From: a virus
Lineage: Duplodnaviria > Heunggongvirae > Uroviricota > Caudoviricetes
Strand: one strand, 5' to 3'
DNA length: 42,768 nucleotides
Virus record (IMG/VR): IMGVR_UViG_2531839663_000008
Span: 1 to 42,768 of that record
The translations under genes and the position numbers were made by a program. The notes under the pieces are model-generated. The model was not told the origin of the DNA. It was given only the letters and a program-made list of their open reading frames with translations, and did no database searches. Every line of letters begins with the position of its first letter. Within the stretch, counting starts at the first letter, position 1. Shown here one piece after another: positions 1-42,768 of this stretch.

Positions 1-1194
1 ATGATCACCGACACAAAGCTCAGGAAGGCGCTCGGCAAGAAAAGAGATGATATCGAGATTATTTCTGATTCGCACGGGCTCAACGCCAGAATCAGCCAGG
101 CCGGAAAAATATCATTTTTCTATCGGTATCGCTGGGCCGGTAAAGCGGTAAAACTCAATGTTGGTGATTATCCTGCAATGAGTATCACCCAGGCAAGAGA
201 GCGTCGCCAACAATTCAGAAACTGGTTAACTGAGGGACTGGATCCGCGAGAGCAGGTGAAGCTGGATAAGCAGACCCGACAGGAAGCGATGTCCGTTGCC
301 GAAGCGTTCAATTACTGGATTGAAAGGCACTGTATCGCTAACGGGCTAGTTAAAGTCGATTACTATCGCCAGGTGTTTGAGAAACATATCGCCGAACCGA
401 TGAAGAATGTCAAAGTCGATAACACAGCGAAAATGCACTGGATCAACGTCTTCGATTCTATAGAAAGCAGGGTGATGGCTCATTACATGCTTTCGCTGTG
501 CAAACGGGCGTTTAGGTTCTGCGTTAACAGAAGTGTGATCGCCTCAAACCCACTCGAGGGATTACTGCCATCTGATGTCGGGCAAAAGCCTAAAAAGAGA
601 ACTCGCAGGATGGACGATGACGATCTGCGCAAAATCTATCAGTGGTTGAAAAGCCATATGTCGATAGAGTCCGTTTTCCTGGTGAAATTTATTATGCTTA
701 CCGGATGCCGTACGGCTGAGATTCGACTTAGTGAGAGATCATGGTTTCGATTGGATGATAATGAGTGGGTCGTGCCTGCGGGCAGTTATAAAACTCGGGT
801 ACATATTAGAAGGGGACTCTCAGACGCCGCCGTTAACCTGGTCAGAAATCACCTCAAGAAAATAAACACCAATCACCTGGTGACTTCACAACGTAAAATT
901 GATGGCGGGATCAAAGATTCGCCCGTTCATTCACCTGTGGCATCCAATTACGCCCGTTCTATTTGGAATGGAATAGGTATGGCAGAGTGGTCGCTTCATG
1001 ATATGAGGCGGACGATAGCCACAAATCTCTCTGAGTTAGGTTGCCCGCCGCACGTAATTGAAAAGCTGCTCGGGCATCAGATGGTGGGGGTTATGGCGCA
1101 TTACAACCTTCATGACTATATCGATGATCAGAAACACTGGCTCCGCGTTTGGCAGAGCCATCTTGAAGAGATCATCGGAGAGCCCTTCAGTTAA
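1..1194 (+). CDS. int: Tyrosine-type site-specific integrase
   Basis: 397-aa ORF; C-terminal region shows recombinase-type motifs (HDMRRT, LLGHQ, AHY); convergent AlpA/Xis-like gene immediately downstream. Confidence 0.85.
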
Positions 1195-1433
1195 TTTATC
1201 TTCTTTTTATCCTCCCACTCTTTGATTGACTCAGAGCGCCAGCGGTTAGGGTTGCCGGGCCAGTCAGGGGGTGGGAACGAGCATACGAAGCCCCGAGGCA
1301 TTGTGTCTGCACTTTGCCATGACCAAAGGGTTTTGCGTGAAATTTTGTAGCGACTGGTCAGGTCTGACGTTACCAAAATATCATCCATAGCTCTCTCCAG
1401 TTGCCCGTTCGGGCCATTCAAAATCTTTTTCAA
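1191..1433 (-). CDS. AlpA/Xis-like small DNA-binding protein (putative excisionase/regulator)
   Basis: 80 aa; ISRKTLWSW ... FPPP ... W ... IKEW pattern resembles AlpA-family HTH proteins; overlaps the int stop by 4 nt. Confidence 0.55.
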
Positions 1434-1675
1434 CCAACCTGCCCGGGCAGGGAGCGGAGACGGCGCATGCCGGTCATCGCTGTGGCCACGTAGCTCGCCT
1501 TTCGGTTCACCACCTCCACCCAGACTTTCACGCCTTCAACCTTCACCGTATAAGTCTCTTTCATCTTGCTTCGCCCATAGTCGCCATATGTTTGCAAGTG
1601 AGCCGCCAGCGCAACATCGCAAGCGCGGCGACCAATAGGTGATTGCTTACTGCGATTAATCAGCTTCATCATCAC
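1430..1675 (-). CDS. Hypothetical phage protein
   Basis: 81-aa ORF, 4-nt overlaps with both neighbours in a co-directional operon. Confidence 0.4.
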   Translation of the reverse strand: MMMKLINRSKQSPIGRRACDVALAAHLQTYGDYGRSKMKETYTVKVEGVKVWVEVVNRKASYVATAMTGMRRLRSLPGQVG

Positions 1676-2556
1676 TGCACTCCCAAAGTGGCTACGACAT
1701 CACTCGCTGTTTCGCGGGTACTGCCTTTGCTGGATATAGCCCGGCGAGCACTGACGCGGTGCAGCGTGAAGCCGTGCTGTTCGTAAAGTTCAATTACGCG
1801 CGGAGCGGTAGAATTGCTGATCACCACTTTTGCCCCCCGCTGGTGGGCTGCCACACAGCTTTCCGTAAGTTCTACCTGGCTATCCCATGAGAACCCACCA
1901 GCCGCATAGTTAGTGAAACCAGCGGTGCCGGGCAGCGGCTCATAAGGCGGATCGCAGTAAACGACGTCACCATCACCTGCCAGCGCGAGCGTGCGCCTGA
2001 AGCCTGCATTCATGAATACGCATGCGTGAGCCTTCCGCTTAAATGCCCTGATCTCTTCTTCCGGGAAATATGGCGCTTTATATTTCCCAAAGCCGACGTT
2101 AAAAAAACCGTCCAGGTTATAACGGATCAGCCCGTTGAAGCAGTGCCGGTTGAGGTAAAGGAACGCTGCTGCGCGCTCGACCGCATCCAGCCGCTGCGCG
2201 TTGAATGCTTCACGAATTACCGTGTAGTTTTCGGCATCATTCAGATGCCTGAATGCCTTCATTGCCTCATAGATCACCGAGTCGGGGACCACCGCCAGCA
2301 TCTGATACAGGTTAATCAGGTCAGCGTTGACGTCAGCCAGAAGAAAGCGTTCGTGCTTGTCTGAGTTAAGGAACACCGAGCCGCCACCCACAAAAGGCTC
2401 AATAAGGCGTTTACCTGCGGGGATCAAACGATCCAGTTCCGGCAGCAGCGAATATTTGCCGCCAGCCCATTTAAGGAACGGGCGCTGCCAGCTTCGCAGC
2501 GCCGGTTCTTCTATGGGCATCGCCGCAGCTCCACTGCAAACAGAGCCGTATCTCAT
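1672..2556 (-). CDS. dam: DNA adenine methyltransferase, Dam family (GATC-type N6-adenine MTase)
   Basis: 294 aa; N-terminal KWAGGK and central DPPY motif typical of Dam/alpha-class N6-adenine MTases. Confidence 0.8.
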   Translation of the reverse strand: MRYGSVCSGAAAMPIEEPALRSWQRPFLKWAGGKYSLLPELDRLIPAGKRLIEPFVGGGSVFLNSDKHERFLLADVNADLINLYQMLAVVPDSVIYEAMKAFRHLNDAENYTVIREAFNAQRLDAVERAAAFLYLNRHCFNGLIRYNLDGFFNVGFGKYKAPYFPEEEIRAFKRKAHACVFMNAGFRRTLALAGDGDVVYCDPPYEPLPGTAGFTNYAAGGFSWDSQVELTESCVAAHQRGAKVVISNSTAPRVIELYEQHGFTLHRVSARRAISSKGSTRETASDVVATLGVQ

Positions 2557-3617
2557 GCTGCGACCTCAAAGCTCTTTGCCGTAATAGCTTGGATTAGTCT
2601 CACCGAAGCAGCTTTTTGTGAAGCAACGCTGGCAATAACCGTCGCTCTATCTTTTTCAGTGCTGGCGCAGACACCGGACCAGGATGAAATGAGGAAGAAA
2701 TTCTCCAACTCACTCATAGTGGAATTATTTACTAACTCCTCAATCATCTGCACAATGATGTGTGCAGGGCGATGCCGTAGTAGTTCCTGCATTGCGTAGC
2801 CAAACGCATTGATCATCACCGCGTGGAACTGGATGTAATCCCGCTTATATTCAGCAGGCGTACAACCATGCCTAATTCCCTCGATGGCTGTTAGCTTGAG
2901 CCATGCCTCCCAAATGTCATAGATGTCACTAGTAGCAAGCTCATCCCCATTGACAGAGAATTTTGCAGTTGCATCACTCAGGGGTTTGAAGCTAATCCAG
3001 AGATCGCTTTTCGCCGGAACCACGTTGTGTTCAAAGTCTGTTATTTCTGAGAACACGGCATGGGATGACAAAAACGAAACCATATCTTGAGCAATTTTAT
3101 CCCTACCGTTATAGGCCATATTGATGGCCGCTGATGGCTTCGATACGTTGTTGTTGATGTCGGAAAAGAACTGCTGGCGCGTTTTGAGCGGCAGTTGGTG
3201 TGTCAGCATCATTGGGATGTGAATAGGCTCTCCGTAAGTGCGGCAGAACTCCGCAATGCCTGCGGCGCGATGCTGACCGTCAAACAGTTTAATCTCCGCA
3301 TCCATTGGGAATCGCGCAACACCCACATTCGTATTGCCAAACTCTTCGAACTCAATGAGTGAGTCGCAGTTTCCAACCAGCGGCGGGATGATGAACGGCT
3401 CTTTTTTCTCGTAAGCTGTTCGCAGATACTCATAAAACTTCTTCGCACGTGCTGGATTGAGTTCTCGCTGAGAACGCTCAAGCGTATTGCCGTGGTTATC
3501 TGATGCCAGAACGCGAGTTAGCGCGCGCGCTGGGACTGTCATCATCAACACAACCGTATTTCCCTGTAAGCCTCTTGATGCCGGGAATTCAAAGAAATAG
3601 TCACCAATTTTGCTCAT
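2553..3617 (-). CDS. DGQHR-motif protein (DndB-like, ParB/Srx superfamily)
   Basis: Literal FDGQHRAAG motif in the N-terminal third; start placed at second ATG, which has a GAGGA RBS about 9 nt upstream; stop overlaps the dam start by 4 nt. Confidence 0.6.
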   Translation of the reverse strand: MSKIGDYFFEFPASRGLQGNTVVLMMTVPARALTRVLASDNHGNTLERSQRELNPARAKKFYEYLRTAYEKKEPFIIPPLVGNCDSLIEFEEFGNTNVGVARFPMDAEIKLFDGQHRAAGIAEFCRTYGEPIHIPMMLTHQLPLKTRQQFFSDINNNVSKPSAAINMAYNGRDKIAQDMVSFLSSHAVFSEITDFEHNVVPAKSDLWISFKPLSDATAKFSVNGDELATSDIYDIWEAWLKLTAIEGIRHGCTPAEYKRDYIQFHAVMINAFGYAMQELLRHRPAHIIVQMIEELVNNSTMSELENFFLISSWSGVCASTEKDRATVIASVASQKAASVRLIQAITAKSFEVAA

Positions 3618-3694
3618 GCTTCCGTCCTCTAACATTTAATTCTTCAACATGGGATGGCGCACCGCGCCAACCCTGATGTCGTCGTGAGCGTGAG

Positions 3695-4123
3695 TCATAG
3701 GATGGACTCCATTTCGTCGATGTAGAGGCCCTGAGCAATCAGGCGGCTACGGCGGGCGGCACGGGCTATGCACTCCTGCCGTCTACCTTCCTGCGATTGC
3801 TCAATGGCGCGCCGGGTGAACAGGCGCGATTTGCCCTGCGGCGTCACAACCTTCGGCTTCGTGACCAGGTCGAAAGTCCGGTCGCAGATGCCGTCCCCGT
3901 TGATCCACTTTTCCGACTCAACGATCTGCGCTATCTGTCCGGAGCCGCGGGTAATACCGTTGGCTACCCGGTTAAACTCGATGAGCGTTACGCCAAACTT
4001 CTCAGCGATTTCGCTGCCGGTTACCGGGCGGCCGCGCGTCTGAATCATCCAGATAACGCGCTCACGAAGGCCGGAGAATTGCCCGGTGCGCCCTGGCCTG
4101 CGGTAAAATGGTGTGCGTTTCAT
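3695..4123 (-). CDS. Hypothetical phage protein (basic, possible HTH)
   Basis: 142-aa ORF in the leftward operon; 4-nt overlap with the downstream exonuclease gene. Confidence 0.45.
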   Translation of the reverse strand: MKRTPFYRRPGRTGQFSGLRERVIWMIQTRGRPVTGSEIAEKFGVTLIEFNRVANGITRGSGQIAQIVESEKWINGDGICDRTFDLVTKPKVVTPQGKSRLFTRRAIEQSQEGRRQECIARAARRSRLIAQGLYIDEMESIL

Positions 4124-4737
4124 GCTGCACGCTCTGTGATTTTCTGAATTTCCGATTCCAGATCTGCAAGGAAGCTCTTAACCTCAGATTCGATTTCGCG
4201 CGCCAGCTCTTCATCGAAATGAATCCGCTTCTTGAAATAGGCGAGGTCAGGCGGCAGGCGATCATCGAAACTAACGAAATCACACCATTTCCGCCCGGTG
4301 CACATCATCTGTGCATGCATTTGCAGCATGTACTGGCGCTTTGGCTCACCAGTTTTCAGCGTTTCAAGATGGGTCCAGGTGTTGGGGCATTTGATTTCGA
4401 TAAGCCCGTCGTCGTTGACAAGTCCGTCCGGGCTGGCTGCGAATCCGGGTATGGTTGGGTGATCGATGAGCCCAACTTCAGTGATTGCCGCATTGAACTC
4501 ATTCAGCGCGTACATTTCGCGTGCCACTGGCTCAAGTTCAGTGCCGCGCATCATCGCGGCATTCGAAAACCCTTCCTCCAGCTTCCCGGTCAGCCGTTGG
4601 CAAATCAGCTCGGCCATGTAGTTCTGGCGGCTGGTGGAGTAGCCCGACTTAGTCCGGGCCATGACATCAGCCAGGCGACTGGCTGTGACCTTGCCGCAGC
4701 GCGCAGCAAACCATTCAGGGGTGCGTTGCTCTATCAT
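4120..4737 (-). CDS. YqaJ-like viral recombination exonuclease
   Basis: 205 aa; N-terminal RTPEWFAAR and PD-(D/E)xK-type GLIEIKCP motif; adjacent to and overlapping recT. Confidence 0.8.
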   Translation of the reverse strand: MIEQRTPEWFAARCGKVTASRLADVMARTKSGYSTSRQNYMAELICQRLTGKLEEGFSNAAMMRGTELEPVAREMYALNEFNAAITEVGLIDHPTIPGFAASPDGLVNDDGLIEIKCPNTWTHLETLKTGEPKRQYMLQMHAQMMCTGRKWCDFVSFDDRLPPDLAYFKKRIHFDEELAREIESEVKSFLADLESEIQKITERAA

Positions 4738-5495
4738 TCAGCCTCCGTCTCTGCGACATTGACAGGTTCGGCGTTGTCGACAGCAAGACTCATGTCATAC
4801 ATGCGTCGTTTCTCAACTGCGCCGATCACCTGTTTCTCTTCGGCGCTCAGCGCCACCCAGAACTCCTGATACTTAACGGTTCCAAGGCGCGCGGCGGACT
4901 CACCTTTTGCGATCAGTTCCGGGCGGCGGCTATCTGATTCATGGCCCGCATGAACCTCTGCCGTTGTTCCTTCAATTACTCGCTCTGCCTCGTCCTGGTC
5001 GAAGATGCCAGCGAAACCAAAGGCCAGACGCGCGCACTGGATCAGCGTCTTGTGGCGAAGCATGCGGGTAGGGTGGGACTGCCATGGCTGAGTGTTGCGT
5101 TTGCACTCTCCCATGTACTCGGTGACGATGGTCGGGTGCTTACGGTCTTTGCGGTAAATCTTGCAGGTACACGCGCCTTCCTCCTTGTCGTAAGAGAACT
5201 CCATGCCGTCAAACTGAGGATGCTCGTTGATAATGCGAGCCCATCCATCAACGCCGACGACCGGGACAATCCCGCCTTTATCTGGGAATGCGTAAATCTC
5301 TTTGGTCCATGGGTTCAGGCCGTACTGGTTGGCGACGATCAACAGGGCTGTAAACTGCTCGTCCGTGACGTTGCCACTTTTGAACGCTGTATTCTTCAGC
5401 GTATTCATCAGGTCTGTACCGGCATCCATGCCGAGGCGTGCGGCCAGTTTCCCGGCCATGGTGGAAAGTGCAGTACTCATTGTTAAATCCCTCAA
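4734..5495 (-). CDS. recT: RecT-family single-strand annealing protein
   Basis: 253 aa; RecT-like sequence, paired with the YqaJ exonuclease as in Rac/lambdoid recombination modules. Confidence 0.8.
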   Translation of the reverse strand: MRDLTMSTALSTMAGKLAARLGMDAGTDLMNTLKNTAFKSGNVTDEQFTALLIVANQYGLNPWTKEIYAFPDKGGIVPVVGVDGWARIINEHPQFDGMEFSYDKEEGACTCKIYRKDRKHPTIVTEYMGECKRNTQPWQSHPTRMLRHKTLIQCARLAFGFAGIFDQDEAERVIEGTTAEVHAGHESDSRRPELIAKGESAARLGTVKYQEFWVALSAEEKQVIGAVEKRRMYDMSLAVDNAEPVNVAETEAE

Positions 5496-5498
5496 AAA

Positions 5499-5783
5499 TT
5501 AAAACGGGCAGCCGGTACGGTGTTCCCAGTCGTATTCCGCCTGGGCGTAAGCAACTACCGAAATGAAATCGTTGTAGGCCTCGCCAGCTTTATCGCTGCG
5601 AAGCCCTTCGTATGGGCTGGAGTCTATCGGGATCGTGAAGTGGAAGAGGCCGGACGGCTCTTTAGGCATCATGTCGATGATTTTCTGCGCCCGGTCGTCG
5701 ATCCACTTCTCTTTCTCGTCGGTGATCTGCTGCTCAGCCCAGCGCCGATCTTCGATGCGGTCGTAAGTGAGGTATGCGTTCAT
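5499..5783 (-). CDS. Hypothetical phage protein
   Basis: 94-aa ORF co-directional in the early-left operon. Confidence 0.45.
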   Translation of the reverse strand: MNAYLTYDRIEDRRWAEQQITDEKEKWIDDRAQKIIDMMPKEPSGLFHFTIPIDSSPYEGLRSDKAGEAYNDFISVVAYAQAEYDWEHRTGCPF

Positions 5784-5790
5784 GGTTGCC

Positions 5791-6762
5791 TCAGTAATGA
5801 ATTTTCGCGCAGGGGATCAGGTCATCTTTCAGAGCGGTAAGCACTTCGATAGCCTGCTCGCGGGTTAAGCTGGTTTGGCTGGTGAGCGCGTTAACGATGT
5901 TGGTGCCGACCGTCTTGCGGTGCTTAACGTCAGCTTCACGCTTTGCCTGCTCATCGGCGAGGCGCTTCTCTTCGGCCAGGCGGGCATCTTCGGCCTGTTT
6001 GGCCTTCAGGCGCTCGGCTTCAACCGCCGCGGCTTTTTCGCGTTCCGCCCGGGCTTCCGCTTCCTGCTTCTCGCGAGCTGCACGCTGTTCCGCTTCGACG
6101 CGCTGGCGCTCCGCCAGTTCAGCGCGGGCTTTCTCTTCGGCTTCACGGCGCGCTGCGGCTTCAATCTCCGCTTTGTGCTTCGCTTCGGCATCGCGGCGGG
6201 CTTGTTCTGCCGCTTCCTGTTTCAGCCGCTCATCACGTTCACGCTGAGCCTGTTCCGCCAGACGGCGCTGCTCTTCGCGGTCACGGTCAAAATCCTTGTT
6301 CATCAGTAGAGCCATTTCGTGGTCCGCTTCGAACTTGGCAGCCAGCTCCTGATCGAACCTGATGTTCATCTCCAGCGCTTCGGCGTGCATCGCGTTCATG
6401 GCTTCTTCAGCCTTAATGCGTTCCTGCTCGGCTTCCCATTCGGTGAGTGGGCGGCGGGTCGCATCGCGCAGCTCGTCGCAGGCATCAACGAATCGCTTAA
6501 TTTCGGCCTCAGCCGGACGCACAGCCTCTTTCAGGCGCTTCAGGTACTCACGGCCCGGCTTTTCGATTGCCGTCTTGCTGCGGGACACCTGCGCTGCCAG
6601 AGAGGCAACACGGTCACGGCCTTTCTTCGTGGACAGGTCCGACACTTCGTTTACAGCCTGGCGGATTTGCTCAAGGTACGCGTCAAGGCCGCCCGCTACG
6701 TAAAGCACTGGGGCCTGTTCCGGCTTGATTTCGATGACAGTTAAGTCCGTTACTTCGCTCAT
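5791..6762 (-). CDS. Coiled-coil protein with low-complexity A/E/R/K repeat region
   Basis: Start placed at internal ATG preceded by AGGAGA RBS; long run of EAxRxAEEK-type repeats gives shadow ORFs in other frames. Confidence 0.55.
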   Translation of the reverse strand: MSEVTDLTVIEIKPEQAPVLYVAGGLDAYLEQIRQAVNEVSDLSTKKGRDRVASLAAQVSRSKTAIEKPGREYLKRLKEAVRPAEAEIKRFVDACDELRDATRRPLTEWEAEQERIKAEEAMNAMHAEALEMNIRFDQELAAKFEADHEMALLMNKDFDRDREEQRRLAEQAQRERDERLKQEAAEQARRDAEAKHKAEIEAAARREAEEKARAELAERQRVEAEQRAAREKQEAEARAEREKAAAVEAERLKAKQAEDARLAEEKRLADEQAKREADVKHRKTVGTNIVNALTSQTSLTREQAIEVLTALKDDLIPCAKIHY

Positions 6763-6832
6763 GGTTTCTCCTGAAATTTGGATGTGCAGATCCCGCCCGC
6801 GTAATGCCAGGCCGAACGGTTGAATAGGGTGG

Positions 6833-7042
6833 TTAGTGCTGGATAGGGTTGCCGTGACCGTCAAGAAGGACGTCAATCACGCAGTCACTGAGTCGGATTA
6901 TTTCTGCGTCAGTGTGCAGGTATACCCATTTGCGCTCCTGAATGACTGCTGAGACGCGATATGTGCGGCCTTCATGCAATGCCATCATGCCGGGCGTGAC
7001 GCACTGGCGAATGAGCGGGGTGGTGCCGTAGTGGTTGATCAT
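6833..7042 (-). CDS. Hypothetical small protein
   Basis: 69-aa ORF; 4-nt overlap with the upstream gene. Confidence 0.4.
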   Translation of the reverse strand: MINHYGTTPLIRQCVTPGMMALHEGRTYRVSAVIQERKWVYLHTDAEIIRLSDCVIDVLLDGHGNPIQH

Positions 7043-7197
7043 GCCTTCACCTCAACCTGTTCCAGGAGGCCAGCGATATTCATCTGTTGGCGGTTCATCG
7101 TCAGCTTTTCACGCGGGTTAGATACCGACGTCAGCTGCCACTCGTTATCGTTGAGCTTTTTGGCGGTGTACTGCTTGCCGTTGTGGGTGACTGTCAT
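7039..7197 (-). CDS. Hypothetical small protein
   Basis: Start placed at internal ATG (MTVTHNGK...) with AAGGTGG RBS upstream; ORF-track start 7239 is probably an over-extension. Confidence 0.4.
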   Translation of the reverse strand: MTVTHNGKQYTAKKLNDNEWQLTSVSNPREKLTMNRQQMNIAGLLEQVEVKA

Positions 7198-7198
7198 C

Positions 7199-7408
7199 TC
7201 ACACCACCTTGAATAAGAACCAGCCCATACCGCACACAATCAGGCCCACAATGGTTATTGCGGAAGACATGCGTACATGGTCAATGGCTAGTTTTGAAAG
7301 TGGCTGGCGATGTTCTTTTTTCGTCAGCGAGTTGATTGCTATGCCGAGCAGAAACGTCCCGACAAACCATAATGCGTATATCTTTAAGCCCAACTCCAAA
7401 TCACTCAT
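7199..7408 (-). CDS. Small membrane protein (two predicted TM helices)
   Basis: 69 aa with two hydrophobic stretches (IYALWFVGTFLLGIAI and AITIVGLIVCGMGWFLF). Confidence 0.45.
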   Translation of the reverse strand: MSDLELGLKIYALWFVGTFLLGIAINSLTKKEHRQPLSKLAIDHVRMSSAITIVGLIVCGMGWFLFKVV

Positions 7409-7542
7409 AAATCCTCTTGGCCTTATCGCGGCGAACGGAACGGTTAATACAAGACTTCAACGCATTTATTCAGTGTTTCAATGGGCGGTGGATGGCCGCC
7501 GGTTTTCATAACTAAGCCGCCTCGGTGAAGCGACTGAGGTAT

Positions 7543-7564
7543 GAAAAAGCCCTCCGGAGAGGGC
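7543..7564 (-). terminator. Intrinsic terminator for leftward transcription
   Basis: GCCCTC-CGGA-GAGGGC hairpin; on the minus-strand RNA it is followed by a U-run (plus-strand AAAAA at 7544-7548). Confidence 0.5.
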
Positions 7565-7575
7565 TATGTGTTTCG

Positions 7576-7716
7576 CTTAATCATTGGGTAAGCCAGAGCA
7601 ATTACACCTGCCACTAATACCCCGTCAGCCAGCATCGACATCAACTTCCCGGTGAAATCGACAGCAATCACCAGGAAGAGGAGGACGCCGATAATCAACC
7701 AGCGCAATTTATCCAT
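7576..7716 (-). CDS. Possible micro-membrane peptide (about 46 aa), absent from ORF track
   Basis: ATG at 7716 abuts the TerB-like stop; translation begins MDKLRWLIIGVLLFLVIAVDF (hydrophobic helix); exact frame and stop not verified. Confidence 0.3.
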
Positions 7717-8141
7717 CAGATATAAGCGTCGAGTGATAACTGAAGAGCCTGAGCGATTTTCTTCAGCTGTTTTTCTTCGTCTTCGCCGATGCCGTCGTTA
7801 TCGGCTACGTCAAGGCACAGGCAGAGCACATCAACTGCGTCTGGAGTACCTGCCACATCTGCAAGTTCGCGCATTGCCTGGGCATTAGCAGAGCGAGGGG
7901 ACGCTTCGTACTGTGCGCGAATGTTGCTGCTCATGCTGGCGATCTCACCTGCGAAAGCAGAGAACGCTGGTTTTGCCTGAATGGTTTTCTCCAGCGTTGC
8001 AATTTCTGACGCATCACAAGTACCGTCTGCATAAGCGATCGAGTAACAGCCCCACACCGTTGCTTCAACTGCGTCGCGGTTTTCCATCTTCTTCACTTCG
8101 ACGATCGCCTTGCGTGCTTTTTTCTTAAACAGTCCGAACAT
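7716..8141 (-). CDS. TerB-like domain protein
   Basis: 141 aa with two YADG/DNDG ... DE.E.K-type repeats resembling TerB; first gene downstream of the leftward operator/promoter. Confidence 0.5.
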   Translation of the reverse strand: MFGLFKKKARKAIVEVKKMENRDAVEATVWGCYSIAYADGTCDASEIATLEKTIQAKPAFSAFAGEIASMSSNIRAQYEASPRSANAQAMRELADVAGTPDAVDVLCLCLDVADNDGIGEDEEKQLKKIAQALQLSLDAYI

Positions 8142-8365
8142 TTGACTACCCTCTTGGTTTAAGCCATCAACTTGATGGCGACATTTGACTTACCGTCAGC
8201 CCCTCGTAAAGAGCTGCTGGTAAATCGTGTTGCCATAATTGCCGCTCCTCCTGAGCCCGCCTATGGTCCGACGCATGGTTTACTGTCGCGCCGTTCGACT
8301 GACCGAATCTCCACTTCGCTGCTGGCTAACTTCGCTCAGCTGTCGATGTTTCGTTTCGATGGGTA

Positions 8366-8443
8366 AATTTAGCGTGATGCTAAATTATGCGCAATAGCAA
8401 AATGCTAAATTGTTGAATGGTTTTATTTAGCGTATTGATTAAT
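8366..8443. promoter_or_regulatory. Left operator array (OL-like) and leftward early promoter region
   Basis: Three sites: ATTTAGCGTGATGCTAAAT (8366-8384, perfect dyad), ATAGCAAAATGCTAAAT (8394-8410), ATTTAGCGTATTGATTAAT (8425-8443). Confidence 0.6.
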
Positions 8444-8525
8444 AAGCGATTAAAAATTTACAGCGAAGGAATTCGGGACGTAAAAAAGCCCGCGCGATGG
8501 CGGGCTTGAGGGGTTTTGCGTGAGG

Positions 8526-9203
8526 TTATGGGATGTTTAGTATTTTGGCATCAACCACAACGCCGATGATTTTGCAGTTTCCATTAATTTCTAGCATTGG
8601 ATATGCGGGGTTAAGGGGCTTTAGGAAGCGTCTGCCGGCATCGATTACAAGCTTCTTAAAGGTCGCTTCGTTATCGCCTTCTAGCTTCGCGACAACCAGC
8701 TTTCCGTTGCGCGGCTCGACTTCAGGATCAACAAGTATCGCTGCTCCCTCGGGTATGCTCAGTCCAGCCGGGGAGGTCATAGAATCCCCTTTAACGTCCA
8801 GCCAGAATGAATCTTCTGAGCAGTCAACAGTCGTGTCATACCAGCGATCTATCGCTCTTCGGTGATAAGGTTCTACAGCTTCCATCCATTGCCCCGCGCT
8901 TACCCAGCTGATTACAGGATAACTTCCTTTTGTCTCGTTCAGTCCTCGAAATGCAACGTTCGAAGGTTCTTCACTGGCGTGTAAAACATCCATCCAGCCA
9001 AAAGGCAGATCAAGCGCAGTTTCAATTTTGCGAGCCATCTTATCGCCGATATTGCGATGAGGGTTTGGTCCCAGTAGCTGGCTAAGCGCAGCCGGACTTG
9101 TCTCGATGAGCTCGGCAAACTGCGCTTTGGTCATTCCAGACTCGTGCTGACGCTTCTCGTACAGCGCTTCCAGGTTGGCTTTTCTGATTTCTTTATTTTC
9201 CAT
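8526..9203 (-). CDS. cI: CI-like prophage repressor (HTH domain plus S24 LexA-like peptidase domain)
   Basis: Start placed at MENKEIRK...; C-terminal half has S24-type layout with a GDSM motif; flanked by operator arrays and divergent from cro-like gene. Confidence 0.8.
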   Translation of the reverse strand: MENKEIRKANLEALYEKRQHESGMTKAQFAELIETSPAALSQLLGPNPHRNIGDKMARKIETALDLPFGWMDVLHASEEPSNVAFRGLNETKGSYPVISWVSAGQWMEAVEPYHRRAIDRWYDTTVDCSEDSFWLDVKGDSMTSPAGLSIPEGAAILVDPEVEPRNGKLVVAKLEGDNEATFKKLVIDAGRRFLKPLNPAYPMLEINGNCKIIGVVVDAKILNIP

Positions 9204-9220
9204 ACCTGCATTGTTACCGC

Positions 9221-9288
9221 TTTTAGCAAAATGATAAATGTGCAAATTGCTAAATGATGCTTGCGTAGTATTTAGCATAACGCTAAAC
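9221..9288. promoter_or_regulatory. Right operator array (OR-like) with divergent PR/PRM-type promoters
   Basis: TTTAGCAAAATGATAAA (9222-9238) and perfect dyad ATTTAGCATAACGCTAAA (9270-9287), same consensus as the left array; lies between cI and cro. Confidence 0.6.
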
Positions 9289-9319
9289 TCCAAATCAAAC
9301 GACTCACCCGGAGACACCA

Positions 9320-9553
9320 ATGAGCACTGAACTACACCGCTGGCGCAAGGCCGCCACTACCGACGAATGGGCGCAGCTCGCAAAGTTGGCTAACACGACG
9401 CCAGGTTACCTGGACCAGATCGCCTACGGAAATCGCCGGGCATCTCCAGAAATGGCATCTGCTATCGAGAAAGGCACGAAGAATTTTCACCGCCAGGCTC
9501 CGGTCCTAAAAGAAAGCCTGGTATTCGCATCGCCGCGTGATACTGCGGCCTAA
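9320..9553 (+). CDS. cro: Cro-like HTH regulator (Cro/YdaS-type)
   Basis: 77 aa; HTH segment TTPGYLDQIAYGNRRAS; GGAGA RBS upstream; divergent from cI across the operators. Confidence 0.6.
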   Translation: MSTELHRWRKAATTDEWAQLAKLANTTPGYLDQIAYGNRRASPEMASAIEKGTKNFHRQAPVLKESLVFASPRDTAA

Positions 9554-9570
9554 CCACGAAAGGGAAAGCA

Positions 9571-10116
9571 ATGCATTCACTTGCGTATCAACAAGGTAAC
9601 AAATTTTCGCCAACGGCGATGATTTACCAGAATCGCCGGGAGCCTGATTCCACGGCGTTAAACATCGATGGGATCCGCGCAGCTGTTCGCGCCTGGGCAG
9701 CTGATTGCCGAAGCCGTGAATTTGTCGCCGCGCTGATCGTGGAAGAGTGGCGGGCGTCCGGCGGAACCGGTCTGGATATCCCGACTGACTCGCACCGCCA
9801 GATGCAGAAAGTGTTTCGATGGATTGATGGCGATACCGAATACGCCGCCAACAACATTCGCCAGCTGGCCCCGGCAATCATGTCGGTCCTGCCGCTGGAG
9901 TACCGAAACCGTCTGGCGCCGCAGAACGACACGATGTCGCTGATCGCCTCTGCGATGAAAGAGTGTGCCGAGGCTAAACAGGCCGTGCTGCTGGACGCTC
10001 CAGAGCATCAGAAGCTCAAAGAGGTAAGCGAGGGTATAGCGTCGCTGTTCCGCCTCATGCCGGAGCAGGTAGGACCGCTGATGACGATGGTTACATCGAT
10101 GCTGGGGGTTATATGA
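9571..10116 (+). CDS. Phage regulatory protein at CII-like position (family uncertain, possibly YdaT-like)
   Basis: 181-aa ORF directly after cro-like gene and before the replication genes. Confidence 0.4.
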   Translation: MHSLAYQQGNKFSPTAMIYQNRREPDSTALNIDGIRAAVRAWAADCRSREFVAALIVEEWRASGGTGLDIPTDSHRQMQKVFRWIDGDTEYAANNIRQLAPAIMSVLPLEYRNRLAPQNDTMSLIASAMKECAEAKQAVLLDAPEHQKLKEVSEGIASLFRLMPEQVGPLMTMVTSMLGVI

Positions 10117-10201
10117 GAGGCACAAGAAAAGAAAAAGCCCTTGAAGCGGTAACTTCAAAGGCCCTTATCACACTGTGTTACGCCAAGTAACGGGAGTAAG
10201 T

Positions 10202-11110
10202 ATGTCAAACACCGCTGAAATAATCAATTTCCCAAATAAAACCGAACAACCGGGAGGTCGTATGGTCGACCTGTCGAACGGGTATACCAAGGTCGCTAAC
10301 GAGATCCAACAGCTTAAGCCTCGCCTGAGACTGTCAGGCCGGGAATGGCAATGTTTTGAGGCGGTGATCTGGCTTACCTACGGCTGGAACAAGAAACAGG
10401 ACCGCGTGACAAATACGGTTATTGCCGAGCTTACGGGCCTGAGCGATACGCATGTATCGGACGCGCTTAAGTCTCTCGCAGAACGCAAAATCATCTTTTC
10501 ACAGAAGCAGGGCATGATGAAAATCGTCGGTGTAAACACTGACCTTTCAGCATGGATTTTAGACAAACCGGAAACGGGAAGAAAATTCCCGAAAACGGGA
10601 AAATCCTTCCCGAAATCAGGAATAACCTTCCCGAAAACGGTAGACACCCAATACAAGAACAAGAACAGTATTAAAAGATCTTCGTCCGAGAATTCTGACG
10701 AATCCTCTGACGCACGTCTGAAGAAATTTTTATCAACTCATCCTGAAGCTGCGGTCTACACACCATCCGGTGCGAAGTGGGGCTCTGCTGAAGACCTCGA
10801 GACAGCTAAGTGGATTTCCTCCAGGGTGAAGCTGATTAACCCAACCTGCAAAGCCCCGGACATGACCTCCTGGTCTAACACTGTTCGCCTGATGCGCCAG
10901 ATAGACAACCGGTCGCACCAGGACATCTGCGCGCTGTATGACTGGGCTAGCAAACACCACTTCTGGCAGACCAACATCCTGAGTCCCGAAAGCCTGCGTA
11001 AGCAGTGGGACAAGCTGACAATGCAGCGTAACGCCGGAGGTGAGCAGCGCGCTGTCAAGCCAGATCTGGACTTCAACAACACTGACTGGGCCTATGGGGT
11101 GATCCGATGA
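10202..11110 (+). CDS. Replication initiation protein, lambda O-like
   Basis: Start at ATG preceded by GGGAG RBS; iteron array lies inside the gene and encodes FPKTG/FPKSG peptide repeats; immediately followed by P-like gene. Confidence 0.75.
   Translation: MSNTAEIINFPNKTEQPGGRMVDLSNGYTKVANEIQQLKPRLRLSGREWQCFEAVIWLTYGWNKKQDRVTNTVIAELTGLSDTHVSDALKSLAERKIIFSQKQGMMKIVGVNTDLSAWILDKPETGRKFPKTGKSFPKSGITFPKTVDTQYKNKNSIKRSSSENSDESSDARLKKFLSTHPEAAVYTPSGAKWGSAEDLETAKWISSRVKLINPTCKAPDMTSWSNTVRLMRQIDNRSHQDICALYDWASKHHFWQTNILSPESLRKQWDKLTMQRNAGGEQRAVKPDLDFNNTDWAYGVIR
10566..10700. repeat. Putative replication origin: four direct iterons plus AT-rich segment inside the O-like gene
   Basis: Repeats with core TCCCGAAAACGG(G), each with internal dyad symmetry (CCCGAAAACGGG), at about 10568-10645, followed by AT-rich DNA. 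Confidence 0.65.
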
Positions 11111-11796
11111 AATCTCTTGCAGAGCAGATGCGTAACCACGACCGCGAGCAGATGAGCCGCATGGCCCATAACCTGCCAGAGCAGTACCAGGAGTGCGCGC
11201 CGGTCGAGCAGGTGGCGCAGGTATTCAACAAGCTGTTCAACGAGCTGCGCGCCGCGTTCCCGGCCAGCATGGCGAACTTCCGCACCCAGGAAGACCTGAA
11301 CGAATTCCGCCGTCAGTGGCTGCTGGCGTTTCAGGAGAACGGGATCCACACCATGGCTCAGGTCGATGCCGGCATGCGCATTGCCCGCCGCCAGGAGCGC
11401 CCATTCCTGCCGTCGCCGGGCCAGTTCGTCGCCTGGTGCAAGCAGAGCGGCGGCGCGCTGGGCGTCAACGTTGACCAGGTGATCGCCGAATACTGGGACT
11501 GGCGTAACCGCTCGTTCGAATTCATCTCCAGCGAGCAATTTCCATGGTCGCAGCCGGTCATGTACCACATTTGCGTAGAATTGCGCCACCGCAGCACCGA
11601 GCGCCAGTTAACGCATGGTGAACTGGCACGCGAGGCAGGCGATCTGCTGGACATGTGGGAAAGGCGCGTCACCGAGGGTAAGCCAGTGCCGCCGGTACGC
11701 CGGGCTATTGCCGCACCAGCTGCCGAGCAAGGGCCGACGCCGATCCAGCTGCTGCTGGCCAAGTACAACCGCAACAAGTCGAACGGGATGGTGTGA
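11107..11796 (+). CDS. Replication protein P-like (helicase loader)
   Basis: 229 aa; start overlaps O-like stop by 4 nt; lambda-P-like position; family assignment by recollection only. Confidence 0.65.
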   Translation: MKSLAEQMRNHDREQMSRMAHNLPEQYQECAPVEQVAQVFNKLFNELRAAFPASMANFRTQEDLNEFRRQWLLAFQENGIHTMAQVDAGMRIARRQERPFLPSPGQFVAWCKQSGGALGVNVDQVIAEYWDWRNRSFEFISSEQFPWSQPVMYHICVELRHRSTERQLTHGELAREAGDLLDMWERRVTEGKPVPPVRRAIAAPAAEQGPTPIQLLLAKYNRNKSNGMV

Positions 11797-11797
11797 C

Positions 11798-12142
11798 ATG
11801 AACATAACAATCCGTGAGCAGGTGCTGGCAGCCCTGCGCAACAACCCAGGGTTGAACAACGCCAAACTGGCAGGGCTTATCGGCATGGACACCAAAAAGA
11901 TATCCGGAACGGTGAGCACGCTGCTGGCAGACGGCCTGATCCGCTGCGAAGGAAAATACGGCCAGCGCCTTTACAGCCTGACCAGCTACGGAATGCGCTT
12001 CGCCCCTGACACGATACTTGGCATGAAGCAGGGTAAGTCGAAGTTAATTCAGCGGACGGACACAAATGTGATCTGCCAGGAGTGCCGCAACAGCGCGGCG
12101 ATGAGAAGGGTATTGATGGTTTGGGGGAGGGTAGGGGTATGA
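11798..12142 (+). CDS. Hypothetical protein with winged-helix-like N-terminus
   Basis: Start at ATG one nt after P-like stop (MNITIREQVLAALRNNPGL...); ORF-track start 11615 is an over-extension into the P-like gene. Confidence 0.5.
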   Translation: MNITIREQVLAALRNNPGLNNAKLAGLIGMDTKKISGTVSTLLADGLIRCEGKYGQRLYSLTSYGMRFAPDTILGMKQGKSKLIQRTDTNVICQECRNSAAMRRVLMVWGRVGV

Positions 12143-12600
12143 CAAACGTAAGTGCAGTAGAAAAAATGGCTGAATTAATGCAGCAGATGGAAGAGAACTC
12201 GCCCCGAGTTGCTGCTCTCCAGTATTGCCTGACACAGGTTGCGGAAAAAGTCGAAGAAGCAGAAAAGCGCAATGCGGAGCTTGAAGCCAGATGCGCTGCG
12301 CTGAGTGCGGAGAATTCGGGACTGAAGTCAGCGATTGACGCAACTATCGGATGGCAGCAATCAACCGATCCGGAGAATGTCGAAAGCGTTCGAATGCTGG
12401 TCGACGTTAAAACCCCGGTAACCGACGCTTTCCTGGCTGAAGTTCTGGCGCATGGGGTGGAGATGGCGGCTTGCGCTCTTGATGACGTAAACCAGTTTAA
12501 TTACGCAAACATGCTTGACGATTTAGCGCAGAAACTTCGCAAGGACTCCAACACCGCAGACCCGTTAGCCGCTGGCATCATCACTGAGGTGGGGGATTAG
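12139..12600 (+). CDS. Hypothetical coiled-coil protein
   Basis: Start at MTNVSAVEK... overlapping the upstream stop by 4 nt. Confidence 0.45.
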   Translation: MTNVSAVEKMAELMQQMEENSPRVAALQYCLTQVAEKVEEAEKRNAELEARCAALSAENSGLKSAIDATIGWQQSTDPENVESVRMLVDVKTPVTDAFLAEVLAHGVEMAACALDDVNQFNYANMLDDLAQKLRKDSNTADPLAAGIITEVGD

Positions 12601-12603
12601 GGT

Positions 12604-12831
12604 ATGGCTAAGTCACAAATGAAATTGGCTAATCGCGCATGGCGTACAGAAACAAAGGCTTTGGGCTGGCATGAAGGGCGTGGGATGAATCGCAAGCAAT
12701 GGAAAACTTTCTGCCGGGAAAATGCCGCCACAACCGTAGAGTCGCAAAAATACAGCGATTGTCCTGTATTTGGCGATCAGCAAGAAGCCAGAGAAATCGT
12801 TGCCGAAGAACTTACCGAATGGACACTATAG
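12604..12831 (+). CDS. Hypothetical small protein
   Basis: 75-aa ORF, co-directional and tightly packed. Confidence 0.4.
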   Translation: MAKSQMKLANRAWRTETKALGWHEGRGMNRKQWKTFCRENAATTVESQKYSDCPVFGDQQEAREIVAEELTEWTL

Positions 12832-12840
12832 GGCTAACCC

Positions 12841-13512
12841 ATGACCAAACTAACCAAAGAACGCTTGGAAGAAATCGCAGAGCTTGCAAGAAAGGCGACG
12901 TACAAGCCATGTGCAATGCACATGACGAATTTATTGGTAGTATGCGATAGCGAAGTTATCGAGGAAATGGCCCGCCAGTTGCTTGCAAGCATGGAGCAGG
13001 AGCCTGTGTCGTACACCTGTAGTGACGCGTTAGATGATGTTTACTGTGGTAGCGCAGCCATGATGGGGCCCGCTGGCGCTGTGGGAGAAGTACCACTCTA
13101 CGCAGCACCACAGTTACCGCAGCCAGCGGTGTTATCAGTGTCTGAGGGCGTGCTTAAAAGCCTCTTACCCGATGTTGAGAAGTCCGAGTTCTGGTTTGAG
13201 CATAATGGGAAAATCTTTTTTGAAGGTGTGAGGTTTAACAATGCGGTATTTGAAGCCTGCCGCGCCGCCATGCTTCAGGGTGCCGAACTTGTAAGTAATC
13301 GTGATGAGTTGCCGGATGGTTGGGTGGCTTGCAGTGAGCGGATGCCGGAGAAAGCTGATGAAGTTTTGTGTGCCAAAGAATTCGATGGTCCAGGTGATTG
13401 GCGCCAAAAGGTTGGTTATTACTTAGCGGGGAAATGGACGGTGTATAGCGCATCATGGACGCCGACCCACTGGATGCCACTGCCAGCAGCACCGCGGCAG
13501 GAGCTGAAGTGA
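12841..13512 (+). CDS. DUF551-like phage protein
   Basis: C-terminal GWVACSERMPEK ... GKWTVYSASWTPTHWMPLP resembles the DUF551 signature. Confidence 0.55.
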   Translation: MTKLTKERLEEIAELARKATYKPCAMHMTNLLVVCDSEVIEEMARQLLASMEQEPVSYTCSDALDDVYCGSAAMMGPAGAVGEVPLYAAPQLPQPAVLSVSEGVLKSLLPDVEKSEFWFEHNGKIFFEGVRFNNAVFEACRAAMLQGAELVSNRDELPDGWVACSERMPEKADEVLCAKEFDGPGDWRQKVGYYLAGKWTVYSASWTPTHWMPLPAAPRQELK

Positions 13513-13548
13513 CGAACAAGATGACGAGAGTTACCATAGATATAAATC

Positions 13549-13572
13549 AAGGCCCTTAGGGGCCTTTTATTC
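13549..13572 (+). terminator. Intrinsic terminator
   Basis: GGCCC-TTAG-GGGCC hairpin followed by TTTTATT. Confidence 0.6.
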
Positions 13573-13587
13573 TATGATAAACGGACT

Positions 13588-13932
13588 TTGTTTGAGAGTG
13601 ACGCCATGAAGCCCAAGAAGCTAAATGCTGAGCAGCAATACAAATTAGACCTTGAATTGGTCAAGAAGAAGCCTGCGAACCGGACCGAGGCAAAAGCCCA
13701 TTTGGCCTCACAGTTACGGATCAGCAAGTACAAGACGCAGACCTCTTCCAAAATCCGCGTAGGCAGTTTTAAGGGGCGGAAGAAGGTACATTTCAGTAAG
13801 GCGGAACGAGCAGCCAGGGCAGCACTAAATAAAGCAAATGCCATTAGATTTTCCGAAGGGGAGGTCGAGTCCGTCGATACGGATAGAATCTCAGAAAGTA
13901 ACAAACGCTGGCGCGGGAGAACTGCTGACTAA
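13588..13932 (+). CDS. Hypothetical basic (K/R-rich) protein
   Basis: 114-aa ORF after the terminator; start could instead be the ATG at 13606. Confidence 0.4.
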
Positions 13933-14186
13933 TGTCTGACTGGAATATTGCTGCAAAGCCGCAGGAAGAACGCGACAAGGTCAACGTTGACCTGGCAGCC
14001 TCCGGCGTAGCCTACAAAGAGCGCCTGAACATGCCGGTTATCGCTGAGGTGGTGATGCGTGAGCAGCCCGAGCATTTGCGTGATTACTTCCTTGAGCGTC
14101 TGAAGTTTTATCGCGAGAAGTCGATAGATTTACCAAGGGCATCCGATCCGCGGTACATGGAAATGGCTGATTCTAATAAAAAATAA
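13932..14186 (+). CDS. Hypothetical small protein
   Basis: 84 aa; start overlaps the upstream stop (translational coupling). Confidence 0.4.
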
Positions 14187-14237
14187 GCCCTAACGTGTTG
14201 ATGACCTTATCAGACCTAAACAGGAGGTTTTTCTAAA

Positions 14238-14777
14238 GTGATTAATATCATTGTTGATTCCAATGCTTGGAATTTTTTACATGTGAGTGGGATCTCCTTA
14301 AGCAACGAGCTTCTTAGCGATTATAACTTTCAGATAACATTAGAGGTGTCTCGTGAATTGCAGGAGTTAGTGGGCAAGGAAGGGAAGGAAGCTCTTTATG
14401 AATTCTTTGTAAGTGAGACTCAGTCGCTTGAAGAGCCCTTATGCTATTTTGGTTTTTACAATGAGTCAGTGCCTGCTGATGAACAGCGGTTTGGTGGATT
14501 TGGTGTTGGCGGGTTCGCATCTGTTCATCAAGATGATTATTTTCAGAAAACATTCCGCCAAATAAAATCATCAAAGCGTGGTATTTATTATGGCAATGAA
14601 GCTGACATGCTGATCGGGTCAAGAGGAATTGGGAACACTTTCATACTAACAGAAGATAATAATAAGTCAGGCCCGATGAAAGAGGCTGAGAACACTATCT
14701 TTGTTTCAAGAAAATTTCCTATGACTGTGGAGCAGTTTAAGGAATATCTTGATCTTGAAACCTCAAAAACTCTTTAG
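14238..14777 (+). CDS. PIN-like domain protein (putative nuclease), AT-rich accessory gene
   Basis: GTG start; N-terminal IIVDSNAWNFL and C-terminal EADMLIGSRGIGNTFILTEDNN match PIN-domain strand/acidic-residue patterns; gene is visibly AT-rich versus flanks. Confidence 0.45.
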   Translation: MINIIVDSNAWNFLHVSGISLSNELLSDYNFQITLEVSRELQELVGKEGKEALYEFFVSETQSLEEPLCYFGFYNESVPADEQRFGGFGVGGFASVHQDDYFQKTFRQIKSSKRGIYYGNEADMLIGSRGIGNTFILTEDNNKSGPMKEAENTIFVSRKFPMTVEQFKEYLDLETSKTL

Positions 14778-14964
14778 TTACTGCGCTTTGATTTTTCATA
14801 ATCACTCCGCCATAATCATGTCATCGGAGCCTGAACAACTCCGGTGACTTCTTCGCATTTAAGGGGACTTAAATGCGACCACAATCTGAACTCATCGCCT
14901 TGTCACAGATGCAGACATGCACCTGCGATTTTCTGCATTCTGCGGTTTCCGTCAAGGAGGCCGT

Positions 14965-15420
14965 ATGATTATCTCCAAAGACGGCATCAAGCTACACCGT
15001 GGAAATCTTGGTGCTATCACTCAGCATCTGAAGCCACTTCTCGAAAACGGTGAGTGCTTCCGGCTCCAACTCAAAGACTGGCGCGAGAAGAGAAGCCTTT
15101 CACAAAATAGTCTGAGCCACGTTTGGTACAAGGAAATAAGCGACTACCTGATCAAGTCTGGGCGCACTGACGCAACGCCTGCATGGGTAAAGCGAAACCT
15201 CAAAAAAACTTATCTGGGTTATGAAGAGGTTGAGTACACCGATTTCGTCACCGGAATTAAGACGATTGAATTAGAACTCCGCCACACGTCCGATCTGGAC
15301 ACTGGCGACATGCACCATTTCATGTGCCAGGTGGAAGGCTGGTGCGCTCAGTTTGGCCTGGTGCTCACAATCCCTCAAAGCAGCGAATTTCAGGTGCTGC
15401 GCGATAAGCAGGAGGCCTGA
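14965..15420 (+). CDS. ninB: NinB-like recombination protein
   Basis: Start at MIISKDGIK with AAGGAGG RBS; central SLSQNSLSHVWYKEISD resembles the NinB conserved region. Confidence 0.65.
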   Translation: MIISKDGIKLHRGNLGAITQHLKPLLENGECFRLQLKDWREKRSLSQNSLSHVWYKEISDYLIKSGRTDATPAWVKRNLKKTYLGYEEVEYTDFVTGIKTIELELRHTSDLDTGDMHHFMCQVEGWCAQFGLVLTIPQSSEFQVLRDKQEA

Positions 15421-15590
15421 TGTCAACTCCACTTTCCCGCGTCATCACAAACGAAATCTTTCGCGTTCCAGCGCGCCGCAAGCCTAAGCCCGCGGTTAAG
15501 CCGTCCGATATCCCGACCCTGAAAGACTACACCGCCCGCCTGGTGGATCAGAAATGGCTGCGTCTCGCAGCGAGGAGAAAATCAGCATGA
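15420..15590 (+). CDS. Small basic protein, possibly NinE-like (56 aa), absent from ORF track
   Basis: ATG overlaps ninB stop; ends ...[12 protein letters not shown]; stop overlaps the phosphatase start (ATGA); similarity to NinE is from memory only. Confidence 0.35.
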
Positions 15591-16255
15591 GCATGTATCA
15601 ACGAATTAATGGCGCTGACTGGCGCAATATCTTCGTCGTCGGCGATCTGCATGGGTGCTACACGCTGCTGATGAATGAGCTCGAAAAGGTTTCGTTCGAC
15701 CCTGCGCGTGATTTGCTGATCTCGGTTGGTGACCTTGTTGACCGCGGCGCGGAAAACGTCGAGTGCCTGGATCTGATTACTATGCCGTGGTTCAGGGCAG
15801 TGCGCGGTAACCATGAGCAGATGATGGTTGATGGGCTTTCAGAGCATGGAAACGTCAATCACTGGCTGGTAAACGGTGGCGGTTGGTTCTTCAATCTCGA
15901 CTATGACAAAGAGGTGCTGGCTAAGGCTCTGGTTCACAAGGCAGCTGAGTTACCACTCATCATCGAGCTGGTTACCTCCGATCGGAAAATCGTAATTTGC
16001 CACGCTGACTACCCGCATAACGAATATGCGTTCGACAAGCCGGTCCCGAAAGACATGGTCATCTGGAATCGTGAGCGGGTTAGCGACGCTCAGGGCGGCA
16101 TTGTCTCGCCGATAGCCGGTGCTGATCTGTTTATCTTCGGCCACACCCCTGCGCGCCAGCCCCTGAAGTATACCAACCAGATGTACATCGACACAGGAGC
16201 GGTGTTTTGCGGAAACCTCACGCTGGTTCAGGTGCAAGGTGGTGACCATGAGTAA
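15587..16255 (+). CDS. Serine/threonine protein phosphatase (lambda NinI-like metallophosphatase)
   Basis: GDLHG, GDLVDRG and GNHE metallophosphoesterase motifs in order. Confidence 0.85.
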
Positions 16256-16532
16256 AACCTACCGCAGCAAGAAGTGGCTCGCCGCAGTCGGCCAGATTGA
16301 GCAATGCGTCCTTTGCGGAGCGTGGGGCGTACAGGTAGCACACCGCAATGAAGGTAAGGGAATTGGCATGAAGACAGACGACTGCGCCACCGCCGCTATC
16401 TGTGTCACCTGCCATTCAGAGATTGATAACGGGAAGGGGCTTAGCCGTGACGAGCGCCGCCAGTTAATGGATCGCGCCATCGTCCTGACCATTATTCAGA
16501 TTGCCCGTCGTGGCTTGGTGGTGCCTGCATGA
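16239..16532 (+). CDS. DUF1364-like Cys-rich protein (YbcO-like)
   Basis: 97 aa with CVLCG ... CVTCH cysteine pairs; immediately upstream of rusA, as ybcO is in DLP12. Confidence 0.5.
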
Positions 16533-16888
16533 AAATCTACAACATCACACCAATCGGCAAGCCTCGCATGACCCGCGCGGATAAGTGGAAGCAGCGTCCA
16601 CCTGTAATGCGTTACCGCGCTTTTTGCGATGAGGTCCGCCTGCGCAAGTTGACCATGCCTGAATCCGGATCACATGTGACATTCGTCCTACCAATGCCAC
16701 CAAGCTGGAGTAAGAAGAAACGAGCGGAGTTCGCCGGGAAGCCCCACCAGGCCAAGCCAGACTGCGACAACATGCTGAAAGCCCTGATGGATGCGCTTTA
16801 TGAGGATGATGCTCACATCTGGGATTGCCGCATCACAAAGGTCTGGGGAGAGAAGGGGCAGATCATTATCGGGGAGTGCGCACCGTGA
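16529..16888 (+). CDS. rusA: RusA-family Holliday junction resolvase
   Basis: 119 aa; acidic KPDCDNMLKALMDAL motif typical of RusA; 4-nt overlap with upstream gene. Confidence 0.75.
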   Translation: MKIYNITPIGKPRMTRADKWKQRPPVMRYRAFCDEVRLRKLTMPESGSHVTFVLPMPPSWSKKKRAEFAGKPHQAKPDCDNMLKALMDALYEDDAHIWDCRITKVWGEKGQIIIGECAP

Positions 16889-16997
16889 CCAGAGACGAGA
16901 TAACCCGATATCAGGCCGAAAGCGTTAAGCGCGCCAACCTGCCGCCAATAGCAAAGCACAGCCAGACCAAAACCAACCAGCCACAGAAGGAAGCCGC

Positions 16998-17687
16998 ATG
17001 AACAGTCAGCAACTGGAATACGTACGTCAGCAGCTCATTGTGGCGACCGCAGACCTCAGCGGGGCGACGAAAGGGCAGCTGGTAGCTTTCGCCGAGAACG
17101 CGCAATTCACCGCGACGGCGCGGAGTCGGGGCCGGAAAAAGGTATTCGACAAGGATAAGCAGCGCATGGTCAATCCTGACGGCCAGCCGATGAGCGGCAA
17201 CCAGTCCCGCGCTAAGGGCTCGTCTATCGCGCTGGTGGGCCCGGTAGAGTACGGGACCGCATCGTGGCGCCGCGCTGTTCTGTCGCTTGAAGACCATCAG
17301 AAAGCGTGGCTGCTATGGAACTATAGCGAGAACGTGCGCTGGTGCTATCAGGTGGAAATCACTCAATGGGCGTGGGCAGAGTTCCGGGAGCAGCTCGGCG
17401 CGAAGAAGGTGGCCGGCAAAACGATGGAGCGCCTGAAGAAGCTTGTCTGGCTCGCGGCTCAGGACGTGAAAGCAGAGCTGGCAGGGCGTGAGACGTACGA
17501 ATATCAGGCGCTGGCGTCGCTGGTTGGCGTAACGCCAAAAAACTGGTCAGAGACCTTTACTGACCGCTGGGTTGAGATGCGCAGCATCTTCCTGCGACTG
17601 GATAGCGGGGCTTTATTGCAGGTTACGCGATCACGTTCACAACAAAAGGCGACAAATTTAGACTCAAGTCTTGCAAAACTGGATTGA
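16998..17687 (+). CDS. Late-gene antiterminator, Q-like (by position; family unverified)
   Basis: 229-aa ORF directly upstream of a strong sigma70-like promoter plus terminators and the lysis cassette. Confidence 0.5.
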   Translation: MNSQQLEYVRQQLIVATADLSGATKGQLVAFAENAQFTATARSRGRKKVFDKDKQRMVNPDGQPMSGNQSRAKGSSIALVGPVEYGTASWRRAVLSLEDHQKAWLLWNYSENVRWCYQVEITQWAWAEFREQLGAKKVAGKTMERLKKLVWLAAQDVKAELAGRETYEYQALASLVGVTPKNWSETFTDRWVEMRSIFLRLDSGALLQVTRSRSQQKATNLDSSLAKLD

Positions 17688-17699
17688 AACGCATATATT
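17671..17699 (+). promoter_or_regulatory. Late promoter (PR'-like)
   Basis: -35 TTGCAA (17671-17676), 17-bp spacer, -10 TATATT (17694-17699); overlaps the 3' end of the Q-like gene. Confidence 0.6.
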
Positions 17700-17752
17700 T
17701 CATGTAAATCTGATATCGTCGCCATAGCTTCGTAGGTCGACAAAGAATTAAG

Positions 17753-17784
17753 AGCCTCGCCATCGTGCGGGGCTTTTTTATTTG
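17753..17784 (+). terminator. Intrinsic terminator (tR'-like, first)
   Basis: GCCUCGC / GCGGGGC stem with one G-U pair, followed by TTTTTTATTTG. Confidence 0.6.
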
Positions 17785-17857
17785 CGGTACGCAGCACACA
17801 GAACCCACTACCTGGGACCCTTCGGCCAGAGAGCCGACATTGCCTTACCCTCACATT

Positions 17858-17884
17858 GCCAGCCTGTCGCTGGCTTTTTTATTT
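17858..17884 (+). terminator. Intrinsic terminator (second, tandem)
   Basis: GCCAGC-CTGTC-GCTGGC hairpin followed by TTTTTTATTTG. Confidence 0.6.
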
Positions 17885-17956
17885 GCGATGTCCGGTCGTT
17901 GTTTCCTGGCATCCTTCCACTCTACACAAACAGCACCCCGTTCTTTCGGAGGTGAT

Positions 17957-18274
17957 ATGGCAAAGCGTATGAATGACGACCATAAAATTGTAGGCCTGTC
18001 CTGGTTAGTCCTGCTCGGCATTGCATGCTGGGGCGGTTTAGTTCGCTACCTGATCGACGTAAAGCAGAATAAAGCGACATGGAGCTGGATAAACGCGCTG
18101 GCACAGATCGCTGTCTCCGGCTTTACCGGTTTGATTGGCGGGTTGATAAGCGTGGAGAGTGGGTTGAGTTTTCACATGATCCTTGTCACGTCCGGCATTA
18201 GCGGGGCGATGGGTTCAGTGGCTCTGACCTATTTCTGGGAACGCTTGACGGGGATGAAGAATGCAAACCAGTGA
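17957..18274 (+). CDS. Holin
   Basis: 105 aa starting MAKRMNDDHK; hydrophobic TM segments; overlaps the lysozyme start; first gene of the lysis cassette. Confidence 0.65.
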   Translation: MAKRMNDDHKIVGLSWLVLLGIACWGGLVRYLIDVKQNKATWSWINALAQIAVSGFTGLIGGLISVESGLSFHMILVTSGISGAMGSVALTYFWERLTGMKNANQ

Positions 18275-18701
18275 TAAAGGCATTGCCCTGATCAAAGAGT
18301 TCGAAGGTTGCAAGCTCACTGCCTATCAGGACAGCGTCGGCGTTTGGACGATCGGTTATGGCTGGACTCAGCCCGTCGACGGGAAACCAATCCGTGCCGG
18401 GATGACAATTAAGCAGGAAACGGCAGAACGCCTGCTGAAGACAGGAATGGTCAGTTACGAAAGTGACGTGTCACGACTGGTTAAAGTTGGCCTGACTCAG
18501 GGGCAATTCGATGCCCTGGTGTCGTTCACGTATAACCTCGGTGCGCGGTCATTGTCGACATCGACTCTCCTGCGAAAACTCAACGCCGGAGATTACGCTG
18601 GTGCAGCCGATGAGTTCCTGCGCTGGAATAAAGCTGGTGGGAAGGTGCTGAATGGGCTGACACGTCGGCGGGAGGCAGAGCGAGCTCTGTTCCTGTCATG
18701 A
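18261..18701 (+). CDS. Phage lysozyme (endolysin, T4-lysozyme-like fold)
   Basis: 146 aa; [10 protein letters not shown] ... TIGYGWT ... [15 protein letters not shown] pattern of phage lysozymes. Confidence 0.85.
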
Positions 18702-19168
18702 TTAGCGCACTGGTTAAGCGTTACTGGCTGCAGTTGCTGGTGCTGGCGTTAATCGGCGCACTGGCTTTCTTCGTGAACCACTACCGCGACAACGCCATCA
18801 CTTACAGAGACCAGCGCGATAAGGCCACTGAGAAACTCCTCCTGGCGACCGCCACCATTAAAGACATGCAGACCCGCCAGCGTGATGTCGCTGCACTGGA
18901 TGCCAAATACACCGGAGAACTGGCTGATGCCAAAGCCACTATCGATCAGCTTGAGCGTGATGTTGCTGCTGGCAAACGTCGGTTGCAGCTCAACGCAACC
19001 TGTCCCGCGAACGGAACGGCCAGCGCCACCGGCCTGGATGATGCAACCGGCCCCCGACTTACTGACGCCGCTGAACGGGATTATTTCACCCTCAGAGAGC
19101 GAATTGAAACCATCACCAGCCAACTGACAGGCCTGCAAGCGTATGTGCGTGAGCAGTGCATTAGATGA
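18698..19168 (+). CDS. Rz: Rz-like inner-membrane spanin
   Basis: 156 aa; N-terminal TM helix then coiled-coil; directly after the endolysin gene with 4-nt overlap. Confidence 0.75.
18927..19127 (+). CDS. Rz1: Rz1-like outer-membrane lipoprotein spanin, embedded in the +1 frame of Rz
   Basis: Signal/lipobox [10 protein letters not shown] followed by Pro-rich [26 protein letters not shown]; start codon uncertain (18927 or 18960). Confidence 0.65.
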
Positions 19169-19278
19169 TTGCTAAGCTTCAAATAACAACAATTTTCATG
19201 TGTACAATCAGGCGCTGATAGTTTAATTTTTAGTGATATTAAAACCATATCAATCAATAATTTAACTTAGGTGAATGA

Positions 19279-19629
19279 ATGTCCATGAAGCGTATTACCG
19301 TTTTGCTTTCTGCGCTCCTGCTTGCAGGATGCACTAACTATTCTGCACAGCAACCTTATCGCTCTCCCAATGGAGAGCAGATGCTCATTAGTGCCAATAT
19401 GCCAAACGGAATACTGAAGTTGTGGGTTAATGATGTCCTGGTTGTTGATGATTCATTCCTTAACCAGGATAAAAGTCTTTCGGCCGCTTTCGCCCAAAGC
19501 TACACGAACGTATACAACGGCGACTATAAGGGTAAAAAAGTTATGGCCCGCTGTAAGTTTTCCCGTGACGCAAAGGAATGTGATGTCTTCGTTGACGGCG
19601 AGTATGCAGCCAACCTCTTCCTGAGATAA
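19279..19629 (+). CDS. Lipoprotein of unknown function (moron)
   Basis: Signal peptide with lipobox LLAGC; preceded by a strongly AT-rich intergenic region; occupies the slot where lambda carries bor. Confidence 0.55.
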   Translation: MSMKRITVLLSALLLAGCTNYSAQQPYRSPNGEQMLISANMPNGILKLWVNDVLVVDDSFLNQDKSLSAAFAQSYTNVYNGDYKGKKVMARCKFSRDAKECDVFVDGEYAANLFLR

Positions 19630-19711
19630 ATAGCCAGGCATTACAGCAGGCATTCACTGAGTGCCTGTGATAATGCTAAAGTGATAACTCACACTAATGG
19701 TGGGGGTTTTC

Positions 19712-20008
19712 ATGAAGCACTTAATTCACTCTTTCATTTTGAAAACGGACGATGGGTCTACCATCAAGTACGAGATTTACTGTAAAAACCATGAGCTTGG
19801 TTACCACAAAAAAGTACCTGAAGGCTCCTGTCAGATCATTTCATCAAAGCTTGACCCTGATGATCGAGATTTTAAAGTGACTGACATCAACCTAAACATT
19901 GATGCCCTGTACAAAGCCAATCAGCCAGCCCCTAATACTTGGTACTCAGATGGACAGGATCGTGTAAGCCTGGATATGGTTATCAGCTATCTCGCTAAGT
20001 TGAAGTAA
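19712..20008 (+). CDS. Hypothetical small protein (moron)
   Basis: Start at MKHLIH with GGTGGGGG RBS; AT-rich; followed by terminator. Confidence 0.4.
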   Translation: MKHLIHSFILKTDDGSTIKYEIYCKNHELGYHKKVPEGSCQIISSKLDPDDRDFKVTDINLNIDALYKANQPAPNTWYSDGQDRVSLDMVISYLAKLK

Positions 20009-20029
20009 CTAATGTTCATCAGTGTCTTA

Positions 20030-20056
20030 AGCCTCGCTAATGCGGGGCTTTTTTAA
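20030..20056 (+). terminator. Intrinsic terminator; near-copy of the hairpin at 17753
   Basis: AGCCTCGC-TAAT-GCGGGGC hairpin followed by TTTTTTAA. Confidence 0.55.
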
Positions 20057-20082
20057 TGGAGCCAAACCTCAGGAAGATAACC

Positions 20083-20715
20083 ATGGCGAATGAAGATGAT
20101 CTCCGCCCGCTGCCATTATCCGCATTCGTCGGAGAGTTCGCTCCGTACATTCGGTTAGCTCCTGCTGATGGTGTATGGCAATGGGTGCAGGAGCAAATCA
20201 TCGCCGATTCCGGTCATCTGCATAACCCTGACCACGCACACCTCGCTGATGCTGATATAGCGTTCTTGTGGGCGGCAACCGCATTCACCAAAAAAGGGCG
20301 AGCCGTTCTCGGTCAGGCCGAAGAGGTAATGATGCGTGCTGGTGGATGGCAAAAAGCCCGGATGGAACAGCAGATGCATGAGTGGTTCGGACATAAACCG
20401 GACTTCATTATCACGCTGGCCGGTGACTTCTGCCTGCAATGCTCTGACCTGGAATTCTGCGCGCTGGTAGAGCATGAGCTTTACCACATAGCGCAGGAGA
20501 CCGATGAATTCGGCTCCCCGAAGTTCTACCGCGATTCCGGATTGCCAAAGCTATACCTACGCGGCCACGACGTTGAAGAGTTCGTTGGCGTGGTTCGGCG
20601 ATACGGAGCGAGTGCCGACGTGCAAGAGCTGGTGGACGCAGCAAATCAACCTGCAGAGGTGGCAAAACTTAACATCGCCAGAGCGTGCGGGACGTGCATG
20701 CTGAAACTGGCTTAA
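20083..20715 (+). CDS. HExxH-motif protein (putative zinc metallopeptidase-like), unknown function
   Basis: Start at MANEDDL with AGGAAG RBS; VEHELYHIAQ motif plus several Cys; lies between lysis genes and terminase. Confidence 0.45.
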   Translation: MANEDDLRPLPLSAFVGEFAPYIRLAPADGVWQWVQEQIIADSGHLHNPDHAHLADADIAFLWAATAFTKKGRAVLGQAEEVMMRAGGWQKARMEQQMHEWFGHKPDFIITLAGDFCLQCSDLEFCALVEHELYHIAQETDEFGSPKFYRDSGLPKLYLRGHDVEEFVGVVRRYGASADVQELVDAANQPAEVAKLNIARACGTCMLKLA

Positions 20716-20746
20716 ATACTGGACTGTATAAGACGAATGGTGATTT

Positions 20747-21226
20747 ATGGCTGCATTAAAACCTGATGTGAAAGCCTTCATCATTCAGTCGCTTGCGTGC
20801 TATGACACGCCATCGCAGGTGGTCGAGGCTGTCCAAAAAGAATTCGGGATCAAGATCACCCGCCAGCAGGCTGAATCTCACGACCCCACGAAGGCCAGCG
20901 GTAAGACGCTCGCAAAAAAGTGGGTCGAACTTTTCAACGCAACTCGCGAACGCTTCCAGAATGAAATTTCCGATATCCCGATCGCCAATAAAGCCTATCG
21001 GTTGCGTGTCCTGCAAAGGATGTCGATGACCGCTGAGAATATGAAAAATATCGGTATGACGGCCCAACTCCTCGAACAGGCCGCGAAAGAAGTTGGCGAG
21101 GCATATAGCAACAAGCAGAAGCTTGAACATTCAGGCCCGAATGGTGAGCCCATACAGCATAATCACACAGTAAGCGCGGAGGATCTGACTGATGAGCAGC
21201 TCGCCGCAATTATCGCTGGTAAGTAA
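20747..21226 (+). CDS. Terminase small subunit (putative)
   Basis: 159-aa ORF immediately upstream of and overlapping the terminase large subunit. Confidence 0.55.
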   Translation: MAALKPDVKAFIIQSLACYDTPSQVVEAVQKEFGIKITRQQAESHDPTKASGKTLAKKWVELFNATRERFQNEISDIPIANKAYRLRVLQRMSMTAENMKNIGMTAQLLEQAAKEVGEAYSNKQKLEHSGPNGEPIQHNHTVSAEDLTDEQLAAIIAGK

Positions 21227-22610
21227 GCAGGAAGCAGCGGCAGAGTTACTCAAGCGGCGCAACGCACGGGCCAGCCTTCACGATTTCATTCGATACATCA
21301 ACCCTGATTACATCGTCAGCGACTTTTCGCGAAAGGTCTGCTCAGAGCTGGACACCTTTCTGGAGGATATGGCCGCCGGAAAGAGGCCGATACTGATTCT
21401 CGGCGCGCCGCCGCAACACGGTAAATCGGATATCGTCTCGCGCTATCTGCCTGCGTATTTCTTCGGTAAATACCCGGAAATGCGCGTGGGCGCGCTTTCG
21501 TACTCTGCTGACCTGGCTGGAGATATGAACGCTGATGTGCAGCGGATTATGTCCACGCCGGAATACCGCAACATATTCCCCGGTGCCTGGCTGTGCAACA
21601 AGCCCGCTGATGGCGTGGCGGTGAAGCGCAACACTGATGAGTTCGGCATTGCCAACCACAAAGGGACGTATGTCTGTGCTGGCGTGGGTGGCCCACTGAC
21701 GGGTAAGAAAATAGATCTCGGTATCATCGATGACCCGATAAAGAACTCGAAAGAAGCGCTGTCGCCGACCACCAAAAAATCCATCTGGAACTGGTACGTC
21801 TCCACGTTCAAAACGCGTCTGTCGAAAAACAGCGGCGAAATCATCATGGCGACCCGCTGGGCGACGGATGACTTATCCGGGCGTGTGGTGGAAATCACGC
21901 CGCGCGCCAAGGTGCTGGCGTTCCCTGCTATCAATGAGCAGGGCGAAGCGCTGGTGCCTGAACTGCACCCGAAAGAAAAGCTGCTCGAAACCAAAATCAT
22001 CCTCGGGGATTACTTCTGGTCTGCGATGTATCAGCAGTCGCCAAAACAGGCCGGCGGCTCAATCTTCAAAGACGAGTGGATCAAGTACTACCTCCCGAAA
22101 GACTTGCCGACCAACTTCGACATCGTCGTCCATAGCTGGGATATGACCTTCAAAGACAGCGAGGGGACCGACTACGTTGTCGGCCAGGTATGGGGCAAAA
22201 AGGGCGCAAACGCCTACCTACTTCACCAGGTGCGCGCGCGCATGAGCTTCACCGCAACGCTGAAAGCCGTTAAACGCATGGCCGACGAATACCCCAAAGG
22301 CTTACGTAAGCTGGTGGAGGACAAAGCCAACGGCCCGGCGGTTATTGATTCACTGAAAAGCACCGTTGCGGGGCTCGTTCCCGTTGAACCGGACGGCAGC
22401 AAAGTAGCCCGCGCGCATGCGATCACCGCTGTATGGGAAGCGGGTAACGTTTTCCTTCCCCATAAAGACATCGCTCCGTGGATCACCGAGACGGTTGAGG
22501 AAATTACCACGTTCCCTGTTGGCGCGAACGATGACGTTGTCGATGCAATGACGCAGGGGTTACGCGATTTGTATCAGAGAAAAACACTCAGCCCACTGGA
22601 CATCATGTAA
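21192..22610 (+). CDS. Terminase large subunit
   Basis: 472 aa; Walker-A-like LGAPPQHGKS near N-terminus; followed by portal gene. Confidence 0.85.
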   Translation: MSSSPQLSLVSKQEAAAELLKRRNARASLHDFIRYINPDYIVSDFSRKVCSELDTFLEDMAAGKRPILILGAPPQHGKSDIVSRYLPAYFFGKYPEMRVGALSYSADLAGDMNADVQRIMSTPEYRNIFPGAWLCNKPADGVAVKRNTDEFGIANHKGTYVCAGVGGPLTGKKIDLGIIDDPIKNSKEALSPTTKKSIWNWYVSTFKTRLSKNSGEIIMATRWATDDLSGRVVEITPRAKVLAFPAINEQGEALVPELHPKEKLLETKIILGDYFWSAMYQQSPKQAGGSIFKDEWIKYYLPKDLPTNFDIVVHSWDMTFKDSEGTDYVVGQVWGKKGANAYLLHQVRARMSFTATLKAVKRMADEYPKGLRKLVEDKANGPAVIDSLKSTVAGLVPVEPDGSKVARAHAITAVWEAGNVFLPHKDIAPWITETVEEITTFPVGANDDVVDAMTQGLRDLYQRKTLSPLDIM

Positions 22611-23953
22611 TGACGAGAAAAAATATCGTTGGTCGTCTGAATGATGGCCTGGTTAGCTTAATGACCTCGCTCGGCGAGAAGATCGGAGCGGTACGGTACA
22701 GCAGCACAAGGCCAGATGTGCCGGATAAAGAACTTCTCGCGATGTATAAAAAATCGTGGGTGGTGAAAAAGTACATCAACAAAACCGCTGACGACATGCT
22801 GAAGTTGCCCCGTAAATTTTCGGGCGATGTCGATAGCTCCATAACCAAGCGCATCGCAGACGCTGAAAAAGAACTGAAATTAAACTCAGTCTTTCACAGC
22901 GCGCTGGGATGGGCCTCTCTGCTGGGTGACTCGCTAATCGTGGCTATCACTGATTGTGCCGATGATCAGATTGCCTTGCCGCTCAATTTGCAGAGCGAAG
23001 ATATCGTTAAATTCCTGGTGTTTCGAAAAGGTGAGTACACGCCGGACAGTAAAGTCATTACCGACATACGTTCGGACTGTTTTGGTGAGCCGCTGACGTA
23101 TCAACTTGATGTCGGGACAAAGCAACTCAGGTTTCACCACTCCCGCTGCTGCCGGACAAAACTGGGTAATCACAGTATTAAGGATCGCGCGAAGTTTGGC
23201 ACGTCAGACCTTCAGGCGCCCTACGAGCACATCAAAACGTTCGACACTGCAATCCTGAGCACCGGCGACACCATTCAGGAAGCGAATGTCGATGTTCTGT
23301 TTATCCCCGGCATGAATAACCAGATCGCAGCGGGTCAGGAAGGACAGGTGCGCGAGTACGCCAGGGTGATGAAGGACACCAAATCTTCAACCGGGATGTT
23401 ATTGATTGATGCTGGTGATACTCAGGCGCAGGGGCGCTATGAGCAAAAAAACGCGCAATTTACCGGACTGTCGGATGTGATCAGCAAAATGGCGATTGTA
23501 CTGGCCGGGGCGCTGGACAGACCGATAACGGTTCTGTTTGGTGAGTCGGCCAGCGGGTTCAGCAGCGGCGAGGAAGATAACAAATCCTATTACGAGACGA
23601 TTAACGGCCTGCAGGAGTCCCGTCTTCGCCCTATGCAGGATTTCGCCGATCAGTTCACGCTGGACAAACTCGCCATTACGGAAAGCCTTACCTACGAATA
23701 TCCGACAATCGACAGCATTAACGAAGCAGACGAAGCTAACCGGTTTAGCCAGTATGCGACGGGCTTCAATACGCTGGTAACGTCGTCAATTCTGACGGAA
23801 GAAGTCGCAATCAGAGAGATGATTAACCGCGGCGTGCTGAAGACGGTCACCGAAGAAGAAATTAAGGGGATCGTCAGCGCTGGCGGTGATTCTGGTTCAT
23901 GGGGGAGTTATGGAACTCAAACTGCTGCTGGAGCGCCAGCAGGGGCGGCGTAA
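22610..23953 (+). CDS. Portal protein
   Basis: 447-aa ORF between terminase and head-morphogenesis genes. Confidence 0.7.
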   Translation: MTRKNIVGRLNDGLVSLMTSLGEKIGAVRYSSTRPDVPDKELLAMYKKSWVVKKYINKTADDMLKLPRKFSGDVDSSITKRIADAEKELKLNSVFHSALGWASLLGDSLIVAITDCADDQIALPLNLQSEDIVKFLVFRKGEYTPDSKVITDIRSDCFGEPLTYQLDVGTKQLRFHHSRCCRTKLGNHSIKDRAKFGTSDLQAPYEHIKTFDTAILSTGDTIQEANVDVLFIPGMNNQIAAGQEGQVREYARVMKDTKSSTGMLLIDAGDTQAQGRYEQKNAQFTGLSDVISKMAIVLAGALDRPITVLFGESASGFSSGEEDNKSYYETINGLQESRLRPMQDFADQFTLDKLAITESLTYEYPTIDSINEADEANRFSQYATGFNTLVTSSILTEEVAIREMINRGVLKTVTEEEIKGIVSAGGDSGSWGSYGTQTAAGAPAGAA

Positions 23954-24761
23954 GCCTCGCCGCCGGAGGATGCGCCCCCCAACACCGAGTAAGCGCGCAG
24001 AGGTCTGGTACCGGGACAGGCTGACGGATTTCATCGACAGCATGGTCCTGACGTTTGTTAACGAGCTGGGCAAGCCTGCGCTCACCGATGCTCCTGATAG
24101 CACACCTCTCTCGATTACGACGCGTCTTGCCGCTGTCATGCAGCGTCTGGCGAGCATTTCAATTCAGGAGGTCGCCGCCCGACTCTCTGCCGGATTCGTT
24201 ACGCGGGCAAACCTGCAGAACAAAGAGCAGACGCAGCGCACTTTCTCTCAGGCTTTTGGGATTGATCTGACCGGGATGCTCGGCGATGGCGCGATAAAGC
24301 CAGAAATGGAAAAGGCGGTTAATGACAACGTTGACCTGATCACCTCCATCCATACCGACTTTATCCACGATATCGGCGCGGCGGTTTTCGAGAACATGAA
24401 AGACGGTGGCCGACATGAAAACCTCATTGACCTGATTAAGGTGCGTGGGGAGGTCACCCGCAATCGTGCAAGGTTCATCGCTCGTGACCAGACATCAAAA
24501 CTGAACGCAGACCTGACTGAAGCTCGCAATGTGGCGCTTGGACTTGACCTGTATGAGTGGGGAGGTACTGGCGACGAACGTGAACGGGAAAACCATTTCG
24601 TTCTGAACGGCATGCTTTGCAAATATTCGGATCCGACAGTTTATTCAGACGACGGCGGTAAAACGTGGAAGAAACGTTCCGCCATCGGAGCATTTATCGG
24701 TAAGCCAGGAGAAGACTATCAATGCCGGTGCCTGGCTCTCCCTTACGTCTCATGGGATTAA
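23910..24761 (+). CDS. Head morphogenesis protein (Mu gpF / SPP1 gp7-like)
   Basis: About 283 aa; conserved packaging-module position after portal. Confidence 0.6.
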   Translation: MELKLLLERQQGRRKPRRRRMRPPTPSKRAEVWYRDRLTDFIDSMVLTFVNELGKPALTDAPDSTPLSITTRLAAVMQRLASISIQEVAARLSAGFVTRANLQNKEQTQRTFSQAFGIDLTGMLGDGAIKPEMEKAVNDNVDLITSIHTDFIHDIGAAVFENMKDGGRHENLIDLIKVRGEVTRNRARFIARDQTSKLNADLTEARNVALGLDLYEWGGTGDERERENHFVLNGMLCKYSDPTVYSDDGGKTWKKRSAIGAFIGKPGEDYQCRCLALPYVSWD

Positions 24762-24764
24762 TCA

Positions 24765-25910
24765 ATGAAATGGAAACGAACACCGCAGGGGTATGTGATT
24801 ACCACTGCGACGATCACCCGCTCCGGACCGATTGAATATTACGGTCACGAGCTGGGGCTCACTGGCAGCGATGCCAACAAAAAAATCACTGTTGTCCGCA
24901 CTCTCGACGAATTATCAAAACCTGAAACACTCGCTTCATTCAATGGCCTCCCGTTCACCATAACGCACCCCGACGACGGGGAAGTCACCGCCACTGACCA
25001 CAAAGACAAAGCATCCGGGCATATAGCCAATACCCGTATCGAGGGCGGCGAGGTGGTCTGCGACGTTTATCTGACGGATGCCGTTGCAATTAAGACGCTG
25101 GAAGAAACGGGGATACGTGAAGTATCCGTTGGATATGAACCTGCTGAACTCGAGGAAAGAGGCGGGAAGTTTTACCACATCAACATTCGCGGCAATCACG
25201 TCGCGGGCGTGGCAGAGGGGCGCTACGGGCCTCAGTGTAAGTTAAACGATAAAAAAGGTAAGCCGATGTTCAAAACATTAACTGACGCCCTGAGTTTCCT
25301 GAAGGGCAAAAAACTGAAGGATGCGGACGGTGCAGCGCTAACTCCTGACGAACTGGTCGGCATGATCGCCGCGCTGGAAAAAGCACTGGAAGAACTCCAG
25401 GGGCAAGGGACTGACGAGGCGACGGCAAAGGCTCAGGAAGTGTTGGCGCAGCTCGCAGACCTGAAAAAGCAACTGGAAGGCATGACGGGGGCACCATCGC
25501 CGAACGATGAAGATCCTGCCGCTGGTGGTGACGACAAGGATGCGAAAATCACTGCGCTGGAAACCGAAAACGCCGATCTGAAAGCGAAAATTAAAACGCT
25601 GGAAGAAGAACTGGAACAGCTGAAATCCGGCAATGAAACCAGCACCACGCTGGCAGACGCGAAAGCCCGTTTCCCTAAAGTCAGCTTCAATGATGCCAAA
25701 TCAGCGCGTGACGTGCGCGCCGCCGTACTGGTGAGCACTAAAGCATTTAACGATGCTGAGGTCAAAGTAATGACTGACAGCGAAGTCCGCGCGGCTTATG
25801 CAGCCATTCAGGCCACCTCGAAGCCACGCAGTGAAATCGGTGCTCATCTGTTTAACGACTCCGCGAATAAAAGCACTAAAACCGCAACTCAACGCCTTGG
25901 GGGTAAATAA
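24765..25910 (+). CDS. Putative head scaffolding/maturation protein
   Basis: 381 aa with Glu/Lys-rich coiled-coil centre typical of scaffold proteins; precedes capsid genes. Confidence 0.5.
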   Translation: MKWKRTPQGYVITTATITRSGPIEYYGHELGLTGSDANKKITVVRTLDELSKPETLASFNGLPFTITHPDDGEVTATDHKDKASGHIANTRIEGGEVVCDVYLTDAVAIKTLEETGIREVSVGYEPAELEERGGKFYHINIRGNHVAGVAEGRYGPQCKLNDKKGKPMFKTLTDALSFLKGKKLKDADGAALTPDELVGMIAALEKALEELQGQGTDEATAKAQEVLAQLADLKKQLEGMTGAPSPNDEDPAAGGDDKDAKITALETENADLKAKIKTLEEELEQLKSGNETSTTLADAKARFPKVSFNDAKSARDVRAAVLVSTKAFNDAEVKVMTDSEVRAAYAAIQATSKPRSEIGAHLFNDSANKSTKTATQRLGGK

Positions 25911-25912
25911 CT

Positions 25913-26404
25913 ATGACTTTCGGATTCACTGACTGGGATGGTGCCGACGGCACTATTAAACCAGGTTCAATCAAACGCGCTTCCAGCTCGAACGACAAAG
26001 TGTGGGGCGAAGAGAATCTGACCGAAACAAAGTTGCCCTACGGCACGTTCGTAGCGGTCAACCCTGACGGCGGCGTGATGCCACTCGCAGCTGGCAAACG
26101 CATTCATGGGATTGTGGTGCGTGATATCTACGGTGATGGTGCACCGCACAATAAGCAGGTCAACGTCGGGCATTTTTCCCACGGCGATTGTGTTGGCGCG
26201 CTGACAGTCGATGACGCTGATTTTACTCGTGGCGCGGCGGCTTACATCGTGGCGACGGGTGCCGATGCCGGAAAGGTGACGACAGAAGCAGCCGGAAATA
26301 TTGATTTGGGTTACTGGGTGGAAGATGTGAGCGCGGGTAATAACTGCGTGGCTATCACCCTGGGCTACGTACAACAGGCAGTTCAGCAGACGGAAGGAGC
26401 ATAA
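25913..26404 (+). CDS. Putative head decoration/structural protein
   Basis: 163 aa, Gly/Ala-rich, directly upstream of the major capsid gene. Confidence 0.45.
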   Translation: MTFGFTDWDGADGTIKPGSIKRASSSNDKVWGEENLTETKLPYGTFVAVNPDGGVMPLAAGKRIHGIVVRDIYGDGAPHNKQVNVGHFSHGDCVGALTVDDADFTRGAAAYIVATGADAGKVTTEAAGNIDLGYWVEDVSAGNNCVAITLGYVQQAVQQTEGA

Positions 26405-26407
26405 CCA

Positions 26408-27376
26408 ATGCCTATGGAATCAGCAGATTTCGAAGAAGTGCTGCAGGAAGCGCTAACTGAGCGTGATATGCAGTTGCAAGAAAAAGAACTTCCAGAGATC
26501 AACATCGGTGAAGCCCTCCCGGTTAAAGACGGCCTGGATTTTTCTCTGGAATATGTGGATTTCGGCGTGTCAGAAGTGGTCGGGTCGGTTAAAGACGGCA
26601 TCATTGGTAACAAAACCAACAGCCTGAAAACCATTGATAGTGAAATCGAATGGCTGAAAGCGCCTGTTGGCCAGTGGGCTAAAGCTGCAACCTGGACTCA
26701 GCAGGAACTGGAGAAGATCGCACGTCTGAACATCAACCTGCAGACCAAAAAGCAGGATGATCTGTATGCCAACGCCCTCGCTACCATTCAGTATGCCGGT
26801 TACGTCGGCCATCGCGGCGTTAAAGGTCAGGAAGGGTTGCTGACAGGGACGAAAGTACAGCTTATCACCGACACGTCAGGCAAAACCATTGCCGAAATGA
26901 CCTCTGATGGGTTCGTGAAACTTGTGCTGGATGCTTATAACGCGGCATGGCGCAAATCCGGCTATCGTATCCAGCCAACGCATATCGCCATGGACGCCAG
27001 CGACTTTATGCTCGCCATGCAGAAATTCGACCCGAATCCGATTGTTGTGGGTACTGACCTGCTCCCGATTGCGGCGATGGATCGCATTATGGCGGCGCTG
27101 CGTAAGGCTTCTGGTAATGAGTCTTTCAACATTACTTTCGTGAAAGTCCCGAGCAATTACGCGGTAGGTATCAAATCGGGTAAAACCCGCCTGGCAATCT
27201 ACACCTACGAAGCCGATTACATCGAAATGGAAGTGCATATGCCAGAACTGCTGGCAGCACGACAGCGTGATCTGCTGACCTATGAGTGTGGTTATCGCTC
27301 TGCCTTCGGTGGCGCGATGTGGAAACAGCCGCAGTCCGCGGTGTATGTGGATTACAAATCCTCTCCGGCAGAGTAA
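26408..27376 (+). CDS. Major capsid protein
   Basis: 322-aa ORF after scaffold/decoration genes. Confidence 0.65.
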   Translation: MPMESADFEEVLQEALTERDMQLQEKELPEINIGEALPVKDGLDFSLEYVDFGVSEVVGSVKDGIIGNKTNSLKTIDSEIEWLKAPVGQWAKAATWTQQELEKIARLNINLQTKKQDDLYANALATIQYAGYVGHRGVKGQEGLLTGTKVQLITDTSGKTIAEMTSDGFVKLVLDAYNAAWRKSGYRIQPTHIAMDASDFMLAMQKFDPNPIVVGTDLLPIAAMDRIMAALRKASGNESFNITFVKVPSNYAVGIKSGKTRLAIYTYEADYIEMEVHMPELLAARQRDLLTYECGYRSAFGGAMWKQPQSAVYVDYKSSPAE

Positions 27377-27390
27377 TCACAGGGGGTAGC

Positions 27391-27753
27391 ATGGATTTCA
27401 CCGTTCGTTACCCCGAGTTCGCCAGTGTTGCCCCTGCTCGAATAGAAGGGGCGCTACAGGATGCAGCAAACCAGATGAGCCGCAAAGTATGGAACAAGCT
27501 CTATGAGCAAGGGCTTCATGCTTTAGCGGCACATCTTCTTTATGCCTCAGGTGCGTTAACCCCTTCCGGAAATTCCAGCGGCAAAACTGCCCAGTCAATA
27601 ACCAGTCGTTCAGTGGCTGGATTGTCTTTAGGGTATTCCGCCCCGGATGCCGGGTTTGGTCCAAATCACGATGGTTATGCCTCCAGTTCTTACGGCCAGG
27701 AATACATCAGGTTACGTAAGCTGGTGGGCGTCCACGTGCTGGCGATTCGTTAG
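27391..27753 (+). CDS. Head completion / head-tail connector protein (putative)
   Basis: 120 aa starting MDFTVRYPEF; positional. Confidence 0.45.
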   Translation: MDFTVRYPEFASVAPARIEGALQDAANQMSRKVWNKLYEQGLHALAAHLLYASGALTPSGNSSGKTAQSITSRSVAGLSLGYSAPDAGFGPNHDGYASSSYGQEYIRLRKLVGVHVLAIR

Positions 27754-27768
27754 GGCGGAGTGTTTCTC

Positions 27769-28341
27769 ATGACGCCAGAAGAAACCTTAAGACTAACCAC
27801 GGAATATCTGAAGAACCTTCAGGCGATGAAAACCCATTACGTCGCCGTAGGTTTGCCAGCGGGCAAGGTGGGAAATAAAACCCACGATGACGGAACATCG
27901 ATAATTGAGATCGGGGCGGTTCACGAGTTCGGTGCTGAAATCGATCACCCTGGCGGGACGGGGTATATGGCAACCGGTGGAAAAGCTACGTTTACCCGCA
28001 AGACCTTCATGGGTCCGGTTAGCGGATTTACAGCGGCTCACAAGATAACGATTCCTGAACGATCCTTTCTTCGCGCTCCTTTCACCCTCAAAAAGTCGGA
28101 AATTAACCGGGCAATCGAAAAGGCCTGTGAAGCCGTAGGCTCCGGGCGTATGGATGCTGACACCGCATTAAATTTGATAGGCGCGACGGCGCGAAATATC
28201 AGCGTGAAGGCCTTTGAGACTGCCGGGTATGGCACGTGGTCAGATATCACTGCTGCAACTAAAAAGGCTAAAGGATCGTCTGCGCCGTTAATTGATACAG
28301 GCGCCCTGCGTGGTGCCATAACGTGGGAGGTTCGTAAGTGA
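27769..28341 (+). CDS. Virion morphogenesis / neck protein (putative)
   Basis: Positional. Confidence 0.45.
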   Translation: MTPEETLRLTTEYLKNLQAMKTHYVAVGLPAGKVGNKTHDDGTSIIEIGAVHEFGAEIDHPGGTGYMATGGKATFTRKTFMGPVSGFTAAHKITIPERSFLRAPFTLKKSEINRAIEKACEAVGSGRMDADTALNLIGATARNISVKAFETAGYGTWSDITAATKKAKGSSAPLIDTGALRGAITWEVRK

Positions 28342-28694
28342 GCGACTTATCAGACCTTGATATGAGCGACGCGTTAATCGGCTGGGAACAGCCTGTAAAA
28401 CTCAAAACCCGCACTGAAACCACCATCGATTTTGAACCGGTCGTGACTGTTAACAGCCAGGACATTCTGGCGGTGGTGCAAAGTGCGAACAAAGAGAATC
28501 TGACGCTGGATAGCCTGGACTGGTCGAAAGAATATCTGCTGATTCATGCACGGCTGAAAATTGAAACCGGTCAGTTTATTGAGAAGGGAGGCAAGGACTA
28601 CAAAGTCGTGTCCCCGGCCGATTTTATGGATTACGGATTCTGCGCTGTCATCGCCGAGGAAACCCGGCTCCCGCTACTGGTGCCAACGCCATGA
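28338..28694 (+). CDS. Phage structural protein (putative tail completion)
   Basis: 118 aa, overlapping starts and stops in the structural operon. Confidence 0.4.
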   Translation: MSDLSDLDMSDALIGWEQPVKLKTRTETTIDFEPVVTVNSQDILAVVQSANKENLTLDSLDWSKEYLLIHARLKIETGQFIEKGGKDYKVVSPADFMDYGFCAVIAEETRLPLLVPTP

Positions 28695-29179
28695 CACAAC
28701 CCCATCTGAAAGCTGTCGCGCGTTTCGTACGTGACCTTCTGGACTACGACGAGCAGCTGATCAAGTTCGACCGTCGGAACGTGCAGGCGTCCGACTTTTC
28801 CACCAGTTATATCGTGGTAAACGGCTCACTACCGCAATCAGTGCTGGCCCGTGGCCAGCGCTTTAATGGTGACGCGGAAGTGATGACTTATAGCGCCTCA
28901 GTGAGCCACGCGATTGTCCTGGAGTTTTACGGGGATAAGGCTTACGTCAACGCTGAAAGCTTCATGATGCTGAGTGAAAGCCAGCACGCGAACGAACTGC
29001 GCCGCACGCATTCACTCACCATCATGGCCGTCTCAAACATCATCGATGTGGGGCAACTCCTGGGGCAGTCCCACGGTAATCGTGTTCACCTGAGTTTCAA
29101 TGTTCAGTATGCCCCTGCGCGGGACGTGCAGACACTGCGCATCGATACGCCGCAGTTTCAATTTTTAGAGGACAAGTAA
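28691..29179 (+). CDS. Phage structural protein (putative)
   Basis: 162 aa, positional. Confidence 0.4.
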   Translation: MTQPHLKAVARFVRDLLDYDEQLIKFDRRNVQASDFSTSYIVVNGSLPQSVLARGQRFNGDAEVMTYSASVSHAIVLEFYGDKAYVNAESFMMLSESQHANELRRTHSLTIMAVSNIIDVGQLLGQSHGNRVHLSFNVQYAPARDVQTLRIDTPQFQFLEDK

Positions 29180-30682
29180 ATGTCGGCATCAATTAATAAC
29201 GTCATTAATGTGACGCTTCTCGAAGAGGGACGGGCGGCGGCGCGAGATAACATCAACGTTTGCGCAATTCTGACCAGCCAGACGGGGGTATTGAGCACTG
29301 CTGAACGCTGGCGTTCATACAAAAGCGCATCTGCTGTCGAACAGGACTGGGGGGCTTCTTCAGTCACCGCAGCTTTTGCGAATGTGTTTTTCGGGACCAG
29401 TCCTAACCCGGTATCCGCGGGCGGCACGCTGATCGTCGGTTACTGGAACGCTGCCGGGGAAACGCTGCCTGCGACCAGCGGTGTACTGCGTGGCGGTGAG
29501 ATTTCTCAGGCAGTCGTACTGCCAGCGTTACGCGAGAAGTCTGACTGGTCATTCAGTATTGAGATTGACGGCACTAAGCACGATGTGACTGAAATTAATG
29601 GCATGACGGCGACGACACTGGCAGATGTCATCGCCCAAATCCAGGCGAAAATTACGCCAGATGTTGCATCGGTTGTTTTTGATGGCAGCCGTATAGCGAT
29701 TACCAACAAATCGACAGGGACTAACTCTGTTGTTGGTTATCCGACAGTGCTGGATGGTGGCTCTTTTATTGGCGATCTGCTGGCGGTTGCGGAGGGTTCC
29801 GGCGCTTCGCTGGTAAACGGTAGCGCATCAACTGAGATTTCACCGGAAACACAACTGGAATCTCTCAGCAAACTCAAAGCGCAGGTCAACGTAAAAGGCG
29901 CGGCCTTCATCGACAAAATTCTCGATGCGCAGGTGCCGTTGATCGCTTCATGGGCTAAAGCGAACGCGGTAATCGTGTATGAGACATTTACCGGTTCGGC
30001 AGCTCTGGAAGTTGATCCGACTAACCCGGCATGGGCGGTAACACTCGCCAGCCAGAGTAATTTCCGCATGCTCTACAGCAAAACAGGCAACCGGAAATTT
30101 GGTGTTAGCTATATGGCGCGCACGCATACCGTTAATTTCAACGGAGAACGCACTGCAATCACTTTGCACCTCAAAACGATGAACGTGCCGGCCGAAAGTT
30201 ATGAGCAGACGGAGATCGACAAAGCGAAGCGTGTAGGTCTCGACATCTACACCACGATTAAAGACGTTCCCTGCGTGCTGTCGAGCGGTGCTAATGATTT
30301 TGTCGACAACGTCTATAACCTGATGGCCTACGTTGACGCAGTGCAGACGGATTCCTTCAACCTCCTTAAAACTACGCCGACTAAAGTCCCACAAACCTAT
30401 TATGGCGTTGATCAGTTAGAGGACTGTGTAGAGAAAACCACGCATGGGTTTGTGAAGGCTGGGGTGTTCAATCCGGGTACCTGGACGCTGCCTGACTTCT
30501 TCGGGGATCGGGATATGTTTCTGCGAAATATCGAGCAAAACGGGTATTACGTGCTGGCCGGTGACCTGAAAGACCAGTCAACCGCAGACAGGCAGGAACG
30601 CAAATCCCCGGTTGTTCAGGTAGCAGTGAAGAATGCTGGTGCTGTTCACAGTGCCGATATCATCATCAATTTCAATAAATAA
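29180..30682 (+). CDS. Tail sheath protein (putative)
   Basis: 500 aa immediately before tube, chaperone and tape-measure genes. Confidence 0.6.
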   Translation: MSASINNVINVTLLEEGRAAARDNINVCAILTSQTGVLSTAERWRSYKSASAVEQDWGASSVTAAFANVFFGTSPNPVSAGGTLIVGYWNAAGETLPATSGVLRGGEISQAVVLPALREKSDWSFSIEIDGTKHDVTEINGMTATTLADVIAQIQAKITPDVASVVFDGSRIAITNKSTGTNSVVGYPTVLDGGSFIGDLLAVAEGSGASLVNGSASTEISPETQLESLSKLKAQVNVKGAAFIDKILDAQVPLIASWAKANAVIVYETFTGSAALEVDPTNPAWAVTLASQSNFRMLYSKTGNRKFGVSYMARTHTVNFNGERTAITLHLKTMNVPAESYEQTEIDKAKRVGLDIYTTIKDVPCVLSSGANDFVDNVYNLMAYVDAVQTDSFNLLKTTPTKVPQTYYGVDQLEDCVEKTTHGFVKAGVFNPGTWTLPDFFGDRDMFLRNIEQNGYYVLAGDLKDQSTADRQERKSPVVQVAVKNAGAVHSADIIINFNK

Positions 30683-30692
30683 GGAGCGGTAA

Positions 30693-31124
30693 ATGTCTCA
30701 GATTGTTATCAGTGCAGATACCGCGACCATCGTTCTGAATGGGCGAATCATCACGGATATCGCTGCGGGGGACTACGTCACGCTGACGCCATCCAATCCG
30801 CTTACAAGCCGCGCCAATAGTGCGAATAACGGCGTCACAATCTCGGGGCGTGTTGATGCCGGGGTGCATGTGATGGTGATACGTGTCCAGAAATTTTCTA
30901 ACGATGATATCTGGCTTAACCAGCAGCGTACCGCCGCGATCCCCGTTGTCTTTAACGGCTCAGTTAAAGAGTCGTTCGTGCGCGACGGCGCGGCACTGAA
31001 GGAAACCTACGATCTTCAGGCCGGTTCTATCACCACACAACCGACGCAAACCAAAAACAACCAGGACGTTAACGCACTGATGGAATACACCATTGAGTAC
31101 CGCAATGTCGTGCGTAATGTATAA
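30693..31124 (+). CDS. Tail tube protein (putative)
   Basis: 143 aa, between sheath and chaperone genes. Confidence 0.55.
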   Translation: MSQIVISADTATIVLNGRIITDIAAGDYVTLTPSNPLTSRANSANNGVTISGRVDAGVHVMVIRVQKFSNDDIWLNQQRTAAIPVVFNGSVKESFVRDGAALKETYDLQAGSITTQPTQTKNNQDVNALMEYTIEYRNVVRNV

Positions 31125-31132
31125 GGTCAGAT

Positions 31133-31546
31133 ATGTCTAAAGAACAGCAGAAAAAAGCACTCGAGATGATCAAGGCGGTCTACGATGACGGTTTTGCTGA
31201 AATCAACGGCAACCGCTACGACTTTGCTGCGATGACACACAAAAAACGCCGCAAGGTTTTTGCCTTCTTCACAGGCATTGCCTCTGAGTTATCGCGGCAG
31301 TCTCTTGAGTTTCTGGACTCAGAGCGATTTGAGGAAATTGAACGCCTGATGTTCGATTACGTTCTGTTTGACGGTGTGCAACTGTCTAAGCAGCCGGAAC
31401 ACTTCGAATCCTACCCTGGTGATTACGTCATGCTAATCACAACAGCGCTTCAGGTTATCAGCCTGCCTTTTATGGGCGGGAGCAATATGAACTCACGTTC
31501 AGAAGCTCCAGACGTTCAGAAATTTACGTTAAATCCTCGAACATAA
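31133..31546 (+). CDS. Tail assembly chaperone (putative); overlapping -1 frame ORF suggests a frameshift-extended isoform
   Basis: 137 aa directly upstream of tape measure; -1 frame is open from about 31390 to 31713. Confidence 0.5.
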   Translation: MSKEQQKKALEMIKAVYDDGFAEINGNRYDFAAMTHKKRRKVFAFFTGIASELSRQSLEFLDSERFEEIERLMFDYVLFDGVQLSKQPEHFESYPGDYVMLITTALQVISLPFMGGSNMNSRSEAPDVQKFTLNPRT

Positions 31547-31699
31547 GCGACGACATGAGCATGTATCTGGCGCTATCAAAGGCCGGATACGGCCCCTATC
31601 ACGAACTTGTTAAATTAGACACACCAGAGCTGTTTGACATGCTTGAGTTCGAGAATATCAGCGCAGACATTCAACACTACGAGATGGAGAAGGCGCGGA

Positions 31700-33496
31700 A
31701 TGGCGATAGTTAACGAGCTTATTACCAAATTCGGTTTTATCGGTAATCTGGCGCCGCAGGAAACCTTCAATGCAAATCTGAAAGCATCTATTGGTTTGCT
31801 TGCCGGGCTTGGAGCCGCTATCGCCGGTTCGGCTGCGGGGGTTGCTGGCTGGGTGACGTCTGTCAGTCAGTCTATTGATCCGCTGGTCCAGTTCTCCCGG
31901 GAAACGGGGGTGGCGATCGAGACCGTTCAGTCACTGGGTTACGCGGCGTCTGTAAATGGCTCAAGTGTTGATGCGTTGCAGGCTTCGCTAGGTGAGATGA
32001 CAAAAAGAGTGGGGGAGTTCGTTTCCACCGGTGAGGGGGAGGCGAAAGACGTTGCGGAAAGGCTGGGCCTTCAGTTCAAGGATATGAACGGGCAGGTAAA
32101 AAACTCCGATGTGATATTTCGTGAACTGGCCGACAAACTGCACGGCATGAGCCAGGCAGAGAAGTTTTCTGTTCTGGATAAGATGGGTATCGACCGTTCC
32201 ATGGTGCAGTTGCTATCCATGACGGGCGAAGAAATATCTTCGTTGCAGAACAAGGCCGAGGCGCTTGGTGTTGTCACGCAAGACCAGGCCGATCAGTTTG
32301 CAGCCTACAACGATTCTCTGACAACGCTGGGGAAAGGCTTTGATGGTATCAAATTTCAGGTTGCCGTCGGATTTGTGCCGGTACTGAAAGACCTGGTGGA
32401 TGGGTTTACGGACTTTCTCATTGCTAATAAGGATCTCATCAAAAACGGGCTGGCCCATCTTGGGGAAATTATCTTCTCCGTTATGGGTATGATCCGTCGC
32501 TTCCTGCCGATTATTGGTCTTATTACCACCGGATTTGTAGCCTGGAAAATTGCTGCTATAGGACTTAGAGCGGTGCTGGCAACCATATTCTCTCCTGTCG
32601 TACTGATCACTGCCGCCATTATCGCTGTCGTTCTTGTTATCGATGATTTGCTGACGGCTATGGAAGGTGGCCAAAGCGTTATTGCTGATTTCTTCAAAGA
32701 TAACTGGGGAATAGATATTGTTCCCGCACTGAAAGAGGCGAAAGCGTCGCTCATGGCTTTCATAAACTACGCTATTGGCGTGTTTAAACCGCTTGCTGAT
32801 GCGATTGCCTCCATGTTCAGGATGGTGTGGCATCTCATCACAGGTGCGTTTACGGGTGATTTTCAGGGTGCGATGAAGGATGCGCAGAATATCTTTGATT
32901 CTCTTATAGCGTTTATCACTGGTGCATTTGGTGTCGTTGGTGATGCGATTAAATACGTGTTTGGCGATGCCGGCGCGTTTGTCGTTGATGTATTCACTAC
33001 TGCCATCGAAAACACGAAGCTGATGTTCTCAGCACTATGGAAGTTAGTCACTGGCGATTTTGAAGGTGCATGGGGGGATGTGGTAAAAATCTTCGATAAC
33101 GGCGTCGAACTGATGAAAAAACCATTCACGGCTTTTATTGACTGGGCGAAAAACATCTTTGCTGGGCTGGGGGAATACATCAGCAATATTATCAGCAACG
33201 CTGCTTCAAATGCCTGGAATGCGACAAAGTCATTCTTCGGGGTCGGTGAGGATGAACAGCAGCAGGGAGTAACCGGCGGCGGTAACGGCGGCATGAGTCC
33301 TGGTGGTATTCCTTACGGCATGAATGCTGCGGTGGGACTCGGTGGTGGTGGCGTGACAAGCAATTCAAGCGTCAGCCAGCAGAACACGATTCACATCAAC
33401 ACATCCGATCCGGTTGTCGCCGGGAATACTGCGGCAGATAGCCTGCAACAAAACATGAAGGATGCCAACCGGTTGAGTGGCAGAGGAGGTCGGTAA
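31700..33496 (+). CDS. Tail tape measure protein
   Basis: Start at MAIVNELIT; Ala/Gly-rich with hydrophobic middle segment and Gly-rich C-terminus. Confidence 0.7.
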   Translation: MAIVNELITKFGFIGNLAPQETFNANLKASIGLLAGLGAAIAGSAAGVAGWVTSVSQSIDPLVQFSRETGVAIETVQSLGYAASVNGSSVDALQASLGEMTKRVGEFVSTGEGEAKDVAERLGLQFKDMNGQVKNSDVIFRELADKLHGMSQAEKFSVLDKMGIDRSMVQLLSMTGEEISSLQNKAEALGVVTQDQADQFAAYNDSLTTLGKGFDGIKFQVAVGFVPVLKDLVDGFTDFLIANKDLIKNGLAHLGEIIFSVMGMIRRFLPIIGLITTGFVAWKIAAIGLRAVLATIFSPVVLITAAIIAVVLVIDDLLTAMEGGQSVIADFFKDNWGIDIVPALKEAKASLMAFINYAIGVFKPLADAIASMFRMVWHLITGAFTGDFQGAMKDAQNIFDSLIAFITGAFGVVGDAIKYVFGDAGAFVVDVFTTAIENTKLMFSALWKLVTGDFEGAWGDVVKIFDNGVELMKKPFTAFIDWAKNIFAGLGEYISNIISNAASNAWNATKSFFGVGEDEQQQGVTGGGNGGMSPGGIPYGMNAAVGLGGGGVTSNSSVSQQNTIHINTSDPVVAGNTAADSLQQNMKDANRLSGRGGR

Positions 33497-34302
33497 TGGG
33501 GATTCTAGACGGCCTCATGCAGGCGCAATCTTCTGGCAAAGATACTGTTAAAAAGGTAGGGATCGGCGGGTTCTCAATGTTTGCCCGAGTGAGCGATGCT
33601 ACTGAATACCCGTCTCAGGTTCCTGTAGACGTGCTGGAGGATGGCAGTAACGCGTCAGACGACATTATCAATGGCCCGCTGACGATAAAAATCAGCGGTG
33701 TTGTTGCCGATATTTTTGTCGATGCGAAACCAAACTCTTCTTTTAGCCTGATGCCAGATTATTCGAAGTATGGTGAGGTGCTGGAGTACATCCCCGCAAA
33801 GACGCAGCAGCAGTTGCAAAAAATGAATGAGATTGCCGACCGCGCAGAGCAGGCCATCTTAAAGGCAAAACGCGTGGCTGATAAAGGAGCCGACCTGTTT
33901 GGGCTGGTGGGCAACCCGTCTACTGGTGGCGCTAAAGGTATACGCGAGCAATTTCTCGACTTCATTGAGGGGGTGTACTACGGCAAGCAGCTTATTTCCG
34001 TGGAGGTGGATTATCGCACCCATGAAAATATGGCGTTAAGCGGCCTGACCATCAGTACCGACAATCAAACGATGGAAACTAAGTTTGAAGCCAGTTTTAC
34101 AAAAATCACCTTCACGCAACTGACTACCGCACCGATTGAGCAGCACTTCAAATCCCCCTCGGCAGCTGCTAAATCAAAAACGGCGGGCGTTGCTAATAAG
34201 GGGGCGCAGACGCCCGCTGATAATTCTAAAAAAAGTAACGGGACCAGCCAGTCAAAATCAGTCATGACCTCGTTAAAAGGGGCGGCGAAATCTTTATTCT
34301 AA
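33496..34302 (+). CDS. Tail/baseplate-associated protein (putative)
   Basis: 268 aa, positional. Confidence 0.4.
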   Translation: MGILDGLMQAQSSGKDTVKKVGIGGFSMFARVSDATEYPSQVPVDVLEDGSNASDDIINGPLTIKISGVVADIFVDAKPNSSFSLMPDYSKYGEVLEYIPAKTQQQLQKMNEIADRAEQAILKAKRVADKGADLFGLVGNPSTGGAKGIREQFLDFIEGVYYGKQLISVEVDYRTHENMALSGLTISTDNQTMETKFEASFTKITFTQLTTAPIEQHFKSPSAAAKSKTAGVANKGAQTPADNSKKSNGTSQSKSVMTSLKGAAKSLF

Positions 34303-34314
34303 TGAGAGCAACGT

Positions 34315-34650
34315 ATGGATCCGATAACCAACATCACTGACGAACCTATCCAGCGGCATGTTCTGATTTTTGACCGTGGTGAGGCTGTGGTCACTATTCG
34401 TTATCTGCCTACGGTTGAAATGTGGAAAATGCGCGTGGAGTACAACGGTGATTACATCGACGGCGTGAAGCTGTCCCTCGGGACGCTACATTTTCGGCAC
34501 AAGAACTGGCCTTTCGACGTTGTGTTACTTTGCGCTGACAATTCCGGCATTGACCCATATCGGGCTGACGACTTCGCCAGTGGTCGCATCGAAATGTATC
34601 TGGTCACGCCGGAAGAGATGATTGATATTCGCGGGGGAGACGTGCCGTGA
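34315..34650 (+). CDS. Baseplate protein (putative)
   Basis: 111 aa, positional. Confidence 0.4.
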   Translation: MDPITNITDEPIQRHVLIFDRGEAVVTIRYLPTVEMWKMRVEYNGDYIDGVKLSLGTLHFRHKNWPFDVVLLCADNSGIDPYRADDFASGRIEMYLVTPEEMIDIRGGDVP

Positions 34651-35594
34651 TGGATACTTTTTACCGTGATTATCGGCTGACGGTGGGGATCGGCAATCAA
34701 GCAGTGATTATCGAGCCACCGATCACCGTGTCATTCAAGGCGCTGGAAACTGTGGACAAGAAGTCACTCGGCAAGCTGAGTGTGTCCATCAACGGGCTAA
34801 AGCCTTCCACGCGTCTGCAATTGCTCAAGTCCGAAGATGAAGAGAAGTATATCCCCGTTCGACTCGAGGTTGGTTACGACGGCAAGCTGCGCCAGGTATT
34901 TCAGGGTTCGGTTAAAAGCGGAGCAGTAAAGCGTGAGGGGGCGATCCACATCGTCAGCCTGGAATGTGAAGACGGTGGCCACGACTATATCAACGCTTTC
35001 ACATCGCGCACGGTACGCGGGAAAGATCAGGTCGTCGATTCTGTCTTGCAGGATATGCCAAACACGAAAAAAGGCTCTGTGACGAAGCAACAAGCACTCA
35101 TCAGGCCGAAGGTTCTGGTAGGTAGCTCCAGTAAAATTCTTACCGATACCCTTGCGTCCGACGAGTCATTTTTCATCAAAGATGAGCGCGTCCACATCCT
35201 CAAGGCTAATGAGGTTACATCGGGTAACATTCCAGTCGTGAATGCGCGTAGCGGTCTGCTAAATACGCCTCAGGCAACGAAGATTAGCGCACAGGATGAC
35301 GGGGGGAAGAAAGCCAAGATGCCAACCAATGAGCCTGATACGGATCCGGCAGGCAAAAAAGATACTGACTCGAGTACCTTAGCCAAATCCTCGAAAGGGC
35401 AGATCGTATTCGATACGAAACTGAATCCTATGCTGGTGATCGGTGGGCTTTGCGCTGTTGAAAGCGTGACGAACCCCGCGTTAAACGGGGTTTATAAGAT
35501 ATACCAGATTGAAACCAGCGGGCAGAACAACGGGGCAGCCTGGTATCAGAAGGTGGTATGCCAGCCTGCCGGAAATTACTCAGTTGTTAACTGA
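34647..35594 (+). CDS. Baseplate hub-like protein (putative)
   Basis: 315 aa, positional. Confidence 0.45.
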   Translation: MMDTFYRDYRLTVGIGNQAVIIEPPITVSFKALETVDKKSLGKLSVSINGLKPSTRLQLLKSEDEEKYIPVRLEVGYDGKLRQVFQGSVKSGAVKREGAIHIVSLECEDGGHDYINAFTSRTVRGKDQVVDSVLQDMPNTKKGSVTKQQALIRPKVLVGSSSKILTDTLASDESFFIKDERVHILKANEVTSGNIPVVNARSGLLNTPQATKISAQDDGGKKAKMPTNEPDTDPAGKKDTDSSTLAKSSKGQIVFDTKLNPMLVIGGLCAVESVTNPALNGVYKIYQIETSGQNNGAAWYQKVVCQPAGNYSVVN

Positions 35595-36113
35595 AGATTT
35601 TACTTCTTGCGTTACGCTGGAATTGGTTTTTTCTGGTGGGTGACGATCTGAAAGCCAGCCAAGAGCAAAAATAATGACTGTGAGAATAAAAATTTTCTCG
35701 CCTATTGAAAACTTCACCTTACCACCTGCATTTTTAAATGCCGTTTTCTCCTCGGTTGATAGTTTTCTAAATTGCTTATGGGTTAATACCATGACCAATG
35801 GGCGAGGTGGTTGAATATCTTCCTGACCATCCTCTAACAACGTTGAGTCCGAAAAGAAACCAAGCCGCTCAGGTGCTTGTTCCTCTACGTTCTCAGCGTG
35901 TTTACCGGTGGAGTTCTTTTGACCCGCGAGCAAGTTTCCACTCGTGTAAGACAAACCGGTACCGGGAATGCCTGCGGTTGCCTTTACCCCTTTTTTACCA
36001 ACGTTCAGGGTAGCACCAGCCTTACCAATTGATGCGCTAGTAATGCCTGTTTTACCTATGTTTATATGAATGCCTGGTGCAATTTTGATGCGCTGTCTGA
36101 ATTTGAATCCCAT
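35580..36113 (-). CDS. DUF4236-like protein with C-terminal TM helix, reverse-oriented moron in the baseplate cluster
   Basis: N-terminus MGFKFRQRIKIAPGIHINIGKTG...GIPGTGLSYTSG matches the DUF4236 signature; C-terminal KIFILTVIIFALGWL; AT-rich; only minus-strand gene in the structural operon. Confidence 0.5.
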   Translation of the reverse strand: MGFKFRQRIKIAPGIHINIGKTGITSASIGKAGATLNVGKKGVKATAGIPGTGLSYTSGNLLAGQKNSTGKHAENVEEQAPERLGFFSDSTLLEDGQEDIQPPRPLVMVLTHKQFRKLSTEEKTAFKNAGGKVKFSIGEKIFILTVIIFALGWLSDRHPPEKTNSSVTQEVKSSVNN

Positions 36114-36228
36114 GAGTGACTCTCCTTAGTATTAAACGCTGGCGCAGGTTCGCTCTACGGCGATTAGTATGAGTATTTATCTAGCCATCCATTGAACCCA
36201 CTCTGGCGGTTTTTTATGGGCTTAATTT

Positions 36229-36846
36229 ATGATCGAAGAACTTCACGACACTATCGGCCTGGGTGTTGAATTTGCTCTGGCCGATGTTCACACCATTGTT
36301 GTCGCAAAAATAACGTCTGTAAATGACAAAACAATCAGTTGCGTCCCCGTTATCAATCGGGTTGTGAAAGGGAGCAGCAAGCAACTCCCAGAGTTCATTG
36401 AAGTCCCCCCGGTAATTTTGCAAGGCGGTGATAGTTATATCGCCGAACCAATTGCGGCTGGTGACTATTGCCTCGTCCTTATCTCTGAGCGTTGTTATGA
36501 CGCTTGGTATGCGGGTAGCGACTTTGTTTCACCACTTGAAATGCGTATGCACGATTATTCAGATGGCTTCGCTCTGTGTGGGGTTAACCCACAGGCTACC
36601 GCGATCAATATCCCTAAGAAGAACAGGATGATGAAGGGGGATTCTGACCACGAGGGTGATTTAAACCTCACAGGAAATATTACCCAGAAAGATGGTAAGA
36701 CGACTCTGGAAGAATGCGATGTTCTGAATGTACTTCAATATTCCCAGGTAAAGACAGGCGGTAAGTCTGGGGTGTCTGGTTCATTTCGAAGCGATGACGG
36801 GAAAACAATCACAGTTACCAACGGTATTGTCACGGAGATCTCATGA
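36229..36846 (+). CDS. Baseplate assembly protein V-like (spike)
   Basis: 205 aa; gpV-like baseplate position. Confidence 0.6.
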   Translation: MIEELHDTIGLGVEFALADVHTIVVAKITSVNDKTISCVPVINRVVKGSSKQLPEFIEVPPVILQGGDSYIAEPIAAGDYCLVLISERCYDAWYAGSDFVSPLEMRMHDYSDGFALCGVNPQATAINIPKKNRMMKGDSDHEGDLNLTGNITQKDGKTTLEECDVLNVLQYSQVKTGGKSGVSGSFRSDDGKTITVTNGIVTEIS

Positions 36847-37223
36847 TTGTTTCAGCACTTGATAAAAATGACGACTGGGGATTTGGGCGCGGGAAGGCAA
36901 ACTATATAACTGGCGGTGCTGCTATCGCGCAGAAAGCCAAATGCCGGATCCGCTCGTTCAAAAACGATAATCCCCTCAACATGGATGACAACATCGACTG
37001 GCTTTACCTGTTATCAGAGAAAAACACCGAGCAGGAGATTCTGCGGGAGATAGAGCGCGTGACGCTGGCGACGGATGGGGTTATGCGCATTACCGCTCTG
37101 GCGATGGAGGTCAATAAGGCCACCCGGTCACAAAAAATCGAACTCAGCATTGAGACCGTCTATGACCAGCAGACGATCACCTTCCCGGTCAACGGAGCGT
37201 TGAAGAATGGCACTACAGTTTAG
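36843..37223 (+). CDS. Baseplate wedge protein (gpW/gp25-like)
   Basis: 126 aa, between V-like and J-like genes. Confidence 0.55.
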   Translation: MIVSALDKNDDWGFGRGKANYITGGAAIAQKAKCRIRSFKNDNPLNMDDNIDWLYLLSEKNTEQEILREIERVTLATDGVMRITALAMEVNKATRSQKIELSIETVYDQQTITFPVNGALKNGTTV

Positions 37224-38388
37224 CGACAACGGCCTTGAGACAAGCACTCTCCGGGAGTTATTTCAGGAACTGAGCGACGGATATAAGGGAATTTATGGTC
37301 AGGATATCGATTTAGACCAGGAATCTCCCGACGGTCAACGCGTGGCAATCGAAGCTCAGGCTCGGGCAGATATTGAAGCCGCGCTGCAATGGCTTTATTC
37401 CCAAATGGACCCCGATTTTAATACTGGTGATATGCAGCAGATTATCGCCAAACTTCACGGGCTTTTCCTTCGCCCCGGCTCCCGGTCTCAGCGTGACCTT
37501 AAAGTCACAACAGACAGGCCGGTGCTTCTCTATAGCGGGTACAAGATACGGGACCAGGCAAATCAGGTCTGGGCTATCCGACAGGACGTGACCGTTCCGG
37601 CGGGCGTCACAACAGCCACCTTTTTTGCTCAAAACTTTGGGAAAGTTACTGGGCTTGTGAACGACACCTTCACTCAACTCACACCAGAACCAGGGATTGT
37701 GAGCATTATCTCTGATTCCGCGGTTGTGGTCGGTCGGGATGAGGAAACGCCTGAAGAATTCAGGCAACGCCGGAACCGGTCGCTTGAGAACCCGGCAACA
37801 GGTAGCACTGGGGCGGTTTTCGCTAAAGTTGCTCAACTGACAGGTGTAATTGATCTGAATATCGGAGAGAACGACACAAAAATTGATAATCCGACGACGG
37901 GTATCCCGGCCAATTCAATATGGCTGGTCGTTGAGGGGGGAGCGATTTCAGAAATTGTGGAGGTGATGGTTAAACAGAAAGGCGGTGGAACGGGAACGAA
38001 AGGCAGCATAACCGGACGTTTTACCGAGACCCTGATTCGGCCTGACGGCACTTCATTTCTGATAGCCCATGAACTTCAGTTTGATCGGCCCATCTATAAG
38101 CCGCTTCATATCAGGCTTAATGCCCGCCGGAAGATTCAAAGCGAACCGATAGATATCGATACTCTCAAAAAATCTCTTGCATCACGCACCATGCATATTG
38201 GTGAGTCTGTGGATGCCAATGAATTTTATGAGAATGGGTATGGGGTAGGACGGGTAAATTTTGTGCTGACCAATCTGCAAATTAGCAGTAATGGGGCAGA
38301 TTACACCGATGCTGAGTTATCGCCAGGCTTTCAGGGAAAGTTCACGTTGAGTGTGGAAAATATAGACGTTAACGAGGTGGTCCAGTGA
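37207..38388 (+). CDS. Baseplate protein J-like
   Basis: 393 aa in gpJ position. Confidence 0.6.
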   Translation: MALQFSDNGLETSTLRELFQELSDGYKGIYGQDIDLDQESPDGQRVAIEAQARADIEAALQWLYSQMDPDFNTGDMQQIIAKLHGLFLRPGSRSQRDLKVTTDRPVLLYSGYKIRDQANQVWAIRQDVTVPAGVTTATFFAQNFGKVTGLVNDTFTQLTPEPGIVSIISDSAVVVGRDEETPEEFRQRRNRSLENPATGSTGAVFAKVAQLTGVIDLNIGENDTKIDNPTTGIPANSIWLVVEGGAISEIVEVMVKQKGGGTGTKGSITGRFTETLIRPDGTSFLIAHELQFDRPIYKPLHIRLNARRKIQSEPIDIDTLKKSLASRTMHIGESVDANEFYENGYGVGRVNFVLTNLQISSNGADYTDAELSPGFQGKFTLSVENIDVNEVVQ

Positions 38389-39107
38389 ATGACGACATCA
38401 TTAACCGCTACACGCTAATGCTCATCAAACAATATTGGGAAAAGAAAAAAGCAAGATCAGAGATACAGGCCATGCTCAGGCACTGGCAAATCATCGCCGA
38501 TTTTATTCGTAACCCAGATAACTTTGATCTCGACCGGGTTACCGGATACCGGCTTGATGTCATTGGCCGGATAGTCGGCCTTCACCGTAGTGTGCCTGCT
38601 GTTATTGCCCGTGTATTTTTCGGGTTTGACGGACATCTGAATACCGCAGGCTTCGACAGTAAATCTAATGCGGCGTATGTCGGCGCACCTTTCTACAGCA
38701 AGTTTTCGCCGGCATATGGTGACTATCAACTGGCTGACAATGAGTATCGCAGGTTCCTTCGGGTCAAAATTGCGCGAAACGCCGCAGGTGCAACGATAGC
38801 GTCAGACGATCGGGTCAGCCTGCAGGATGTTATACAGACGGCTTTCAACGGCGAAGCTTACGTGACCGACAGAAAAGACATGACGCTTGCTTTGAACGTT
38901 TCGCCGCGGGTATCAGTTGAAGAGTTACGCCTGATTGTGAAGCTTGGCCTGCTGCCGAAACCTGCGGGCGTTCGATACGATTATTTTTATCAGGTGACTC
39001 CTGGTCTGACATTCGGTTTCTCGCGAAACCCTTCGGCCAGAGGATTCGCCAGCAAGTTTAATACCGCCTACCAGGGCGGTTTTTTTTCGAGGAAAATCCA
39101 TGTCTAA
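38385..39107 (+). CDS. Tail protein (gpI-like baseplate component)
   Basis: 240 aa, positional. Confidence 0.5.
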   Translation: MNDDIINRYTLMLIKQYWEKKKARSEIQAMLRHWQIIADFIRNPDNFDLDRVTGYRLDVIGRIVGLHRSVPAVIARVFFGFDGHLNTAGFDSKSNAAYVGAPFYSKFSPAYGDYQLADNEYRRFLRVKIARNAAGATIASDDRVSLQDVIQTAFNGEAYVTDRKDMTLALNVSPRVSVEELRLIVKLGLLPKPAGVRYDYFYQVTPGLTFGFSRNPSARGFASKFNTAYQGGFFSRKIHV

Positions 39108-39996
39108 GATTGTACGATATCAGGGAGATGTTCGGGCTTTTGCCTCTGATGCACAGGGAATGGAAAGAACCGTGTTTGGTGGAACAAATCAGGCGGATGA
39201 CCTGACCTCGCAAATTACGGCATCTTTCCTTCGCGGATGGGGCATTGTTGGCGCTTCCGAACACCCCTCGCTTGAGGACTTCAATGCGGCAATGTATGCA
39301 ATGAGTCAGTTCATTGCGTATCAGCACCAAATGGGGGTTCCAGAGTGGCATGCAGAACAGGAATATCATATCGGTTCGATCTGCACACATAACGGTGAAT
39401 CTTATCAGTCCTTACAAAATGCAAATATTGGTAGCCAGCCGCCATCAGCAAAATGGACTCCTGTATTAACGTCAAAAAACGGTCTCGCAAACCTTCGTTT
39501 GGGAGCGGGTGCACCTGCCATCGGTATTCCGTTCTTCTGGCCATCCTCGGCGATGCCTAATACTGTTATGACAGAATGGGCCGATATGGTGTTTTTGAAG
39601 TTCAACGGGGCGACATTCTCAGCGGCTACTTACCCGAAACTGGCACTGGTAATCCCCAGCCTGACGCTACCAGATGCTCGCGGTGAGTTTCCGCGCATCT
39701 GGGATGACGGGCGAGGCGTTGATAGTGGGCGGGCGCTTTTATCTACTCAGGGTGATGCAGTGCAACGAATGACGGGTTCATTGTCGCAAATGGTGTATTC
39801 AATTGCTCAACAAGCATCCGATATAAATGGCGTATTTAGTGCGACATCAGGCACACCTAATATTGTGCAGGCGTACTCATCAGCTGGCGCATTACGCTAT
39901 ATGAATGTTAGCTTTGATACACAAAATGTCGTGAGAACATCAACAGAAACTCGCTCCCGCAATATCGCGTTTAACTTCCTCGTAAGGGCGAAATAA
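39100..39996 (+). CDS. Tail fibre protein, current variant (N-terminal constant part outside, C-terminal part inside the invertible segment)
   Basis: 298 aa; contains the left crossover-like site at 39457-39482; followed by tail fibre assembly gene. Confidence 0.6.
   Translation: MSKIVRYQGDVRAFASDAQGMERTVFGGTNQADDLTSQITASFLRGWGIVGASEHPSLEDFNAAMYAMSQFIAYQHQMGVPEWHAEQEYHIGSICTHNGESYQSLQNANIGSQPPSAKWTPVLTSKNGLANLRLGAGAPAIGIPFFWPSSAMPNTVMTEWADMVFLKFNGATFSAATYPKLALVIPSLTLPDARGEFPRIWDDGRGVDSGRALLSTQGDAVQRMTGSLSQMVYSIAQQASDINGVFSATSGTPNIVQAYSSAGALRYMNVSFDTQNVVRTSTETRSRNIAFNFLVRAK
39457..39482. repeat. Left inversion crossover site (candidate)
   Basis: ACTCCTGTATTAACGTCAAAAAACGG; shares the CTCCTGT core and flanking AAACGG with the right site in inverted orientation. 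Confidence 0.45.
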
Positions 39997-40589
39997 TGAA
40001 ACCTGTATTTGATGAAAATGGGCTGGCTAGAGTGCCGGGTGATATGCGTTGTTTTTATTATAATGCAGTAACGTATGAATATACCGGCTGGTCTGATGAA
40101 TATATTAATACTGGCGTAAGTATGCCCGCCTGTTCCACTGGTATTGACCCGGGCGAAAACATTCCGGGAAAAGTGGCAGTATTTACAGGTAAGGGATGGA
40201 GCCATGAAGAGGACCATCGCAATGAGACTGTTTACTCAATCGAAAATGGCGCAGCTGTTACAGTGGATTATATCGGTGACATCAAAAACGGTTATGTCAC
40301 GCTTTCACCGTTAACGCCATATGATAAATGGGATGGTGAGAAATGGGTGACAGATTCTGAGGCACAACACGGTGCCGCAGTAGAAGCAGCAGAAGCACAG
40401 CGCCAGTCGCTGATTGATACTGCAATGGCTTCCATCAGTCTGATTCAACTGAAATTGCAGGCCGGACGTAAACTGACGCAGGCAGAAACCACCCGACTTA
40501 ACGCTGTGCTGGATTACATTGACGCGGTGACGGCAACAGATACCAGCACCGCGCCGGATGTCATCTGGCCTGAACTGCCGGAGGCGTAG
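39996..40589 (+). CDS. Tail fibre assembly protein (variant 1)
   Basis: 197 aa; C-terminal TSTAPDVIWPELP shared with the convergent paralogue. Confidence 0.7.
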   Translation: MKPVFDENGLARVPGDMRCFYYNAVTYEYTGWSDEYINTGVSMPACSTGIDPGENIPGKVAVFTGKGWSHEEDHRNETVYSIENGAAVTVDYIGDIKNGYVTLSPLTPYDKWDGEKWVTDSEAQHGAAVEAAEAQRQSLIDTAMASISLIQLKLQAGRKLTQAETTRLNAVLDYIDAVTATDTSTAPDVIWPELPEA

Positions 40590-41013
40590 GCCATTCAATA
40601 TCTGGCGCACTGGAGGAATCAACCAGTTCCAGTGCGTCCAGATAATCCAGCCACAAATTATATTGCGCCAGTTCATCATCTTTCAGACGACCAATAGCGG
40701 CTTTACCGGGCCATTGCTTACTGTTCATGTATTCGTTGGCCTGGTTAATTAGTAACTGTCTTTCTGATTCAGTAATTTCAATAAGCTCTTCATGCGTGGG
40801 TGGAGGAATATCTGCCCACGCAGGCAGCCCATCATCTCCGGCAATACGGATTTTTCCTTGTGGCGGTTCAGCCATAAACTCACTGATAATATTCTGATTT
40901 ACTTCCTTAGCGTCTGATAAATCCCATCCCTCTGATTTATATTTATCAATCATATCCACAGGAAAAAAAGCATTATACCTTGCGCTATAAACATATTCGT
41001 TCATATAAATCAC
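40561..41013 (-). CDS. Tail fibre assembly protein (variant 2)
   Basis: 150 aa; C-terminal SSSAPDIEWPTPP; 3' ends of the two assembly genes overlap convergently. Confidence 0.7.
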   Translation of the reverse strand: MIYMNEYVYSARYNAFFPVDMIDKYKSEGWDLSDAKEVNQNIISEFMAEPPQGKIRIAGDDGLPAWADIPPPTHEELIEITESERQLLINQANEYMNSKQWPGKAAIGRLKDDELAQYNLWLDYLDALELVDSSSAPDIEWPTPPAVQAR

Positions 41014-41024
41014 CCTGAATAAAA

Positions 41025-41471
41025 TTACTCACCAACAGCCCACCAACTGTAATTCATCGATACCGTGTCGCTGGTTGATGACGTTCTGTAAGCAGAATTA
41101 AAACCGGTTAACGTTGGGCCTTCTGCCGTCATCACGAACCCTCGCCCAGCGCCTAAAGGCGCACCGCCATCACCAGAATGAGTAAGCATGGCGCAGTCCG
41201 CTTTTTTGGGGAAAGGGATGCTGAATGTAATTCTCATTGTTTGCGTCGATAATGTCGGCGTAACCGCACCACGACCATATTGCAGGATTTTCCCGTTGGG
41301 TAATTTCATCCATCCATCACCACTGGCAAAAGAGGCCATGTCCGGTATCTGATTTTCCCCTGTCCCAACATTTCGTTTTGCCGCTTCTCCCAAACCAACC
41401 TTTTTAAAACCCTCAAGTATCTGGCGATCTCTCGCCGTTTCTCCTGTTTTCACAACAGGAGAAATACCCAT
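41025..41471 (-). CDS. Alternative tail-fibre C-terminal segment, expressed only after inversion
   Basis: 148-aa ORF whose 5' end coincides with the right crossover site; the ATG in the ORF track is probably not a real start. Confidence 0.55.
   Translation of the reverse strand: MGISPVVKTGETARDRQILEGFKKVGLGEAAKRNVGTGENQIPDMASFASGDGWMKLPNGKILQYGRGAVTPTLSTQTMRITFSIPFPKKADCAMLTHSGDGGAPLGAGRGFVMTAEGPTLTGFNSAYRTSSTSDTVSMNYSWWAVGE
41435..41467. repeat. Right inversion crossover site (candidate)
   Basis: CCGTTTCTCCTGTTTTCACAACAGGAGAAATAC, internally palindromic (TTCTCCTGT / ACAGGAGAA), immediately upstream of the invertase ATG. Confidence 0.5.
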
Positions 41472-42021
41472 GATTTACGGCTATGCCCGAGTATCAACAA
41501 ACCACCAGGACACCGAACTTCAGCGAATCGCGCTCGAATCAGCAGGGTGCGAACACATAATGGAAGAGCATGCCAGCGGTAGAAAATCAAACCGCCCCGT
41601 ACTGAAGCGCCTAATTACGGCGATGCATACGGGAGATGAGTTGGTGGTCTGGAAGCTGGACAGGATTGGGCGTAACGTTTTACATGCGCTGCTGATGTTT
41701 CAGCAACTACAGGAGAAGGGCATTAACTTCCGAAGTATTACCGATGGTGTTGATCTCAAAACAGCCAGTGGTCGCTATAACTTTCGCAACATCCTCTCTG
41801 CGGCACAATACGAATCCGACCTTAATAGTGAGCGCACTTTGGCGGGTTTAGCTGTTGCCAGGGCAAAAGGTCGTGTTGGTGGCAGAAGACCAAAGTTTAC
41901 TGACGATCAGTGGAAGGAAATTGGTGAACTGATAGCTGCCGGAGAATCCAGACAGATTATTGCCAGCAGGTATAATGTTGGCATGTCCACGCTGTATAAG
42001 AAGTTTCCCGCTGGATGCTAG
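41470..42021 (+). CDS. Serine recombinase, DNA invertase (Hin/Gin/Cin/Pin family)
   Basis: 183 aa; N-terminal IYGYARVSTNHQDTELQ with catalytic Ser, central resolvase domain, C-terminal HTH. Confidence 0.9.
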   Translation: MIYGYARVSTNHQDTELQRIALESAGCEHIMEEHASGRKSNRPVLKRLITAMHTGDELVVWKLDRIGRNVLHALLMFQQLQEKGINFRSITDGVDLKTASGRYNFRNILSAAQYESDLNSERTLAGLAVARAKGRVGGRRPKFTDDQWKEIGELIAAGESRQIIASRYNVGMSTLYKKFPAGC

Positions 42022-42114
42022 ATAGTTGCTGTGGGCCGTGATTTTACGCCACGACCCACAGCTGTAGGCCAGGTGTTCATGCCGTGGCGCTGGCGCAAGT
42101 ATAGGGGGAATCAC

Positions 42115-42357
42115 TCATTCAGCAACAAGCCAGAACTCTGCTTCTTCAAACATTTCCTGAACCACACGGCTAATCTGCTCCTTCTCATGCTTGCTGGCGT
42201 CAGTATTGATCGCCGGCAACGTCATCATAGGTTTCACCCTCACATCAGCATCAGGGAAGATACGGTGAACCCTCCTGGTCAACTCGCCCAGAATGATATC
42301 TTTTGCACCGGGCAGACCATCAAAATTCCTTTTGTCATAAACGAGTTCCACGAACAT
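42115..42357 (-). CDS. dinI: DinI-like DNA-damage-inducible protein
   Basis: 80 aa; ELTRRVHRIFPDADVRV ... ISRVVQEMFEEAEFWLVAE closely parallels E. coli DinI (ELSRRIQYAFPD ... ISEILQETWESADDWFVSE, from memory). Confidence 0.8.
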   Translation of the reverse strand: MFVELVYDKRNFDGLPGAKDIILGELTRRVHRIFPDADVRVKPMMTLPAINTDASKHEKEQISRVVQEMFEEAEFWLVAE

Positions 42358-42372
42358 TGCTCATTGCTCCTT

Positions 42373-42416
42373 TACTGGATGGGTATACAGTATTTATACT
42401 GTGTTTTTATCCAGCA
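42373..42416. promoter_or_regulatory. Two LexA (SOS) boxes in the divergent dinI-like / umuD-like intergenic region
   Basis: TACTGGATGGGTATACAGTA (42373-42392, matches TACTG-N10-CAGTA) and TACTGTGTTTTTATCCAGCA (42397-42416, one half-site degenerate). Confidence 0.7.
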
Positions 42417-42435
42417 TTCAAGAGAGGGCGTAAAC

Positions 42436-42768
42436 ATGGGCTTTCCTTCACCATCTACCGACTATATAGAGCAGCGGGTTACGCCAGCCAGTGTCTGCAT
42501 GACTCCCGACAGTCGCATCCTCGAGACGTCGGCGGGTTATGCGATCATCGTCCCGGTCACGCGCCCACAGCAGGGTGATGCGCTGTTGATTCTGTCCGGA
42601 GGTCGGACGCAGTTTGCGAAGCTTAGGGGGAAAGCGTTAATCACGGATGACGGCGAAGCGATCGAAGGTGATGCAGCTGAAGAGGCTGAGGTTATGAGGC
42701 GGGTGACGCACTTTATCAACAGCACTGATGCTGCGATACCTCTTGAGGCGGCATTGGCGCAGTTTTGA
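42436..42768 (+). CDS. UmuD'-like protein (starts at the position equivalent to the UmuD cleavage product)
   Basis: Start ATG with AGAGAGGG RBS downstream of the LexA boxes; N-terminus MGFPSPSTDYIEQR parallels UmuD' GFPSPAADYVEQR; no SGDSM-type catalytic Ser motif seen by eye. Confidence 0.55.
   Translation: MGFPSPSTDYIEQRVTPASVCMTPDSRILETSAGYAIIVPVTRPQQGDALLILSGGRTQFAKLRGKALITDDGEAIEGDAAEEAEVMRRVTHFINSTDAAIPLEAALAQF

Follow-up and report, generated by a model that had tools for sequence, protein, structure and literature searches.

The agt-like gene in a leftward recombination operon

The window, a 42,768-nucleotide stretch of viral (Caudoviricetes) DNA, carries a leftward early operon on its minus strand, in which the genes follow one another in the order kil, agt-like gene, gamL, recT and exo. 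The kil-like gene (6833..7042, minus strand; PHROG 294, E 6.5e-30) lies directly upstream of the agt-like gene (5791..6762, minus strand), which encodes 323 amino acids followed by a TGA stop codon and was assigned from its reading frame and translation, BLASTP and PHROG 1376. Downstream are gamL (5499..5783, minus strand), encoding a phi80-type Gam-like host nuclease inhibitor of 94 aa (NCBIfam NF033500 phi80_GamL, E 7.5e-45; PHROG 1050), recT (4734..5480, minus strand), encoding a single-strand annealing protein (Pfam RecT, E 3e-28; PHROG 252), and exo (4120..4737, minus strand), encoding a YqaJ-type exonuclease (Pfam YqaJ, E 1e-25). An earlier note on this DNA had placed the gene within the recombination module, which the order of the genes bears out, and next to recT, which has to be corrected: the adjoining gene is gamL, and recT lies beyond it.

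The open reading frame spans 5791-6762 exactly as noted before, reading on the minus strand from an ATG at 6762 to a TGA at 5791-5793. A Shine-Dalgarno sequence, AGGAG (6768..6772, minus strand), was read directly from the sequence about 5-6 nt 5′ of the ATG, and the start at 6762 is matched by the N-termini of family members in alignments. The exact protein also occurs in E. coli assemblies, labelled "hypothetical protein", and the open reading frame is a real phage gene. At the other end, 7 nt separate the agt stop codon from the gamL ATG, and the GAGG Shine-Dalgarno sequence of gamL (5789..5792, minus strand), likewise read directly, overlaps the agt TGA codon. This arrangement, the 7-nt gap of which recurs in phi80 and in 42 related loci, makes translational coupling from agt to gamL possible.

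Opposite the agt-like gene, the mechanical list of reading frames holds five overlapping stop-free frames of 113-144 aa on the plus strand (5875-6309, 5882-6247, 5943-6362, 6319-6744 and 6362-6703, spanning 5875..6744), and a 61-aa alternative-frame ORF is present on the same strand as the gene. The plus-strand frames, several of which had already been noticed as long shadow ORFs, arise from the codon composition and are not genes, since they lie opposite a conserved, ribosome-binding-site-preceded gene in a leftward operon and their S/A/R/F/L-rich products are those expected from the antisense of GAR/GCN/CGN codons; the GAR/GCN/CGN/AAR codon bias keeps the antisense strand free of stops. The DNA beneath the charged stretch of the protein is indeed GC-rich, at 65% G+C (GC1 0.90), whereas the window as a whole has about 52%. 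Contrary to the earlier note, it is not repetitive: Tandem Repeats Finder found no tandem repeats in the agt-like DNA even at score 30, and direct DNA matches within the gene are short and imperfect (23-29 nt, 66-78% identity). Tandem or direct repeats of any substance were accordingly rejected; the stretch reflects codon bias, and the "repeats" described at the protein level are a compositional bias.

By sequence comparison, the gene is an orthologue of agt/mog of phi80 (Lula; YP_007947961.1 / AFV29176.1), with 80% amino acid identity end to end in BLASTP (E 3e-153) and 98% over residues 1-158; residues 1-323 also match PHROG 1376 (E 2e-98) over positions 1-362 of its 362-position profile. 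The two proteins are nearly equal in length (322 aa in phi80, 323 aa in the window), and their genes share the place between the kil region and gamL-recT-exo as well as the 7-nt junction to gamL. They differ in the C-terminal third, where the DNA identity falls to 35-60% and the window gene is closer to Klebsiella phage RCIP0098, and in the partner GamL, which is only 52% identical to that of phi80 and 93% identical to that of HK639. The window gene is mosaic: until about codon 210 its DNA is at least 92% identical to that of phi80, and thereafter it is closer to RCIP0098, a pattern that suggests domain modularity.

In GenBank/RefSeq, agt of phi80 is annotated as "anti-toxin for Gam; Mog (modifier of Gam)" and gamL as "toxic without Mog". 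The protein has clear homology to a characterised protein in a weak sense only, that is, to a named one, and the earlier statement that its function is unknown has to be qualified by the phi80 label. The result for the window is mainly one of clean-up: a real named gene, antisense artefacts, and a charged single helix in place of a coiled coil. A full-text search of the literature other than the primary phi80 paper (Rotman et al. 2012, J Bacteriol 194:6802) returned nothing on the antitoxin claim, and Zheng et al. 2025 discuss GamL and not Agt.

Three-part architecture of the Agt-like protein

The Agt-like protein was shown to consist of three parts: a helical N-terminal domain of ~120 aa, a charged stretch of similar length, and a small C-terminal domain (~45 aa) whose last residues are I-x-Y. 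The conserved N-terminal domain (aa 1-120; 6403..6762, minus strand) was delimited by alignments, phmmer and AF2 helices with pLDDT about 90; it carries the motif EVPDLxTxKGRxxIASLAxxVSRSKTAVEKPGRxYL...LRDEVRxPLTxWE, and P105 is invariant in the family alignments. An amphipathic helical segment containing M, L and F (aa 121-160; 6283..6402, minus strand) ends in a predicted helix break at aa 155-168 and leads into the putative spacer, a charged single alpha-helix of the ER/K type (aa 161-280; 5923..6282, minus strand) delimited by composition, charge-pair statistics and AF2. The conserved C-terminal mini-domain (aa 281-323; 5794..5922, minus strand), defined by alignments and AF2, bears at the very C-terminus the motif HRxxINxxxxxxLxxxGxxExxAKxxxxAIAxGxxxxVxIxY, which is conserved across alignments with Y as the last residue, and is predicted by AF2 to form a helix, a turn, a second helix (301-312) and an extended tail.

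The AF2 monomer model built with a 76-sequence alignment (pLDDT 88) contains helices at 46-154, 169-296 and 301-312, with pLDDT above 90 in helix 169-296 and below 50 at aa 155-168. The first of these helices, on the N-terminal side, has an amphipathic pattern through which the protein may oligomerise. Searches of Pfam, NCBIfam and PADLOC returned no relatives of the protein, a Pfam scan of 76 family members was also empty, and the N-terminal domain has no significant PDB match by sequence, profile or fold searches. DUF1351 (PF07083) is encoded upstream of recombinases in Gram-positive phages; its Pfam model matched no member of the 76-sequence alignment at E ≤ 1e-2 (0.01). Kinship of the N-terminal domain with Sfi21 gp157 (Sipho_Gp157) or with the MuGam-like HK639 gp38 was rejected at an hhalign probability of 0.2% each, in comparisons of a profile with a single sequence that have limited power.

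The central stretch had been described in the earlier note as about 150 residues of A/E/R/K-rich sequence in a coiled-coil protein. The length is roughly right, at about 120 residues by a strict count and about 170 by a loose one, and the description of a low-complexity, charged, helical protein is confirmed; the coiled coil is not. Residues 161-280 are 86% A/E/R/K/Q and 56% charged, with 10 hydrophobic residues among the 120 (8%). Over aa 169-266, only 12-25% of the heptad a/d positions are hydrophobic (LIVMFYW) and there is no power at a period of 3.5 residues, against an a/d occupancy of 50-75% in the N-terminal helices (aa 15-154). Opposite-charge pairs at i,i+4 are twice as frequent as expected (36 vs 18.1±3.3 in shuffles, z 5.5), and same-charge pairs at this spacing are depleted (3 vs 17.8, z -4.5). 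The scarcity of hydrophobic heptad positions together with the excess of opposite-charge pairs gives aa 161-280 the sequence signature of an ER/K-type single alpha-helix, and not that of a coiled coil. The same excess is seen family-wide (median z 3.9), with a median hydrophobic content of 12%.

ER/K-type single alpha-helix (SAH) domains occur in caldesmon and in myosin VI and X, and the A(EAAAK)n linkers of protein design belong to the same type. The Agt stretch resembles them in its high charge, low hydrophobicity, excess of i,i+4 pairs and single continuous predicted helix, and is richer in alanine (27%) than the classic E/R/K motifs. The likeness is one of functional analogy and not of homology; if fully helical, the Agt stretch would have a calculated length of ~18 nm (~18-20 nm).

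The C-terminal mini-domain bears some likeness to domain III of RuvA (PF07499 RuvA_C), in which the helix, Gly-turn and helix of Agt (LxxxGxxExxAKxxxxAI) align with the RuvA core ALVALGYKPQEASRMVSKI; the third helix of the RuvA domain is replaced in Agt by the extended V-x-I-x-Y tail. The match is weak: in an hmmsearch of the PDB, a UBA domain came out at E 0.11 and several chains of RuvA at 0.17-0.65. The hhalign probabilities were 56-66% over 27-30 columns, the 66% being reached over 30 columns with a pairwise E of 5e-5, and the match would fall short of significance at database scale.

Distribution and genomic context of the family

A phmmer search with the N-terminal domain against 1.84 billion representatives returned 4140 matches at E ≤ 1e-3, and the family, which comprises more than 4000 clusters, has neither a Pfam nor an NCBIfam model. 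The three-part architecture is kept in 101 of 102 full-length representatives, with a median of 38 residues between the end of the charged stretch and the C-terminus; the stretch itself has a median length of 138 aa in 93 family representatives (range 73-233 aa). An 804-aa "exodeoxyribonuclease VIII" that falls in the 90% cluster has no visible similarity to Agt and was set aside as a member, since its inclusion looks like a clustering artefact.

Genes of the family precede Redβ, RecT, Erf or Sak4 genes in phages of Escherichia, Shigella, Klebsiella, Yersinia, Erwinia and Pseudomonas. Among 204 loci that extend at least 3 kb downstream of the family gene, 172 carry one of these recombinase genes in the first 3 kb of that flank, in the same orientation; the count was obtained with a close sub-alignment and single proteins as queries and includes many near-identical prophages that are not independent samples. 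The association was also seen individually in Sf6, in Yersinia and Erwinia phages, in Klebsiella RCIP0098, and in Pseudomonas MR15 and D3; in Pseudomonas phages, a gap of 7-8 nt separates the family gene from erf. Shigella Sf6 gp33, Pseudomonas D3 Orf53 and MR15 gp39, all of them uncharacterised and assigned to PHROG 1376 or its related PHROGs, have the same three-part architecture and are encoded upstream of the recombinase gene in the early operon. The alignment of the D3 protein begins at residue 5 and runs through to the final I-x-Y, at 32% identity (E 2e-23). The genes that follow are cIII-kil-Erf/Sak4-Abc2 in the Sf6 type, Erf-Exo directly in the D3 type, and p47-Sak4-DUF669 in MR15, and all three phages, unlike the window, are without GamL. 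In a survey of 325 lambdoid phages (PMC12315714), the Agt family is absent from the genes listed for the Rec modules.

Possible roles of the Agt-like protein

The family heads the recombination modules of four unrelated recombinase families, a distribution at odds with the only functional label it bears, that of an antitoxin for Gam. According to this label, Agt would be a dedicated antitoxin or modifier of GamL that binds or neutralises it, so that inhibition of RecBCD/SbcCD is not lethal. The phi80 annotation of both genes favours such a function, as do the antitoxin-first gene order, the 7-nt gap and the position of the gamL Shine-Dalgarno sequence over the agt stop codon; a tight junction is, however, also found with downstream genes other than gamL. 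GamL is moreover the commonest next gene in the closest relatives: among 80 loci whose Agt N-domains are at least 97% identical, it adjoins in 42 by adjacent ORF and is present in about 57 by domain order. In 19 of the same loci (about 19 by domain order), however, the near-identical N-domains stand ahead of p65 (PHROG 7311) and then Arf-Erf without GamL, and Sf6, D3, MR15 and the Yersinia and Erwinia phages likewise carry the family and no GamL. Conversely, no Agt domain was found in the fetched flanks of 39 of 74 loci with a GamL about 95% identical to that of the window, and the propagated isolate HK639, whose GamL is 93% identical, has no Agt N- or C-domain in its whole 49.6-kb genome. As about half of the near-identical GamL genes occur without Agt, a dedicated antitoxin cannot be the general function of the family, and we regard it as unlikely, at perhaps a modest residual chance, to be the main function of Agt.

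The protein itself also makes an odd antitoxin, with 323 aa and an 18-nm spacer set against a partner of 94 aa, and the label comes from a single phage, phi80. No DNA-binding or antitoxin-type domain was found with Pfam or PADLOC, and HTH, RHH or AbrB autoregulatory domains were detected neither in the 76 members scanned with Pfam nor in the Agt-like protein with NCBIfam and PADLOC. Two hallmarks of type II toxin-antitoxin systems are lacking: obligate pairing, given GamL without Agt (39/74 loci and HK639) and Agt without GamL (19/80 close loci and all distant loci examined), and a small labile antitoxin, given 323 aa that AF2 predicts to be mostly one long helix.

We give about even odds to the reading, drawn from sequence and structure prediction, that the Agt-like protein assists the recombination module as a spacer or adaptor. 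The charged helix would act as a rigid spacer of ~18-20 nm that keeps the two end domains apart, and the protein as an adaptor or tether. Because modules of the RecT, Redβ and Erf types all have near-identical N-domains at their side, and the end domains are kept from enterobacterial to Pseudomonas phages, the partners of these domains would more likely be conserved host factors or DNA than a phage recombinase or GamL. In phi80-type phages, the reported relief of GamL toxicity may be one consequence of agt lying ahead of gamL, through protein contact or simply through coupled, limited translation. Against an accessory role stands that fold and profile searches brought no significant match to the N-terminal domain and just the weak UBA/RuvA-domain-III match to the C-terminal one, that the single helix is derived from sequence statistics and a monomer AF2 model, and that the early-left operon slot is common to many host-takeover genes, where adjacency to recombination genes may not imply a role in recombination. 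Furthermore, Erf/Exo of D3 recombine in lambda without Orf53 as efficiently as lambda Red (PMC3945230), so that, in this heterologous background at least, core recombination can do without the family protein.

This last result would equally suit a host-takeover or anti-defence protein with no tie to recombination, sitting in the accessory slot of the early-left operon together with kil, cIII, ral and gam. The neighbours across phages, among them kil, cIII and ral-like genes as well as genes for nuclease inhibitors, point in the same direction, and the end domains look conserved whatever the recombinase type, which suggests a host target. The constant place of the family at the head of Rec modules, and not elsewhere in the operon, and the 7-8 nt junction straight to erf in Pseudomonas phages speak for a link with recombination instead, and make such a protein quite improbable in our view; it also matches no PADLOC model, in a collection that covers defence and not anti-defence proteins.

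The accessory role could be extended to a broader proposal, to which we allow a slim chance: the family would be an unrecognised, widespread accessory of phage single-strand-annealing modules, in which a stiff, charged single-helix tether of ~20 nm joins a C-domain of the UBA/RuvA-domain-III-like kind to an N-domain that binds a host factor or DNA. The C-domain would bring a conserved host machine (RuvB, for instance, or some other hexameric motor) to intermediates of recombination or replication, and the phi80 "antitoxin" phenotype would be a side effect. Binding of RuvB by the C-terminal domain is pure speculation. Should the partners be found, they may show how temperate phages tie their recombination systems to host machinery, and may provide a further accessory factor for recombineering.

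It is scarcely credible that Agt is a structural protein built on a canonical coiled coil, dimeric or trimeric, such as a TolA-like envelope protein or a tape-measure-like ruler. Several phage records name relatives "TolA" or "cell envelope biogenesis protein", and the hydrophobic a/d positions of the N-terminal helices (50-75%) would suit a coiled coil; the hydrophobic seam is, however, absent from the charged stretch, and the gene lies in the early operon and not in a tail module. A weak PHROG tape measure match (E 4.6e-4) was rejected as a low-complexity artefact. TolA domain II shares with Agt a long A/E/K-rich helical stretch of low complexity, and TolA-type labels are a typical product of such matches; Agt differs as an early phage protein that is cytoplasmic. 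An identity with TolA was rejected on the lack of a membrane anchor or transmembrane segment (maximum 19-residue hydropathy 0.69), of the TolA C-terminal domain, and of a match to Pfam TolA or any other family. Public records mislabel the family not only as TolA, but also as CheA or "IgA protease".

The agt-like gene and its operon

The window is a lambdoid prophage resembling phi80, laid out as int (1-1194), a leftward early operon, cI (about 8.5-9.3 kb) and then rightward genes. The agt-like ORF (5791-6762, minus strand) comprises 323 codons (MSEVTDL...AKIHY), with an ATG at 6762, before which an AGGAG can be read, and a TGA at 5791-5793. A longer TTG-initiated version reaching 6876, called by an ORF finder, overlaps the upstream kil and lacks support from the family alignment, in which the N-termini all begin at the MSE position. 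The encoded protein, Agt, is 80% identical to the phi80 agt product (E 3e-153; 98% over the first 158 residues, about 60% beyond), which GenBank and RefSeq describe as 'anti-toxin for Gam', adding 'Mog (modifier of Gam)' as a note. Public E. coli assemblies already contain an identical protein, labelled 'hypothetical protein', and the phi80 allele occurs on at least 1000 contigs.

In the operon, kil precedes agt, and gamL, recT and a YqaJ-type exo follow. The gamL gene (5499-5783, minus strand), next after agt, encodes a GamL-type nuclease inhibitor (NCBIfam phi80_GamL, E 7.5e-45), and its phi80 counterpart bears the note 'toxic without Mog'. The agt TGA overlaps a GAGG, with the gamL ATG 7 nt on, and translation of the two genes may be coupled. 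No promoter-like or terminator-like site was found on the minus strand from kil to recT, and these genes would therefore be co-transcribed. Between about 6790 and about 6130 the agt DNA matches phi80 at 92% identity or more, whereas over about 6066-5830 its identity to phi80 is 35-60%, against 70-75% to Klebsiella phage RCIP0098; the allele is a mosaic, and the gene itself received its name in 2012. Since the window GamL is 93% identical to that of the laboratory isolate HK639 (locus L005, 3341-3625) and only 52% to that of phi80, while its first ~25 codons share 93-97% DNA identity with phi80, a second mosaic joint lies inside gamL.

Architecture of the Agt family

Agt belongs to phrog_1376, of unknown function (PHROGs, E 2e-98, full length), and no Pfam, NCBIfam or PADLOC model matches it or any of 76 diverse relatives. 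The gene had been named, the protein deposited and the family numbered, its kind being poorly understood; what this analysis adds is that the charged part reads as a single helix, that the design in three parts is conserved, that the family is broad, and that the one functional label it bears does not fit its distribution. A full HMMER scan of residues 1-160 against 1.84 billion cluster representatives retrieved 4140 proteins at E<=1e-3 (1041 at E<=1e-10), mostly 300-390 aa long. The N-terminal ~120 residues are strongly conserved in alignments (EVPDLxTxKGRxxIASLAxxVSRSKTAVEKPGRxYL...LRDEVRxPLTxWE, with P105 invariant), as are the last ~45, which always form the protein end (HRxxINxxxxxxLxxxGxxExxAKxxxxAIAxGxxxxVxIxY). 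Of 102 full-length representatives, 101 contain a stretch of at least 80% A/E/R/K/Q/D. Among the 93 whose stretches are longest, its median length is 138 aa (range 73-233), and a median of 38 residues separates its end from the C-terminus. All three parts are conserved and therefore under selection, and the charged stretch is a designed feature rather than filler.

The 90%-identity cluster of the window Agt has 1323 members, whose source names include 'chemotaxis protein histidine kinase CheA' and 'IgA-specific serine endopeptidase autotransporter precursor'; an 804-aa 'exodeoxyribonuclease VIII' without relationship to Agt is also among them. Low complexity seems to have driven this misannotation and mis-clustering. 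A 141-aa ENA protein (P0065) joins the Agt N-terminal domain to a match to Pfam DUF1317, the lambda orf60a family, which adjoins exo in lambda, and is probably an assembly or frameshift chimera.

The earlier note described a charged low-complexity coiled coil over GC-rich repetitive DNA with long shadow ORFs. The composition is as described: residues 161-280 contain 27% A, 24% E, 17.5% R, 9% K and 8% Q (86% together) and only 10 hydrophobic residues in 120, over DNA of 65% G+C (GC1 = 0.90). The shadow ORFs are likewise real as stop-free stretches, five antisense (113-144 aa) and one in an alternative frame (61 aa), the antisense ones arising because a run of GAR, GCN, CGN, AAR and CAG codons yields no TTA, CTA or TCA antisense stops. 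Repetition of the DNA was not recovered: Tandem Repeats Finder returned nothing at score 30, and a repeat finder gave direct matches of just 23-29 nt at 66-78% identity.

The coiled-coil label also fails, as even in the best heptad register of residues 161-280 just 12-25% of a/d positions are hydrophobic and no 3.5-residue periodicity was detected there. This stretch has 36 opposite-charge pairs at i,i+4, where composition-preserving shuffles give 18.1+-3.3 (z 5.5), and 3 like-charge pairs at that spacing against 17.8 (z -4.5), with no opposite-charge enrichment at other spacings. The i,i+4 excess is family-wide (median z 3.9; z >3 in 73% of members). Such a charge pattern is the signature of a single alpha-helix of the ER/K or alanine-based type and, to judge from its sequence, Agt 161-280 carries it. 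The AF2 model with a 76-sequence alignment (pLDDT 88) places helices at 46-154, 169-296 and 301-312 and loses confidence at a break spanning 155-168; fully helical, the charged stretch would measure about 18-19 nm. The N-terminal helices are amphipathic (a/d occupancy 50-75%) and might oligomerise.

The N-terminal domain profile gave no significant match in the PDB, and kinship with Sfi21 gp157 or the HK639 MuGam-like protein was dismissed by profile comparison. The C-terminal profile shows weak, repeated matches to RuvA domain III of several species and to UBA domains (E 0.11-0.65), and hhalign against a RuvA_C alignment built here gives a probability of 66% (pairwise E 5e-5, 30 columns). The match covers the helix, Gly-turn and helix, whereas the third RuvA helix falls outside it; we treat this likeness as a lead, not a classification.

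Recombination modules and the GamL label

Three locus sets were seeded with close Agt relatives, Sf6 gp33 and MR15 gp39. Of the 204 loci that offer 3 kb or more of sequence downstream, 172 have a recognisable gene for a single-strand-annealing protein on the same strand, its start no more than 3 kb downstream (Erf 127, Redβ 17, RecT 17, Sak4 11). This is a lower bound because the seed set is small, and a purely descriptive figure because many loci are near-identical prophages. Near-identical N-domains occur with RecT, Redβ and Erf modules, and two C-terminal variants are each seen with GamL and with p65; together with the mosaic window allele, this marks the end domains as exchangeable units, with crossover in the low-complexity region. 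D3 Erf/Exo placed in lambda without D3 Orf53 recombines as efficiently as Red (PMC3945230), so the family is not required for the core reaction, at any rate in this heterologous system. The Agt family is not listed in a survey of lambdoid Rec modules from 2025, which does treat GamL (PMC12315714).

The analysis establishes the orthology of Agt to the phi80 protein, its architecture, its single-helix signature, its place in the operon and its independence from GamL. Our reading is that Agt serves the recombination module as an accessory adaptor. Its stiff charged helix would hold two small interaction domains about 18-20 nm apart, and we infer that these probably bind DNA or conserved factors of the host. 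A dedicated GamL antitoxin, as the phi80 annotation has it, is doubtful, since the distribution of the two genes argues against this as the core function. Across 80 IMG/VR loci with an Agt N-domain at least 97% identical to the window's, the adjacent downstream ORF is GamL in 42 (7-nt gap) and the p65 gene (PHROG 7311) in 19 (8-nt gap), the rest being unassigned; by domain order, GamL is present in about 57, and p65-Arf-Erf without GamL in about 19. Conversely, a set of 74 loci was compiled in which GamL shares about 95% identity with the window's and 1.5 kb or more of sequence lies upstream; an Agt N-domain ORF is present in 35 of them and absent from 39, in 20 of which kil directly abuts gamL. 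The HK639 genome contains neither Agt domain (best E 1.7 in an unfiltered hmmsearch). More distantly related members of the family also stand in loci lacking GamL: in Sf6 (gp33 > cIII > kil > Erf or Sak4 > Abc2), before Erf in Yersinia and Erwinia phages, before p47-Sak4-DUF669-exo in Pseudomonas MR15, and in Pseudomonas D3, whose Orf53, 32% identical to Agt end to end, lies 8 nt before erf-exo. The phi80 phenotype may nonetheless be real, and could come about if Agt binds GamL or if placing gamL behind agt limits its translation.

A host-takeover or anti-defence protein, next to the rec genes only incidentally, is improbable. A canonical coiled-coil or TolA-like structural protein is very improbable, as Agt has no membrane segment, no hydrophobic seam in its charged stretch and no domain match.

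The 65-aa PHROG 7311 protein, of unknown PHROG function, takes the GamL place in phage RCIP0098 (locus L006, 3980-4177) and about 19 IMG/VR loci, 8 nt after agt, with Arf-Erf next in order; it may inhibit a nuclease, as a further small protein of that kind, or be a partner filling the GamL slot.

Other genes of the window

All the following lie on the minus strand. After exo, a 142-aa PHROG 1680 protein (3695-4123) with a weak HTH_11 match, called 'regulator' in HK639, accompanies the Exo/GamL module in most related loci. A DndB-like gene (2553-3635; Pfam DndB E 1.5e-44, PADLOC DndB) shares its last 4 nt with the gene of an intact D12-class N6-adenine DNA methyltransferase (1672-2556; Pfam E 5e-58). 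Upstream of kil, two small overlapping ORFs (7039-7408) encode 66 aa (PHROG 6396) and 69 aa (PHROG 25975), the latter hydrophobic and membrane-like in look. A TerB-domain protein (7716-8141; Pfam E 2.3e-7; PHROG 632 'tellurite resistance') is encoded in the interval that separates cI from the kil region in the early-left operon.

Follow-up and report, generated by a model that had tools for sequence, protein, structure and literature searches.

In phage lambda, the slot that follows the leftward early promoter PL is occupied by nutL and N and closed by tL1, and a promoter-proximal RNA signal converts RNA polymerase before the first terminator is reached. Phage phi80 carries nutL, N and tL1A in this position, and in phage HK022 the put RNA replaces N in the lambdoid early operon. 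HK022 has two such elements, putL, which begins at the 5' end of the leftward transcript and is followed by Nun, and putR in the rightward operon; both were reportedly the subject of work by King et al. in 1996, and the put element of phage HK639 is said to be treated in a paper by King et al. from 2011 (J Bacteriol 193:5784). HK022-type put is cis-acting and needs no phage protein, and mutations in the zinc-binding domain of the RNA polymerase beta' subunit, such as rpoC Y75N, block it. A cryo-EM structure has been published for HK022 putL, the RNA of which persists on the polymerase and counteracts intrinsic as well as rho-dependent termination (PMC9378689). For HK639 (GenBank HM208537, feature 34187-34312), we take the functional status of the put allele from its GenBank annotation and its citation in PMC9378689. 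In phage P1, finally, tciA and tciB are adjacent and overlapping genes that are followed by tciC and surrounded by tRNA genes.

The DNA that we analysed (the window, 42,768 nucleotides) is, by its sequence relationships, a lambdoid prophage of Escherichia coli related to phi80. Three complete E. coli genomes match positions 7400-8520 at 99.6-99.8% identity, and DH5alpha, which we take to carry phi80 DNA, is among the E. coli genome matches to the prophage. The features of the immunity region and of the leftward operon are collected in the table. The left operator sites overlap the PL promoter, and a candidate intrinsic terminator of good quality lies in the rightward operon upstream of Q (13549-13566, plus strand).

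Features of the immunity region and leftward early operon, in window coordinates.
Feature	Position	Strand	Basis or detail
tL1B-like sequence	7332-7369	minus	37 of 38 bases match the phi80 rho-dependent tL1B annotation
Intrinsic terminator	7541-7565	minus	7565-7548 AGCCCUC-UCCG-GAGGGCU, then UUUUU
tciB, 50-aa hydrophobic peptide (DUF3927)	7564-7716	minus	two predicted membrane segments
tciA, 141-aa TerB-family protein	7716-8141	minus	Pfam TerB, PHROG 632, identity to P1 TciA
Palindrome	8163-8179		GCCATCAAcTTGATGGC, perfect inverted repeat
Hairpin with UACG tetraloop	8187-8226	minus	GAUUUACC-AG-CAGCUCUU-UACG-AGGGGCUG-AC-GGUAAGUC
Leader start, ~47 nt	8314-8360	minus	97.8% identity to the phi80 O-L region; common to phi80 and relatives
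Predicted PL promoter	8366-8394	minus	-35 TTGCGC (8394-8389), 17-nt spacer, -10 TAAATT (8371-8366)
Left operator array	8366-8437		inverted repeats; three ATTTAGC/GCTAAAT sites at ~8366-8386, 8395-8411 and 8425-8437
Terminator of the cI repressor gene	8507-8486
LexA/S24-type cI repressor	8526-9188	minus	Pfam Peptidase_S24 and HTH_3
Second operator array, OR	~9220-9290		ATTTAGC/GCTAAAT half-sites, as at OL
cro-like gene	9320-9553
CII-like gene	9571-10116		PHROG 163
Q	16998-17687		PHROG 304

The position of PL was predicted from its positional homology to the annotated phi80 pL (-10 TTTAAT, -35 TTGACC), and the transcribed sequence of the window is identical to that of phi80 from CCATCGAAACG on. 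The PL transcript probably starts near 8360. A consensus promoter scan called no promoter-like site at 6800-9700 on either strand and missed PL itself because just 8 of its 12 positions match. Measured to the tciA start codon (ATG at 8141), the leader is ~219 nt long from the predicted start and 224 nt long from the operator edge, close to the ~230 nt given by an earlier, first-pass annotation of this DNA. Along the minus strand, PL is followed by the phi80-like leader start, put, the UACG hairpin, the palindrome, a GAGGG ribosome-binding site and the tciA ATG. The leader start folds only weakly (-11.9 kcal/mol, z -1.4), and the homology of the leader to phi80 stops just before the boxA of phi80 nutL.

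A megablast search with positions 7400-8520 against phage genomes aligned window 8190-8362 with HK639 34209-34381 at 96% identity over 173 nt, and this part of HK639 contains the feature annotated as 'putL-like antiterminator RNA' and adjoins the putative HK639 pL. The likeness takes in ~55 nt of leader upstream of put, the core of the element and the UNCG hairpin, with essentially the same put allele in both phages. A more sensitive search matched leader nucleotides 66-128 to putL of HK022, HK75 and O276 at 79% identity, and putL is annotated at the matching site in HK75 and O276. By this relationship, the segment at 8305-8228 on the minus strand is identified as a put antiterminator RNA of the putL type and the HK639 allele. 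It lies on the sense strand, ~55-130 nt after the predicted PL start and 660 nt before the terminator. The first-pass annotation had listed a cis-acting RNA element of the HK022 put kind among its options without locating it, and this option proved correct.

To characterize the element as an RNA, put sequences were gathered from viral contigs by an exact pattern, and 28 distinct putL and putR sequences were aligned. The exact pattern for the put core occurs at one site in the window, with 0 expected by chance. The RNAalifold consensus of the 28 sequences has 14 base pairs, 11 of which show compensatory changes, and the window sequence fits this two-stem structure, made up of a short initial helix and a second stem in two parts. 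Run with filters off, a covariance model built from the same sequences (R1) gave a single hit in the window, at 8305-8228 (85.6 bits, E 5e-20), and the next-best score was 6.9 bits. We relied on covariation because thermodynamic folding is uninformative for this RNA. The fold energy of put alone is unremarkable (z -0.26), in keeping with reports that the RNA must fold co-transcriptionally on the polymerase; according to a published statement, active put forms only while polymerase synthesises the RNA.

The residues that matter in HK022 are likewise retained. HK022 putL is inactivated by mutations in the A3-G7 helix and at U28, G35, G45 and A64, and in its structure G35 is paired with A9 and the contact strand is made up of residues 59-64 (PMC9378689). 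With HK022 residue n corresponding to window position 8303-n, U28, G35, G45 and A64 fall at 8275, 8268, 8258 and 8239, and in the 28-sequence alignment all four are conserved in the window put, as are the A3-G7 helix, A9 and strand 59-64. The sole change in the A3-G7 helix is compensated, A5-U17 being replaced by U5-A17. In this sense, put is directly observed in its identity, placement and orientation and in the conservation of its structure.

Unlike HK022, in which putL begins at the transcript 5' end and is accompanied by Nun and putR, the window has its put element ~55 nt into the transcript and carries neither of the other two. The covariance model found no second copy in the window with filters off, and none in the flanks of HK639 or CobraSix with default filters. 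Among the viral contigs, 17 had both putL and putR and 19 had putL only, and all nine HK639-type contigs that extend 3 kb or more upstream were devoid of putR, so that putL alone is the rule for HK639-type leaders. HK639 resembles the window in having put after PL and in lacking putR and N, but it differs in its immunity region and operators and in the genes that follow the leader, orf45 and orf44 in place of tciA and tciB.

We also looked for the protein and the RNA site that put would replace. A tblastn search of the window with phi80 N, lambda N and HK022 Nun returned nothing below E 2. There is no N-type Pfam match in the window and no N annotation in the near-identical prophage of E. coli EM18-18-42, in line with the earlier statement that no N is recognisable here. 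The window likewise lacks HK639 orf45 and orf44. Reading the leader by eye revealed no boxA and boxB pair, and the sole boxA-like string, GCUCUUUA, falls within the paired stem of the hairpin at 8187-8226. The prophage would do without an N protein because its leftward early transcript carries put RNA.

The hairpin that follows put is very stable (-21.8 kcal/mol, z -5.9) and occurs with UACG, UGCG or CACG tetraloops. It is conserved in HK639, Enterobacter phage ENT1 and further loci (L046, L047, L077, L130 and L137-L141), among which the first gene behind it differs. Homology to HK639 ends at window position 8190, and from the hairpin onward the sequence is common to other tciA-carrying prophages, for which reasons the hairpin marks a module boundary and is probably the crossover point between the HK639-type leader and the tciAB cassette.

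The first gene of the operon encodes a protein that the first-pass annotation had described as TerB-like, and the profile search agrees, with a match to Pfam TerB (PF05099) of 31.6 bits against a cut-off of 24.4 (E 2.3e-7). The match to PHROG 632, 'tellurite resistance', extends over the full length (residues 1-141, 215 bits). Its identity to P1 TciA, of which it is an orthologue, is 77%, and copies in Klebsiella and Escherichia phages reach 90%; those of its 223 homologues that are named are called tellurite/colicin resistance protein or TerB family. The two TerB-like repeats that had been read into the protein are unsupported, because Pfam recognises just one TerB domain, at residues 27-138, and BLASTP detects no similarity between the two halves; two short acidic DG...E motifs are the sole recurrence.

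The hydrophobic peptide encoded next is also real and belongs to the DUF3927 family (PF13064, 53.4 bits), although it has 50 residues rather than the 46 first proposed. It also matches PHROG 1470, 'TciB-like', and is a homologue of P1 TciB, with which, as with the TciB-like protein of CharmingMan, it can be aligned by eye. The tciB start codon overlaps the tciA stop codon (TGATG). TciA would be a cytoplasmic protein of the TerB fold and TciB a two-helix membrane peptide, with their translation coupled. The two genes thus have the order and overlap of the P1 pair but, unlike those of P1, they lack tciC and stand first in the PL operon.

Since tciAB lies among tRNA genes in P1 and between Q and the lysis genes in lambdoid phages, as in CharmingMan and Klebsiella phage 5 LV-2017, we regard it as a known mobile accessory cassette. 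A TerB-like gene in the N slot had been called unusual, and it is indeed uncommon, with tciA directly following PL in 3 of 5426 complete E. coli genomes; it is not unique, however, as the arrangement recurs in metagenomic prophages with other immunity regions. There is no promoter-like site between put and tciA, and tciAB is for this reason expected to be immediate-early and not to be expressed in the lysogen. The associated names (tellurite/colicin resistance, cell-division inhibition) are given by homology, even in P1, and tciA may have an exclusion or stress function, as the family annotation suggests. Neither TciA nor TciB matched the PADLOC defence models, and TciA matched no PDB sequence.

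The minus-strand intrinsic terminator reported after the peptide gene is present, with a folding energy of -13.9 kcal/mol (z -3.2), and the identical terminator follows tciB in four sibling contigs (L137-L140). Its flanks (TAGCC...TTTTTCATACC) match phi80 tL1A while the stem sequence differs, which makes it the positional homologue of tL1A. Everything beyond it is homologous to phi80: a 69-aa ORF (7199-7408), inside which the tL1B-like sequence lies, then kil (PHROG 294) and, further on, gamL, bet and exo. Because the match to phi80 includes both the start of the leader and the flanks of the terminator, the segment with put and tciAB sits where phi80 has nutL and N. More precisely, phi80 carries boxA, a putative nutL core and its 98-aa N where the window has put, tciA and tciB, and the two phages differ in their operators and repressor specificity. 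The analogy drawn earlier with the N, nutL and tL1 slot of lambda is thus sound, since phi80 carries nutL, N and tL1A between the same boundaries.

We consider it likely, with a probability of about 0.88, that processive antitermination in the leftward early operon is mediated by put RNA and is independent of N. Upon inactivation of the LexA-like cI repressor, PL would fire and the polymerase would transcribe the ~55-nt phi80-like leader and, after it, the 78-nt put RNA. On the model of HK022 putL, put would fold while nascent into a V shape of two stems, bind the beta' zinc-binding domain of the polymerase that made it and stay attached, rendering this polymerase resistant to pausing and termination. 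Whereas lambda assembles N with Nus factors, put is expected to act alone on the zinc-binding domain. The modified polymerase would transcribe tciA and tciB, which would be the first products of the operon and not antitermination factors, meet its first barrier at the tL1A-like terminator, and pass both this terminator and the tL1B-like rho-dependent region. Read-through would then allow expression of the genes that need it, kil, gamL, bet and exo, and of those beyond.

Two other accounts would dispense with put activity. In one, there is no active antitermination, the terminator being leaky or kil, gam, bet and exo having a promoter of their own, and the put-like sequence is an inactive relic. 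A stem of 7 bp followed by five U residues is indeed of moderate strength, but phi80, whose operon is the same downstream, maintains N, nutL and two annotated terminators at this place, and the promoter scan speaks against a separate promoter. As for a relic, the lower part of stem II can, on our reading of the sequence, pair without interruption in the window allele (CCAUAG/UUAUGG), whereas HK022 has a bulged U68 in this stem, and deletion of U68 is reported to abolish antitermination in HK022. Every HK022-critical residue is nevertheless intact in the window put, and phages that differ in immunity region and downstream genes retain the element at 96% identity, which argues for selection. We therefore consider this account improbable. 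Still less probable is that an unrecognised protein, TciA or another small early protein, serves as antiterminator in place of N. The gene in the N slot is unrelated to N, and sequence comparison easily overlooks N-like proteins, which are small and evolve rapidly, but the searches with three N and Nun proteins found nothing, and TciA has no arginine-rich motif and no N-type Pfam match. TciA is in addition a full-length member of a family known from P1 and from the late region between Q and lysis of lambdoid phages, contexts unrelated to early antitermination, which disfavours such a role. The small ORFs past the terminator are shared with phi80, which has an N of its own.

The first-pass annotation had itself pointed to an 8-bp perfect inverted repeat in the leader (GCCATCAA/TTGATGGC) as the element to test. 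The repeat is present, 1-2 nt away from where it had been placed (8163-8170 and 8172-8179), ~50 nt downstream of put, and as RNA it would form a 7-bp hairpin ~10 nt upstream of the tciA Shine-Dalgarno sequence; the 45-nt stretch that holds it (8142-8186) folds with -11.6 kcal/mol (z -2.7). Its perfection, its folding and its complete conservation in the four sibling contigs would suit an antiterminator, an attenuator or a protein-binding site. However, it travels with the tciA cassette whichever element stands upstream, being identical in L137-L140, where this element is not put, and it is missing upstream of tciA in P1, CharmingMan and Klebsiella phage 5 LV-2017. The palindrome has no U tract and so is not a terminator, and since all copies found are identical it allows no test by covariation. 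A recurring binding site was rejected as an explanation, as the window holds a single copy and the sequence is restricted to one lineage of the tciA cassette; a match with up to three mismatches is expected in 30 of 100 shuffles. A regulatory role of the repeat in the leader is accordingly very unlikely, and any effect that it has may at most be local, on tciA translation or mRNA stability. The earlier interpretation was thus right in allowing for a put-like element and wrong in the structure that it named, and RNA-mediated antitermination through put remains our preferred reading of the operon.

Another RNA was encountered at the put position in relatives of the prophage. L137-L140 have a tciA that is 99% identical, and their leader start, their UNCG hairpin, their palindrome and their terminator do not differ from those of the window. 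The exact position of put is taken in them by an element of ~190 nt, which in L137 lies at 2735-2920 and in which a boxA-like sequence at the start precedes a multi-helix RNA of ~150 nt. This boxA-linked RNA is also found, together with the leader start and the UNCG hairpin, in ENT1 and three complete E. coli genomes, and homologues occur in prophages of Citrobacter, Pseudocitrobacter, Trabulsiella and Enterobacter as well as in an E. coli prophage that encodes an N identical to that of phi80. Its consensus, from five sequences of three types, has 45 base pairs, 12 of them compensated, and it has no match in Rfam. We tried the ENT1-type element as a divergent put and rejected this, its best covariance-model score being 1.9 bits, and the model found no put in the carriers of the boxA-linked RNA that were searched. 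Phi80-type N is absent from the ENT1-group phages and, among the retrieved flanks of L137 and L141-L147 (leaving aside L138-L140 and the ENT1 locus), from all except L142. A tentative interpretation, which we think doubtful, is that the leader serves as a modular scaffold for the exchange of antitermination cassettes, and that the boxA-linked RNA represents a second, undescribed class of cis-acting antiterminator; alternatively, it may be a nut site of the phi80 N family whose N partner is missing or unrecognised. Either reading concerns the relatives of the window and not the window itself.

Taken together, the region consists of an HK639-type put RNA and a P1-type tciAB cassette, both of known kinds, and is explained and fairly ordinary. 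A lambdoid early operon with a terminator but no N seemed to lack a component, and put fills this gap by a mechanism that is known, rare and free of protein. The locus also exposes a gap in annotation: put is present in 126 of 5426 complete E. coli genomes (~2%) and has no Rfam family, an Rfam scan of 6500-10500 with E values up to 10 returned terminator-like chance matches alone, and genome pipelines annotate a spurious hypothetical protein across put on the opposite strand. Under an immediate-early, antiterminated promoter, tciAB would offer a convenient setting for probing the function of these genes. Finally, the locus provides a natural example of exchange, in which flanks of the same phi80 type surround nutL and N in phi80 itself and put with tciAB in the window.

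In relatives of this prophage, the exact slot that put, the antiterminator RNA of the HK022/HK639 type, fills in the PL leader is taken by a conserved multi-helix RNA with a boxA-like sequence 5' of it, bounded by the same leader start and UNCG-tetraloop hairpin as in the window. The consensus fold of this boxA-linked RNA, built from five sequences, has 45 pairs, of which 12 are compensated, and the RNA neither matched any Rfam family nor showed similarity to put. In contigs L137-L140 it is followed 3' by the tciAB genes and terminator of the window. A phi80-type N was not found in most of its carriers; Enterobacter phage ENT1 has a possible N analogue, a 51-aa ORF with a ribosome-binding region resembling that of phi80 N on its 5' side and an intrinsic terminator on its 3' side.

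The put element itself recurs in E. coli: of the 5426 complete genomes, 126 carry put-type sequences, and in 32 of these the match spans at least 80% of the 87-nt put query. Among the 25 put places listed from these genomes, 24 have no feature annotated at the match, and at the remaining one a 'hypothetical protein' has been called over it. Such a call, WP_072679098.1, is made in identical prophages on the strand opposite put, and comparable ORFs have been called across the put elements of CobraSix and S9-5. The ORF calls in the identical prophages, CobraSix and S9-5 are probably spurious, and probably arise because put has no Rfam family. In the window, as in HK639, the lower helix of put stem II (8233-8266) can pair without a break (CCAUAG/UUAUGG), so that the base corresponding to U68 would be paired, whereas U68 is bulged in HK022 putL, where its deletion abolishes antitermination. 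Most other put variants retain a bulged base at this position.

Features of the window and its relatives (window coordinates unless a contig is named)
Feature	Position	Strand	Remarks
Terminator-like site	7484-7500	plus	
Second hairpin, 21-nt, imperfect	7503-7523 / 7527-7547		directly beyond tL1A-like terminator
WP_072679098.1, 67 aa, 'hypothetical protein'	~8172-8375 = L011 7209-7412	plus	RefSeq, identical prophages
UNCG-tetraloop hairpin	8187-8226	minus	-21.8 kcal/mol, z -5.9; very stable
Terminator hairpin, strong	10166-10133	minus	15 pairs; just 3' of CII-like gene
Bidirectional intrinsic terminator candidate, good	13549-13566	both	rightward operon
boxA-linked multi-helix RNA	L137 2735-2920; L010 (ENT1) 3046-3233; L141 4001-4186		variants in L142-L147
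51-aa ORF (MPEFEVNHQ...)	L010 (ENT1) 3815-3985		where phi80 has N

Beyond the tL1A-like terminator, both the imperfect hairpin and the terminator-like site are conserved in phi80. The window contains no copy of putR, the second put of HK022. The terminator candidate of its rightward operon lies 5' of the Q-like antiterminator gene (16998-17687), and a terminator is also annotated in the corresponding part of HK639. Around the terminator hairpin that follows the CII-like gene, positions 10116-10180 are homologous to an HK639 feature annotated as 'M3-like RNA', which we read as an oop-like antisense RNA.

The UNCG hairpin, whose stem includes the boxA-like string GCUCUUUA, is kept across several PL operons with differing first genes, its loop varying among UACG, UGCG and CACG. 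It appears to mark the edge of a module, or else to serve in the processing or stabilisation of the RNA.

Follow-up and report, generated by a model that had tools for sequence, protein, structure and literature searches.

In bacteriophage P1, the annotation puts tciABC 3′ of the Pban promoter and operator, which C1 controls, and tciA, tciB and tciC were all scored as non-essential in a CRISPRi screen of that phage. TciA is a homologue of TerB, a product of the terZABCDEF operon, and the ter operon has been tied in the literature to phage inhibition and colicin resistance. In phage lambda, rexA and rexB are likewise two genes that include one for a small membrane protein, and lie beside cI on the strand of the repressor gene. 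The lambdoid NinE proteins (lambda nin60, phi80, HK225 and E. coli DLP12 ninE) share a length of 56 aa (∼56-60 aa is expected of the family), a basic composition and a position directly 3′ of a ninB/ybcN-type gene in the nin region. Lambda Rz1, an o-spanin of 60 aa (PF06085), is embedded out of frame in Rz and has a signal peptide that ends in a cysteine and a proline-rich mature part.

The DNA analysed here, referred to as the window, is the whole stretch of 42 768 nucleotides (IMGVR_UViG_2531839663_000008:1-42768) and is a lambdoid E. coli prophage. An earlier note on it had pointed to two tightly coupled ORFs of less than 60 aa missing from the ORF track and to an Rz1 ORF with an over-extended start. 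These are very probably three ordinary small genes of a lambdoid prophage, all catalogued before (ninE, tciB and Rz1), and their mishandling is due to the 60-aa cutoff and the longest-ORF rule of the track. NinE and TciB are already named in public annotation, the same coding sequences being carried by RefSeq (NCBI pipeline) in near-identical prophages; their absence from the track is due solely to the length cutoff. A length like that of ninE or tciB has no significance by itself, as 9.5 kb of the window hold 108 ORFs of 30 aa or more; what supports the small genes is their family profiles, the purifying selection on them and their conserved coupling. Conservation in related prophages, proposed in the note as a check, was analysed and found to be strong for both NinE and TciB; together with family cutoffs, dN/dS values and NCBI annotation, it supports both sub-60-aa ORFs as genuine coupled genes.

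The gene ninE (15420-15590, plus strand) encodes a basic protein of 56 aa (pI 11.6, 14 K/R residues), and its start and stop codons overlap both neighbours, exactly as claimed earlier: the ATG (15420-15422) overlaps the TGA (15418-15420) of the ybcN-like gene (TGATG), and the TGA (15588-15590) overlaps the phosphatase ATG at 15587 (ATGA). A Shine–Dalgarno sequence (AGGAGG, 15410-15415, plus strand), read directly from the sequence, falls within the 3′-terminal part of the ybcN-like gene. NinE was matched by Pfam PF05322 barely above threshold (28.9 bits, cutoff 25), by NCBIfam NF007245 with 105.4 bits (cutoff 88; residues 1-55 of a 56-position profile) and by phrog_288 (E=1.4e-31), profile support thus being marginal in Pfam and strong in NCBIfam and PHROG. 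RefSeq WP_000106777.1 is ninE at the same position. As judged from dN/dS values of 0.14-0.29 and from substitutions that fall mostly at third codon positions, ninE is under purifying selection. The protein occurs in 49 phage records, and 2275 genome records of E. coli contain a match to the ybcN-ninE-phosphatase region. The gene measures 171 nt and lies directly 3′ of ybcN/ninB in all five phage records compared (phi80, HK639, 4A7, CobraSix and one Klebsiella prophage), the hosts of which are E. coli, Klebsiella and Enterobacter. NinE of phi80 and HK225 is 100% identical to that of the window, which shows no material difference from the lambdoid NinE proteins.

The upstream gene (14965-15420, plus strand), previously called ninB, is indeed NinB/Orf-like (phrog_72, "NinB/Orf recombination mediator"), but its family is YbcN (NF007281, 251 bits); no Pfam family was matched at E≤0.1. 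Its start is likely at 14965, to which the RefSeq start corresponds, and not at 14917. Downstream lies a gene for a lambda NinI-like Ser/Thr protein phosphatase (15587-16255, plus strand; Pfam Metallophos, 57 bits), the start of which has an equivalent position in RefSeq and in phi80 "ppp". The gene 3′ of ninE varies: it is a phosphatase in the window and in phi80, and HNH/YbcO or NinG in other phages. We propose that the rightward delayed-early (nin) transcript would carry ninE, between the genes of the YbcN/NinB-like mediator and the NinI-like phosphatase, and that translation would start from the gene's own AGGAGG ribosome-binding site. No function of NinE was found in the literature searched. 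It may be a small accessory protein alongside the nin recombination genes, with a basic C-terminal helix (residues 34-55, pLDDT ∼87-91 in a single-sequence AF2 model) that may bind nucleic acid or another protein; by analogy with the lambda nin region, NinE is probably dispensable.

Rz1, an outer-membrane spanin (o-spanin) lipoprotein of 66 aa (18927-19127, plus strand), lies in a different frame, offset by one base, inside the i-spanin gene Rz (18698-19168, plus strand; Pfam Phage_lysis, 153.9 bits). In the ORF track it extends from a GTG at 18882 to 19127 (81 aa), and residues 35-74 of this version match PF06085 with 60.6 bits (cutoff 27.9). Positions 1-63 of phrog_3198 (spanin) align to Rz1 residues 1-60 counted from the internal ATG at 18927, which is preceded by GGAG 9 nt upstream; the over-extension reported earlier is confirmed by this alignment, and the start is likely 18927, not 18882. 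The protein has a signal peptide that ends in Cys (residue 20) and a proline-rich mature part; it shares these features and the out-of-frame embedding in Rz with lambda Rz1, but is longer (66 aa) and has an atypical, non-canonical lipobox (A-N-V-G-C, with Asn at position -3). PGAP leaves Rz1 unannotated in a 99.8%-identical genome. The two ORFs named as missing from the track are both real, but the list may be incomplete. A 52-aa gene (7039-7197) is masked within an over-extended 66-aa track ORF, and a third coupled small ORF of 38 aa (16885-17001, plus strand), which overlaps rusA (GTGA) and Q (ATGA), is a tentative candidate. The latter is a RefSeq "hypothetical protein" in two relatives; it matched no Pfam or PHROG family, and its substitutions by codon position (1/3/4 against a 91%-identical relative) gave no clear purifying signal.

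The second missing ORF had been described, with no strand given, as a hydrophobic ORF of roughly 46 aa at 7576-7716. This ORF is real, but position 7576 is within an in-frame AAG codon and the stop codon (TAG) lies at 7564-7566; the gene is tciB (7564-7716, minus strand), and it encodes a DUF3927 protein of 50 aa. TciB was matched by Pfam PF13064 (53.4 bits, cutoff 25) and by phrog_1470 "TciB-like" (E=2.8e-20), and RefSeq WP_000359668.1 is tciB. Its hydropathy (GRAVY 1.24) shows two hydrophobic segments and basic termini, from which a membrane hairpin is predicted. At least 426 relatives were confirmed by tblastn in viral contigs and 13 in species-representative genomes; the window protein, which follows a TerB-like tciA, lies within the size of 49-54 aa expected for the family. 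Homologues share the invariant motifs D20-F21-T22, M26-S27, D31-G32-V33-L34 and P44. With most substitutions at third codon positions and dN/dS values of 0.17-0.27, tciB is, by this measure, under purifying selection.

Upstream lies tciA (7716-8141, minus strand), which encodes a TerB-family protein of 141 aa. Its residues 27-138 match the Pfam TerB model above cutoff (PF05099, 31.6 bits, cutoff 24.4), and it was also matched by phrog_632 (E=8e-64). The motif pair AYADGTCDASE and VADNDGIGEDE is of the duplicated A-D-G-x5-E type, which we take to be characteristic of TerB. TciA is acidic, and an all-helical structure is predicted for it and seen in its single-sequence AF2 model (pLDDT 58), for which Foldseek gave no match at E≤0.001; no PDB sequence match was obtained even at E≤1, and no solved structure matching NinE, TciA or TciB by sequence was found. 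The dN/dS value against phage Fostie is 0.04. In contrast to the ter operon, where TerZ, A, C, D, E and F accompany TerB, TciA has a single partner, the 50-aa membrane protein: neither TerC, TerD nor any other ter gene is present among its neighbours, and the gene company expected of a terZABCDEF tellurite-resistance system was not observed.

The ATG of tciB shares one base with the TGA of tciA (TGATG). Among 93 loci encoding a TciB relative, tciA was found directly upstream in 91, and the complete pairs, 90 in number and grouped into 31 clusters (95% nucleotide identity), all show an overlap of 1, 4 or 8 nt between the tciA stop and the tciB start. A Shine–Dalgarno sequence precedes tciA in 27 of the 31 cluster representatives and tciB in none, and tciB starts with GTG or TTG in 16 of them. 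The invariable overlap with the tciA stop and the lack of any Shine–Dalgarno sequence for tciB itself indicate that its translation would be obligatorily coupled to that of tciA, so that TciB would come only from ribosomes that have just completed tciA. One decayed tciB remnant without tciA was seen in E. albertii. More distant phage TerB genes (PMBT3, phiM5) have no TciB partner, and TerB-fold proteins can therefore act without TciB.

In P1, TciA is 77% identical to that of the window, and tciB shows the same 1-nt overlap with the tciA stop. P1 TciB is 46% identical over 28 aa, of about the same length, and shares the core DFT...S.L.DG.LVA...P; the window protein is nearer to TciB of Klebsiella and Escherichia temperate phages (∼70% identity) than to that of P1. 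Both phages carry tciAB in a repressor-controlled operon, the ban operon in P1 and that of the predicted pL of a lambdoid prophage in the window. The third gene, tciC, is annotated in P1 and was not found in the window, where no ORF follows tciB and an intrinsic-terminator-like hairpin with T-run (7543-7565, minus strand; 7-bp stem, five GC pairs, TTTTT) overlaps the tciB stop with its stem.

In the window, the neighbours of tciAB are cI, oL/pL, a 69-aa membrane ORF and kil. Directly 3′ of the cI-like repressor gene is an intrinsic-terminator-like hairpin with T-run (8480-8507, minus strand; 8-bp stem, six GC pairs, TTTTTT). It is followed by three oL-type palindromes (8426-8442, 8393-8409 and 8368-8384), found as matches to TTTAGC-N5-GCTAAA, of which the window holds eight against 1.6 expected by chance; five of the eight lie at the oL sites and in oR (9222-9287), where a sixth, weaker operator copy (9240-9255) is visible only as a direct repeat. 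The predicted pL promoter (TTGCGC-17 nt-TAAATT, 8366-8394, minus strand), with hexamers read from the sequence, points toward tciA and mirrors pR, its region being part of a 27-nt inverted repeat that is 85% complementary to the pR region (9261-9287). A consensus promoter scan of 6800-9700 returned no promoter at its threshold, pR included, and pL is assigned here on the basis of the operators and of its mirror relation to pR. The leader between the putative pL start (∼8359) and tciA would be 218 nt long. Because the cI terminator, three operators and the mirror-image pL separate cI from tciA, tciAB appears to come first in the leftward early operon, at a place that relatives fill with other cargo: these keep cI, the operators and pL, and the cargo downstream of ∼8190/8317 is exchanged. 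In other lineages, the cassette mostly has the Q antiterminator upstream and holin/endolysin genes downstream, and nucleotide homology across contexts is limited to ∼8155-7576, that is, the Shine–Dalgarno sequence and the two coding sequences.

That one or both small ORFs are chance or decaying untranslated frames, with family names propagated by annotation, is highly improbable. Chance alone yields many short ORFs, neither NinE nor TciB has a function known from experiment, no Shine–Dalgarno sequence precedes tciB and a decayed remnant exists in E. albertii; the sequence data nevertheless argue strongly against this explanation, since frame and length are kept at dN/dS values of 0.14-0.29 in homologues down to ∼40-65% identity from phages of different host genera, the tciB motifs are invariant, the tciB-tciA pairing is constant (91/93 loci) and ninE has a strong AGGAGG ribosome-binding site. 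A relation to lambda rexA/rexB, in which tciAB would be a lysogenic-conversion or exclusion cassette co-transcribed with the repressor from pRM and on in the lysogen, is suggested by the location of the pair, which follows the cI-like repressor gene immediately and on its strand, as rexAB does in lambda, by the composition of a soluble and a small membrane protein and by the link of the ter operon to phage inhibition and colicin resistance. It is nonetheless unlikely. There is no sequence relationship between the two gene pairs, and the strong terminator-like hairpin after cI (8507-8486 plus T-run), the three operator palindromes and the pR-mirroring promoter would cut tciAB off from cI and place it in the early leftward operon; on sequence grounds, RexAB-type co-transcription with cI is not predicted, because this hairpin, oL and pL intervene. 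Relatives with the same cI, operators and pL carry different cargo, the cassette also occurs in late operons and in phages that are strictly lytic (N4-like and jumbo), and PADLOC-DB 2.0 gave no match at E≤0.1 to NinE, TciB, TciA, YbcN or two neighbouring small proteins.

The occurrence of the cassette immediately 5′ of holin/endolysin genes and 3′ of Q in about half of the 31 lineages, and the form of TciB (50 aa, two hydrophobic segments, charged termini), would also be compatible with a holin, antiholin, lysis-timing factor or other membrane-permeabilising peptide, with TciA as its cytoplasmic regulator. We consider this quite unlikely, as no holin family matched TciB, all lysis cassettes seen have their own holins, and the cassette of the window, like those of P1 and of N4-like phages, lies in an early operon far from the lysis genes. 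In lambdoid phages, moreover, the Q-holin slot is a general moron insertion site.

We favour a promoter-less two-gene cassette that would be transcribed from whichever operon hosts it: from the repressor-controlled leftward early promoter pL in the window, from the C1-controlled ban operon in P1 and, in many other phages, on the late, Q-dependent transcript, where it directly precedes the holin gene. TciAB would be made on induction or infection and not in the quiescent lysogen, since transcription would run via the host operon, here under repressor-controlled pL; some expression in lysogens, at a low level, could conceivably come from transcripts that run past the cI terminator or from a promoter that went unrecognised within the 218-nt leader. 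No tests of a phage TerB version for tellurite, phage or colicin phenotypes were found in the literature searched. TciA, acidic, cytoplasmic and with a putative TerB fold, may have TciB as its anchor or partner in the inner membrane. As its most likely role, TciAB would modify the envelope or the ion state of the infected cell, for instance so as to exclude other phages or colicins, as the phenotypes of the ter operon suggest by analogy.

The earlier note had supposed that real small genes were lost from the ORF track through its 60-aa cutoff, and this was supported for both ORFs that it flagged: each belongs to a named family and is annotated in public records, so that ninE and tciB are already known at the level of gene identity. 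Conservation in related prophages, which had been proposed as a check, was found for both, with dN/dS values of 0.14-0.29 for ninE (against four homologues) and 0.17-0.27 for tciB.

The 56-aa basic ORF at 15420-15590 (+) was present exactly as described, its start and its stop both overlapping neighbouring genes. The start region reads AGGAGGCCTGATG; an AGGAGG ribosome-binding site was read from the sequence at 15410-15415 (+), and the ATG (15420-15422) overlaps the TGA of the upstream gene (15418-15420, +). At the other end, the phosphatase start and the ninE stop are joined in an ATGA junction (15587-15590, +). The product scored above the family cutoffs of Pfam NinE (28.9 bits; cutoff 25) and NCBIfam NF007245 'NinE family protein' (105.4 bits; cutoff 88) and matched phrog_288 in PHROGs (E=1.4e-31). 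The annotated NinE proteins of phages phi80 and HK225 are 100% identical to it, and the same coding sequence is found in RefSeq (WP_000106777.1) in a 99.6%-identical prophage. In phi80, HK639, 4A7, CobraSix and a Klebsiella prophage (all five), ninE is 171 nt long and lies directly 3' of a ybcN/ninB-type gene; the gene 3' of ninE differs among these phages, being a phosphatase, HNH/YbcO or NinG. Most changes relative to the four homologues (64-91% protein identity) affect the third codon position (8/4/20 and 12/12/35 at the three positions, for example). The label 'ninB' for the upstream gene was appropriate to its PHROGs class ('NinB/Orf recombination mediator') but not to its family, which is YbcN (NF007281, 251 bits); a Pfam search with this protein gave no match. 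NinE has a pI of 11.6, and a single-sequence AlphaFold model shows a short helix at the N terminus, joined by a basic linker to a C-terminal helix (residues 34-55) that is modelled with confidence. No match to the PDB was obtained by sequence. NinE is listed as 'unknown' in the lambda interactome paper, with one low-confidence two-hybrid hit, and a literature search for its function or mechanism retrieved none.

It had also been noted that Rz1 is in the track with an over-extended start, which was confirmed because phrog_3198 aligns from its first position to the shorter form (positions 1-63 to residues 1-60). The track ORF (18882-19127; 81 aa; GTG start; Pfam Rz1 60.6 bits at residues 35-74) lies inside Rz (18698-19168, +; Pfam Phage_lysis 153.9 bits), with the frame offset by one base. 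The likely start is ATG 18927, with GGAG 9 nt upstream, and the resulting 66-aa product has a signal peptide of 19 residues followed by the lipobox Cys. PGAP annotation of a 99.8%-identical genome contains no Rz1; this is the gene really missed by standard annotation, not the two flagged ORFs. Starts were over-extended in the track for the ybcN-like gene (14917; annotated 14965), the phosphatase (15554; annotated 15587), cI and the holin as well; the holin track ORF (17765-18274, +; 169 aa; GTG start) begins at 17969 in RefSeq and encodes 101 aa (Pfam Phage_holin_3_3).

The count of two missing small genes was right in that ninE and tciB are real, but the list is possibly incomplete. A 52-aa gene (7039-7197; phrog_6396) lies inside an over-extended 66-aa track ORF, and a 38-aa ORF (16885-17001, +) overlaps rusA by GTGA and Q by ATGA and is annotated as 'hypothetical' in two relatives in RefSeq. 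The latter gave no family match, and its substitutions (1/3/4 by codon position, with 4 amino-acid changes) gave no clear sign of selection. The 60-aa cutoff and the longest-ORF rule hid known small phage genes (NinE, TciB) and over-extended other starts; for small-ORF flags of this kind, a family-profile check should come first.

The window is a lambdoid E. coli prophage. Integrase and recombination genes are followed by kil, the interval holding tciAB (the cargo slot), a cI-like repressor, cro-like and CII-like genes and O/P-like replication genes, and then by the nin region, Q, holin-lysozyme-Rz/Rz1 and, last, the structural genes. Prophages of three complete E. coli genomes match the immunity region at 99.9% identity, and those of other E. 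coli genomes match the nin region at 99.6%; the element is therefore mosaic. The 69-aa ORF at 6833-7042 (-) is named 'cell division protein FtsZ' in RefSeq, apparently in error for an FtsZ inhibitor; its PHROG match is to the family of the septation inhibitor Kil (phrog_294; E=1.2e-29). Between the Q antiterminator and holin genes, a match to Rfam isrJ, an Hfq-binding sRNA, was found at 17703-17776 (+; 68.7 bits; gathering cutoff 37), in the position where the short pR' transcript of lambda would be. The Q-holin interval contains tRNA genes in relatives and none in the window.

The hydrophobic ORF beside the TerB-like gene proved to be real, but the end at 7576 and the length of about 46 aa given for it were wrong, and its strand had been left unstated. 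Position 7576 is an in-frame AAG codon; the gene, tciB, runs on the minus strand over 7564-7716, with a TAG stop at 7564-7566, and encodes 50 aa. In a TGATG junction, its start codon overlaps by one base the stop codon of tciA (7716-8141), a gene for a 141-aa TerB-family protein. The product matched Pfam DUF3927 (53.4 bits; cutoff 25) and phrog_1470 'TciB-like' and is the 'DUF3927 family protein' WP_000359668.1 of RefSeq; its neighbour matched Pfam TerB (31.6 bits; cutoff 24.4) and phrog_632. Phage P1 carries the same pair: its TciA is 77% identical to the TerB-like protein and its TciB 46% identical over 28 residues. According to the annotation of the P1 GenBank record and papers quoting it, tciB and the tciA stop overlap there by one base, as in the window, and the tci genes are placed 3' of the Pban promoter and operator, which C1 controls. 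P1 tciA, tciB and tciC were all non-essential in a CRISPRi screen. The invariant residues of TciB (R5, L12, L13, D20-F21-T22, M26-S27, D31-G32-V33-L34 and P44) frame two hydrophobic segments, and its termini are basic; an N-in/C-in membrane hairpin is the natural reading of these features, and this topology is a prediction. TciA gave no match to the PDB by sequence, and a low-confidence single-sequence AF2 model (pLDDT 58) retrieved designed helical repeats alone from the PDB with Foldseek (E>0.7). The PADLOC defence models matched none of six proteins, and a literature search for DUF3927, TciA/TciB or phage TerB retrieved no function or mechanism.

Relatives of TciB were found by tblastn in 40 phage records, and in every case inspected the neighbouring gene was TerB-like. 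These cases were a temperate phage of E. coli, where the pair lies between Q and holin, a lytic N4-like phage of Salmonella, a P1-like phage, a phage of Actinobacillus and a jumbo phage of Erwinia. Pattern scans gave 13 loci from species-representative genomes; in viral contigs, at least 426 relatives were confirmed. A TciA ORF lies immediately upstream of tciB in 91 of the 93 loci fetched; of the other two, one is a truncated contig and one is a decayed remnant in Escherichia albertii (locus L027, 2968-3135; VVAVDFTGRLMSVLADGV...), which lies 3' of a Q-like gene without tciA and is the sole full-context exception.

The 90 complete pairs, which form 31 clusters at 95% nucleotide identity, all have a tciA stop and a tciB start that overlap by 1, 4 or 8 nt. 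In 88 pairs TciA has 139-143 aa and in the remaining two 123 aa; TciB has 49-53 aa. Among the 31 cluster representatives, a Shine-Dalgarno sequence was recognised for tciA in 27 and for tciB in none, and tciB starts with GTG or TTG in 16. The overlap, together with a Shine-Dalgarno sequence at tciA and none at tciB, is the signature of termination-reinitiation, by which tciB would be translated after tciA; this combination of overlap and missing tciB Shine-Dalgarno sequence was not described in the papers retrieved. In more distant TerB genes (identity up to 36%), the partner is absent (Pseudomonas PMBT3, Sinorhizobium phiM5) or different (Vibrio BUCT194, Pseudomonas AF). In Pseudomonas phage AF (1132-1353 of the fetched locus, L115), an ORF that lacks annotation (73 aa; one transmembrane segment) starts with a GTG that overlaps the TerB-like stop (GTGA), a hint that small, non-homologous membrane proteins may partner the more distant TerB genes.

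A 17-bp palindrome (TTTAGC-N5-GCTAAA, up to two mismatches) occurs eight times in the window, against 1.6 expected. Five of these matches fall in two clusters: oR, between cI and cro (9222-9238 and 9271-9287, with a weaker third copy at 9240-9255 seen solely as a direct repeat), and oL, between the cI terminator and tciA (8368-8384, 8393-8409 and 8426-8442). Promoters were located from these palindromes and a 27-nt mirror repeat (an inverted repeat, 85% complementary): predicted pR (9261-9289, +; TTGCGT-17 nt-TAAACT) and its mirror, predicted pL (8394-8366, -, toward tciA; TTGCGC-17 nt-TAAATT). A consensus promoter scan of 6800-9700 gave no sites at its threshold, and an Rfam search of 7000-9700 at a relaxed threshold gave sub-threshold, chance-level matches and no family above chance. 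Since the oR operators occupy 9222-9287, the repressor gene probably starts at ATG 9203 (225 aa; almost no leader), downstream of both the start in RefSeq (about 9279) and that in the track (9320).

Initially, tciAB was expected to be a rexAB-like unit co-transcribed with cI. This was rejected because a terminator-like hairpin with a T-run follows cI (8507-8486, -) and, together with the intervening oL and pL, separates cI from tciAB. On the reading preferred here, tciA and tciB would open the leftward early (pL) operon. The leader of about 218 nt between pL and tciA contains a 25-aa ORF (8159-8236, -; MATRFTSSSLRGADGKSNVAIKLMA; stop 8156-8158) with a strong GGAGGAG ribosome-binding site; it matched no PHROG family and is shared with a relative over its 5' part alone. 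Directly 3' of tciB lies a terminator-like hairpin with a T-run (7565-7548, -), a feature that is not general (18 of 90 loci; 9 of 31 clusters). Its U-run pairs into a long second hairpin (7547-7503), which is followed by a third (7500-7484); this stem-loop cluster (7404-7565, -) has a fold z-score of -2.98, and the block 7404/7438-7551 is kept in relatives irrespective of cargo. Its role could be in processing, in antitermination or as a bidirectional terminator; no gene resembling N was identified.

In sister prophages, cI, the operators and pL are kept at 99% identity down to 8190 or 8317, and other genes replace tciAB in the slot 7552-8316 (three loci: L013, L014, L015): the ECs_2282 zinc-binding protein, GhoS with a 57-aa ORF that is possibly a GhoT-like toxin, or an Nmad5-family protein with a 70-aa ORF. 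By these comparisons, the position just downstream of predicted pL is a cargo hotspot. Next after the tciB terminator comes a gene for a 69-aa protein with two hydrophobic segments (7199-7408, -; phrog_25975); like tciAB, it has other ORFs in its place in sister prophages.

Nucleotide homology between this cassette and those in unrelated contexts is confined to about 8155-7576, that is, the ribosome-binding site and the two coding sequences, from which it follows that the cassette has no promoter of its own. Its commonest neighbours in other lineages are the Q antiterminator upstream and holin/endolysin downstream, followed by repressors and kil. The tciAB genes would be expressed as lytic growth sets in, early in this prophage and in P1 and late in many others; with the occurrence in strictly lytic phages, this argues for a role during infection, not for classical lysogenic conversion. 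A speculative and rather doubtful extension is that TciA-TciB is a mobile, promoter-less lytic-phase module, consisting of a TerB-fold cytoplasmic protein and a 50-aa membrane hairpin made solely by reinitiation after tciA. Strictly lytic, plasmid-type and temperate phages alike would insert it as the first element of operons under repressor or Q control, and it might protect the ion homeostasis or the envelope of the infected cell, for instance through exclusion of colicins or superinfecting phages or through a block on an abortive response triggered at the membrane.

What is mildly new here is descriptive: the apparently obligatory reinitiation of tciB after tciA, the promoter-less pair, and a variable cargo slot next to predicted pL in place of a cI-linked rex analogue. 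The pair can now be described more sharply as almost always together, coupled without a ribosome-binding site for tciB, promoter-less and, in this prophage, the first cargo after pL; this should make a long-unexplained phage accessory pair, named in P1 by homology alone, easier to test experimentally.

Follow-up and report, generated by a model that had tools for sequence, protein, structure and literature searches.

A predicted stand-alone PIN-like nuclease carried as exchangeable cargo in the nin region of an Escherichia coli lambda-like prophage

The nin region of an Escherichia coli lambda-like prophage contains, between a DNA polymerase III theta gene and ninB, a gene (ORF3) whose product is probably a stand-alone, single-domain PIN-like nuclease. 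Taken together, the results favour a swappable cargo gene that has no partner and whose product would be active and made in lytic growth, and not a VapBC toxin. The gene lies in the early region of the prophage, in a window of 42.8 kb, by which we mean the whole stretch of DNA analysed. Every feature of the earlier description was recovered at its given position, and the parts of the locus are listed in Table 1.

Table 1. Features of the locus between the terminator-like hairpin and ninB. L numbers denote individual loci.
Feature	Position	Strand	Evidence or remark
Terminator-like hairpin and T-run	13549..13572	+	Left end of the conserved terminator-ORF1-theta module
ORF1, basic 108-aa protein	13606..13932	+	phrog_14068 (8e-69); RefSeq start as in L001
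ORF2, DNA polymerase III theta (HolE) homologue, P1 Hot type, 84 aa	13932..14186	+	PF06440 (1.1e-34)
PIN cassette leader with Shine-Dalgarno AGGAGG (14222-14227)	14187..14237	+	Sequence; promoter scan
ORF3, predicted PIN-like (VapC-fold) nuclease gene, 179 aa, GTG start, GC 39%	14238..14777	+	
Predicted catalytic codon D7 in ORF3	14256-14258		
Predicted catalytic codon E36 in ORF3	14343-14345		
Predicted catalytic codon E40 in ORF3	14355-14357		
Predicted catalytic codon E121 in ORF3	14598-14600		
Predicted catalytic codon D123 in ORF3	14604-14606		
Predicted catalytic codon T138 in ORF3	14649-14651		
Predicted catalytic codon D140 in ORF3	14655-14657		
pre-ninB element, right-hand junction of the cassette	14778..14964	+	Outside the PIN gene, travels with it
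ninB/orf (YbcN family) recombination mediator, conserved gene right of the slot	14965..15420	+	phrog_72 (2.6e-40); RefSeq annotation in L001

Judged by codon-position statistics, ORF3 is a real gene, since its differences from homologues cluster at third codon positions (for example 20/16/78). The same statistics support the + frame, and a 102-aa antisense ORF (14314-14622) was dropped for this reason. The GTG start is preceded by AGGAGG 10 nt upstream. The original prediction had called the gene AT-rich by eye, and computing windowed GC bears this out: ORF3 has a GC content of 39.1% against 51.7% for the window and a GC3 of 37.2% against 57-69% for the neighbouring genes. No other 540-nt stretch of the window has a lower GC content (z = -3.1; 0.09% of stretches of this length are as low). 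Every homologue falls in the range of 35-45% GC. The encoded protein is acidic (pI 4.65).

In the structure model the protein is predicted to adopt a Rossmannoid alpha/beta/alpha fold built on a five-stranded parallel core sheet. Structurally it comes closest to VapC toxins, such as Rickettsia felis VapC2 (3zvk) and Shigella VapC/MvpT (6sd6), and PIN proteins of rRNA processing (Utp24/Fcf1, 5yz4; Nob1) are also near. We used a definition of the PIN domain that asks for an invariant Asp ending strand S1, a carboxylate at or after S2, an acidic residue before H4 and an Asp/Glu after S4 together with a Ser/Thr (PMC5499597). The conserved positions of ORF3, counted in 61 relatives (22-67% identity), fit both this definition and the secondary structure of the model. 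D7 follows strand 2-6 and is kept in 60 of the 61 sequences, 48 of which show a D-x-N motif. E40 (61/61) and E36 (53/61) lie on helix 35-42 after strand 29-32, and E121 (59/61) and D123 (60/61) are found at the start of helix 121-127. T/S138 (61/61) and D/E140 (57/61) follow strand 134-138. The PIN motifs previously read from the N- and C-terminal acidic residues thus recur in a predicted PIN/VapC-type fold in which all canonical acidic positions, the ligands of the catalytic metal in PIN nucleases, are conserved. The family also has its own insert of ~45 residues with the pattern FGF...QRxGGFG...Y-x-NEAD.

A search against PIN/VapC/DUF4411-type profiles had been proposed earlier; when run, it gave no match for the PIN protein at E <= 1 among the Pfam and NCBIfam models, including PF01850 (PIN), PIN_2-12, DUF4411 and NYN. 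Pfam matches of the 61 relatives were isolated and sub-threshold (PIN_9 at 0.072 and NYN at 0.053, one member each), and an hhalign comparison between the family profile and Shigella VapC (3tnd sequence) was not significant (probability 0.4%). The sole PDB profile match, obtained with profile A1, was a weak one to the PIN protein 1o4w (AF0591; E 0.24), in which D7 and the E36-E40 helix are aligned, the latter to the RELEKL helix of 1o4w. Profile A2 matched nothing in the PDB. A single-sequence PDB match of the PIN protein to YwqG (E 0.047) was judged to be due to chance, and a Foldseek search of the BFVD viral structures with the PIN model gave nothing at E <= 0.001. Membership of the PIN superfamily is therefore predicted from fold and motif pattern, with no profile link to curated PIN families. 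The family comprises ~175 sequence clusters among 5.8 billion proteins, all labelled hypothetical, and literature on PIN proteins in the nin region, on the RefSeq accession and on Hot/theta held nothing on it. ORF3 probably represents a new, rare family that has no curated model, within the VapC-like group of the known PIN-like superfamily.

To the left of the PIN gene an intrinsic terminator had been proposed, and a terminator-like hairpin is indeed present, consisting of AAGGCCC-TTAG-GGGCCTT (7-bp stem) followed by TTTTATTCT. It folds at -12.9 kcal/mol, and 8 of 200 shuffles were equally stable; as a pattern, such sites are not above chance (4 in 3 kb vs 3.4 expected). Three related loci (L002, L003 and L005), whose homology to this one begins at 13483-13506, keep the hairpin with a change compatible with G-U pairing. 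At the equivalent place phage HK639 has another terminator, annotated by its depositor. A crude consensus scan, which may miss a weak or non-sigma70 promoter, detected nothing promoter-like from 12500 to 14540 on the + strand, and no N-type antiterminator was identified in the window. The upstream terminator, combined with the lack of a promoter-like site before the PIN gene, points to expression in the lytic phase and not in the lysogen. An Rfam scan of 13300-15200 gave no match, nor did ARAGORN find a tRNA anywhere in the window.

The two genes that follow the hairpin agree with the earlier description of two coupled small ORFs, the first K/R-rich. Called mechanically, ORF1 spans 13588-13932 from a TTG (114 aa), but ATG 13606 is the likely start because the PHROG profile (phrog_14068, matching residues 7-114 of the 114-aa ORF) and the RefSeq annotation both begin there. 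The resulting product has a pI of 10.5 and 28 K+R; it matched nothing in Pfam, NCBIfam or the PDB, and tblastn against 50,697 phage records gave no match. The stop codon of ORF1 overlaps the start of ORF2 by 1 nt (TAATG). ORF2 exceeds the cutoffs of both PF06440 (118.4 bits; cutoff 34.6) and NCBIfam NF008207 (107.9 bits; cutoff 97), and in the PDB its best match is P1 HOT (1se7/2ido, 5.4e-35), with E. coli theta at 2e-21. By these profile matches it is a bona fide homologue of DNA polymerase III theta and P1 Hot. Phage P1 Hot stabilises the epsilon proofreading subunit, and ORF2 would supply a Hot-type theta subunit independently of the PIN protein. Theta-like genes are rare in prophages (24 of 5,426 E. 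coli genomes) and in phage records (37 of 50,697).

The PIN cassette (14187-14777) occupies a variable slot bounded by theta and ninB. Other loci have genes of 73, 86 or 216 aa in this slot, with ORF1-theta retained beside them. Breakpoints are located at the theta 3' end and 2-10 nt past the stop codon, and homology with the cargo-variant loci stops at 14134-14186. A block of 780 nt carrying the PIN gene is ~100% identical in two prophages with diverged flanks. In L004 the leader is 100% identical and leader, PIN gene and pre-ninB element together range from 99.5 to 100% (pre-ninB 99.5%), with theta at 91% and ninB at 64%. These comparisons show that the PIN gene moved between prophages recently. 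It was found in 3 of 5,426 E. coli genomes, and tblastn of its protein against the 50,697 phage records gave no match. Low GC, mosaic breakpoints and alternative cargo genes all fit the horizontally acquired cargo that the original prediction had placed in the nin slot.

The pre-ninB element on the right contains a promoter-like TTGATT-17-CATAAT (14788-14816) and two strong hairpins (~14820-14848 and ~14853-14878; fold z = -3.7), which have no T-run. The annotation for phage 82 gives a putative -35/-10 with a regulator-binding repeat, that for phi80 an IR4; the element is conserved in these two phages, in HK225 and HK639 and in 2,175 E. coli genomes. Since these 2,175 genomes have the element without the PIN gene, the idea of an RNA antitoxin in its hairpins was set aside.

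Related loci, located with the alignment of the close family, show how often the PIN gene and theta occur together. Of 14 enterobacterial contexts, 9 have theta within ~1 kb of the PIN gene, among them all three PIN-bearing E. coli genomes, and the other 5 lack theta; the background rate of theta is ~1% of ninB-bearing E. coli prophages. This enrichment is unexplained by a purely independent-cargo model. In Pantoea loci (L012) the stop of theta and the start of the PIN gene share 4 nt, and in Raoultella the cassette interrupts the theta gene, both junctions showing the microhomology CTGAACATG. L005-L008 and L028 have a copy of the pre-ninB element on either side of the cassette. The distant loci present another picture: in 9 of 9 examined the gene is solitary, and its neighbours are unrelated and different in each. 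These contexts include relaxase/Fic genes, integrase islands, plasmid transfer genes beside GmrSD (L040), a position between int and repressor in a 186-like prophage (L043) and one between divergently oriented housekeeping genes. The family is also found beyond Enterobacterales, where theta does not exist. No conserved neighbouring partner of the PIN gene was seen across the contexts examined. Theta as an antitoxin was rejected because it and the PIN gene each occur separately, and the proposal that the upstream small proteins are toxin-antitoxin or abortive-infection partners was not upheld: ORF2 is theta, and ORF1-theta and the PIN gene occur apart.

The most probable course of events can be outlined as follows. 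The PIN gene would be co-transcribed with ORF1 and theta in the delayed-early rightward operon. Because this position is downstream of the terminator, the protein would be produced mainly after induction or infection, under antitermination, rather than in the quiescent lysogen. Probably the protein is an active nuclease that depends on a metal and is made in lytic growth, and it might act as a catalytically competent Mg2+/Mn2+-dependent endonuclease. RNA would be the likelier substrate, given that the nearest structural neighbours are VapC RNases and rRNA-processing PIN proteins. The gene may be non-essential cargo and help the mobile element in conflicts between element and host or between elements, for instance by cutting a particular RNA of the host or of a competitor. 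In VapBC pairs the antitoxin gene is adjacent, usually upstream and overlapping, and its product has a DNA-binding domain (AbrB, RHH, PhD or HTH). No VapB-type DNA-binding antitoxin gene lies beside the PIN gene, whose upstream neighbour is theta/Hot, and the protein is unlikely to be the toxin of a classical VapBC pair.

Several other explanations deserve attention. The VapC-like structural neighbours, the small gene directly upstream (as in VapBC operons), the 4-nt overlap in Pantoea and the frequent proximity of theta might suggest a toxin-antitoxin or Abi module, in which the PIN protein arrests growth and is neutralised by ORF1 and/or theta. We hold this to be highly improbable: ORF2 is clearly theta/Hot and has no DNA-binding antitoxin domain, ORF1-theta is seen next to cargo other than the PIN gene, and the latter lacks theta in 5 enterobacterial contexts and is solitary in all distant ones. 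Moreover, none of the 5,027 models of PADLOC-DB 2.0.0 matched ORF3 or ORF2 (E <= 1), and ORF1 had a chance-level match. The PADLOC result also bears on the idea of a lysogen-expressed, single-gene nuclease for anti-phage defence or superinfection exclusion. Such a moron is an autonomous cargo unit with its own promoter upstream and a terminator downstream; the hairpins downstream of the PIN gene are those of the conserved pre-ninB element, which have no T-run. As is typical of defence cargo, the gene is AT-rich, of rare and patchy occurrence, set in a variable hotspot and associated with mobile elements, and its relatives beside the GmrSD restriction enzyme and between int and repressor would suit this role. 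Nonetheless, it has no promoter-like site of its own in the crude scan, the terminator is upstream, and the gene is inside a lytic delayed-early operon. Considering also that the alternative cargo of the slot consists of genes not known in defence, we regard the moron explanation as improbable.

A replication-linked module, in which the PIN protein and Hot/theta act together at the host replisome, for instance by processing intermediates of replication or recombination or by targeting the epsilon-theta complex, would explain their long-term linkage. Theta stands beside the PIN gene in most enterobacterial contexts despite the rarity of theta-like prophage genes, the pair is kept from 100% down to ~50% protein identity, and it is found at two operon positions, one in the nin region and the other in the early-left operon of P22-like prophages of Pantoea. 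The nin region is furthermore rich in DNA-structure nucleases such as RusA, with NinG/Rap there in other phages. Yet the linkage is not obligatory, the family exists outside Enterobacterales without theta, and the minimal VapC-type fold has no H3TH module of flap endonucleases. Adjacent accessory genes can also stay linked without a functional tie, and the loci are not phylogenetically independent; overall, such a module seems decidedly improbable. A selfish homing-type cassette, whose nuclease would help it to invade theta/ninB junctions in related phages, is scarcely credible. A near-identical cassette in diverged flanks, an AT-rich free-standing gene between conserved genes, the Raoultella insertion with its microhomology and the pre-ninB duplications would speak for it. 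However, distant members are found in unrelated contexts, and the identical block includes the widely conserved pre-ninB element, so that the pattern is explained by the usual mosaic recombination of lambdoid phages at conserved linkers; besides, we know of no PIN-fold homing endonuclease. Doubtful, though conceivable, is a bolder reading in which theta and PIN form a functional module whose nuclease acts at, or is controlled via, the host's epsilon-theta proofreading complex, or in which the protein is an antitoxin-free single-gene nuclease of defence or counter-defence with a new regulatory insert.

If the preferred reading as solitary cargo is right, an uncurated PIN-like nuclease family apparently needs no antitoxin, which raises the question how a VapC-fold nuclease without one stays harmless or becomes specific. 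The linkage to theta/Hot offers a starting point for asking why phages have this poorly understood accessory gene, and the slot is a well-delimited lambdoid example in which the exchange boundaries are known to the nucleotide. Otherwise the case is ordinary: a predicted nuclease with a known fold in a known accessory region.

Compared with known systems, the family is nearest to VapC toxins in structure, but profile similarity to them was not detectable (no PF01850 match; hhalign not significant). It differs from VapC by the ~45 extra residues between strand 3 and helix 4 (conserved F71-G72-F73, R84 and G87-F88), by the absence of an adjacent VapB-type antitoxin gene in any of >20 contexts and by the acidic character of the protein. 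The likeness to rRNA-processing PIN proteins (Utp24/Fcf1, Nob1, AF0591) is at superfamily level only (E 0.24), and their biology is unrelated. ORF2 shares 77% identity with P1 Hot across 75 residues; unlike P1 Hot and E. coli HolE, it is placed in a lambdoid nin region and translationally coupled to the basic ORF1. DUF4411 (PF14367) and other VapC-like PIN proteins are uncharacterised families in the classification of Matelska et al. 2017 (PMC5499597). The PIN family resembles the DUF4411-type families in being single-domain and bacterial with four conserved acidic residues, and can be likened to them further in that they are sometimes monocistronic, with a suggested role in conflict systems. 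It is set apart from DUF4411 by the lack of a PF14367/PIN_n match at E <= 1 and of HTH or ImmA-protease neighbours, and by its carriers, which are temperate phages, plasmids and islands.

The window holds a complete lambda-like prophage, and a near-identical prophage is present in E. coli L6-21 (NZ_CP123963.1; 99.8% identity over 13400-15000). The region under study is the nin region, with O and P on one side and Q on the other. All elements on which the original prediction was built, that is a hairpin, two small ORFs and a GTG-started ORF of 179 aa, are found in the window. No lambda N-type antiterminator was identified among the scanned window ORFs.

Positions of the features discussed (window coordinates unless another locus is named)
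Feature	Position	Remarks
TerB-domain protein	7716-8141	left of the repressor; PF05099, 2e-7
S24/HTH repressor, immunity region	8526-9320	minus strand
YdaT-like protein	9571-10116	right of the repressor; PF06254, 2e-27
Replication gene O	10175-11110	
Replication gene P	11107-11796	
Terminator-ORF1-theta module	13483-14186	
Terminator-like hairpin	13549-13572	AAGGCCC/GGGCCTT plus T-run; 7 bp, -12.9 kcal/mol
ORF1	13606-13932	probable start ATG 13606; basic, 108 aa, pI 10.5
ORF2 (theta-like gene)	13932-14186	84 aa; overlaps the ORF1 stop codon (TAATG)
ORF3 (PIN gene)	14238-14777	GTG start, 179 aa; 51-nt leader with AGGAGG before it
Pre-ninB element	14778-14964	
Cys-rich ORF	16239-16532	97 aa; phosphatase on one side, RusA on the other; hypothetical in RefSeq; weak YbcO/HNH-type nuclease matches (PF07102, 2.5e-4, below cutoff)
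Late antiterminator Q	16998-17687	
Pre-ninB copies, Enterobacter (L005-L008)	5006-5476 and 6422-6844	
Pre-ninB copy, Enterobacter (L028)	5299-5474	
PIN homologue within theta, Raoultella ornithinolytica (L017)	4849-5755	L018 alike

The 179-aa protein has no match in Pfam or NCBIfam at E <= 1 and none in PADLOC. Its sole profile match is PHROG 26388 (function label: unknown), and the best PDB profile match, though a PIN protein, reaches an E-value of 0.24 only. A profile search against the curated PIN families assigned it to none of them, and sequence-profile similarity of the family to VapC is undetectable. A large protein collection contains 26 close relatives, all from Enterobacterales prophages, two of which carry the automatic UniRef label 'PIN domain-containing protein'. 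An exhaustive profile search yields 178 cluster representatives of ~180 aa; each of the 175 clusters of the wider family is named 'hypothetical protein' and has no Pfam domain.

The nearest folds to the predicted model are VapC RNases and rRNA-processing PINs, with Utp24, Nmd4, SMG6 and Nob1 as further structural neighbours, and the fold result had been the same with an earlier model of lower quality. The defining catalytic pattern of PIN nucleases (PMC5499597) has an Asp following S1, a carboxylate carried by the helix behind S2, acidic residues ahead of H4 and past S4, and in addition a Ser/Thr. This pattern is found and conserved in 61 aligned relatives: D7 (60/61), E36 (53/61), E40 (61/61), E121 (59/61), D123 (60/61), T/S138 (61/61) and D/E140 (57/61), at the expected strand and helix ends of the predicted model. 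The PIN fold proposed in the original prediction is borne out. Judged by this model, the protein is PIN-like by the superfamily's definition of fold and active site, and the most fitting place for it is a new, uncurated family inside that known superfamily. Between strand 3 and helix 4 the family has a conserved insert of its own (F71-G72-F73, R84, G87-F88, and Y-x-N before EAD). Compared with its homologues the gene has changed mostly at third codon positions, which shows that its frame is under purifying selection.

With a GC content of 39.1% (GC3 37.2%) against 51.7% for the window, the PIN gene is the lowest-GC 540-nt stretch across 42.8 kb (z = -3.1); the AT-richness that had been guessed by eye is real and extreme. 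All homologues are AT-rich as well (35-45% GC), in every host. Homology with phages carrying other cargo stops at the theta 3' end (14134-14186) and restarts 2-10 nt past the PIN stop (14779-14788). Alternative genes in this slot encode 73 aa (HK639, CobraSix), 86 aa (related locus L002) and 216 aa (L003), all without a match in Pfam or PADLOC. Between the window and E. coli MLI104K1 (L004), identity is 91% in theta, 100% in the leader, 99.8% in the PIN gene, 99.5% in the pre-ninB element and 64% in ninB, which points to a recently exchanged block of ~780 nt. The gene is rare: 3 of the 5,426 complete E. coli genomes carry it, and it was found in no deposited phage genome. Breakpoints, base composition and recent exchange together confirm that it is acquired cargo, as had been supposed.

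The right-hand boundary of the cassette is the start of the pre-ninB element, a widely conserved sequence which acts as a mosaic junction. It is present in 2,175 of the 5,426 E. coli genomes as well as in phi80, HK225, HK639 and phage 82; within it lie the promoter-like motif TTGATT-17-CATAAT and a pair of strong hairpins (fold z = -3.7). The phage 82 annotation marks here a putative -35/-10, a 'possible regulator-binding' inverted repeat and the small orf33; that of phi80 marks IR4. A mechanical ninB ORF starts at 14917, against ATG 14965 (151 aa) in both RefSeq and the PHROG profile, and its first 16 codons lie within the element at the site of orf33. Enterobacter prophages have the element twice, on both sides of the PIN cassette; relative to the window, these copies are 89-90% and about 71% identical. 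The duplication fits a scenario in which recombination at the element inserted a block made up of the PIN gene and pre-ninB.

Upstream, the terminator, ORF1 and theta constitute a single conserved module, which recurs in other prophages with differing downstream genes. The terminator-like pattern by itself is not above chance (4 sites found, 3.4 expected); related loci retain the hairpin with a change that G-U pairing accommodates, and at the equivalent position HK639 carries another terminator, annotated by its depositors. ORF1 belongs to PHROG 14068 (function label: unknown) and has no relative in Pfam, NCBIfam or PDB and no tblastn match among 50,697 phage records. It is translationally coupled to theta, and the two are conserved together in several prophages. 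In L004 and CobraSix its place before theta is occupied by shorter ORFs of 60 aa (phrog_16632), which have the C-terminal ~33 residues of ORF1 in common with it. Possibly, ORF1 is a functional partner of the phage theta. By sequence, ORF2 is clearly a homologue of the DNA polymerase III theta subunit (PF06440, 1e-34, 118 bits, cutoff 34.6; NF008207, above cutoff), its best solved relative being phage P1 Hot (1se7/2ido, 5e-35), followed by E. coli theta.

The PIN protein would be an active Mg2+/Mn2+-dependent endonuclease, with RNA a likelier substrate than DNA because its nearest folds are RNases and rRNA-processing PINs and an H3TH module is absent. Upstream of ORF1, theta and the PIN gene there is no promoter-like site; given the upstream terminator, all three are probably transcribed by antitermination as part of the early rightward message, in lytic growth and not in the lysogen. 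Most plausibly, the protein serves in conflict of the element with its host or with competing elements. A defence moron expressed in the lysogen is an unlikely alternative in view of this probable lytic transcription. A toxin-antitoxin or Abi module including the upstream ORFs, as originally proposed, is very unlikely. ORF2 was wrongly taken as a toxin partner, being a theta homologue, and for ORF1 in that role we find no support. At nine distant loci the PIN gene is solitary and its neighbours are all unrelated, which speaks against a VapBC-type pair as well as against an antitoxin role for theta or ORF1: it lies between cmoA/cmoB and a divergently oriented 395-aa gene (L024), after a multi-pass, transporter-like membrane protein (L021), among genes without known function (L022, L023), next to a relaxase and Fic (L039), beside GmrSD in the transfer region of a plasmid (L040), within an integrase island (L041), after an ABC ATPase gene (L042), and between int and repressor of a 186-like prophage (L043). 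The copies of L021-L023 (Azonexus, Chromohalobacter and an unclassified proteobacterium, from different orders) look very similar by eye in unrelated neighbourhoods, suggesting recent horizontal transfer of a solitary gene. The gene is associated with mobile elements and has no conserved partner.

A functional module of PIN with Hot/theta at the replisome is quite unlikely, even though the linkage is far above base rate. Among 14 distinct enterobacterial contexts, theta is found directly upstream of the PIN gene or overlapping its start in six, lies ~1 kb upstream in two and is split around the gene in one (Raoultella); it is not in the fetched flank of the other five. Theta-like prophage genes are rare (found in 24 of the 5,426 E. 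coli genomes, whereas 2,175 of these genomes have the pre-ninB/ninB region; 37 of 50,697 phage records), and the linkage is seen both in the nin region and, in Pantoea, in the early-left operon beside erf/ssb, two separate operon positions. Nonetheless, the loci do not represent independent cases, other cargo is found with theta and PIN without theta, and family members from outside Enterobacterales are without exception solitary among unrelated neighbours. The Raoultella homologue (81% identity) lies between a degraded N-terminal piece of theta upstream and its intact C-terminal 52 codons downstream, with ~57 nt of pre-ninB element attached; each junction shows the motif C(C/T)T(G/A)AACATG; from the sequence this looks like a microhomology-mediated insertion or rearrangement. 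That insertion (CTGAACATG at each junction), the near-identical cassette inside diverged flanks and the duplicated pre-ninB element could also reflect a selfish homing-type PIN cassette, but they are explained equally well by the usual mosaic recombination of lambdoid phages at conserved linkers, and we consider homing highly improbable.

A PIN nuclease among phage accessory genes will not surprise a specialist; its existence without an antitoxin and its linkage with Hot/theta merit work at the bench. Based on the model, the protein is predicted to work like VapC-type PIN nucleases. It differs from VapBC in having no defining antitoxin, from flap endonucleases in the missing H3TH module, and from each curated PIN family by sequence membership; its conserved insert and its solitary, mobile-element-borne lifestyle set it apart.

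Follow-up and report, generated by a model that had tools for sequence, protein, structure and literature searches.

Bor/Iss (PF06291), Cor (phrog_1119) and T5 Llp are phage outer-membrane lipoproteins that serve in serum resistance or receptor blocking. For intercistronic stem-loops, the known comparisons are the RNase III sites between T7 cistrons and the REP-type 3' stabiliser hairpins of E. coli. Morons, a term of Hendrix and colleagues for which HK97 gene 15 and lambda bor and lom are lambdoid examples, are defined by a differing GC content and by a promoter and terminator of their own (PMC3594210). In T4-like phages, promoter-early stem-loops (PeSLs) form composite terminator/promoter motifs (PMC4122927; also PMC2839356).

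Here, we establish the anatomy and composition of an island in 42,768 nucleotides of viral DNA (IMG/VR record IMGVR_UViG_2531839663_000008, the whole of which we call the window), together with the mobility of each of its two cassettes, the structure and distribution of a hairpin that lies between them, and the breakpoints of similarity at that hairpin. We put the probability at roughly 60% that this is a horizontally acquired moron island, made of two cassettes joined at the hairpin, in the variable lysis-packaging slot of a lambdoid prophage. The island is an ordinary kind of element, a textbook moron in the post-lysis slot, with new orphan proteins; the noteworthy part is the hairpin. If functional, it would offer a handle on how lambdoid-phage morons are delimited, expressed and exchanged, and a practical marker for prophage cargo genes.

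Position and composition of a two-cassette island

The island (19169–20055) lies between Rz/Rz1 and the packaging genes in the order Q (16998–17687), holin, lysozyme, Rz with embedded Rz1, island, PF18894, DUF2280 and large terminase; these Pfam and PHROG neighbour matches confirm the slot between spanin genes and packaging module that had been claimed earlier. The Rz i-spanin gene (18698–19168, + strand; PF03245, E=3e-45) contains the Rz1 o-spanin in the +1 frame (about 18927–19127; PF06085, E=1e-16), and the pair matches phrog_13 / phrog_3198. Rz/Rz1 forms the left island boundary and is the final gene of the lysis cassette. The first gene to the right encodes a 'phage metallopeptidase'-like protein (20083–20715, + strand; PF18894, E=3e-43), whose likely start is 20083 and not the mechanical ORF start at 20056, because its homologues are 210 aa long (L145–L148). 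The lysis-to-terminase slot holds differing genes in KFu022, phi80, mEp390, ZF40 and Klebsiella phages, and the island is also found behind differing Q and lysis modules.

In base composition the island stands apart from the window, at 41.8% GC against a mean of 51.7%, which places it within the lowest 0.5% of 887-bp windows in a composition scan. The leading gap (19169–19278) has 27.3% GC, the minimum for any 110-bp stretch of the 42.8 kb, a value as low being reached by 0.06% of 110-bp windows; the AT-rich gap that the earlier note had pointed out at 19170–19278 is thus real and is the window minimum for its size. GC3 is 0.50 and 0.49 for the two island ORFs, against 0.59–0.69 in neighbouring genes.

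Comparison with E. coli KFu022 revealed that cassette 1 is 99.5% identical up to the hairpin and that other genes follow beyond it. Because this similarity stops at the hairpin (19637–19677), the cassettes are separable, and prophages of Klebsiella and Enterobacter have ORF2 homologues but no ORF1. The island is therefore two independent cassettes and not one unit. The lipoprotein gene, small ORF and terminator described before are all present, but the single terminator-closed unit into which they had been grouped does not hold.

Cassette 2 begins with a short leader (19678–19711, + strand) bearing the Shine-Dalgarno sequence GGTGGGGG. ORF2 homologues (including L017) are likewise preceded by this conserved leader and by a copy of the hairpin. 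The second small ORF, as claimed, is a gene at 19712–20008 (+ strand; alternative upstream ATG at 19697) that encodes a 98-aa, probably cytoplasmic orphan protein conserved across 16 protein clusters. Its predicted fold is a four-stranded beta-meander with two helices, and it carries the invariant motif NQPxPNTWYSDGQDRV. Searches of Pfam, PHROGs, NCBIfam, PADLOC and PDB sequence profiles gave no informative match to ORF2, and tblastn detected no homologue among 50,697 deposited phage genomes.

An intrinsic terminator (20029–20056, + strand), reading AAGCCTCGC-TAAT-GCGGGGCTT and then TTTT, closes cassette 2 and marks the right island boundary. The terminator scan placed its stem-loop at 20029–20050, with a 9-bp stem that includes 6 GC pairs, a loop of 4 and a T-run, bearing out the earlier claim of a closing terminator. 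It recurs at this position behind all ORF2 homologues that were examined; the stems of L019 and L021 differ by a one-sided G·U to A·U change that keeps the pairing, and the distant L023 has another GC-rich hairpin with a T-run in its place. In the lysogen, this terminator would stop transcription coming from the island; once the prophage is induced, Q-modified polymerase that started at pR' would pass it and go on to the packaging genes.

An orphan lipoprotein on a mobile cassette

Cassette 1 encodes a 114-aa prolipoprotein (ORF1, 19285–19629, + strand; alternative start at 19279, giving 116 aa). The start at 19285 is the likelier, because homologues begin at the second ATG. The signal peptide is MKRITVLLSALLLAG, followed by the lipobox Cys of LLAG-C, and the lipobox pattern is matched as MKRITVLLSALL-LAGC. 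In 19 close homologues this Cys never varies, and in 29 distant ones hardly ever, which confirms the lipoprotein gene with lipobox LLAGC read earlier from the window, and the Pfam model LPAM_1 scores 15.2 bits on ORF1, under its cut-off of 20. The mature protein has Thr at +2 and two further conserved Cys, and a confident structure model gives the mature domain (about 98 aa) eight strands in an all-beta fold.

The ORF1 family comprises 22 clusters and 28 distant representatives, and it was detected in just 3 of 185,579 species-representative genomes. By tblastn there was no homologue among 50,697 deposited phage genomes, nor in plasmids, and viral contigs yielded none of the distant relatives. 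Scans against Pfam, PHROG, NCBIfam and PADLOC returned signal-peptide matches only and no family model, and neither the PDB nor the BFVD lists contained a structural match to the ORF1 model. The judgement that the lipoprotein is 'not recognisably Bor-like' stands: ORF1 did not match Bor/Iss PF06291 at E <= 0.1, nor did any of 29 family members at E <= 0.01, and no homology to Cor, Rz1 or lysozyme inhibitors was found.

Three more specific identities were tried and rejected. The match to Cor (phrog_1119; E = 0.018) covers only residues 3–26, which are signal peptide. An Rz1-type o-spanin (PF06085, PF23793) was discarded, the PF06085 match being that of the ORF embedded in Rz. The match to T4 Spackle (PDB 6x6o; E = 0.039) aligns signal peptide with signal peptide, and the ORF1 model is all-beta.

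The AT-rich leader of cassette 1 (19169–19284, + strand; 27–28% GC) contains a conserved block ending AATCAATAATTTAACTTA. The leader also has a -10-like AATAAT (19256–19261), a tool-predicted -35 GTGATA (19233–19238) at a spacer of 17 nt, and a Shine-Dalgarno sequence AGGTGA (19269–19274). Promoter scanning of the leader yielded one sigma-70 match, a weak one (9/12), and the region holds 5 promoter-like matches against 2.3 ± 1.2 by chance, which is not clearly in excess. Among homologous leaders, post-lysis phage copies on either strand and copies in DNA resembling integrative and conjugative elements (ICEs) share a block of 35–40 nt that precedes the start codon and includes a -10-like AAnAAT, and a conserved -35 was not found.

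The genomic contexts of ORF1 homologues are varied. In most viral contigs the gene follows the lysis genes and is read in the same direction as the late operon. In Yersinia prophages it is antisense to the late operon, a placement that has been tied to independently transcribed accessory loci (PMC7067206). In other phages (L164 and L166) it lies downstream of Q, behind another lipoprotein gene, and these post-Q copies have no leader; in four Pectobacterium or Symbiopectobacterium genomes it adjoins an H-NS gene in ICE- or plasmid-like DNA. The 3' end of the gene is marked either by the hairpin or, in L162, L164 and L166, by a classical terminator. Because the leader is kept across phage, antisense and ICE contexts (L164 and L166 excepted), we regard ORF1 as mobile cargo and not as a lysis accessory.

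The position of ORF1 directly behind Rz/Rz1 could nevertheless suggest a function in lysis, whether as an additional o-spanin, by modulating spanins or the holin, or by inhibiting the phage lysozyme, and weak PHROG matches to Rz-like spanins and a weak NCBIfam match to the C-type lysozyme inhibitor MliC point the same way. We consider this highly improbable, since ORF1 homologues exist without lysis genes and the post-Q placement rules out linkage to a lysis accessory protein. Clear homology to a known lysis accessory protein, which the earlier note had set against its own moron reading, was not found.

A stronger alternative, although still a rather unlikely one, is that both genes are passengers of the late operon, lacking promoters of their own and made only after induction from Q-antiterminated pR' transcripts, with a role in the lytic cycle; ORF1 might for example mask the receptor and so prevent the loss of progeny to cell debris, like T5 Llp. 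Both genes point the same way as the late genes, here and in the majority of viral contigs, so late expression would by itself suffice; the promoter prediction is weak and comes without a conserved -35; L164 and L166 have no leader; and the hairpin is not a terminator, so no transcription stop is seen for cassette 1. However, the Yersinia antisense and Pectobacterium non-phage copies keep the same leader in places that the late promoter does not reach and must therefore be transcribed on their own, which supports the moron reading put forward from the window alone. The leader is also the most AT-rich 110 bp of the window, and a strong terminator behind ORF2 would be purposeless inside an operon that is obligatorily read through.

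Under the moron reading, a sigma-70 promoter in the leader would have ORF1 transcribed in the lysogen. The product would be exported, lipidated at Cys16 and, given Thr at +2, passed by Lol to the outer membrane, where its presumably disulfide-bonded, eight-stranded beta domain would alter the envelope. The likeliest effect would be receptor masking or surface protection of the kind exerted by Cor, Llp and Bor. ORF1 is thus a candidate for a new lysogenic-conversion or exclusion factor; a role in serum resistance or exclusion is suggested by analogy only.

A conserved hairpin between small genes

Between the two cassettes, at 19637–19677 (+ strand), lies a conserved 41-nt hairpin with a 7-bp lower stem (GGCATTA/TAATGCT), an invariant 2x2 internal loop (CA/GA), a 10-bp upper stem and an ACT loop. 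Its minimum free energy is -35.8 kcal/mol (z = -5.3). The element was absent from the earlier note's description. A scan of 19100–20100 against Rfam 15 gave no match at the gathering threshold or at E <= 5. There is no T-run, the sequence 3' of the stem varies among 127 copies and is not rich in T, and the terminator scan makes no call; the hairpin is not a canonical intrinsic terminator.

The hairpin is widely distributed and sits amid changing neighbours. An exact 29-mer occurs in at least 120 IMG/VR contigs, and the hairpin family is present in 48 deposited phages, including phi80, Fels-1, ST64B, phiP27, cdtI and ZF40, without annotation in those deposited records that were inspected. A sense ORF ends no more than 60 nt upstream in 111 of 138 contexts (68 of them at 0–1 nt), and the sense ORF that follows starts a median of ~30 nt downstream. 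The flanking genes fall into 77 upstream and 89 downstream clusters in 110 combinations, and arrays of 2–4 hairpin copies bracket single small genes, while a 38-nt core is invariant amid unrelated flanks. By sequence comparison, the hairpin sits at the very points where flanking genes are swapped. Literature searches on the hairpin sequence, on lambdoid boundary sequences and on DUF2560 returned nothing relevant, and the element goes unmentioned in a paper on the Salmonella lysogen transcriptome.

One Yersinia copy is ambiguous in orientation, with a late-strand gene abutting its other side; we dropped the idea that this hairpin inverted together with the lipoprotein gene, as base motif and wobble pattern disagree on the orientation.

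Diverged copies bear the marks of selection on pairing, with strong covariation. The stem base is conserved in sequence (CATTAC...GATAATG) and the upper stem covaries: across 38 distinct upper stems, 8.7 of 9 positions pair, compared with 6.6 when permuted, and 97% of cells are paired against 85% when shuffled (0/500), with compensatory pairs at 7/14. Wobble pairs show a sense-strand bias (58 G·U against 6 A·C), and 32 of the 38 variants fold more stably on that strand. We propose that the hairpin acts as a sense-strand RNA structure at the 3' ends of accessory genes, where it may protect or process the 3' end (as an RNase III-type site or an exonuclease barrier). It may also provide a crossover point for cassette exchange, because its sequence is common to many phages.

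It is unlikely that the hairpin has no RNA function and is instead a shared DNA 'linker', a protein-binding or recombination site homogenised by homologous recombination between phages. Such a site would account for the identity of the 38-nt canonical core in well over 100 phages with unrelated flanks, for similarity breakpoints that coincide with the hairpin, and for a stem base conserved in sequence, as for a protein site; ~40 bp is also roughly the minimal homology for Red/RecET-type recombinases. Against it, compensatory changes preserve the pairing in diverged copies, the G·U over A·C bias and the fixed orientation to the flanking genes point to selection on the sense single strand, and the classical terminator at the same position in L162, L164 and L166 suggests equivalence at the RNA level.

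A further alternative, which we hold to be quite improbable, is a stem-loop plus promoter like the T4 PeSL, in which the 3' arm TGTGATAAT would serve as an extended -10 that drives ORF2 in the lysogen. GATAAT is invariant in all variants, and in the canonical 3' arm (TGTGATAAT, 19666–19674) a TG stands one base upstream; the start codon, a median of ~30 nt further on, would leave a 5'-UTR of normal length. Yet there is no -35 at 16–18 nt from GATAAT and the promoter scan calls none there, most diverged variants read CGATAAT and have lost the TG, and selection for pairing on the sense strand would be left unexplained.

We tentatively consider that the hairpin defines an undescribed cassette system in temperate phages of the Enterobacterales, in which accessory slots, chiefly the post-lysis one, are arrays of small genes that each end in a sense-strand stem-loop with a conserved base (CATTA-CA...GA-TAATG). 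Some factor of the host or the phage would recognise this stem-loop as a dedicated signal for RNA processing or stability, and it would at the same time be a recombination handle by which morons such as ORF1 move between unrelated phages.

Relation to known elements

The island resembles the lambdoid morons HK97 gene 15 and lambda bor and lom (PMC3594210) in being extra DNA of differing GC amid a conserved gene order, with small genes that have their own flanking signals. The slot after Rz is that of lambda bor, and, like bor, the Yersinia ORF1 homologue lies antisense to the late operon. A canonical terminator, part of the moron definition, is found behind ORF2; ORF1 ends here in the T-less hairpin and in L162, L164 and L166 in a canonical terminator. 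Unlike the described lambdoid morons, the island consists of two cassettes of independent origin, the first ending in that T-less hairpin, and its promoter is a predicted one. Neither island protein is related to any characterised moron product. With Bor/Iss, Cor and T5 Llp, ORF1 shares small size (about 100 aa), a non-Asp residue at +2, a conserved disulfide pair and an accessory slot, but similarity is confined to the signal peptide.

The hairpin can be set beside three known elements. Like the T7 RNase III sites and the REP-type hairpins, it has a stem of ~20 bp with an internal loop, lies between cistrons on the polycistronic sense strand and is rich in G·U; its sequence is unrelated to theirs and not in Rfam, and the likeness is one of position and predicted folding. 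With integron attC sites it shares a conserved stem base, an unpaired central spacer, a variable terminal stem-loop, and a position right after the stop of small cassette ORFs in co-directional arrays. The R-box consensus RYYYAAC/GTTRRRY is absent, the base being CATTA/TAATG, and no integron integrase was seen in the annotated loci inspected; the resemblance to attC is architectural only.

The T4 PeSLs are likewise short conserved stem-loop motifs that recur among the small accessory ORFs of a hyperplastic region, at the points where unrelated neighbouring genes replace one another, and the hairpin described here marks cassette boundaries in the same way, as seen in its 77 by 89 flank clusters, its arrays and the KFu022 breakpoint. 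It differs in occurring in temperate lambdoid and P2-like phages of the Enterobacterales, in a late Q-dependent operon, with an unrelated sequence, a promoter that is only a candidate, and a base and internal loop conserved in sequence beneath a covarying upper stem. If the proposed cassette system is true, lambdoid phages would have in it an equivalent of the T4 PeSLs or of integron attC sites.

The island between lysis and packaging genes

The window is a lambdoid prophage, here in its late region: the genes for antiterminator Q (16998–17687), holin (17957–18274), lysozyme (18261–18701) and Rz with embedded Rz1 (18698–19168) precede the island (19169–20055), and a gene resembling the PF18894 'phage metallopeptidase', DUF2280 in the small-terminase position and the large terminase gene follow it. 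The 110-bp gap at 19169–19278 has 27.3% GC against 51.7% for the window and is the most AT-rich 110 bp in 42.8 kb, while the whole island (41.8%) falls among the lowest 0.5% of same-size windows, with a GC3 of about 0.5 against 0.59–0.69 in neighbouring genes. Behind the gap lie ORF1 (19285–19629), whose product carries a classical lipobox, MKRITVLLSALLLAG|C, and ORF2 (19712–20008), encoding 98 aa without a signal peptide and closed by a nine-pair, GC-rich stem-loop with a T-run (20029–20056). The AT-rich stretch, lipoprotein gene, second small ORF and intrinsic terminator described in an earlier note are all present, and its reading of the stretch as a lysogenic moron, an accessory prophage gene unit, finds support as far as sequence analysis goes; position, composition and terminator fit the definition that we used as a yardstick (PMC3594210).

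Beyond that reading, the analysis adds a probable division of the island into two cassettes and a widespread, structured hairpin where they meet. An E. coli record, KFu022, matches the leader, ORF1 and a further 50 nt at 99.5% identity; past that point its genes are entirely different, and the similarity stops at a 41-nt stem-loop (19637–19677). ORF2 homologues (16 clusters in Citrobacter, Enterobacter and Klebsiella) always have an intrinsic terminator 3' of them; its stem differs at one position, G·U to A·U, in two loci (L019, L021), and a different GC-rich hairpin with a T-run replaces it in a distant one (L023). They occur without ORF1 in Klebsiella and Enterobacter prophages, there always on the late strand and between lysis and terminase genes. 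The ORF1–ORF2 pair recurs in one phage lineage only (Citrobacter youngae and related contigs), upstream of the same PF18894–DUF2280–TerL module and behind different Q and lysis modules. These comparisons indicate that ORF2 is a cassette separate from ORF1, and we place the probability of a two-cassette moron architecture at about 0.8. The anatomy is clear, the composition is foreign, and each cassette moves independently, taking its flanking signals along. As an element the island is of an ordinary kind; its members are new and uncharacterised.

Several neighbouring features deserve comment. The PF18894-like gene (20056–20715, +) is labelled 'transposase' by PHROGs (phrog_513) and in the ZF40 record (gp39), probably a propagated misannotation. 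Because its homologues are 210 aa long, a start at 20083 is more likely than 20056, and with that start the terminator's T-run would lie outside the gene. Directly downstream of Q, positions 17703–17776 (+) match the Rfam family of the Hfq-binding sRNA isrJ over its full length (RF01393; 68.7 bits, gathering score 37) and end in a strong terminator hairpin; judged by position, the late operon's short pR' leader transcript (6S-like, tR') seems a better description than a free-standing sRNA gene. One further region (13932–14777, +), the only one in the window with GC as low as the island's, holds a DNA polymerase III theta (HOT-like) homologue (13932–14186, +; PF06440, E=1e-34) directly followed by a 179-aa orphan ORF (14238–14777, +) with no Pfam or PADLOC family, and could represent another moron, this one in the early-right region. 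In an Enterobacter prophage, the gene just upstream of an ORF2 homologue (L020, 4581–4838) has a faint Pfam match to the Acb2/Tad1 hairpin family of anti-CBASS and anti-Thoeris sponges, a hint that anti-defence genes may be carried in this slot as well.

The lipoprotein gene and its leader

ORF1 and ORF2 are real genes of rare orphan families. ORF1 homologues form 22 clusters (59–99% identity) from Citrobacter or Enterobacter-type prophages, Siccibacter, Pectobacterium, Dickeya, Xenorhabdus and Yersinia, and their start corresponds to the second ATG of the window's ORF, which makes 19285 the likely start. Searching 1.8 billion representatives with a profile added just 28 clusters, all lipoproteins of ~110 aa and some from marine Gammaproteobacteria; members of the family turned up in 3 of 185,579 species-representative genomes and 15 IMG/VR contigs. 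Conserved features are the lipobox Cys, two more Cys, QPYR just past the lipobox and a C-terminal CDVFxDGEYAANL. ORF1 has no Pfam, PHROG, NCBIfam or PADLOC match outside its signal peptide, and ORF2 likewise matches no family in these collections; tblastn found neither ORF in 50,697 deposited phage genomes, nor ORF1 in 72,556 plasmids. The earlier note had called the lipoprotein not recognisably Bor-like, and the protein indeed falls outside the Bor/Iss, Cor, Rz1, MliC and Spackle families; a faint PDB profile match to T4 Spackle aligns signal peptides only and was rejected. AlphaFold2 models of the ORF1 and ORF2 proteins are confident (pLDDT 84 and 85), the latter a four-stranded meander with two helices whose structural matches are single propeller blades only, and the predicted structures offer no functional lead.

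Homologues of ORF1 occur in four kinds of genomic context: on the late strand after the lysis genes (Enterobacter sp. 638 and most viral contigs); in the post-lysis slot antisense to the late operon (Yersinia enterocolitica prophages), as is lambda bor; downstream of a Q antiterminator, where another, unrelated lipoprotein gene precedes it and a terminator comes after it (L164, L166); and, in four Pectobacterium or Symbiopectobacterium genomes, beside an H-NS-like gene within ICE- or plasmid-like DNA that carries a shufflon, PilS, TraD, ParB/RepB and a recombinase. In all Pectobacterium/Symbiopectobacterium loci (L007, L008, L149, L150, L151; about 4520–5360 or 5500–6357) the H-NS-family gene (PF00816) is immediately upstream and co-directional. 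The antisense, post-Q and non-phage contexts rule out a lysis accessory, and the phage also has its own Rz1. The use of antisense placement as a sign of independently transcribed accessory loci is backed by transcriptomics of Salmonella prophages (PMC7067206).

The 35–40 nt preceding the start codon (…AATCAAnAATTTAACTTA plus the SD) are kept in the post-lysis, antisense and ICE/plasmid-like contexts, and conservation reaches ~95 nt among closer phage copies. The promoter pR' cannot serve copies that oppose the late operon or lie outside a phage; the AT-rich leader is therefore most plausibly the regulatory region of the gene itself, and the gene is mobile cargo with a leader of its own. A promoter scan of the leader returned a single 9/12 match (−35 GTGATA at 19233, 17-nt spacer, −10 AATAAT ending at 19261); the −10 coincides with a conserved AAnAAT of homologous leaders, among which no −35 is conserved, and the number of promoter-like matches in the region is not clearly above chance. 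We lean slightly towards independent expression in the lysogen, where a sigma-70 promoter in the leader would be active. The ORF1 product would be lipidated, sorted to the outer membrane via Thr at +2, and modify the envelope, most plausibly through receptor masking or surface protection. Cor, Llp and Bor are unrelated phage lipoproteins that mask receptors or protect the surface; by analogy, an exclusion or surface-protection role is conceivable, at well below even odds. The ORF2 terminator would halt island-initiated transcription in the lysogen, and Q-modified polymerase would pass it after induction.

The hairpin at the cassette junction

The junction hairpin pairs GGCATTA with TAATGCT in its lower stem, above which come a 2x2 CA/GA internal loop, an upper stem of ten pairs and an ACT loop; its folding z-score is −5.3 against shuffles. 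Its 38-nt core is identical in phi80, mEp390, Pectobacterium ZF40, and Klebsiella and E. coli prophages, with flanks otherwise unrelated; at least 120 IMG/VR contigs contain the exact 29-mer, and family members occur in 48 deposited phages, among them cdtI, phiP27, Fels-1 and ST64B. The element is widespread and structured; the records inspected (e.g. phi80, ST64B) leave the intergenic DNA that holds it unannotated. No Rfam family matches it, and a literature text search did not find a 21-nt core of its sequence. A canonical, 100% identical copy in Elizabethkingia phage EKP1 (OM284015.1, 35843–35884), whose recorded host belongs to Bacteroidota, lies far outside the range of all other copies, Enterobacterales and Pasteurellaceae, and could reflect host misassignment, contamination or recent transfer.

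A covariance model built from an alignment of clean copies recovered diverged copies and arrays of two to four, ~311 bp apart, bracketing single small genes such as DUF2560. Array copies share one strand and are typically 311–352 bp apart with one small ORF per interval, commonly DUF2560 (81 aa) or a membrane-like ORF of 70 aa (L017, 4255–4971; L061, 8694–9409; L069, 2995–4030; L062, 45–2490; also L075, L111, L112), and the post-lysis slot at these loci looks like a cassette array.

Across variants the base, CATTA-CA-G…C-GA-TAATG, is constant, and the upper stem and loop vary with compensation. In 38 distinct upper stems 8.7 of 9 positions pair, against 6.6 ± 0.2 after permuting the 3' halves. 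For 17 equal-length variants, pairing covers 97.1% of cells; shuffles give 85.0 ± 1.6%, with none of 500 reaching the observed value, sliding the register drops pairing to 31–50%, and 7 of 14 pairs show changes on both sides. Wobbles are biased, with 58 G·U to 6 A·C, and in 32 of 38 variants the sense strand forms the more stable fold, as one would expect if the structure is under selection in the sense transcript. A role at the RNA level we rate just short of an even chance; the hairpin would protect or process the 3' end of the upstream message.

Hairpin orientation agrees with the flanking genes: of 138 non-redundant contexts, 111 have the end of a sense ORF no more than 60 nt upstream (stop codon 0–1 nt away in 68 of those), and the next sense ORF starts a median of ~30 nt downstream. 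A composite promoter we regard as very improbable. Without a T-run, the element is not a canonical terminator. Versions stand 3' of ORF1 in the window lineage and its 80–85% identical relatives (L015, L155, L156, L158–L161), and a classical terminator takes that position in more distant loci (L162, L164, L166), which suggests that the two are equivalent 3'-end elements. We left out of this link an ambiguously oriented copy in Yersinia prophages (region 5361–5455 of L011 and L013), which follows antisense ORF1 and a GC-rich hairpin (AAGCCAC…GTGGCTT); its base motif reads in the ORF1 direction, its wobble pattern and neighbouring stop codon fit the late strand, and it looks chimeric or bidirectional.

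Exchange points and known systems

Hairpin flanks are combinatorial: 110 combinations of 77 upstream with 89 downstream clusters occur, and a single upstream cluster has ten different partners downstream. The hairpin, structured and strand-specific, sits at exchange points, and because phages share it, it may also be a crossover point for cassette exchange. A pure DNA linker, against which the compensated, strand-biased stem speaks, we consider unlikely. The hairpin can be compared with three known elements. In layout it resembles integron attC, from which it differs in having no R-box and, in the loci inspected, no integrase, and it recalls T7 RNase III sites, which are defined by cleavage. 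Of published concepts, the PeSL of T4-like phages comes closest: this small conserved motif, a stem-loop with a promoter, lies beside variable ORFs and brings about their shuffling (PMC2839356, PMC4122927).

Follow-up and report, generated by a model that had tools for sequence, protein, structure and literature searches.

The window analyzed here is the whole 42,768-nucleotide stretch of a tailed-phage record (IMG/VR IMGVR_UViG_2531839663_000008, Caudoviricetes). Directly upstream of its presumed small terminase gene, it carries an open reading frame (ORF) whose product displays an HExxH motif, which raises the question of what kind of protein is encoded there and whether it has a part in DNA packaging. 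The ORF (positions 20083–20715, plus strand) runs from an ATG at 20083 to a TAA at 20713–20715, stop included, and encodes 210 residues (MANEDDLRPLP...VEHELYHIAQ...ACGTCMLKLA). An alternative in-frame ATG at 20056 (ORF 20056–20715) would give a 219-residue product. Position 20083 is the better start, because a Shine–Dalgarno-like AGGAAG, read from the sequence at 20071–20076 (plus strand), lies 6 nt before it, because the closest homologs are also 210 residues long and because the ATG at 20056 falls inside the T-run of a terminator and has no Shine–Dalgarno sequence. The protein contains five cysteines (C117, C120, C126, C202 and C205) and is acidic, with a pI of 5.0 and a net charge of −12.7; the median pI of its family is 5.3–5.5. 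The first-pass annotation, which described a 210-residue ORF with the string VEHELYHIAQ and several cysteines, was right in every particular, and its placing of this ORF between a moron terminator and the terminase small subunit also holds, with a hairpin at 20029–20050 upstream and a DUF2280 gene at 20747–21226 downstream.

All the neighboring genes considered here lie on the same (plus) strand. Upstream of the ORF come the genes for the Q antiterminator (16998–17687), the holin (17765–18274), the lysozyme (18261–18701) and Rz (18698–19168), then two low-GC morons without family match (19279–19629 and 19697–20008) and, according to a terminator scan and the GC profile, an intrinsic-terminator-like hairpin (20029–20050) with a T-run (20029–20056 overall, plus strand) that closes the moron region. 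Downstream, a 31-nt spacer (20716–20746, plus strand), which contains an imperfect tandem repeat followed by a G-rich Shine–Dalgarno sequence, leads to the gene for a 159-residue DUF2280 protein (20747–21226; Pfam PF10045, E = 4.8e-51). This protein, for which no solved structural relative was found, is called 'terminase small subunit' in some GenBank records and is presumably the small terminase (TerS). Its gene overlaps by 35 nt the start of the large terminase (TerL) gene (21192–22610; Pfam Terminase_6N/6C, PHROG 38), beyond which lie the genes for the portal (22610–23953), a MuF-like head morphogenesis protein (23886–24761), the head maturation protease (24765–25910; PHROG 530, E = 3.8e-70), the major head protein (26408–27376) and the tail sheath (29180–30682). 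The ORF is thus located downstream of the Q, holin, lysozyme and Rz genes and upstream of those for TerS, TerL, the portal and the MuF-like protein. Its GC content is 55%, like that of the packaging genes, compared with 41–46% for the two ORFs upstream and 52–58% for the flanks; because its composition matches that of the packaging genes and differs from that of the low-GC ORFs, the gene belongs to the phage backbone and is not a moron.

The first-pass annotation had been unable to place the ORF in a known family by eye. The family is PF18894, 'Putative phage metallopeptidase' (PhageMetallopep): Pfam gives a match with an E-value of 2.3e-43 and a score of 147.9 bits (cut-off, 23.7), covering model positions 1–134 of 134 and residues 32–188 of the protein. 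The score lies above the gathering threshold, the HExxH motif is conserved and the context is that of a phage or prophage; the ORF almost certainly encodes an ordinary PF18894 member, and since the family is already curated, no new category is called for. The profile check that had been proposed (SprT, WLM, ImmA/IrrE and DUF families) returned PF18894 only: at E ≤ 1, Pfam gives no SprT-like, WLM or ImmA/IrrE (PF06114) match. The profile searches did not return the outcome named beforehand as contrary to a metallopeptidase either, namely a match to a packaging accessory protein devoid of a metal site. As for the earlier suggestion of a zinc-metallopeptidase-like or SprT-like fold, the fold class is borne out by PF18894 and by the zincin model described below, while membership of the SprT/WLM sequence family is not, Pfam giving no such match. 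No NCBIfam model matches the protein, PDB chains searched by sequence and by profile gave no match and no zincin, and the PADLOC defence models yielded just one meaningless 14-bit match.

Homologs are abundant, with 5282 sequences at E ≤ 1e-3 in a collection clustered at 90%, forming 804 clusters at 50% identity. Given these numbers and the conservation of the HExxH motif in 614 sequences, the ORF is not a chance one. The nearest relatives, found in Citrobacter and Enterobacter, are 93% identical and bear the NCBI name 'putative metallopeptidase'; PGAP gives the same name to copies in Escherichia coli prophages, where they adjoin a 'DUF2280 domain-containing protein'. The family identity of the ORF is therefore already known, in the form of a curated family whose name is a prediction only. 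A literature search that included full text, outside subscription journals, found annotation-level mentions and no experimental study of any member. The one paper that cites PF18894 lists the gene, in a Burkholderia phage, among the accessory ones whose role is unknown (PMC12860723).

Which residues are likely to matter was assessed by aligning 614 unique family sequences to the family HMM. The HExxH motif (H131-E132-L-Y-H135, codons 20473–20487, plus strand), located on a predicted helix (residues 122–134), presumably provides the catalytic zinc site and the general base; H131 and E132 are conserved in 100% of the sequences and H135 in 99.8%. Three other clusters of residues stand out: (i) H162-D163-V-E165 in the GHDVEEF motif (codons 20566–20577, plus strand; H162 99.8%, D163 98.3%, E165 98.0%), at the start of a predicted helix spanning residues 164–174; (ii) H51-A-H53 in the NPDHxHL motif (codons 20233–20241, plus strand; H51 99.3%, H53 98.8%); and (iii) C202-G-T-C205 in the C-terminal tail (codons 20686–20697, plus strand; C202 99.8%, G203 99.3%, T204 85.9%, C205 98.6%). 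The other three cysteines, C117, C120 and C126, are not conserved (51–83%). In gluzincins and minigluzincins, the third zinc ligand is found at the start of the helix that follows the active-site helix. The H162-D163-V-E165 cluster holds the matching place, which makes H162 or E165 a candidate third ligand. As for H51/H53 and C202/C205, a second, structural zinc site built from these four residues is plausible; alternatively, the catalytic metal might be reached by the cysteine tail bending back toward it. A single C2H2 site is weakened by the short homolog of Bordetella phage PHB04, since this protein retains the HxH but has no cysteine tail.

The conservation at or above 98% of the HExxH motif, H162/D163/E165, H51/H53 and C202/C205 argues for a protein that is probably an active enzyme, and the invariant glutamate of this motif suggests a functional hydrolase, putatively of the peptidase type. 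This glutamate bears directly on another reading, according to which the protein is a metal-dependent hydrolase other than a peptidase, for example a nuclease aiding terminase cutting as an analog of the HNH endonucleases of cos phages. HNH endonucleases are indeed encoded beside the terminases of cos phages (e.g. HK97 gp74), and the PF18894 gene occupies the same slot as these terminase-associated genes. YbeY, however, carries an H-x3-H-x5-H motif without the general-base glutamate of HExxH, whereas in PF18894 this peptidase signature is 100% conserved; moreover, the protein is acidic, and no indication of nuclease activity was found for it. We regard a non-peptidase hydrolase as very improbable. 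That the ORF product binds zinc, acts as a peptidase, has a given substrate or influences packaging is what we infer.

We built a structural model of the protein with AlphaFold2 from an alignment of 141 sequences. The model has a mean pLDDT of 88.6 and a pTM of 0.79, and its weak part is the last 20 residues alone, with a pLDDT of 58–63 in the C202–C205 region. It displays the features that define a zincin, i.e. a β-sheet, a backing helix and an active-site helix carrying the HExxH motif. More specifically, the protein is predicted to consist of a minimal zincin core (approximately residues 55–175) to which family-specific N- and C-terminal segments are added; in the model, the order within the core is β-sheet, backing helix, HExxH helix, then the next helix with the conserved H162, D163 and E165. 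H51/H53 and C202/C205 are located in the N- and C-terminal segments, which wrap the core. Foldseek searches with the model gave no PDB match at E < 0.6 and, in BFVD, another PF18894 member and gp231 of Bacillus phage G, with no others. Structure comparison gave figures of 7.3 for projannalysin (4jix), 6.6 for selecase (4qhf), 6.3 for the SprT domain of Spartan (6mdx), 6.0 for proabylysin (4jiu), 5.8 for a predicted zincin (3e11), 5.7 for YbeY, 5.6 for BepA, 5.3 for BlaR1, 4.9 for Wss1 and 3.8 for ArdC, about 90 residues being aligned in each of the matches listed. Taking into account the acidic pI of 5.0 and the lack of a match to the SprT/WLM or ImmA/IrrE sequence families, we conclude that the resemblance to SprT is that of the minimal zincin core only, a likeness common to all minimal zincins.

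A quarter or so of the 150 representative clusters listed correspond to longer proteins (250–330 residues) with a conserved N-terminal extension; a query with the long form retrieved none from the isolated phages or from the IMG/VR loci. One class of extension follows the pattern Y-S/T-x-E-x-K/R-x-x-A-L ... G-D ... A-A-K ... V-P ... L-x-x-W and gives sub-threshold matches to HTH_Tnp_1, HTH_8, MerR, HTH_28 and HTH_23 as well as, against the PDB, to Cro-type and Fis-type HTH chains (E = 0.1–0.3). The extension is unrelated to the DUF2280 small terminase (hhalign probability of 1%) and represents another domain with a weak likeness to HTH. Nor do the long forms replace the small terminase, for DUF2280 and TerL genes are still found downstream. 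The HTH-like extension of some homologs links PF18894 to DNA, and it is one of the observations that would fit a SprT/Spartan-like, DNA-dependent protease freeing concatemeric phage DNA of bound or cross-linked proteins ahead of terminase translocation. H51/H53 and C202/C205, in addition, might make up a further zinc module of the kind that SprT proteins have. However, all the HTH assignments for these extensions are below threshold, the short form, with its net charge of −12.7, has no recognizable DNA-binding module, no SprT-like or WLM profile matches the protein and its best structural counterparts are generic minimal zincins rather than SprT. We therefore hold a Spartan-like activity to be quite improbable.

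The extension probably also accounts for a label that has spread through databases. The 210-residue protein matches PHROG 513, labeled 'transposase', with an E-value of 1e-97, and the same label is attached in GenBank to ZF40 gp39, ENT47670 and others. The ZF40 genome paper treats gp39 as a transposase and speculates on Mu-like transposition (PMC3391216). A transposase can be discarded: the protein folds as a zincin, and neither Pfam nor NCBIfam reveals a catalytic domain of the DDE/RNase H-like, HUH or serine/tyrosine recombinase type. The PHROG and GenBank label is a misannotation, which likely stems from the weak HTH_Tnp_1-like similarity in the extension of the long homologs. Two other identities were considered and rejected. 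The slot of a prohead protease, between the portal and the major capsid protein, is taken by the product of 24765–25910, and the PF18894 gene lies upstream of the TerS gene. A repressor protease of the ImmA/IrrE type is excluded by the absence of a PF06114 match and by the location of the gene among the late genes, after those for lysis and before those for packaging.

Gene order was examined in 245 informative loci: 80 IMG/VR loci near the window, 80 more distant IMG/VR loci, 80 genome loci spanning many phyla, including Acidobacteriota and Bacteroidota, and several annotated phages. A DUF2280 ORF is found at most 60 nt downstream of the PF18894 gene in 190 of these loci and at most 1.2 kb downstream in 40 more (230/245). 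Phage isolates of Pectobacterium, Acinetobacter, Pseudomonas and Vibrio share this order, as do genomes of Armatimonadota and Alphaproteobacteria. Among the isolated phages collected, PF18894 and DUF2280 are matched nearly equally often in each genus, with 62/62 in Acinetobacter, 44/44 in Pseudomonas, 8/8 in Vibrio and 7/7 in Burkholderia. The genes upstream of PF18894, by contrast, show no relationship from one locus to the next (159 loci yield 105 clusters). As the upstream neighbors differ from locus to locus, PF18894 marks the start of a conserved block. Base composition and this fixed synteny rule out a moron or cargo gene, and the product does not appear to be cargo.

The 40 loci with the larger gaps contain diverse inserts, some of them HNH homing endonuclease genes and others small ORFs on the minus strand. 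Variable inserts also separate the PF18894 and DUF2280 genes in alphaproteobacterial prophages, so that tight translational coupling of the two is not general. Fourteen loci are devoid of DUF2280; among those read, L106, L118 and L127 have another small-terminase-like ORF in the slot, followed in L106 and L118 by TerL and portal genes, while L127 ends earlier. In L131, the TerL gene lies about 310 nt downstream of the PF18894 gene, with nothing called between them. In the 94-kb genome of Bordetella phage PHB04 (L088), the gene for the short homolog is surrounded by unrelated small genes and precedes TerL by about 2.8 kb. Finally, in 181 Salinibacter phages, DUF2280 is preceded by a membrane protein gene and PF18894 is undetectable, which indicates that a DUF2280-type small terminase can work without PF18894. 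The Salinibacter absence, the PHB04 placement and the alphaproteobacterial inserts count against a role in packaging.

These data bear on the possibility that the protein is a host-directed or counter-defence protease, acting late or carried in the virion, that cleaves for instance an immune sensor of the terminase or portal or a satellite packaging hijacker. Under such a scheme, which we rate as rather unlikely, the gene would adjoin the terminase genes only through protecting the packaging step. The conserved catalytic residues are compatible with it, as is the acidic pI of 5.0, many decoy or anti-defence proteins being acidic, and the protein is dispensable in the Salinibacter phages that keep DUF2280, as an accessory function would be. 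Counter-defence genes, though, are usually variable cargo of early or moron regions, whereas the gene studied here has the GC content of the backbone, a fixed place in 230 of the 245 loci and a conservation that extends across phyla; furthermore, no defence model matches it, and late expression would be ill-timed against early-acting defences.

We also compared pairwise identities over 90 loci. The identity of PF18894 correlates with that of the N-terminal domain of DUF2280 (residues 1–105) with a Spearman rho of 0.79, as against 0.48 for the DUF2280 C-terminal tail and 0.26 for TerL. In pairs whose PF18894 proteins are at least 65% identical, the TerS N-terminal domains are never less than 40% identical (median 71%), whereas the TerL proteins are less than 25% identical in 63% of the pairs. 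A TerL detectably like that of the window is present in only 17 of the 82 loci of the first locus set. It follows from these identity correlations that PF18894, the spacer and the N-terminal domain of the small terminase travel as a unit while the TerL-facing half is exchanged. The spacer itself contains an imperfect repeat, ACTGGAC (20718–20724) and ATAAGAC (20728–20734), whose copies are 10 nt apart. Among the relatives, an exact direct repeat of 5–10 nt occurs in 51% of 88 unique spacers, compared with 11% of shuffles, and the offset is mostly 10–11 nt (8 nt in four).

Such a pattern could also come from a cis linkage: a pac site in or near the gene would cause it to be dragged along with the DNA-binding domain of the small terminase, the function of the protein being unrelated to packaging. 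That co-inheritance concerns the TerS N-terminal (DNA-recognition) domain and not TerL fits this scheme, as do the tandem repeats that directly follow the stop codon, which co-vary and are spaced by one helical turn; the pac site of SPP1 includes repeated boxes of a similar kind. A hitch-hiker, however, would not keep eleven putative metal or catalytic residues at 98% or more across phyla, and the gene stays put even where an HNH homing endonuclease or a small ORF is inserted before TerS. For these reasons, a purely cis linkage seems improbable to us. Note that a link between PF18894 and TerS that could reflect a nearby cis-acting packaging site counts against a role of the protein in packaging.

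The reading that we tentatively put forward, as a real possibility rather than a probable one, is that of a late-expressed zinc protease that is accessory to the initiation of packaging, together with the DUF2280 small terminase. What speaks for a role in packaging is membership of PF18894, the zincin fold class, the conserved residues, the place of the gene in the late region and its conserved order, its shared inheritance with the TerS N-terminal domain, its backbone-like base composition and the HTH-like extension of some homologs. According to this proposal, a zinc-dependent peptidase would be synthesized late from the Q-antiterminated late transcript, which would have to read through the terminator at 20029–20050. 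Encoded ahead of all the other genes of the DNA-packaging block, the peptidase would assist packaging initiation with the DUF2280 small terminase, most likely by cutting or trimming a protein partner; candidates for this partner are the small terminase and a protein bound at the packaging start site. We know of no packaging system, textbook or otherwise, that needs or includes a metallopeptidase, which speaks against the proposal. A bolder version, which strikes us as rather unlikely, is that PF18894, the tandem-repeat spacer and the DUF2280 DNA-binding domain form a widespread initiation module for headful packaging, with PF18894 as its third component; the protease would then activate or remodel the small terminase or clear proteins from pac, and the co-varying 10–11-nt repeats would be the cognate recognition boxes.

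The protein matters beyond this phage in that PF18894 has more than 5000 members and fully conserved catalytic residues, and its gene almost always leads the packaging block, in thousands of prophages and across Proteobacteria, Acidobacteriota, Armatimonadota and other phyla. If the proposed role in packaging initiation is true, a process that has been studied in depth would gain a further enzymatic step. What is new here is the synteny with the small terminase, the co-inheritance with the DUF2280 N-terminal domain and the backbone GC content; the analysis also corrects the propagated 'transposase' annotation behind the Mu-like speculation about ZF40.

How does the protein compare with known systems? 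With respect to its own family, the ORF is a typical full-length PF18894 member, with the same HExxH motif and the same prophage context, and we saw no difference. Among the structural counterparts, the minigluzincins projannalysin (4jix), selecase (4qhf) and proabylysin (4jiu) display 9–14% sequence identity and no profile match. Compared to them, PF18894 has about 55 extra N-terminal and 35 extra C-terminal residues, which bear their own conserved histidines and cysteines; moreover, the minigluzincins are archaeal cellular proteins, whereas PF18894 is encoded by a gene of the phage packaging block. SprT-like proteins, Spartan and Wss1 are basic, while PF18894 is acidic, does not belong to their sequence family and, in its short form, has no DNA-binding domain. 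Finally, the terminase-adjacent HNH endonucleases resemble PF18894 in position only, in both cases a small metal-dependent enzyme being encoded beside the small terminase gene: the former are ββα-metal nucleases and the latter a zincin, with unrelated folds and motifs.

The 31-nt spacer between the stop codon of the PF18894 gene, which encodes the putative metallopeptidase, and the start codon of the DUF2280 gene (window 20716–20746) belongs to a set of intergenic regions that frequently carry a tandem direct repeat. Comparison of this region, from PF18894 stop to DUF2280 start, in the collected loci L004–L242 (88 unique spacers) revealed a repeat of 5–10 nt in 51% of the unique spacers versus 11% of shuffles, the offset between the two copies being 10–11 nt in most cases. 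The sequence of the repeat varies from lineage to lineage, yet its two copies co-vary (TGGAC/TGGAC, TATGAC/TATGAC, TTTATAC/TTTATAC and GACCAGACA/GACCAGACA). Spacers with a repeat unit of at least 6 nt contain two adjacent copies only, and the repeat then begins 1–20 nt, mostly 1–5 nt, past the PF18894 stop; for repeats of at least 5 nt, the second copy most commonly ends 12–13 nt ahead of the start codon of the presumed small terminase gene. Such repeats are found in enterobacterial, Acinetobacter, alphaproteobacterial, Acidobacteriota and Balneola loci, and the window's own copy is imperfect (ACTGGAC ... ATAAGAC). The spacer repeats are candidate protein-binding boxes, which may correspond to a pac site or to an operator.

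The same junction accommodates insertions. In some alphaproteobacterial prophages (loci L155, L159 and L219, e.g. positions 5687–6196 of L219), HNH/NUMOD-like homing-endonuclease ORFs of 169–183 aa, with the N-terminus MIEEW.P..., sit exactly between the PF18894 and DUF2280 genes, and in other loci the gap holds small minus-strand ORFs.

The PF18894 family itself comprises long forms, which account for about one quarter of the listed clusters (P0133, P0137, P0140, P0147, P0187 and others; also 4938–5858 in L224 and 4854–5675 in L210) and carry an N-terminal extension of 50–120 aa. These extensions fall into at least two conserved types, both helix-turn-helix-like in look, with scores below threshold; separate DUF2280 and TerL genes still follow the long forms. 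Members of the family are widely labeled 'transposase' (GenBank records NC_019522 (ZF40 gp39), HQ201308, KT968831, NC_031098, NC_041866 and NC_047861), and PHROG 513 is classed under 'integration and excision', a label supported by neither domain nor fold. In one genome publication, the 'transposase' label served as the basis for speculating about Mu-like transposition.

Upstream, two ORFs (window 19279–19629 and 19697–20008) lie between Rz and the terminator-like hairpin at 20029–20050. Their GC content is 41–46%, versus 52–58% in the flanks, and neither has a match in Pfam, PHROG or PADLOC; the N-terminus of the first, MSMKRITVLLSALLLAGC, displays a lipoprotein-type signal and a lipobox. Together, the two ORFs make up a typical moron cassette. 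Embedded within the Rz gene, in another frame, is an ORF (18882–19127) whose proline-rich product contains the lipobox-like sequence LLANVGC and, judged by eye, looks like the Rz1 o-spanin.

The DUF2280 gene (20747–21226) overlaps the start of the large-terminase gene (21192–22610) by 35 nt. Because DUF2280 has no solved relative detectable by sequence or profile and is of unknown function in PHROGs, position and size are the sole basis of its common 'small terminase' label. Finally, the PF18894–DUF2280 pairing is broken in the Salinibacter ruber phage lineage: in 181 phages (e.g. Salinibacter phage 1_25, OR896199, 3432–4480, our locus L086), a DUF2280 gene, 36% identical to that of the window, is followed by a large ORF and directly preceded by a gene for a 172-aa multi-pass membrane protein in place of PF18894.
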